This document shows positions 1 through 15,676 of a DNA stretch of 15,676 bases, one piece after another; the first letter of the stretch is position 1; every line of letters starts with the position of its first letter. The notes under the pieces are model-generated. The model had not been told where the DNA came from, did not search any database, and saw only the letters and a program-made list of their open reading frames with translations. This stretch comes from Paraspadella gotoi (lineage: Eukaryota; Animalia; Chaetognatha), in the NCBI GenBank assembly GCA_051294375.1, contig JBJCIZ010000080.1, positions 1 through 15,676 of the forward strand. The letters run 5' to 3'. Made by a program: the position numbers and the translations under genes.

Positions 1-272
1 AAAGTCTTAGGTACATTTCGTTGCCGGAACAAAGAAAATTAATTGATATCATAGTCTCAATATAGAGCCTTGAAATACCTCATTTTCTTCGTAATTTACC
101 CCTTTATTGATAAGAGCATTGTATTATAATAAAAAATGAAAACAATAATTTAACCATACAGCTACATGCATTAGCGTGTTATTGAAAGATTGTAGTTATT
201 TTTTAATAATTTTTTTTTATATTAATTTAGCTAATGGGCATTATGCAATGGTTTTAATTTTCACCTCAAGAT
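1..272. repeat. AT-rich dispersed repeat (host flank), inverted copy of 4041-4335
   Basis: Reverse complement aligns along its length with 4041-4335, e.g. gtcttaggtacatttcgttg (4-23) vs caacgaaatgtacctaagac, and aatttacccctttattgataa vs ttatcaataaaggggtaaatt. Many small indels. Confidence 0.9.
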
Positions 273-273
273 G

Positions 274-297
274 ACCAATACCAATACCAATACCAAT
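274..297. repeat. (ACCAAT)4 microsatellite abutting the LTR end
   Basis: Four perfect ACCAAT units directly before TGTTTTGAA at 298. Confidence 0.95.
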
Positions 298-987
298 TGT
301 TTTGAACTAAGTTCGGAGAGTGGTTTCATTGACTTGCTAACTTTTCCGGGCTAACTCTACGCCAAATAAAGCGTTGGTATTTGTGGCGTAATGGCGCAGA
401 GGAGACGATGGCGCCGGTCCATGACGCTCAGTGGATGAGGACGACAAAGTCTCGGCCACAAAGGCGAAGCCCAGGACTTAACAAATAGTAGTTTAAAATG
501 AAGTGTTTGAAGTGAAGTTGTAGTAAAGTTAGAAGTCCTGGGCAAAGAATAACAAAACATTTAATACAAACTCAGCAAATATATATATATAAAGTTTAAA
601 GAATCTTTCTTACTTGTTTCTGAAGCCAAAATAGTAACAAAAAGTTGCTTCTCTCACAGGAAAGTCCACCAATCCAGCAATTACCAAATAGTTTCTAAAA
701 ACTAAAGATTCCGAGATTTCTAGAGAACTAGAAAGTGCAAGAATGACAGATCTATTGGTTCATATCGATAAATCGTAATTAAAATCTATCGAAATCCGAT
801 GAACCAATCAGAATCCGCCACGGAATCTGTACTTAAGTATATATATAACAAAAGTCTAAATCAAAAGATGTCTCTGTAATCGCTGGAAAGCTGGCAATTC
901 TTGCGTCAGTAAAAAGGACAAAAGAGCATCGGGAAAAGGTGGAGAAGCTGGATTTCTTCGTGATATATAGATAGTTATTTCGTAACA
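298..987 (-). repeat. 3' long terminal repeat (~690 bp)
   Basis: On the minus strand it starts TGTTACGAA (987) immediately after GGGGGG and ends TTCAAAACA (298). The terminal inverted repeat matches 7/9 with TG...CA ends. It contains TATA/CCAAT motifs and ATTAAA (560-565, minus). The second LTR is not in the window, so the 298 boundary is less sure than 987. Confidence 0.75.
560..848. promoter_or_regulatory. LTR promoter cluster, possibly bidirectional
   Basis: TATA runs at 580-593 and 838-848; CCAAT boxes at 669-673 (+), 754-758 (-) and 804-808 (+, gaaCCAATcag); TATCGATA (DRE-type) at 763-770; ATTAAA poly(A)-like signal at 560-565 (-). Confidence 0.55.
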
Positions 988-993
988 CCCCCC
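988..993 (-). other. Polypurine tract (plus-strand DNA primer)
   Basis: Minus strand reads AGCGGGGGG directly followed by TGTTAC, a typical Gypsy PPT/LTR junction. Confidence 0.75.
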
Positions 994-1817
994 GCTATTT
1001 GGGCATGCCAAAAGCGTTCCAAATACCTGAGCATGTCTAGAAATAACAATCTAAAATATCCGGTCGCAGGGGGATGGAAAGTAGAGAAAGGAAGAATTTT
1101 AAAATGCTGAGTATGCAAAAAATGCGCCCAGGACTTACTTGTTAAGCCTAAAAAACGTTGCATACAGAAACATTCTTCTTATAAAACGGTCGAACGGACA
1201 GACGGGCAGCGACGACAGACGACAACTGACCGGCGCTAACCCTCCTCCACACGCGTTTTAATTCAAGTTTCAATGACGAGACGAAGAGGGTACAAATTAT
1301 CAAGTAGATTAAATCGTGCGAGATGGAATAAGCTACGATTAAGTCGTAAAATCTAATGAACTATTCGACCCTGAACAGAATTTTGAAGTTCGACTTGTAC
1401 GAACGGATCACGAAGACGGCCGAAGATACCGCTCATCTACCCCACGAAATTGCGAGGCGCCGTGTGACGATAGCCGAAACGTACGAACCTGACTCGCAAA
1501 ATAAAAAAGGAAAAATTAAAACTTGAAACGGCGCGCATCGGTTAAGCCGCAAGACGACCGAGAAAAACAGAAAACACTAAAAAACTGGACTTCATTCTGA
1601 CAATTTTAAAAAACGTTTGCCCGCTAACTGAAAAAGACACAATTTGAAATCCTAAAAATAAATTGACACAAGGCAGGGGGGAATGAAACATTGGGAGCTA
1701 AATATCTCTAACTGGCTAACTGACTATTTCAATGATTTTCGGCTAACTATCTTCGGGCATTATACAAAAAATACTGAAGCAATACTAAACATATATGCCT
1801 TATATCGAAGTACAAAG

Positions 1818-1934
1818 CCGGTTATAACTGACCCCGGTGGCCGACTTTGAACTTGATATACTAATTAACTTAGGTCGAATCGCGAAGACCGGTTGTAACT
1901 GACCCCGGTGGCCGATCTCCGAACTCGACATATA
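1818..1934. repeat. Direct repeat, 2 copies, 71-bp period
   Basis: ccggttataactgaccccggtggccgactttgaacttgatata (1818) and ccggttgtaactgaccccggtggccgatctccgaactcgacata (1889). Confidence 0.9.
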
Positions 1935-3306
1935 TTCCACCCGAATCTTTTGACGGCAGTCAACCGACGTCAGAAACGTGAATATTAGTGGCAGCCCGAA
2001 TTGTAAGGACAATACGGCACCGCCGGACCAATCCGAATTCCAAAATGGAACCGTAAAGGTAAACTAATGGTATTCGATCATGGCGAAGCGATATACACGC
2101 TTTCTGAAATCCATCTTTCTGCCCCCCGCAGGAACGAAATCGGATCTCGAAGTTAATGACGGACTGACTAGGAACGCCATCAACCCCTTGAACGTCAAAC
2201 GATCTTGGCGGAGCCAAAAGGTGAATTTCCCAATCTCGAACAACCGAAACCGAAAGACACAGTAAAAATCTTCAAAAATTCAAATTTTTCTTACCGCAGG
2301 TAACCGCATAAAGGATCGACACATACTTCAGGCACATCAGGCACGCACACAACATCCTTCAACGATCCTTGATGAAGACCTCCGATGCGAAAGACCAAAA
2401 TTTATGAAGATCTGTGAACATTCGTCTCCTTACCATTTTAGAGACGCACAACCGTACTACGACACGAAAAACCTTAGACTAATCCTACGGGAAAAAATAG
2501 AAAATTGAGACGAAATTTGAAAAACACTAAATTTTCGGATCAATCTATACTAAACGTAAAGGTTGTAACAATTTCATGAAATAAAATGAATTGACAAGCC
2601 TTATCTACCTTATGTCGTAGTAGGTTGGCAAAAGAAAAAATGTTAAACTAAACCTAAAAATGAAATCAATACTATCAAATACTAAACCCGAAAAATACGT
2701 AAAATTTAAAAATCAAATACACTAAGAAATATAATCAGTATCAAATAAGCGTTAAAGGAAGTTACTTTATTGAGTTTTATTTTTGCTTTTAAGCCAACCC
2801 TTGCCGACAGCAACAGCAGCCAATTATTTCGGCAAGGTAAAACTATAAGGACTACGGATGGGTTTTTATTTTTTTTAGGCTGAGACCCTCAAACCCTGCA
2901 AAAAGCAGAAAACAAGCAATAACATGGATTAAACCTTTTATCGCTGCTCCCTGTTCAGCTCCCTGCTATTCTTATACAGGGAGAAAAACATACAAAAATG
3001 AGGACGTTACAAAGTCCAAAAGATTACGGAACTAGCTGGACATGCCAAAGAAAGCCGTGACGCAAACGTAAGGGACGGTAAGTACATTAAAGTGGGTTTC
3101 GGTAAGGTTGTTTTACCGCTGAGGAAAAACGGTTGGTTAACAAAAACAACCCTTCGTTACCGATATTTCGAAAAACTTCGGAGTTCCGACGACTTACCCA
3201 ACCAACTTGAATTGAAGCACGGCTATACGCTAGGGAAAGCCGCCCGCCTGAAGCGGCGCGCAGGGAGACAGCATGGACAGGGTAGACCGTCGCTCGAAAG
3301 CCTAAA

Positions 3307-4830
3307 TTAGAAGACAAGTTATCTGGTCGTTTTATAATGTTATTTTAATATTTATTTACAATTTACTGATAGGAAATGATTGTCAATATTTGTTGATGTA
3401 ACATTTCAAATCCAATCGACCACGCGTTGAAAAATAATCTAACAAAAAAATGGTCATTTTCAACGCCCAATTTTAAAACAAATCTTGCGGTTCGTTAATT
3501 TCTTTTTTGGTTCACTTTAAATAGCTTTTGCCGGAGTGACTTCATTGTAATTAAAAAAATTGATTTTTCTTTGATATCTTTTTGAAACCAAAAATGAATC
3601 TAGAACGATGAGACTGGTTCATATTAAAGCCATTAATTATGGGGCATCTTTTCCATGATAATTTTTTCTCAATATTCCACGGATTTTTAAAAATTCTGGT
3701 TCGGAATCTTAGTTCAAAAGTATAACAACTTTTGTGAAATTTAAATTAATCACACTTGGCTGTATTTAAAAATAAATAAATATAGATTCTGAAAGAAAAG
3801 ATATTTATGTTTCTGATATAAACAAAAATTTTCTGATACCTCAAATGTTTATATAATTACTAAGGATAATGAATTATCATTTTTTGTTGAAACAAAAAAA
3901 ATTTAAAAAGATTCATGAAGGAACCTAAAAAATATGATTTAAATATGAAAATTTAGGAGTTCAAACTTTGTTTCCGTGTGATTTTAAAAACTACTGACAT
4001 AGGCTAAAAGGCTATATTATCAGATTTTTAAATTTTGTGTATCTTCAGGTGCAAATTTAAAACCTTTTGCATAATGCCCCATTTAGCTATATGTAATATA
4101 ACTATGTTTTTATTAAAAAAAAGATAACAATCCTTTTAATAACACGCAAATGGCATGTAGCTGTATTGGGTTTAAAATTGTTGTGTTTTTATTTTTTATT
4201 ATTAATCAAGGCTTTTATCAATAAAGGGGTAAATTCAAAGGAAAATAAGGTTATTTTTTCAAGGCTCCATATTGATACTTTGATATCAATTGAATTTTCT
4301 TTGTTCCGGACCAACGAAATGTACCTAAGACATTTGTAGTTTCATTAGCTAATCTTTATTTTTTATAATTTAAGGGCCATTTGGCAAAAACAGTTAAGAA
4401 ACAAAAATGGACAACAAATTTTGAGAAAAAAATTTGGATTAATTGCTTATTATTTCTTACAATTTGTCGTCAATTTATTTTTTCGTATTGTGCTTTGGAA
4501 AGTTAGGCTAAAACCCAACAGGAATCGGATCCAGTGCATTTGACCGCTGTATAATTTAATTTGACTATACAGTAAATACCGCAAAAAATAAAAAAAAATT
4601 TAAAAAGAATTCAGAACCAAGCGTCGTTTATTTCAGTTATTTTTAGTTCAAGACCTTTATGGATTTTCTTTGTTTCGGCGGCGTTGGATAGCCAAACACT
4701 GGCCAGTTCAGATCATGCATGTTTTTGTAATATTAATGCGCTACTGGTGCAAAAAATGCTAGGAACCAAAATTTATCAGAAACGCTTCGTTTCTTTTCGA
4801 TTTTTTTTTTTAAGGCGAGCGACATATCTA
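3307..4830. mobile_element. AT-rich insert, probably a non-autonomous DNA-element-type repeat (boundaries approximate)
   Basis: Abrupt change to very AT-rich, CpG-poor sequence without the A-skew of the flanks. No ORF. Contains the inverted copy of 1-272. CTAAA occurs on both sides (3302-3306, 4831-4835), a weak TSD candidate. Confidence 0.45.
4041..4335. repeat. Inverted copy of repeat at 1-272
   Basis: Direct alignment with the reverse complement of 1-272. Confidence 0.9.
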
Positions 4831-5557
4831 CTAAAGTTGTAATTTTTGCGCGTCGACTACCGAACTCCGTCCGTCAAGAGTATTTTCGGAAATCGAGCAA
4901 AAAATATTTATTAAGCCGAAAAAATGTTTAGGGCAAAACTACGAAAAATATAAAGTATCCAAAGAGAGATAATCTATATTTTCCTTTCCTACTCTAACTT
5001 GTCGCCTCTCCTCTGAGCTACCAAAATAGACAAAACCTGAATAAATACAAAAAATGGACGAATGGGGTGTTTTTAAGCCGTGGGGTGGTTTGCAACACCG
5101 CTCCGTTAGAAGGGTTTCGTCTTTCCGGTCTTGTCCTTGGCGGGAAAGACACGCTTTGGCGAGCGTTTGGTTTTTGTTCCCTCTCACTCAACCAAAAACC
5201 TTTGACCTTTGACTCAATTTCACCTTTTTCTCAACTCATACAAAAACCTAAAGACGAACGCCGACATACGTACAAAAGTGTGTGACGACGTCAAAGTTCA
5301 TACTTAAAAATAAAAAAACTTAAAAATTAAACCTGGTTTATTTCGTGGGTTAAGGGACTTAAATACTAAAAAACAAAATATAAAATTTTCTAAAAAAACG
5401 AACAATTATTTTTAAACCCTAAGGATTTCTAAAAATACTAAATATTTCATATCGAAAATTGGCCGTTCCCCCCGCACGAAACGGAGAGGAAAGAACCTGT
5501 TCGTACAAAAAGAAAAAATTTTCAAAAAAAATTTAGCAAAAAAATCGCTAAGTCCCT

Positions 5558-5685
5558 AAAAATACAAGGGAGAACTACGTTAGTAATACCTTTATCGGAG
5601 ATAATCGAGGCCGTTACAAAAAAATACCAAAGGGGAGAACTACGTAGTTAATATACGCTTTATCCGGAGATAATTCGAGCCGTAC
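5558..5685. repeat. Imperfect tandem duplication, 2 x ~60-68 bp
   Basis: aaaaatacaagggagaactacgttagtaatacctttatcggagataatcgaggccgttac followed by aaaaaaataccaaaggggagaactacgtagttaatatacgctttatccggagataattcgagccgtac. Confidence 0.9.
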
Positions 5686-7386
5686 GAACGATGAAAGTGA
5701 GGTTAACCTGCGAAAACCAAACATAACAAAAATAACAATATTACTCAAAAAAATAAATATTTATTTAAACTAAAAAATTTAAGAAAAAACGTAAGCACGC
5801 TCTATTCTCAGAAAATGTCCGCCGCACAAGCTTCTCTACGCCCGACGAAACCTCCGAAATTCTAGCTTTAACCCGAGATCGTTCGTCACGACCGGCGCCC
5901 ACTATGAACCGGAAGCGTCGTCCACGCAGGCGAAACCGAATGTTGGCGTGCATTTAACACGTGGGAAAATTTGGGGAAAAAATTCGCACGCAGTGAGAAA
6001 AAGGGGGCGTAGGCTTACGTCGCCATCGTCGGATGCATCGAAAACGATCCGATGGCCGCGTTTACTAAAAATTCCTTTACATAAACAAAAAAATTCTAAA
6101 AATTCCGAGACTTTTGAAAAAGGCAAAAATCGAGATTGAAAAAAGTCAAATTATTAAAATGGTCAAACGAGGAGAGGGGTGGTAGCGGGCCGACTTTCCG
6201 CGGCACGGACAAGCCCTCCCACGAACCTGCCCCCGCAGCCCATGGAAAAACACCCTCTCAGCGATGTTTTGTTTACCGGAACGGAGTCAAAGTAAACAAA
6301 ACAAGGTGAGACTCGTCACAAAGGCGCCCCTACGCCATCGAGTTAACGTAGTGCAGAAATATTCTCGCCGTTGAAAGAACCCCCCTCCTCGACCTAGCGG
6401 AGAGGAGAAGACGTCTGGGACGGAACCACTCTCAAACCCGGGGGGGCGCGGCGCCAGAAAGTTAATAATAAAGTTTCTTATGCCTTATGAAACGTCTTGA
6501 TGTTTAATGGTACCTTAATAAATAATCAAAGCATATGATATTCAGCTGTCTTACCGGCGAACAATTGTAATTCTATATGAATATTCAACAGTAAAAATAT
6601 AAATATTAATCACAATTATTCGCAAAGAAAAAGTAATAGACGCAATAGATCCAAATGTTAACAGCTCTTTCTTATATCCATTCAAAACGGAATGAGAAAT
6701 GTTTACACTCTTTATACAATATTAAAGTCTTTGTTACATGCAGCTTCTTTCCGCAGCGACGGACAGCAGACGACGGGCCCCGCTGACCGAACGGGCCGTA
6801 TTGAATAATAAGTGGTCGTCAGGACTTTACAGCTCCTCCCGCACCCACCAAGATCCTGTCCTCAGGACAAGCAGGGCAGCAGGGCGTATATTCTGGATGA
6901 CCATCCTTAACGGTAGCCATCTTGGATTTTTCATTCACTGACCAAGCTGTCTTCGACATCCGATGCTCTTATGTGCCACGCGGGATTTTAATAGAATTTT
7001 CATAAAGTACTCAACTAGTTGTCAAAGGATGAAGTTAGGATCTCTTTTTAATTCCGCTTTCTTTACGGCAAAACCAGAGTGGTACGGGTCCCCAGAAAAA
7101 GATAAAGATCATACTCCTAGTCCCAAGCAGAGGACAGGTTTTCAACAGTTATTTTATATGCCAAGAGATCATTTATGCATCGAAAAGAAATTGTATATGG
7201 GATCCCAAAAGAAATAGAAGAGGTATCCCATGCTTCCCTAGAATCGCCGGAGACAACAAATTTGTTAGAGTTCCGTAGTGTTCCTTCACGATTTAGTTTG
7301 AGTATTTTTTTTTTCTTGTCTATTGCTTATTACAGATACTGAATGAAAATGTAAACACATCGGCTATTCAAACAAAAGAAAAACAA

Positions 7387-9963
7387 TCACTGAATCCTAT
7401 ACAACATGTCAGTTTCTGCAGCCATATGATACAACAAACACGGGGAGATGTCAGACGAGTTGGCGAGGCGACAGGTTTTCATGGCGCTGCAATATGTCCT
7501 TTTCGTTTTCCTTTCAATACTTTTCCACGAACCTAACCGTCGCTCTTTTTTATTAAGTCCAGTTGGCTCCAGAATTTTCGGACACATAGCGAACCGAGCT
7601 AAAGCGGCGCGCAACGCCTTGGCGCCAACAGTAATGATGTCCTTCTCCAGTAACAGCTTCCAGATATTTTTCTGGTCGGCATCCATCTCACCTTCAACGA
7701 TCCAAATAAACACCTTACGCGATCCAGCGATCGAGAAAGCTAATATGACCAAAGGACGTTGACGATGCGCTTCGCTTGAAATTCTATAAGAAGCACAGAT
7801 TGGGCGTGAAGAATTTCTTAAAACGACTTTTAATTCACGATTATCCTCAGGCATAATAATCGTGTAATCACGCGAGTGATCAGAATCTTTTTCTTGCCAA
7901 CAGATTGGGTCGCGATACGCGTCGCGATTTGTAACTACAAATTCGCCTTCACTCCAATACCTTGTCACTGCAGTGAACAAATTTGGCCGAGGAGCTAGAA
8001 TGGGAAGGGCCCTGGCCCTATCATCAGTTCCGTCTCCAACGAAATCGGCGATCATCTGAATAAGGTCTCTCTCAGGCCCTTCCTGCTTATCCCATGCTCT
8101 TATAAACTCATTCAATTTCTTCCTAAGAATATGTTGCTTATAAGCATTCGGAAAGGGCATGTCCGCAATGGATGAAAGGAATTTTATCAAAGGATCCAAC
8201 TTTACCTCACTGGTAAACCCGATGTATTTGTCAATCGCTGTTGGCCCTAGATATGGAGATTCTAGAATTTTCGCCTCGCGATCCCTTTCGCTAAGACCAA
8301 AGAATGAGCCTATCTCTTCCAGGAGAGCGGGAATATATTTCCTGTGCCTTAGGCCGTATTGGGCCCAAAAAATCGGCGCATTTCCTAATACGAGAATGGC
8401 TGAAAACGGCGGAACATCCAATTCCCTAACCAACCGGTCCATTTCGTGAATCATGGGTCTATACATGACTGCCCTCAAAAACCTCTTTTTCTCCGACAGA
8501 GTCCATCGACATCGCAACTCCTCTAGCAGCTCACGTTGCTTATTCCTCGACACTCGCATTTGTCTGACGTTCAATAAAAAGGCCACTGCCTCCGGTCCTG
8601 CATCTCGACCTATTGGCAACACTTTTTCCAAAATTGCCGTCGCAGTTGTCTGACGAAACGGTTTAAGCAACCGTTTTAGTGCTTGTTGTTGCTTTAATGT
8701 CAACCTTTTAACCAATATGGGTTCGTCCTGTAACTCAGATGAATCCTCTTCCGCGATCTCAATGATTGGAGAAGCATCAACATCAATCATTTCTTCCTCC
8801 ATCACCGACTCTATCACAACAACACGCTGATCCTCGGTAGTAGCAGAACTAACAGACCTATTGTGAAAAGGATCCCAAGGGGTTTGCGGAGTTTTTGCCG
8901 CCTCCAACTCCATCTTTTTCACCTGTTCCGGAGTTAACCAGATCTCATCGTCGTCCTGAACCTTAATGCCCGATGGTCCGGATATCGTGGGTTTGAACCA
9001 AACGTTTTTATTCGGAAAAACGTGAGTCAATACCACAACATCCCTAACCAAATCGTCCTGCAAGGCCTCGTGAATCGCTTTTGCCAAGAAATATACATCT
9101 TCTAAGATGTAGCGGCGTTGTTCCTTTTTCCAGAAAGGTAAGTACCACGCGCTAAGTGTGACGGCTGGGTCCTTCTTTAGCGTGAATCCATCAAACGCAT
9201 TTTCAATAATTCGCAAGACACTGCCCGTCATTTCATTCTTTTCCTCTTCTGAGACTTGCCAAGCCTCACAAAAAAAATCCGAAGCCTCTATGTACTTCAC
9301 TCCTCTCAAAAATCCATCGTAAAACGAATTGATCAGATTCGCGAGGTCATCGAAAATATTCACGTTTATAAACACTACAGCAGGATGCGTGAGCAGCTCC
9401 TCTAATTTAGGAGGCATACGAGGTCGTCCCGAAAAGTCATTATTGGAGAGGTTAACGCAATGAACTGCGAAGGTTTCTAACCCCAACTCGTCATCTACCG
9501 CTGTCATGGCGATGCCCATGGCATCCGCCTGCAATACACCTTTCAATCTTCGTGCTTCCATCTCCGACCAATAATTGTCAACTTTCGCGAGTGGAGACTT
9601 AGCTTTCCACCTCTTTCTCAATGTCTTGGTCCAATTTTTTCTCTGTTCTAATTCGTCTTTCGTAATTCCATCCATCAACAACTCTTTCTCATGCCAAGAT
9701 GTGAAGCGGGGAGGGAGGACGTGTGGCCGCTGCATGCAGCAGACTCCCTCAATGTCCATGACAATGAGGGATACGCGCCCCTCAATCTTCATCTTGTCTG
9801 CCCTTTTTAATTGAACGTCTAAAAACGAATTCATTTTCTTAGAGTCGTGACAGATCTTTCCGATTATCTCGTGATCCTCTACTGGAAATGACAAATCAGT
9901 TTTACGTGTTTCGCCTCGCCTTCTTCGCCATTTTTCCTGTAATTTGTTCCTAAAGTCTGACAT
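7387..9963 (-). CDS. ORF3: DEDDy 3'-5' exonuclease (RNase D/WRN/Mut-7 family) plus second degenerate exonuclease domain, ~858 aa from first ATG (frame open from 10032)
   Basis: ExoI VMDIEG (9748-9756), ExoII LLTHPAVVFINVNIFDDL (9346-9351) and ExoIII SAWYLPFWKKEQRRYILED (9097-9111). The C-terminal LVILAFSIAGSRKVFIW...KLLLEKDIITVG...YHMAAETD repeats the fold without the catalytic acids. No signal peptide or TM segment is evident. Confidence 0.8.
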   Translation of the reverse strand: MSDFRNKLQEKWRRRRGETRKTDLSFPVEDHEIIGKICHDSKKMNSFLDVQLKRADKMKIEGRVSLIVMDIEGVCCMQRPHVLPPRFTSWHEKELLMDGITKDELEQRKNWTKTLRKRWKAKSPLAKVDNYWSEMEARRLKGVLQADAMGIAMTAVDDELGLETFAVHCVNLSNNDFSGRPRMPPKLEELLTHPAVVFINVNIFDDLANLINSFYDGFLRGVKYIEASDFFCEAWQVSEEEKNEMTGSVLRIIENAFDGFTLKKDPAVTLSAWYLPFWKKEQRRYILEDVYFLAKAIHEALQDDLVRDVVVLTHVFPNKNVWFKPTISGPSGIKVQDDDEIWLTPEQVKKMELEAAKTPQTPWDPFHNRSVSSATTEDQRVVVIESVMEEEMIDVDASPIIEIAEEDSSELQDEPILVKRLTLKQQQALKRLLKPFRQTTATAILEKVLPIGRDAGPEAVAFLLNVRQMRVSRNKQRELLEELRCRWTLSEKKRFLRAVMYRPMIHEMDRLVRELDVPPFSAILVLGNAPIFWAQYGLRHRKYIPALLEEIGSFFGLSERDREAKILESPYLGPTAIDKYIGFTSEVKLDPLIKFLSSIADMPFPNAYKQHILRKKLNEFIRAWDKQEGPERDLIQMIADFVGDGTDDRARALPILAPRPNLFTAVTRYWSEGEFVVTNRDAYRDPICWQEKDSDHSRDYTIIMPEDNRELKVVLRNSSRPICASYRISSEAHRQRPLVILAFSIAGSRKVFIWIVEGEMDADQKNIWKLLLEKDIITVGAKALRAALARFAMCPKILEPTGLNKKERRLGSWKSIERKTKRTYCSAMKTCRLANSSDISPCLLYHMAAETDMLYRIQ

Positions 9964-10246
9964 TGTGTACTCCCCTAAAAGCGATCTCTCATTAACCACT
10001 GCAAATGAATCCTTTGGGTAATTGTGACACAAATAAAATAATCAAAGGGGTATAGTATTGTGATAAAAATTATCGCGGCTTAAAAAACTAAAATCCGACT
10101 TTTTTTTTCACATTGTATGCTCAAAAATCTGTACCAATGACTTTTTTATTCTTGTAATAAAGCTACTTCTTGATTAGTTTGTAGAGCTTTTGAGACATTG
10201 AATTGCCCTAAGGCTAAAAGCATAAGAATAAAAGGAATTAACTACG

Positions 10247-10296
10247 TTTTTCTTGTTTTTTTTTTGTTTTTATTTTTTTTTTGTAATTTTTTTTTT
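10247..10296 (-). repeat. A-rich tract (element sense) in pol-ORF3 spacer
   Basis: About 50 nt of nearly pure T on the plus strand. Confidence 0.8.
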
Positions 10297-10454
10297 CACG
10301 CGCGCGATCTATTTACAATGTTAAAATCAATTTAAAAACCTCTATCTCCCTAATGCCTTCAACCGAGCTTGGCTCTTTGGAACCGTTATTTAAATTTAAT
10401 AATATTTTTAATAATTATTTACAGTTTAAGATGCATATTATTATTATTAATACC

Positions 10455-13400
10455 TTATTCCTGTTCCGCTTCCGTCTCTTCGTCCGATTGAACTTGGCCT
10501 CTTTCCAAACGGGCGTAATCAACTCTCGGCCGGCGTTGTCTCCTGGGTGTTGATTCTTTCAATCCTGGCGCATTGAAACTCGATAAATTTCTAATTTCAC
10601 GGCTCGTTGATGTTCCCACAGATTCAAAGCTGATTATTGGCCGAATTGATTGACGAAACATTTTTCCTCTCCCTCGTGGAATCAACGGAGAGTCGGAATA
10701 TGAGCCACGGATTGCTCTTGTACTTATATTGAAATCTATTTGTATATCTTCTTGTTCCGCGGGTTCGGTCTCCGCCTCCGACTCACCCCCTTCTGGAGAT
10801 CGAGTTCCAACCGATCGATCGTAATCCGGAATTATCGATTCAGACGGAGAATTCTGTTCGTTGATGACCGCGTCGTCGCCAGCGTCGCTAAAGAGAGAAT
10901 CGTCGGAAGAATAATCGCAAACCTCCTCCGTCATAGTAAGCCTCGGCTTTTCTGCCCGCTTTTCAACTTCCTGCAACCATAGTTGCAATCCAGTAGGGAG
11001 ACATCCCTCTTTCATTTCTTCTTTCATGATATCCAATGAACTGTGATCTTCCATTTGATTTCGTCCCTCTTCCGCCGTGTAACATGATTCAGGTTCGCGA
11101 AACTTTTTCAAATCACATCCCGGGCGAATCTCTTCATCTCCGCGCTCATTTATTATCACATATGCATTACCTTTTCCTTCTCCGTGAGGATGTAATTCCT
11201 TCTTAACTGTCCATGGGCCTTCGTAATGAATACTTAGTTTATCTCTTTTTTCTCGCGGCAATAATTTCAGGACTTTTTGCCCCTGTTGAAAAATTTCCAC
11301 GTGTTTACCTTTAACACTCTGCCGAACCATCTGCTCCTGATATTTTATCATTTGTTCGTTTCTCATGTTCCTCATGTTGTCGACCTTGTCTTCCATTTCC
11401 TTCACATACATTCTCATTGGTTTACGAGTGCCCTGTAATTCCAACGGAGTTTCTAATTGATTTTTCAAGGGGATTCGCGGCTCGCGACCAAACATCAATT
11501 TAAATGGTGAATATCCCGTGGCTGGATGAGGAATAGAGTTGTAAGTAAACTCAATCCATGCAAGATATTTAGACCAACGTTTTCCGAACTGATTTACTCG
11601 TTTAGCCAACTCGCTAATAATGGTTCTATTTTTTCTTTCCACTTGGCCCTGTTTCTGAGGGTGGTAAGTCATGGAAAATTCTTTCTTAGTCTCATAGATC
11701 TTACACAACGCTTCCACTAGTCTATTCTTGAATTCAGGCCCATTATCCGATCCCCATACTACGGGAAAACCGAACCTCGTAATAAACTGTTCCAATTTCC
11801 TCGCGACCGTTGTCGATTCTGCCCCTACAATGGGAAATAACACACAGTATCTTGTGAATCTGTCCTCAATGACAAGGATGTGATCAAATCCATCTGAAGG
11901 CGTTCCAATTTTCAATAAATCCGTGGCCACGTGATGCATTGGAAAGTTTGCATTTTGTGGTATCATGGGAACTATTTTTTTTCCCTTAGATCTCATTGCC
12001 TGACACTCAAAACATCTGTTCACCTTTTCCGTGATGTCTCGGCCCATGCCCGGCCACACGCAAAAGGAATCTAGCCTCGCCTTCGCCCTTTTTGCCGAAG
12101 GGTGACCACTACGATAATCGCCATGCGCGCAGTCCATGACCTTTGGAACGAGTGAAGCGGGGATTACTACGCGTAAACATTGTTCCCCTTTGTGCGATTT
12201 TGCATGATACAACATTCCGTCTATTATCATCAACCCGTCACACTGTTTGGAAAACCATTGTGGTATCCGTAACATCTGTAGTTTTGTCTTAATGTCTTCT
12301 GGTTTTTCCATCAATATCTGAATAACTTGACTGATAACAGCATCTGCCACTTGCGCATTCTTTATGTTATTTATTTCATCTTTATCAGATATTAATGATG
12401 ACAATGGAACCTCTGCGTCACAACATGCTCCTAGCAAAATGTATTCTTCTTTTGCCGTATTATCTGGTGGATCGGCATGTGGAGCTCTTGATAAGGCATC
12501 CGCGTCTGCGTGAGCCTTTCCAGCTTTGTGTTTTATCACGAAATCATATGTGGATAACTCCAGTGCCCATCTAGTTCTCTTCCCAGAAGCATCCTTTCTC
12601 GTGTCTACACTGAGACATGACAAGAGTGGTTTATGATCTGTATATATCACAAATGGCTTGAATCTCAGGTAGTGGGAGAATTGTCTCACTGCCCAGATTA
12701 TACCATACATTTCCTTATCAAAGGGGGCCCAAGCCCGTTCTGCAGTGTTCAGTTTCTGACTCGCAGCGGCTACTAGCACTTCCTTCCCCCTTCCGTCTTT
12801 TTGCGTCAAGACTGCTCCCACGGTGTTTTGACTACCGTCGGGTTTCACAAAAAATTGCTTCTCAAAGTCTGGATAAGCCGTGGCCGTACCTGCCATCAAT
12901 TCTTTTTTCAATTCTAAAAATGCTTCTATACATTGTTCATCCCATGTAAACTCTTGATCTTTTTTCAACAGATCTGTCAGTGGCTCCGCGATCTTTGCAA
13001 AATTTGGGATGTGACTACGATAGTAGTTAGCCAAACCGAGAAAACCTCTGACCTGTTTGACATCAGTGGGCTCTGGCCAAGCATCAACTTTGGCCAAGTT
13101 GACTGGATCCGGTTTTATTCCTTCATTGTTTAGCCTAAATCCTAGTACCGAAACCTCGCCTCTCGCGAAATCGCATTTCTCCGGGTGTAGCTTCATTCCT
13201 GCCCGTTTCATGGCGTCCAAGGCTTTTTCCAACATATCCAGATGTGTCTCAGCGTCAGGAGTCGCTATCAAAATGTCGTCCAAATACGCGAGCATATATT
13301 CAATTGGAAGTCCTCTGAAAACCAATTCTACTAGCGCTTGAAATGAAGCTGAGCTATTTTTAGCTCCCATTGGTAAACGTATATATTCCAAATGTCTGCA

Positions 13401-14084
13401 ACCATCTGAAAAGGCAAAGTATTTTCTCTGACTCTCCAGAACTTCCATGTGATAATATCCTTTCAAGAGATCCAGCTTTGAAAAGACTTGTGGATTTTTC
13501 AACCTACGGACACCATCTTGGATGTTTGGAAGAGGGAAATGTGCCTTTTCTGTAACTTTATTCAATCTCCTGAAATCCGTGCAATATCTCCAAGAGCCAT
13601 CTTTCTTCTTTACCAGAACAATTGGTGCATTGTATGGGCTTTCTGATTCTCGAATTGTTCCTAATGCCAACATTTTATCAGTTTCTCTATTTACTGCTTC
13701 TTGGACGTCAGGAGGTGGAGCCCGATAGTTTGGCACAAAAACCGGCTTATCAGTTGTCAACTTTATTTGATGATATGCTAATTCAGTCCTACCCAGATCA
13801 GATTCCGTCTTAGCGAAGACATCGCTGTAACGATCTACCAATTCGCGAAATCGTCGCTCTTGGTCTTCATTAAAACATTCGCCACATTTCACTGGCCCAA
13901 ATTGTTTTTCTGCGGTGGACTCATCTTCGTCCGCTTCCGGGATAAGACCAGGCATCTCCTCATCGTCTTCCTCATTTGGCTCCAATACATACGGATTGTA
14001 TCGACTCTCTTCCGCCGACATATTCGCTATTGGTTTCGCTTCGTCATCTGGTTCCTCTTCTAGTTCTTCCATTGTTGGAAACAA
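10455..14084 (-). CDS. pol: Pol polyprotein: reverse transcriptase, RNase H, integrase
   Basis: RT: SPYNAPIVLVKKKDGSWRYCTDFRRLN, LPMGAKNS, YLDD (13275-13286). RNase H: VKPDGS, DKEMYGI, YTDHKPL, ADALSR. Integrase: HHCC (AHGDYRSGH...CFEC), D-D-E (VATDL, SDNGPEF, QVERKNR) and a GPW (GPY/F) motif. The TTG start is not the real start; this is the continuation of the upstream PR frame. Confidence 0.97.
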   Translation of the reverse strand: MFPTMEELEEEPDDEAKPIANMSAEESRYNPYVLEPNEEDDEEMPGLIPEADEDESTAEKQFGPVKCGECFNEDQERRFRELVDRYSDVFAKTESDLGRTELAYHQIKLTTDKPVFVPNYRAPPPDVQEAVNRETDKMLALGTIRESESPYNAPIVLVKKKDGSWRYCTDFRRLNKVTEKAHFPLPNIQDGVRRLKNPQVFSKLDLLKGYYHMEVLESQRKYFAFSDGCRHLEYIRLPMGAKNSSASFQALVELVFRGLPIEYMLAYLDDILIATPDAETHLDMLEKALDAMKRAGMKLHPEKCDFARGEVSVLGFRLNNEGIKPDPVNLAKVDAWPEPTDVKQVRGFLGLANYYRSHIPNFAKIAEPLTDLLKKDQEFTWDEQCIEAFLELKKELMAGTATAYPDFEKQFFVKPDGSQNTVGAVLTQKDGRGKEVLVAAASQKLNTAERAWAPFDKEMYGIIWAVRQFSHYLRFKPFVIYTDHKPLLSCLSVDTRKDASGKRTRWALELSTYDFVIKHKAGKAHADADALSRAPHADPPDNTAKEEYILLGACCDAEVPLSSLISDKDEINNIKNAQVADAVISQVIQILMEKPEDIKTKLQMLRIPQWFSKQCDGLMIIDGMLYHAKSHKGEQCLRVVIPASLVPKVMDCAHGDYRSGHPSAKRAKARLDSFCVWPGMGRDITEKVNRCFECQAMRSKGKKIVPMIPQNANFPMHHVATDLLKIGTPSDGFDHILVIEDRFTRYCVLFPIVGAESTTVARKLEQFITRFGFPVVWGSDNGPEFKNRLVEALCKIYETKKEFSMTYHPQKQGQVERKNRTIISELAKRVNQFGKRWSKYLAWIEFTYNSIPHPATGYSPFKLMFGREPRIPLKNQLETPLELQGTRKPMRMYVKEMEDKVDNMRNMRNEQMIKYQEQMVRQSVKGKHVEIFQQGQKVLKLLPREKRDKLSIHYEGPWTVKKELHPHGEGKGNAYVIINERGDEEIRPGCDLKKFREPESCYTAEEGRNQMEDHSSLDIMKEEMKEGCLPTGLQLWLQEVEKRAEKPRLTMTEEVCDYSSDDSLFSDAGDDAVINEQNSPSESIIPDYDRSVGTRSPEGGESEAETEPAEQEDIQIDFNISTRAIRGSYSDSPLIPRGRGKMFRQSIRPIISFESVGTSTSREIRNLSSFNAPGLKESTPRRQRRPRVDYARLERGQVQSDEETEAEQE

Positions 14085-14350
14085 AGGGAATCCCTCACCT
14101 GGTTGCGATCGTCGTCGACAAAGCCATACCTAACAGCTAGGGACGCTATCGGCAAGCCTTCAGTCGGCGTCTGGCGCACTTGACTGGACTTCTCGCCCGC
14201 ATCCAAACAGTCTGCCGGTAGTGGGATGTCGACGACCGTTGGGTTGATGGTATCAACCAATGCAACCGGCGTTCCCGCGCTAATATTAATCTTAGAAGGC
14301 CATTGATTAAAAATTTCTAATGTCATTATTTCATTTCTTGGGTCAAGCAC
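14060..14350 (-). pseudogene. pol: Frameshifted middle segment of pol (post-protease, dUTPase-fold-like spacer)
   Basis: TLEIFNQWPSKINISAGTPVALV resembles the degenerate dUTPase-like beta region often found between PR and RT in animal Gypsy elements. It overlaps neighbouring frames at both ends. Confidence 0.7.
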
Positions 14351-15003
14351 TGTGTGCCTGCAACTTGTGGTACTTCTTTGTGATACTCAGATGAAAAGGG
14401 TCGTGCATATATGGCATATGGATGTTCATTATTGTCAGTCCTACTTACTGAGGGTCCCGCCAAATAAACCTTCACTAGATTCCGCGTTAGTGGGGGTAGT
14501 GTTACTGACTCAAAAGCTGCTAGATGAGGTGGTGGAGGCTCAACAGGAGGTGGTGGACGATACAGTGGAATTCTTACCTGATCAAAGGTAACTGCATTAG
14601 TAGTGAAATCTATAACTGCTTTGTGTTGTTCCAAAAATGGTAACCCGATAACCACGGGGTGAACCAAGTTAGGAACAATGTTAAATTCTGCTCTAAAGTG
14701 TTTATTATTGTCTCCTATTTGGAAATCGACAAGGGCCTTTCCTGTGGATTTAATTGGGCATTTGTTTATACTTATGCATAAGGCGGGTTTATCATTCAAT
14801 AACCGTACTTTGGAGGGAGGTAATAGACATAATGTTTCCTCATCTATACAATTTCCTCCTTCAGCACCTGTATCTATTAATGTGGTTATGGTGGTGGATC
14901 CTATTTTTAAGTTAACTGAGCATCTGCAATCGTTTTTCGTTCCAGGGTTTGGATCTTTCCCAGTGGCTTCCCCCTGGTTGGCAGCACTGGCTATCAAAAA
15001 CCC
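14326..15003 (-). CDS. pol: Aspartic protease (N-terminal part of pol, -1 frame relative to gag)
   Basis: TLIDTGAEG (DTG 14866-14874) and VVIGLPFLEQHKAVID retropepsin motifs. Confidence 0.92.
   Translation of the reverse strand, partial: GFLIASAANQGEATGKDPNPGTKNDCRCSVNLKIGSTTITTLIDTGAEGGNCIDEETLCLLPPSKVRLLNDKPALCISINKCPIKSTGKALVDFQIGDNNKHFRAEFNIVPNLVHPVVIGLPFLEQHKAVIDFTTNAVTFDQVRIPLYRPPPPVEPPPPHLAAFESVTLPPLTRNLVKVYLAGPSVSRTDNNEHPYAIYARPFSSEYHKEVPQVAGTQCLTQEMK
14960..15003 (-). promoter_or_regulatory. -1 programmed ribosomal frameshift signal (gag-pol)
   Basis: G GGU UUU heptamer (15003-14997) in the gag frame directly before the gag stop, a 6-nt spacer, then stem CCAGUG (14990-14985)/CACUGG (14965-14960). 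A -1 shift enters the protease frame (GF-LIAS). Confidence 0.85.
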
Positions 15004-15676
15004 GCGCCAGGGTACCACACTCCGTCTGGATGTAACACATATCCATAACGACCGACCTCCGGGCTCTGGAAATTATTCCATTCTTGGTTGTAATCATATG
15101 CAGCCTGCCCGGCCTCCATGCAAGGATGGGTAAATGAATTGACATTTGCTTGCTCCGCAGCCACCGCTTCATTAAACTGATTCTCTGAATTATCTATTTC
15201 TCTTGATGCTGCTGCTATTGCTGGTGGTGCTGTGGCTGAAGCAGGGTTGGTTCCGGGAGTGATGAACCTTTGTGACTGTCCAGTTGCCTGGAATCCTCTA
15301 GGGAATCCACCTCGCCCAAAACCTCGGTACGGTCTTCTTGCCACTGTGTACGATGGAGTCGCACGTGAGTACGTGACTCCAGATGCTCCAGTCAGAGACG
15401 TCTGTAGATCTTTTATAGCGTTGGTCATCTTGGTGAACCCTTCCTCCATCTCCTTCTTCATTATCGTCATCGAATCCTGCGTCGCGGCTTGAGACGCTTC
15501 CACTCTTTGTATCGCCATTTCATTTATCTTTATTTTATGCTTCAGGTCCAAGTACTCGTTACTCGTCAACCGATTGGATTGTTCCCTTGCCGCTGGTGCC
15601 GGCACTTGTGCCGCCAACAATCCTTGAGACACCGCCCCTGGGTCTGAAATCGTTTCCACTGGTCTGGATGCTTCCC
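14994..15676 (-). CDS. gag: Gag, C-terminal part (frame open to window edge)
   Basis: Lies directly upstream of PR and is joined to it by the slippery site. Contains a coiled-coil-like segment and an RG-rich motif RRPYRGFGRGGFPRGF. No stop codon up to position 15676. The capsid domain is not visible. Confidence 0.8.
   Translation of the reverse strand, partial: EASRPVETISDPGAVSQGLLAAQVPAPAAREQSNRLTSNEYLDLKHKIKINEMAIQRVEASQAATQDSMTIMKKEMEEGFTKMTNAIKDLQTSLTGASGVTYSRATPSYTVARRPYRGFGRGGFPRGFQATGQSQRFITPGTNPASATAPPAIAAASREIDNSENQFNEAVAAEQANVNSFTHPCMEAGQAAYDYNQEWNNFQSPEVGRYGYVLHPDGVWYPGAGF

What the first reader, a model, noticed from the sequence alone, without database searches (positions are those of the whole stretch)
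1000..7260. 6.4 kb 3' region appears to hold a spliced antisense transcription unit
Seen: plus-strand donor/acceptor pairs define short introns at 2059-2131 (AAG|GTAAAC...ctttctgccccccgcAG), 2221-2299 (AAG|GTGAAT...tttttcttaccgcAG) and 2837-2878 (AAG|GTAAAA...ttttttAG). There are further acceptors at 2793, 2979, 6238 (ctgcccccgcAG) and 6756 (cttctttccgcAG), and donors at 3078 (GTAAGT) and 6306 (AAG|GTGAGA). Base skew flips here: the plus strand is A-rich, whereas the ORF region is A-rich on the minus strand. An ATG-less open frame runs 2302-2508 after the 2299 acceptor. Inference: introns antisense to the genomic RNA survive retrotransposition, so the element could carry a multi-exon gene or lncRNA. 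I could not join the exons into one unbroken ORF, so it is decayed, error-laden or non-coding.
Basis: partly seen in the sequence, partly recalled or inferred. Interest (0 to 1): 0.7.

Follow-up and report, generated by a model that had tools for sequence, protein, structure and literature searches.

The report
Antisense spliced mini-gene in Gypsy retrotransposon
The stretch is the long tail of a Gypsy-type jumping gene; about 600 bases of it, not the whole 6 kb, likely form a small spliced gene read on the opposite strand, which would be an unusual built-in regulator for this kind of element.

Summary
The window is a Ty3/Gypsy LTR retrotransposon on the minus strand: gag, pro, pol, an 856-aa ORF3 with a DEDDy exonuclease domain, then 6.4 kb to the 3' LTR. 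The signal is confined to about 2000-3100. Bases 3302-4830 are a nested insertion that some copies lack. One public run holds many variant copies. It shows no junction-spanning contig. However, three edges of its eight listed contigs fall exactly where spliced and unspliced forms would diverge (2130, 2222, 2298; chance about 1e-5, noticed after the fact). Also, 6 of 8 variants in exons 2-3 are synonymous in the one open plus frame (p about 0.004). AATAAA follows the stop at 2508. Best reading: a compact antisense, spliced accessory gene at about 2000-2600, with no start codon found in this copy. Against it: the run may be DNA, splicing intron 2 leaves the conserved frame, some copies carry non-triplet indels, and the product has no homologue. 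Sites at 2793-3078 and 6238-6756 are unsupported.

The parts
382..987 (-). 3' LTR; starts TG right after the polypurine tract; far end at 382 is inferred
   Evidence: Sequence; far end from an imperfect inverted repeat only. X1 summed depth 640-790.
988..999 (-). Polypurine tract
   Evidence: Sequence. An X1 contig of depth 413 runs from inside the LTR across it into the internal region (from_end values in table 3).
2007..2058 (+). Putative antisense exon 1, open part; true 5' end and start codon not found
   Evidence: Donor 2059 scores 3.8. Open frame is in phase with exons 2 and 3.
2059..2131 (+). Putative antisense intron 1, 73 nt
   Evidence: X1 contig 1 starts at 2130, the predicted divergence point.
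2132..2220 (+). Putative antisense exon 2, 89 nt; one plus frame open
   Evidence: X1 contig 1 spans exactly 2130-2222, 0 gaps, depth 50.4. Stops per plus frame 3/0/2.
2221..2299 (+). Putative antisense intron 2, 79 nt
   Evidence: X1 contig edges at 2222 and 2298. The unspliced form is also present (contig 2226-2323, depth 60.8).
2300..2585 (+). Putative antisense exon 3: open frame to stop 2506-2508, AATAAA at 2580
   Evidence: 5 of 7 listed variants here are synonymous in that frame. X1 depth falls from 1230 to 36 just after the stop. AATAAA position.
2793..3078 (+). Further splice-like motifs (acceptors 2793, 2878, 2979; donors 2837, 3078); unsupported
   Evidence: Motifs present; beyond the AATAAA; no variant or contig-edge support.
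3302..4830 (.). Nested AT-rich insertion (28% GC) with a 5-bp target duplication; contains a high-copy repeat also found in the flank
   Evidence: X1 joint 3295->4831, depth 92.7; CTAAA at 3302 and 4831; 4041-4334 is 81% identical, inverted, to 1-272.
7387..9957 (-). ORF3, 856 aa: N-terminal DEDDy 3'-5' exonuclease plus a C-terminal region of unknown function
   Evidence: 57 homologues; model pLDDT 84; WRN exonuclease Z 20.0, rmsd 2.3, 186 aligned; catalytic acidic residues and Tyr conserved.
10455..14129 (-). pol: RT, RNase H, integrase
   Evidence: Pfam RVT_1, RT_RNaseH, Integrase_H2C2, rve.
14326..15072 (-). Protease-bearing ORF; out of frame with pol in this copy
   Evidence: Weak RVP hit E=0.046. 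Relatives carry pro and pol in one ORF.
14994..15674 (-). gag-position ORF, cut by the window end
   Evidence: ORF list; assigned by position only, no Pfam gag hit.

Best explanation
The region is the pol-to-3'LTR tail of a Ty3/Gypsy retrotransposon, and about 2000-2600 of it likely is a small antisense gene with two short introns that is likely spliced and was probably protein-coding in the family. How it would work (inferred): RNA polymerase II starts on the plus strand in or downstream of the 3' LTR. The transcript is spliced at 2059/2131 and 2221/2299, or from 2059 straight to 2299, and ends near the AATAAA at 2580. The packaged genomic RNA runs the other way, so the introns are never removed and the gene is copied intact. 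Exon 1 joined directly to exon 3 keeps the conserved frame and would end a small protein at 2508. Including exon 2 gives a stop three codons into exon 3, so exon 2 would act as an off-switch isoform. The likely role is control of the element's own expression or copy number, through the peptide, through pairing with genomic RNA, or both. The tail is carried by many more variant copies (or transcripts) than pol, probably internally deleted derivatives. Shown: element anatomy, motifs and their local excess, the insertion, the contig edges and the synonymous bias. Inferred: splicing, strand, promoter, translation and function.
For: (1) Plus-strand donor/acceptor pairs: 3 against 0.2 in shuffles (0 of 200) at strict cut-offs; minus strand 0. 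(2) The strings shared by spliced and unspliced forms are predicted to start at 2130 and 2298 and to end at 2059 and 2222. Among the 8 of 190 contigs that one search lists, one spans 2130-2222 and one starts at 2298: three exact hits; Poisson chance 1e-5, or 3e-4 allowing one base. (3) 6 of 8 tabulated variants in exons 2-3 are synonymous in the only open plus frame (2.1 expected, p=0.004); the other plus frames give 0 of 8 and 1 of 8. Adding 3 exon-1 differences read from a loose-end cell gives 9 of 11 (p=0.0003). (4) X1 depth collapses right after the stop, and AATAAA follows 72 nt later. (5) A loose end inside intron 1 does not overlay the window without gaps (compared by eye). (6) The LTR-PPT-tail junction has depth 413 against 14-21 for ORF3 and pol.
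Against: X1 is only guessed to be RNA, and its coding-region depths (9, 19-21, 28) look like whole multiples, as DNA would give. Contig edges can also arise 30 nt from ordinary substitutions; I noticed the coincidence after the fact and saw only 8 of 190 contigs. Intron sequence is as deep as exon sequence (195-418 against 155-1257). Splicing intron 2 after exon 2 leaves the conserved frame, and no ATG frame longer than 50 codons crosses exons 2-3 on any chain of 16 candidate introns. An abundant variant has two single-base insertions in exon 3, and loose ends suggest other non-triplet indels in exons 1 and 3. All 3 tabulated variants in intron 1 also sit at third positions of the exon-1 frame (1 synonymous). 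The overlapping minus frame gives 5 of 8 synonymous, though it has 4 stops in exon 3. A codon model from the element's own ORFs finds no coding signal in 1650-2550 (16 of 40 shuffles score as high). The stop deficit is not significant (219 of 1000). No homologue was found. All copy data come from one run of one study.
Confidence: 0.5

Rival explanations
1. A piece of a host gene with its introns was captured in antisense orientation and is now decaying cargo, amplified passively by non-autonomous copies.
For: Explains real splice sites, the skew flip, the missing start exon, the frame conflict and the non-triplet indels.
Against: The synonymous bias is among element copies, which implies selection after capture. 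No Pfam family or protein homologue points to a donor gene.
Confidence: 0.2
2. The tail is non-coding cis-acting sequence (packaging, export, regulation) of a family of derivatives. The splice motifs, contig edges and synonymous excess are coincidences picked out after the fact.
For: No junction contig; enrichment disappears at lax cut-offs and for single-site counts; no codon signal; the LTR has the same skew.
Against: Three separate signals point to the same 600 bases and strand: pair excess, exact contig edges and synonymous bias.
Confidence: 0.17
3. The family has an intronless antisense ORF, like the plant Retand and Grande ORFs, and this copy or its assembly is broken by single-base indels and stops. 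The 'introns' are coding.
For: One plus frame has only 3 stops in 185 codons over 1954-2508, and third-position variation runs on into intron 1. X1 lists 141 indel differences from the window.
Against: The contig covering the in-frame stop at 2263 shows no listed difference there. Exact contig edges at three splice points and the pair excess are left unexplained. The stop deficit is not significant.
Confidence: 0.13

Closest known systems
[quoted passage not shown]
   Same: Gypsy element with a multi-kb pol-3'LTR region (2.9-6.6 kb there; 4.9 kb here without the insertion) holding an antisense gene; Grande's is transcribed from its own promoter.
   Different: Those are long ORFs, mostly with a TRP28 domain, and neither paper contains the word 'intron'. 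Here the unit is small, has introns, has no TRP28, and lies behind a sense exonuclease ORF3.
Deltaretrovirus antisense genes (HTLV-1 HBZ, HTLV-2 APH-2, BLV AS1/AS2); PMC10186651, passages read
   Same: Spliced antisense transcripts from the 3' LTR side with regulatory RNA and/or protein roles: the working model here.
   Different: Exogenous vertebrate retroviruses with env and tax. No sequence relation was found; this is an analogy only.
Bdelloid rotifer Juno/Vesta LTR retrotransposons with DEDDy ORF3; PMC5408684, part 2 of 5 and passages read
   Same: Gypsy-type element whose ORF3 downstream of pol is a DEDDy 3'-5' exonuclease with intact catalytic residues.
   Different: Those carry a dUTPase between PR and RT and a DEED motif. 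This element shows neither, its ORF3 is 856 aa with a second domain, and the passages read describe no antisense gene.
Drosophila hydei micropia antisense RNAs (as cited in PMC7264820)
   Same: Animal Gypsy-type element with antisense transcripts from its own promoter.
   Different: Described as non-coding RNAs of 1.0 and 1.6 kb; the passage mentions no introns.

Membership tests
Ty3/Gypsy LTR retrotransposon | PR-RT-RNase H-integrase order | tested here: met
   RT 173-333, RNase H 396-528, integrase 656-824; protease upstream, weak (E=0.046), supported by relatives.
Ty3/Gypsy LTR retrotransposon | Polypurine tract abutting a TG-starting 3' LTR | tested here: met
   Sequence at 981-999.
Ty3/Gypsy LTR retrotransposon | Paired LTRs, primer-binding site, target-site duplication | not testable with these tools
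   The window ends inside the gag-position ORF; no genome is held.
Bdelloid Juno/Vesta DEDDy-ORF3 elements | DEDDy exonuclease ORF3 downstream of pol | tested here: met
Bdelloid Juno/Vesta DEDDy-ORF3 elements | dUTPase between protease and RT | tested here: not met
   No dUTPase hit in the pro, intervening or pol frames; none listed for the 41 best-scoring pol hits.
Bdelloid Juno/Vesta DEDDy-ORF3 elements | DEED variant of the catalytic motif | tested here: not met
   D, E, D, D at the four positions here and in nearly all aligned homologues.
Plant Retand/Tat antisense-ORF elements | Long pol-3'LTR region | tested here: met
   6.4 kb from the ORF3 stop to the LTR; 4.9 kb without the insertion.
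Plant Retand/Tat antisense-ORF elements | ORF longer than 600 bp in that region, usually antisense | tested here: not met
   Longest plus-strand stop-to-stop frame in 1000-7260 is 114 aa.
Plant Retand/Tat antisense-ORF elements | TRP28 (PF04195) domain | tested here: not met
   No Pfam hit in any of the six frames read through stops.
Deltaretrovirus HBZ/APH-type antisense genes | Spliced antisense transcript starting in the 3' LTR | tested here: inconclusive
   Splicing is supported only indirectly; the start site was not mapped.
Deltaretrovirus HBZ/APH-type antisense genes | Retroviral env/tax genome context | tested here: not met
   ORF3 is an exonuclease-domain protein; no env-like ORF or Pfam hit downstream of pol.

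The most novel reading that the evidence does not exclude
A clade of unnamed Gypsy elements carries, behind a WRN/Nibbler-like exonuclease ORF3, a multi-exon antisense gene under purifying selection. It is amplified mainly by deleted derivatives and is switched between coding and off isoforms by exon-2 inclusion. That would be an HBZ-like regulatory circuit that arose independently in a non-retroviral LTR element, with the exonuclease possibly acting on the small RNAs or duplexes the antisense transcript generates.
Probability: 0.25. Interest if true: 0.72.

Novelty: new variant of a known kind. Interest (0 to 1): 0.47.

Why it matters
Annotation of LTR elements looks for long ORFs and misses genes hidden by introns on the opposite strand; one review asks for such transcripts to be sought (PMC7264820, passage). 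If real, this shows that the antisense strand of a long Gypsy tail is a safe place to keep intron-containing genes through reverse transcription. It gives three exact junctions that one RT-PCR could test, and it pairs an antisense RNA source with an element-encoded DEDDy nuclease. My six paper searches (listings only, apart from seven papers read in passages) showed no such case outside plants and retroviruses; subscription journals and supplements were not searched.

Tried and rejected
No host genome is held. No RNA holder on record is listed; X2 and X3 give only 3 short matches. X1 has no cover at 2788-3015, which proves nothing either way. The metagenome DNA scan used a mistyped motif, and its 2 loci are chance hits, so that collection was in effect not searched. 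Viral contigs gave nothing for ORF3, pol or two DNA motifs. The word-index search found no ORF3 homologue, whereas the full HMMER search found 57. The single-sequence fold was useless (pLDDT 36). Rfam: 2 weak hits far below threshold. Antisense frames: no Pfam family (in one search one sub-threshold hit, E=0.25), no homologue of 44-140 aa, Atlas best 0.76. Four look-ups of earlier findings were empty. Joints skipping 72-123 nt in X1 lack splice ends. The sigma-70 scan is irrelevant to a eukaryotic element. The host was not identified; the closest pol relatives (61% identity at best) are unnamed ENA contigs. I considered the C2H2-like look of one exon-3 frame and dropped it: it has no cysteines, and only 1 of 8 variants is synonymous in it. 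The C-terminal half of ORF3 was not folded or searched on its own.
Full report
What the window is. The minus strand carries a Ty3/Gypsy LTR retrotransposon. It has a gag-position ORF cut by the window end, a protease ORF, and pol with RT, RNase H and integrase in Gypsy order. An 856-aa ORF3 follows, then 6.4 kb without a long ORF, then a polypurine tract and a TG-starting LTR at 987. The closest pol relatives (61% identity at best) are unnamed ENA contigs; no genome is held, so the host is unknown. ORF3 has 57 homologues. With their alignment it folds at pLDDT 84, and its N-terminal domain matches WRN exonuclease (Z 20.0, rmsd 2.3, 186 residues), Nibbler and RNase D, with the four acidic residues and the tyrosine conserved. 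DEDDy ORF3s are described from bdelloid rotifer elements (PMC5408684), but those have a dUTPase and a DEED motif, which this element lacks.

Checking the observation. With a generic splice matrix (recalled, not trained on the host) and 200 local shuffles, plus-strand donor-acceptor pairs 40-100 nt apart number 3 in 1000-7260. Shuffles give 0.2, 0.7 or 2.0 at strict, medium and lax cut-offs (0, 6 and 66 of 200 reach 3). The minus strand and the coding region show no excess. All three pairs lie in 2059-2878. The skew flip is real, but the LTR shares it. The region is not one unit: run X1 has a joint 3295->4831 at depth 92.7, CTAAA flanks the skipped part, and that part is 28% GC and contains a high-copy repeat. 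So 1.5 kb is a later insertion in this copy.

Evidence from other copies. One run holds part of the stretch's words: X1, share 0.15, RNA by guess only. It matches pol and ORF3 almost perfectly (3790 nt with 0 substitutions and 2 gaps; 1764 nt with none) at depth 14-21, while the LTR and tail reach 55-820 in many variant contigs. Joints that drop pol or ORF3 suggest deleted derivatives.

Two indirect signals remain. First, in an assembly graph holding both spliced and unspliced forms, contigs should break where the forms diverge: starts at 2130 and 2298, ends at 2059 and 2222. Of the 8 contigs listed (of 190 laid), one spans exactly 2130-2222 and one starts at 2298. Uniform chance of three exact hits is about 1e-5, or 3e-4 allowing one base. 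I noticed this after the fact, and edges also arise 30 bases from ordinary substitutions: the right edge of the second contig (2388) is of that kind. Second, 6 of the 8 tabulated substitutions in exons 2 and 3 are synonymous in the only open plus frame, against 2.1 expected (p=0.004); the other plus frames give 0 and 1. The overlapping minus frame gives 5 but has 4 stops in exon 3. Three exon-1 differences read from a loose-end cell are also synonymous in the frame that intron 1 connects to exon 2 (9 of 11 overall, p=0.0003). The remaining tabulated variants lie outside these exons and were not counted. Depth drops from 1230 to 36 just after the stop at 2508, and AATAAA lies at 2580.

What does not fit. 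Intron 2 is 79 nt, so exon 2 joined to exon 3 leaves the conserved frame and stops after three codons; only 2059 joined to 2299 (241 nt) keeps it. No upstream start was found: over chains of up to three of 16 candidate introns, the longest ATG frame crossing exons 2-3 is 50 codons. An abundant variant has two single-base insertions in exon 3, and loose ends hint at other non-triplet indels. The three tabulated variants in intron 1 sit at third positions of the exon-1 frame, which favours the intronless-ORF rival. A codon model from the element's own genes sees nothing here, the stop deficit is not significant, and the product has no family or homologue. X1's coding-region depths look like whole multiples of about 9.5, as DNA would give; in that case the contig edges would need another cause, such as variation at the degenerate splice positions next to AG and GT. 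Sites at 2793-3078 and 6238-6756 have no support beyond the motifs.

How it most likely works (confidence 0.5). A plus-strand transcript begins in or below the 3' LTR, is spliced at introns 1 and 2 or skips exon 2, and ends near 2600. Its introns are invisible on the genomic RNA and so survive reverse transcription. It would make a small protein ending at 2508, an antisense RNA able to pair with the 3' part of the genomic RNA, or both, and so tune the element's expression. In this copy the coding chain lacks a recognisable start. Splicing, promoter, translation and function are all inferred. Rivals: captured intron-containing host DNA now decaying (0.2); a non-coding tail with coincidental signals (0.17); an intronless antisense ORF broken in this copy (0.13).

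Comparison with what is known. Antisense accessory ORFs in long pol-3'LTR regions are well known in plant Retand/Tat elements (PMC11963269, PMC7264820; passages); these are long, mostly TRP28 ORFs, and neither paper mentions introns. Spliced antisense genes from the 3' LTR are known in HTLV and BLV (PMC10186651; passages). Passages of PMC6431247, PMC4402516, PMC13547354, PMC13486581 and PMC6338049 added no matching case. The finding works like these systems but fails their membership tests. I rate it a new variant of a known kind, interest 0.47: plausible, cheap to test, and resting on indirect evidence from one run.

Noticed in passing
window 7387-9957 (-): ORF3 is an intact DEDDy exonuclease (closest folds WRN, Nibbler, RNase D) fused to a well-predicted C-terminal region of about 440 aa with no Pfam hit; 57 unnamed homologues, several of 900-1170 aa. 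The only retrotransposon DEDDy ORF3s in the papers I read were from bdelloid rotifers.
   Followed up: partly
window 7673 -> 15545: X1 holds a form that skips 7.9 kb (depth 9; neighbouring contig depths 19.1 = 9.7 + 9). It has a 4-base microhomology, fuses the gag-position ORF in frame to the ORF3 C-terminus, and also reads GT..AG on the plus strand (acceptor 6.0, donor -2.0). A deletion derivative is likelier than a long antisense intron.
   Followed up: partly
window 6867 -> 10797 and 10816 -> 14067: X1 joints suggest a derivative lacking ORF3 and most of pol (depths 23.9 and 17.7; side only 20 for the first).
   Followed up: no
window 1-272 and 4041-4334: High-copy repeat (X1 depth about 2400) in the flank and, inverted, inside the nested insertion; the insertion ends resemble short inverted repeats (TAGA...TCTA).
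   Followed up: partly
window 14130-14356 (-): The pro-pol frame is broken twice in this copy, whereas relatives have one ORF; may be decay or assembly error.
   Followed up: partly
window 1799-1932: Tandem duplication of about 62 nt (80% identical, 27-nt core 96%) just upstream of putative exon 1, next to a 62-codon plus frame (1662-1850, ATG at 1683) and several CTAAC/CTGAC motifs.
   Followed up: partly
window 1206-1232 and 6753-6787: Short similar GC-rich stretches near the two ends of the tail (best local match 9 bases, E=0.06); may be chance.
   Followed up: partly
window 2598-2673: Highest X1 depth in the zoomed stretch (2873, 1844), just after the AATAAA: a conserved non-coding block of unknown role.
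   Followed up: no
window 3002-3310 (+): 102-codon ATG-less plus frame that reads through the 3078 donor and ends at the insertion; no Pfam hit.
   Followed up: partly

Follow-up and report, generated by a model that had tools for sequence, protein, structure and literature searches.

The field has yet to settle whether transposons of animals make proteins that counter silencing by piRNAs or siRNAs, a question raised by a third open reading frame (ORF3) lying behind a retrotransposon pol in the 15,676-nt stretch of DNA analysed here (the window). The preliminary description had placed an intact ORF of about 858 aa in the env slot, and this was confirmed, since ORF3 starts with an ATG, runs for 858 aa on the minus strand and begins 491 nt past the stop of the reverse transcriptase (RT)-RNase H-integrase frame, on the same strand. 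The longest open frame in shuffled bases was 188 codons (200 shuffles of the same base composition), versus 858 for ORF3. An env identity was dropped, the modelled fold being that of an exonuclease. How ORF3 is expressed may involve an internal promoter or splicing, both of which are candidate routes. Contigs from four public runs, two of them possibly from the same source DNA, match ORF3 with 0-1 differing letters per listed piece, and among the listed runs the stretch was found in at least nine from three studies, five of which possibly come from the source DNA and none of which is an RNA run. The element is laid out as follows.

7387..9963, minus strand: ORF3, 858 aa, intact (predicted active DEDDy domain, acidic linker, helical region and probably dead exonuclease-like domain)
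9964..10454, minus strand: AT-rich spacer of 491 nt between pol and ORF3
10455..14129, minus strand: Ty3/Gypsy pol frame coding for RT, RNase H and integrase, 1224 codons from stop to stop
14060..15072, minus strand: protease and protease-RT linker, in two further frames here and in one frame in close relatives (tblastn of relatives)
14994..15674, minus strand: 3' end of a frame that runs off the window, gag by position and without a gag Pfam match

The pol frame matches RVT_1, RT_RNaseH, Integrase_H2C2 and rve in that order and, judged by its protease-RT-RNase H-integrase succession, the element is classed as a Ty3/Gypsy LTR retrotransposon. The gag-position frame ends in a slippery-type heptamer, GGGTTTT (14997-15003), and the protease is in the -1 frame. 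Within a tree of 115 RT-RNase H sequences, this pol belongs to a clade of 43 without a name (support 1.0, stem 0.48; P0079-P0129), no relative with a name exceeds 43% identity in RT-RNase H, and the nearest named pols are from animals. Between protease and RT, where Juno and Vesta of rotifers have a dUTPase, there is a conserved stretch that is dUTPase-like by eye only, the dUTPase family being absent from the precomputed Pfam lists of close pol relatives. The reading frame changes twice in the protease-RT stretch, first around 14356 and again somewhere in the interval from about 14180 to 13970, and some contigs are gapped in this stretch, which reflects either a lesion or an assembly error; ORF3 and the RT-RNase H-integrase frame are intact.

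What, then, is ORF3? The preliminary description had read it as an N-terminal DEDDy domain carrying the motifs DIE, FDDL and YILED, with a long insert between ExoI and ExoII, followed by an acidic linker, a helical region and a second exonuclease-like domain at the C terminus. All but the last of these could be placed on the protein, and the RNase D-like fold that had been proposed as a check was found for the N-terminal half; the last is likely.

9004..9963, minus strand: N-terminal DEDDy 3'-5' exonuclease domain (aa 1-320), predicted
9754-9756 and 9748-9750, minus strand: ExoI residues D70 and E72 (motif D70-I-E72)
9529..9744, minus strand: basic insert of helices (aa 74-145) that follows ExoI and precedes the second strand, specific to the family
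9346-9348, minus strand: ExoII residue D206, the second D of FDDL
9109-9111 and 9097-9099, minus strand: ExoIII residues Y285 and D289 (motif Y285-x3-D289)
8713..9003, minus strand: acidic disordered linker (aa 321-417), pLDDT under 50, net charge -16
7915..8712, minus strand: all-helical, mostly basic region (aa 418-683), from the model
7390..7914, minus strand: C-terminal domain (aa 684-858), exonuclease-like by element order, Atlas matches and conservation, without catalytic acids

The N-domain is predicted, from its residues and its model, to be an active DEDDy 3'-5' exonuclease. The model and a fold search give it a DnaQ/RNase D-like fold, the closest solved structure being the WRN exonuclease (18% identity) and Egalitarian ranking below WRN, Nibbler and RNase D; aligned by structure, the active domain matches from residue 14-25 onwards. 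Every row of this search covered the N-domain and none extended past residue ~365, hence it is silent on the C-terminal half. Across the deep divergence of the family all five catalytic positions (D70, E72, D206, Y285 and D289) are near-invariant in the alignment, D206 being kept in 34 of 35 rows. The insert has helices at 90-141 predicted with high pLDDT, conserved W90, H91 and R108, and a net charge that is positive in 34 of 36 rows and zero in the other two, while the linker is very variable in length among family members. Run with ORF3 by itself, AlphaFold without an alignment reached a pLDDT of 35, a Pfam search returned 0 families, and a PDB search gave chance matches only. Rfam gave one sub-threshold match, taken as chance, and there was no phage match.

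The helical region is confidently predicted and carries a positive net charge in 11 of 13 rows. Residues 684-858, also confidently modelled, form an alpha/beta domain in which a strand (701-703), a helix (708-717) and three strands (722-728, 738-745 and 750-755) are followed by a helix, a short strand, a helix and a long final helix (841-857), which in the model is the order of the N-domain minus its insert. The spacing between S725 and E850 is 125 residues, versus 138 between D108 and D246 of EXD2. An Atlas search with residues 418-858 returned PF01612 in 26 of 30 named matches, led by a 656-aa nematode cluster (0.92, 189 of 256 features), and one with residues 680-858 gave a top match at 0.90 with PF01612 on 11% of its members, scores that are uncalibrated for protein parts and come through a named-only filter that favours annotated clusters. 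Against this second exonuclease-like domain, profile-profile comparison of the N- and C-domains gave no signal (probability under 1%, with the insert included or set aside), and a profile of the C-terminal half found nothing significant in PDB or Pfam. The helical region had no sequence match in PDB, and its kinship with the N-terminal domain of Nibbler is an Atlas lead. On balance, an exonuclease fold for the C-domain is probable, and a Mut-7/Nibbler-type origin for the whole C-terminal half is a nearly balanced question that leans slightly towards no.

Whatever its origin, the C-domain is likely to be catalytically dead, the acids of ExoI, ExoII and ExoIII and the tyrosine being missing at the aligned motif positions. 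The ExoI positions are occupied by S725, which is variable, and R727; the ExoII stretch (775-789) has no conserved acid; and ExoIII reads H846-x3-E850, the protein ending 8 residues past E850. Conserved residues of the domain are R727, C825, H846 and E850, each present in 16 of 16 sequences, C688 in 15 of 16 and H696 in 12 of 16, and in one case (P0237) R727 and E850 are both absent. We read R727 and E850, at the ExoI-Glu and ExoIII-Asp positions, as a putative salt bridge that would plug the metal site, and C688, H696, C825 and H846 as a candidate Cys2His2 site that would bind zinc. A Cys-His-Cys zinc motif is described for Maelstrom and two Vesta ORFs (PMC5408684).

How unusual is this layout? 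As the preliminary description had stated, DEDDy ORF3s have a precedent in the LTR elements of bdelloid rotifers, where they are described for Juno and Vesta and shared with Athena/Terminon elements (Rodriguez et al. 2017, PMC5408684; PMC6431247; PMC5718144). Such an ORF3 is therefore already known, and is here extended beyond rotifers: as in Juno and Vesta, a separate DEDDy third ORF follows a Ty3/Gypsy-type pol and keeps its catalytic residues. However, the Juno/Vesta motif is changed to DEED, versus D-E-D-D here with ExoII D206 kept, and the text, figures aside, describes single DEDDy ORFs, one of them fused to a GDSL esterase, with neither a helical nor a second dead domain (PMC5408684). 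The resemblance to Mut-7/Nibbler that had been claimed may hold for the helical-plus-exonuclease layout and not for family membership, since by its domains ORF3 does not look like a member. According to an account of Mut-7/Nibbler/EXD3 (PMC11347159), these proteins have a single exonuclease domain, whereas ORF3 has two exonuclease-like domains; they have a HEAT-like domain before the active DEDDy domain, which ORF3 lacks; and their domain after the helical region is active, whereas its counterpart in ORF3 is probably dead. MUT7-C, which follows the exonuclease in Mut-7/Nibbler/EXD3 and is absent in drosophilids, is absent from ORF3 as well. WRN and EXD2, at 18% identity, differ by the 70-residue basic helical insert that follows ExoI in ORF3, and WRN has a helicase, unlike the retrotransposon-encoded ORF3 (PMC6648332). 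In Egalitarian, EXD1 and Maelstrom, the DEDD fold is used for RNA binding, but these are host proteins with one such domain, unlike ORF3, which couples a probably dead domain with an intact one. Troyka was dropped as a comparison, with no nuclease ORF in the portion of text seen, and the available parts of PMC12440569 and PMC13524379 make no mention of DEDD. The preliminary description knew of no active-plus-dead tandem in a retroelement, and the open full-text literature, covered mostly as titles and abstract starts, yielded none; this layout looks undescribed in the literature covered.

The layout is not peculiar to one copy. When 1.84 billion representatives were scanned in full with HMMER, 57 homologues came up at E up to 0.001, whereas word-indexed searches with ORF3 found nothing. 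The 15 of these 57 clusters that were looked up are all without a name and come from ENA assemblies, one from Logan, and no named host protein was seen among the cluster members examined. Established families match sparsely, PF01612 in 6 of 58 members (E up to 0.1), RNase D of NCBIfam in 1 of 19 and PF01927 (MUT7-C) in 0 of 58. Among the 58 sequences, query included, 11 are complete, 37 have just the N-domain, 5 the N-domain plus helical region and 5 the helical region plus C-domain; most of the incomplete members are short and resemble pieces of contigs or damaged copies, although true N-only forms are possible. Once cluster members were added, the three-part layout held for 27 of the 28 proteins with at least 850 aa, a measure of consistency rather than independent detection since the part profiles were built from the same sequences, and P0020, the one that departs from it, clusters with a full-length protein (P0237). 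When trees were built separately for the N-domain and the C-domain of 11 full-length members, both had the same deep 6/5 split (100/100), most other forks being open, which indicates that the two domains have been co-inherited since the root of the sample. A scan for ORF3 loci in viral and metagenome contigs found none.

Model and sequence thus provide the fold of the N-domain, its catalytic residues, the three-part layout, the lack of catalytic acids in the C-domain and the position after pol, from which a function can be proposed. Our tentative reading, plausible although we would put it at somewhat less than even, is that ORF3 is a targeted RNA trimmer directed against host small-RNA silencing. 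The flexible acidic linker would tether the active N-domain to a basic, non-catalytic module; this C-terminal half would go back to a module of Mut-7/Nibbler type, a helical domain plus an exonuclease whose catalysis was lost, and its task would be to bind RNA or a complex of Argonaute/Piwi, much like the role proposed for the N-terminal domain of Nibbler; and the tethered N-domain would over-trim the 3' ends of guides or precursors. Action on small RNAs is favoured on account of the likeness between the targeting half and the helical-plus-exonuclease layout of Mut-7/Nibbler; in the latter, recruitment to AGO-bound RNA has been proposed as the job of the helical domain (PMC11347159). However, the nearest solved fold, WRN, is a DNA exonuclease, and specificity for RNA is putative. 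A sharper version, in which the captured and inactivated module docks on Piwi/Argonaute and the active exonuclease destroys guide RNAs, is doubtful, perhaps a one-in-four prospect. If this version is true, a whole clade of animal Gypsy elements would encode a small-RNA silencing suppressor built from host trimming machinery. The candidate is compact and soluble, D70A offers an obvious catalytic mutant, the halves can be separated and natural homologues number in the dozens, so that it makes the silencing question directly testable.

The same enzyme could instead serve the element itself, by processing the 3' ends of its RNA, primer or cDNA or by removing mismatched or non-templated bases for RT, with the dead domain binding element RNA or the particle; this is possible but on the unlikely side, close behind targeted trimming. 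Most Gypsy elements replicate without such an enzyme, as is generally known, and ORF3 is a separate frame, fused to pol in none of 120 pol relatives. It also diverges faster than pol, P0076 being 28% identical in the N-domain versus 47% for P0262 over RT-integrase, a difference that would suit conflict, though accessory genes usually show it too. On the other side, WRN is the best structural match, ORF3 appears to travel with pol (contig depth is similar on both and much higher in the flanks, although depth gives no copy number), and the rotifer authors name 3'-end processing of element RNA first for DEDDy ORF3s (PMC5408684). Were the role proofreading or trimming of cDNA, the replication of LTR retrotransposons would include a step so far undescribed.

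A more general form of hiding, in which the nuclease removes surplus dsRNA, cDNA or by-products of the element ahead of their encounter with host sensors or Dicer and has no specific link to Piwi/Argonaute, is distinctly unlikely. It suits an active DEDDy site combined with large basic surfaces in the insert, the helical region and a loop of the C-domain, and viral DEDD exonucleases with a sensor-hiding role are known, as in the arenavirus nucleoprotein, but it leaves unexplained the likeness of the dead half to nematode helical-plus-exonuclease proteins. Less probable still is a non-catalytic RNA adaptor that, like Egalitarian as portrayed in PMC13186709, would carry element RNA to germ cells or nuclei, given how little the catalytic positions vary and where Egalitarian falls in the fold ranking.

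Whichever reading holds, does ORF3 belong to the element at all? Outside the window, the link is a single 15,322-nt ENA contig size recorded both for P0076, an ORF3 homologue of a far subfamily, and for P0262, a pol of the clade. Among 41 distinct sizes of ORF3 contigs, no other reaches 9 kb; an exact match has a local chance of about 0.002, and ~0.5 chance matches are expected overall, the pol clusters having been chosen partly to seek that match. Another match, between P0238 and P0299 (1790 nt), was rejected since both genes cannot fit. The preliminary description had held that its proposal would fall if ORF3 were unlinked to pol in other copies: the 15,322-nt match speaks for linkage, whereas 13 other pol contigs of 9 kb or more have no ORF3 partner among the 15 of 57 ORF3 clusters looked up. 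A scan of 83 distant pol loci (39% identity at most) found none with an ORF3 homologue. Linkage as an element gene, seen directly once and indirectly once, is probable, and the best explanation is that ORF3 is a conserved accessory gene of a Ty3/Gypsy clade without a name. That it belongs to the host, or rides with some other repeat, and stands near pol by chance is highly improbable. In favour of this, there is no matching LTR pair or long direct repeat within the window (gag runs past its end, with the 5' LTR outside), and in the four runs examined none of the listed contigs spans both ORF3 and pol; against it, the frames are single, long, on the same strand and 491 nt apart, the ORF3 family and pol clade are both nameless and almost only from ENA assemblies, and the contig match and the lack of a named host protein point the same way.

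The long non-coding flank holds several repeats. On the minus strand, under very deep contig cover, lie a purine run AGCGGGGGG (988-996), TGTTAC at 987 and AAAACA near 298-303, so that 298-996 is likely to be a polypurine tract plus an LTR of ~690 bp, which may be the element's own 3' LTR (its 3' non-coding region would then exceed 6 kb) or that of another family. A second very deep, LTR-like repeat on the minus strand (6450-7016) ends in ATTAACT followed by a primer-site-like TGGCGCC (6450-6456), and shows no similarity to the candidate LTR at 298-987. Inverted copies of a ~290-bp repeat, 81% identical, lie at 1-272 and 4041-4334; contigs in two runs skip 3296-4830, a stretch that looks like an insertion; and near-tandem duplications occur in the non-coding region at 1818-1915 (27 nt at 71-nt spacing) and 5568-5683 (a ~65-nt unit present twice). 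Within pol, contig depth is raised at 14122-14644, and contigs in two runs (X5 and X6) join 10816 to 14067, which suggests a derivative without RT, RNase H and integrase.

Follow-up and report, generated by a model that had tools for sequence, protein, structure and literature searches.

The retroelement and its third open reading frame

The window (the whole 15,676-nucleotide stretch of Paraspadella gotoi DNA that was analysed) carries on its minus strand a Ty3/gypsy-type LTR retroelement with pol and a further frame, ORF3, as identified from Pfam matches and the list of open reading frames (Table 1). The pol frame matches RVT_1 (E 2.6e-27), RT_RNaseH (1.4e-29), Integrase_H2C2 (5e-12) and rve (8.7e-11). 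Three frames precede it at the gag/protease position, at 14994–15674 (open at the window end), 14326–15072 and 14060–14386, and the sole hint of their identity is an RVP match with an E of 0.046, which is below threshold. No dUTPase was found in the element by the Pfam search. ORF3 lies downstream of pol on the same strand, and its probable start is Met24 (window position 9963), which lines up with the first residues of its homologues. It is near-identical in contigs from four sequencing runs (one organism, three studies), a recurrence that is silent on expression, and the four differences listed within ORF3 among those contigs, two synonymous and two non-synonymous, are too few to use.

Table 1. 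Features of the retroelement in the window, with residue numbers referring to the 881-codon frame of ORF3
Feature	Position	Strand	Basis
pol, RT + RNase H + integrase	10455..14084	−	1209-codon frame; Pfam
gag/protease-position frames, overlapping, upstream of pol	14060..15674	−	ORF list; RVP match below threshold
ORF3	7387..10032	−	open 881 codons; stop codon 7387–7389
N-terminal DEDDy-type 3'-5' exonuclease domain (putative), residues 24–346	8995..9963	−	invariant columns
Acidic linker, residues 347–457	8662..8994	−	pI 4.5, net charge −10; low-confidence model
All-helical domain (predicted), residues 458–707	7912..8661	−	15 predicted helices, pI 9.4
Pseudo-exonuclease domain (predicted), residues 715–881, DnaQ-like fold	7390..7890	−	predicted model and conserved columns

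ORF3 is a member of a real protein family that has no Pfam name. A HMMER search of 1.84 billion representatives gave 57 relatives with E ≤ 1e-3 (best 1.3e-73), including 15 with E ≤ 1e-30. The ten whose origin was traced derive from ENA or Logan assemblies, on contigs of 1.7–6.0 kb. Other searches added no relatives. Pfam gave 0 families at E ≤ 1 over the whole of ORF3, with neither Mut7-C nor any other domain detected, and phmmer against PDB chains gave chance matches only (E ≥ 0.47). A word-indexed homologue search returned nothing or just the query member, low-complexity words having probably filled its candidate list; no related loci were found in JGI metagenome contigs and IMG/VR, and BLAST of ORF3 against a phage collection returned nothing.

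A preliminary description of this DNA had singled out the stretch 7387–8660, which corresponds to residues 458–881 of ORF3 plus the stop codon. In a local jackhmmer run over the HMMER relatives, this C-terminal half behaved as a separate module (hereafter the C-module), near-whole in 16 proteins, the window's included, and partial in five that end early. The N-terminal domain and the C-module occur together in all 11 relatives of at least 900 residues, one of these proteins being cut at its end. Given that the C-halves of the relatives share just 14–22% identity with that of the window, the module has been retained through long divergence.

The N-terminal half

Judged by its conserved residues, the N-terminal half looks like a working DEDDy exonuclease. 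All 11 full-length proteins have, without exception, D93, E95, D229, Y308 and D312, which form the pattern D-x-E ... D ... Y-x3-D. PF01612 gave weak matches in the N-half of three of 22 relatives (best E 1.9e-4), all below the curated cut-off. The profile of the domain matched the ExoIII motif of NrnC with an E of 0.046, and against PDB chains the N-half profile matched only the WRN exonuclease, at E 0.58–0.85. The N-half is near neutral in charge, the linker acidic and the C-module basic, the pI being at least 8.4 for the helical part in 13 of the 16 proteins and at least 7.9 for the pseudo-exonuclease part in 14.

Predicted fold of the C-module

AlphaFold2 run on the single sequence of the whole ORF3 gave an unusable model (pLDDT 35.4). 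With the 16-sequence alignment, residues 458–881 were modelled with a pLDDT of 80.7 and a pTM of 0.77, as fifteen helices (model residues 6–238) followed by an alpha/beta domain (model residues about 260–424). A Foldseek comparison of this model with PDB and BFVD gave no match at E ≤ 1e-3, the best of its weak hits being mainly 3'-5' exonucleases. VIA-align, a structural search over 48,161 representative chains that does not rely on Foldseek, placed the Nibbler EXO domain, WRN and RNase D nearest among solved structures (Table 2), followed by polymerase I exonuclease domains, NrnC-type nucleases, Rrp6, EXD1 (Z 10.0) and Egalitarian (9.7); the matches also included Pol theta and Pol nu, through their inactive exonuclease-like domains. 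The model thus places residues 715–881 in an RNase H-like alpha/beta fold with DnaQ topology, in keeping with the earlier proposal of a DEDD fold at the C terminus. The Nibbler chains lead WRN and RNase D by less than one Z unit, so the EXO match alone cannot favour Nibbler.

Table 2. VIA-align matches of the C-module model, in which Z differences under 1 are read as ties
Chain	Protein	Part matched	Z	r.m.s.d.	Aligned residues	Model residues
7jw2_B	Aedes Nibbler EXO	alpha/beta domain	12.4	2.9	158	
7jw6_A	Drosophila Nibbler EXO	alpha/beta domain	12.4	2.9	158	
2e6l_A	mouse WRN exonuclease	alpha/beta domain	12.2	3.3	154	
1yt3_A	E. coli RNase D	alpha/beta domain	11.9	2.9	147	
6ke6_RP	90S pre-ribosome HEAT-type protein	helical domain	7.0	7.7	200	3–240
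7jw3_C	Aedes Nibbler NTD	helical domain	7.0	6.5	157 of 244	3–172
6rxu_UT	90S pre-ribosome protein	helical domain	6.6	4.6	146	6–299
5l3x_B	NELF-AC subcomplex	helical domain	6.6	2.5	64	176–240

Few VIA-align rows reach the helical domain. The Nibbler NTD is the joint-best of these matches, a weak one, which aligns to residues 135–315 of the chain at 16% identity, the highest among the rows. One and the same protein supplies the NTD and the EXO match, with the order kept and the spacing similar, the offsets between model and Aedes Nibbler numbering being 132, 143, 168 and 197. In Nibbler and MUT-7, according to the excerpted text of PMC11347159, HEAT-like repeats make up the NTD, and a DEDDy EXO domain comes after it. 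Given the shared order and similar spacing, the model favours a likeness of the whole C-module to this NTD-EXO architecture. An Atlas search with the helical part alone gave no usable match. Within the ORF3 family, P628 is invariant (16/16) and V665 is present in 12 of 16 proteins; the P628 ... V665/G666 block, in which the preliminary description had seen a likeness to the N-terminal domain of EXD3/MUT-7, falls beyond the part aligned to the Nibbler NTD crystal construct. Other conserved residues of the helical domain are E514, K515, F518 and A675.

Origin of the C-module

At the level of sequence, no link to Nibbler, EXD3 or MUT-7 was found at E ≤ 10, either by phmmer or by comparison of profiles with PDB chains, which leaves a recent capture of a silencing gene from the host unsupported. 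PF01612 had no match at E ≤ 1 in the window's ORF3 and none in the C-halves of the 22 relatives, and the profile of the 16-sequence alignment found nothing better among PDB chains than mS59 (E 1.3). Structure-based identity to Nibbler is 7–8% for the EXO domain and 16% for the NTD. An Atlas feature search with residues 460–881 pointed, with scores of 0.77–0.83, to clusters of PF01612, including one that also has Mut7-C, and serves as a lead only. The Nibbler/EXD3 likeness put forward in the preliminary description is thus supported in part: it agrees with the structural matches, in which the EXO domain reaches a Z of 12.4 and the NTD is joint-best, if weak, and it is not borne out by sequence, with the EXO match itself shared with WRN and RNase D. 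MUT-7 was first presented, in the title of Ketting et al. 1999 (cited in PMC5408684), as a homologue of WRN and RNase D, and on the predicted fold an ancient relationship of the C-module to the MUT-7/WRN/RNase D group is plausible.

An origin within the element was also considered. In hhalign, the C-module or its exonuclease-like part aligned to the N-terminal exonuclease with a probability of 0.2–0.4%, so that any internal duplication is beyond detection. It is possible, if unlikely, that the pseudo-exonuclease is a generic DEDDy relic, derived from an old duplication of the ORF3 exonuclease or from another PF01612-type enzyme, that its helical domain has nothing to do with Nibbler, and that the module serves mainly in folding, oligomerisation or as a scaffold. 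The tie among Nibbler, WRN and RNase D, the weakness of the helical match and the likewise PF01612-like character of the N-terminal domain agree with such a history, and tandem active and inactive DnaQ-like domains occur elsewhere, with Pol theta and Pol nu represented among the matches. However, the hhalign result would make any duplication very old, both Nibbler domains are matched in the right order and with the right spacing, and the invariant polar residues described below speak for more than a scaffold.

Remodelled exonuclease motifs

The Exo motifs of the pseudo-exonuclease were placed from the succession of strands and helices in the model, with the N-half pattern as a guide, rather than by superposition. 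Strand 1 ends in Y-R750-I-S at the site of the D-x-E of DEDD enzymes; the arginine is present in 16 of 16 proteins, and the +2 position is acidic in just one. The ExoII region would be the helix after strand 4 (residues 797–812), where no column is acidic in at least 12 of the 16. The last helix carries H869-M-A-A-E873 at the site of the Y-x3-D of DEDDy enzymes, both His and Glu being invariant (16/16), and this H869-x3-E873 is chemically akin to the canonical ExoIII forms Y-x3-D and H-x4-D while identical to neither. The preliminary description had read an ExoI position without Asp or Glu, an ExoII region without Asp and an ExoIII segment YHMAAETD; the strings that it quoted all lie in residues 458–881. 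Its observation is confirmed, and its interpretation, in which host capture and a decoy role are conjectural, is partly supported.

As far as the alignment and the model can tell, the absence of the ExoI and ExoII carboxylates makes it very unlikely that any of the 16 proteins carries out two-metal hydrolysis of the DEDD type. On the same alignment, the C-module is maintained and is not a decayed relic, since it is conserved in 16 diverged proteins with R750, C848, H869 and E873 invariant. Conservation extends to C711 (15/16), H719 (12/16) and N753 (13/16), of which C711 and H719 lie just upstream of the domain or at its start, and an acidic residue occupies column 861 in 13 of the 16 proteins and column 863 in 12. 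In the copy carried by the window, Ser takes the place of both the consensus Asn753 and the consensus Asp863. Because the ExoI and ExoIII positions lie opposite each other in the DnaQ fold, the pocket that was once the active site should be lined by the invariant Arg, His and Glu. The model thus suggests that this pocket has been kept for binding, or else that it holds a switched site as proposed for Maelstrom.

Such a switch, in which the DEDD site would be lost and a new catalytic or metal site gained, making the module a nuclease of a different type, is improbable and somewhat more so than a generic relic. Its candidate residues are Cys711, His719, Cys848, His869 and Glu873, with Asp861 and Asp863, and the conservation of these positions and of R750 is in its favour. 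There is a precedent in the EHHCHC set carried by the MAEL domain on a DnaQ-H fold, as given in the excerpted text of PMC2628886, and the discussion of PMC5408684 notes a Cys-His-Cys motif in the DEDDy ORFs of Vesta2 and Vesta5. Nevertheless, the residue order here (C..H..R..C..H..E) differs from that of MAEL, there was no Maelstrom Pfam match and no Maelstrom chain among the structural matches listed by Foldseek and VIA-align, and the window's own copy lacks the acidic residue at 863.

A proposed targeting arm for the exonuclease

We favour, at roughly even odds (about 0.5), a reading in which residues 458–881 are a non-catalytic arm that binds RNA or a partner and acts in cis to target the DEDDy exonuclease of the N-half. 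This reading is supported by the fusion of the C-module to a DEDDy domain that looks intact, seen in all 11 long relatives, by the basic charge of the C-module, by an architecture that mirrors Nibbler, whose NTD binds RNA, and by the precedents for inactive DnaQ-like RNA binders and adaptors. Egalitarian and the PML-1 PXL domain belong among these inactive DEDD-fold binders and adaptors. EXD1 and Maelstrom are further examples raised in the discussion of PMC5408684, and the NTD of Nibbler, according to the excerpted text of PMC11347159, binds RNA and probably guides the EXO domain to substrates held by Argonaute.

In the mechanism that we propose, the basic helical domain would pack against a DnaQ-like fold devoid of ExoI and ExoII carboxylates, in which R750 would replace the metal-binding ExoI Asp while H869 and E873 would take the positions of the ExoIII Tyr and Asp. 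Lined by these three residues, the old pocket would have lost two-metal hydrolysis and been retained for binding, its ligand perhaps being a 3' end or a phosphate, and the pocket perhaps also having a Cys/His metal site. The C-module would then select the substrate or the partner for the N-terminal exonuclease. A predicted complex of the N-terminal exonuclease with the C-module scored 0.00; alignments were unused and the fold of the partner was uncertain, so that this is evidence neither way.

The decoy proposed in the preliminary description would be a captured host Nibbler/EXD3 that acts as a dominant-negative, occupying PIWI/Argonaute proteins or their RNAs without trimming and so blunting the silencing of the element. 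The Nibbler-like architecture, in which the EXO and NTD parts each have Nibbler as their best match, the loss of the catalytic carboxylates and the status of retroelements as targets of piRNA-type silencing are what one would expect of it, and a silencing role has been raised for retroelement DEDDy ORFs in the discussion of PMC5408684. Even so, we rate it a little below the switched site, as a poor prospect: fusion to an intact DEDDy exonuclease in 11 of 11 long relatives is needless for a pure decoy, identity to Nibbler of 7–8% (EXO) and 16% (NTD) with no profile-level match goes against recent capture and preserved partner surfaces, and the invariant residues appear to sit in the old pocket rather than on the surface. 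Least probable of all is ORF3 as an anti-silencing nuclease, whose dead Nibbler-like arm would dock in the manner of Nibbler on Argonaute/PIWI-loaded small RNAs and pass the 3' ends of these on to the active DEDDy exonuclease fused to it, by which the guides that target the element would be destroyed.

Comparison with known systems

ORF3s that encode DEDDy exonucleases are found in the Juno and Vesta LTR retrotransposons of bdelloid rotifers and in Athena/Terminon elements (Rodriguez, Kenefick and Arkhipova 2017, PMC5408684). Compared by description with the excerpted text of that paper, the element in the window is like Juno and Vesta in being a gypsy-like LTR element with an additional ORF, located downstream of pol, for a DEDDy-type exonuclease. 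The bdelloid elements described there show a DEED variant and carry a dUTPase domain between PR and RT, whereas here the pattern is DEDDy and no dUTPase was found. The discussion of the same paper raises inactive derivatives of the Maelstrom/EXD1 kind together with the Cys-His-Cys motif; its excerpted text describes no second, inert NTD-EXO-like module, and a literature search, covering open-access papers and bioRxiv, for pseudo-exonucleases or Nibbler-like modules carried by retroelements led only to this paper and to general reviews. DEDDy ORF3s in LTR retrotransposons are thus already known, and the second, inert Nibbler-like module was not found in print within that literature.

The pairing of an intact DEDDy domain with a non-catalytic module under selection gives a testable handle on the function of exonuclease ORF3s, with substrate targeting, 3'-end binding and interference with small-RNA silencing as candidate roles. 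In its predicted build, the C-module resembles Nibbler, a trimmer of piRNAs and miRNAs, and it would be a further pseudo-exonuclease with a remodelled, invariant pocket, beside Maelstrom, EXD1 and Egalitarian. It has no sequence relation to EXD1, Maelstrom, Egalitarian or the PML-1 PXL domain, which are neither fused to an active exonuclease nor borne by a retrotransposon, and its conserved set of C711, H719, R750, C848, H869 and E873 does not reproduce the order of the MAEL motif E-H-H-C-H-C as given in the excerpted text of PMC2628886. In contrast to Nibbler, MUT-7 and EXD3, the C-module has Arg in place of the ExoI Asp and has lost the ExoI Glu and the ExoII Asp, so that no DEDDy set is left; it is without sequence or profile similarity to these proteins and without a MUT7-C domain, and it sits in the ORF3 of a retroelement, behind a second, intact-looking exonuclease.

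An ORF3-encoded exonuclease domain

The first half of ORF3 is predicted, from its sequence, to be a DEDDy-type 3'-5' exonuclease (see the table), and all five catalytic residues are unchanged across the 11 full-length relatives compared. Its score against PF01612 falls under the Pfam threshold, and annotation pipelines would therefore miss the domain.

Ten of the 57 ORF3 relatives collected with HMMER (P0003-P0059) were looked up, and their contigs, at 1.7-6.0 kb, barely exceed the length of the gene. Those relatives shown at full length have methionine as their first residue. Short contigs and methionine starts would fit separate or subgenomic transcripts.

Features of the element and its flank
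Feature	Position	Strand	Details
Inverted repeat arms	77-144 and 4184-4251		68 nt, 84% complementary
High-depth region	about 6200-7300		contig depth, four runs
DEDDy-type 3'-5' exonuclease domain, ORF3 first half	8995-9963	(-)	five invariant catalytic residues
Overlapping frames of the gag, protease and pol region	14994-15674, 14326-15072, 14060-14386, 10455-14129	(-)	four frames

Repeats and junctions

In the four sequencing runs whose contigs carry ORF3 almost unchanged, contig depth over the high-depth region stands at 5-50 times the level of the element interior, and contigs from all four runs diverge just right of 6867. Both observations fit a high-copy repeat, which may be the 3' LTR, present also as numerous solo copies. 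The second LTR is outside the window. Single contigs (runs X6, X9 and X5) join 6867 to 10797, and 10383/10398 to 10797. These junctions would represent copies of the element from which ORF3, or a portion of the pol-ORF3 spacer, is missing, a weakly supported reading because the shorter side of these contigs is only 20 letters.

One contig of run X6, a run whose kind was guessed as RNA, joins 7673 to 15545, skipping 7871 bases; the gap has GT..AG ends on the plus strand, antisense to the element. Only one record shows this junction, and its shorter side spans 26 letters.

The two arms of the inverted repeat, separated by 4039 nt, lie in an AT-rich flank without long ORFs and may delimit a non-autonomous DNA transposon.

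Frames upstream of ORF3 and comparison with bdelloid families

Because gag, protease and pol are spread over four overlapping frames, the reading frame must change three times before RT is reached. The search for a dUTPase domain in this region of the element was negative, whereas one is present in the bdelloid families that carry a DEDDy ORF3.
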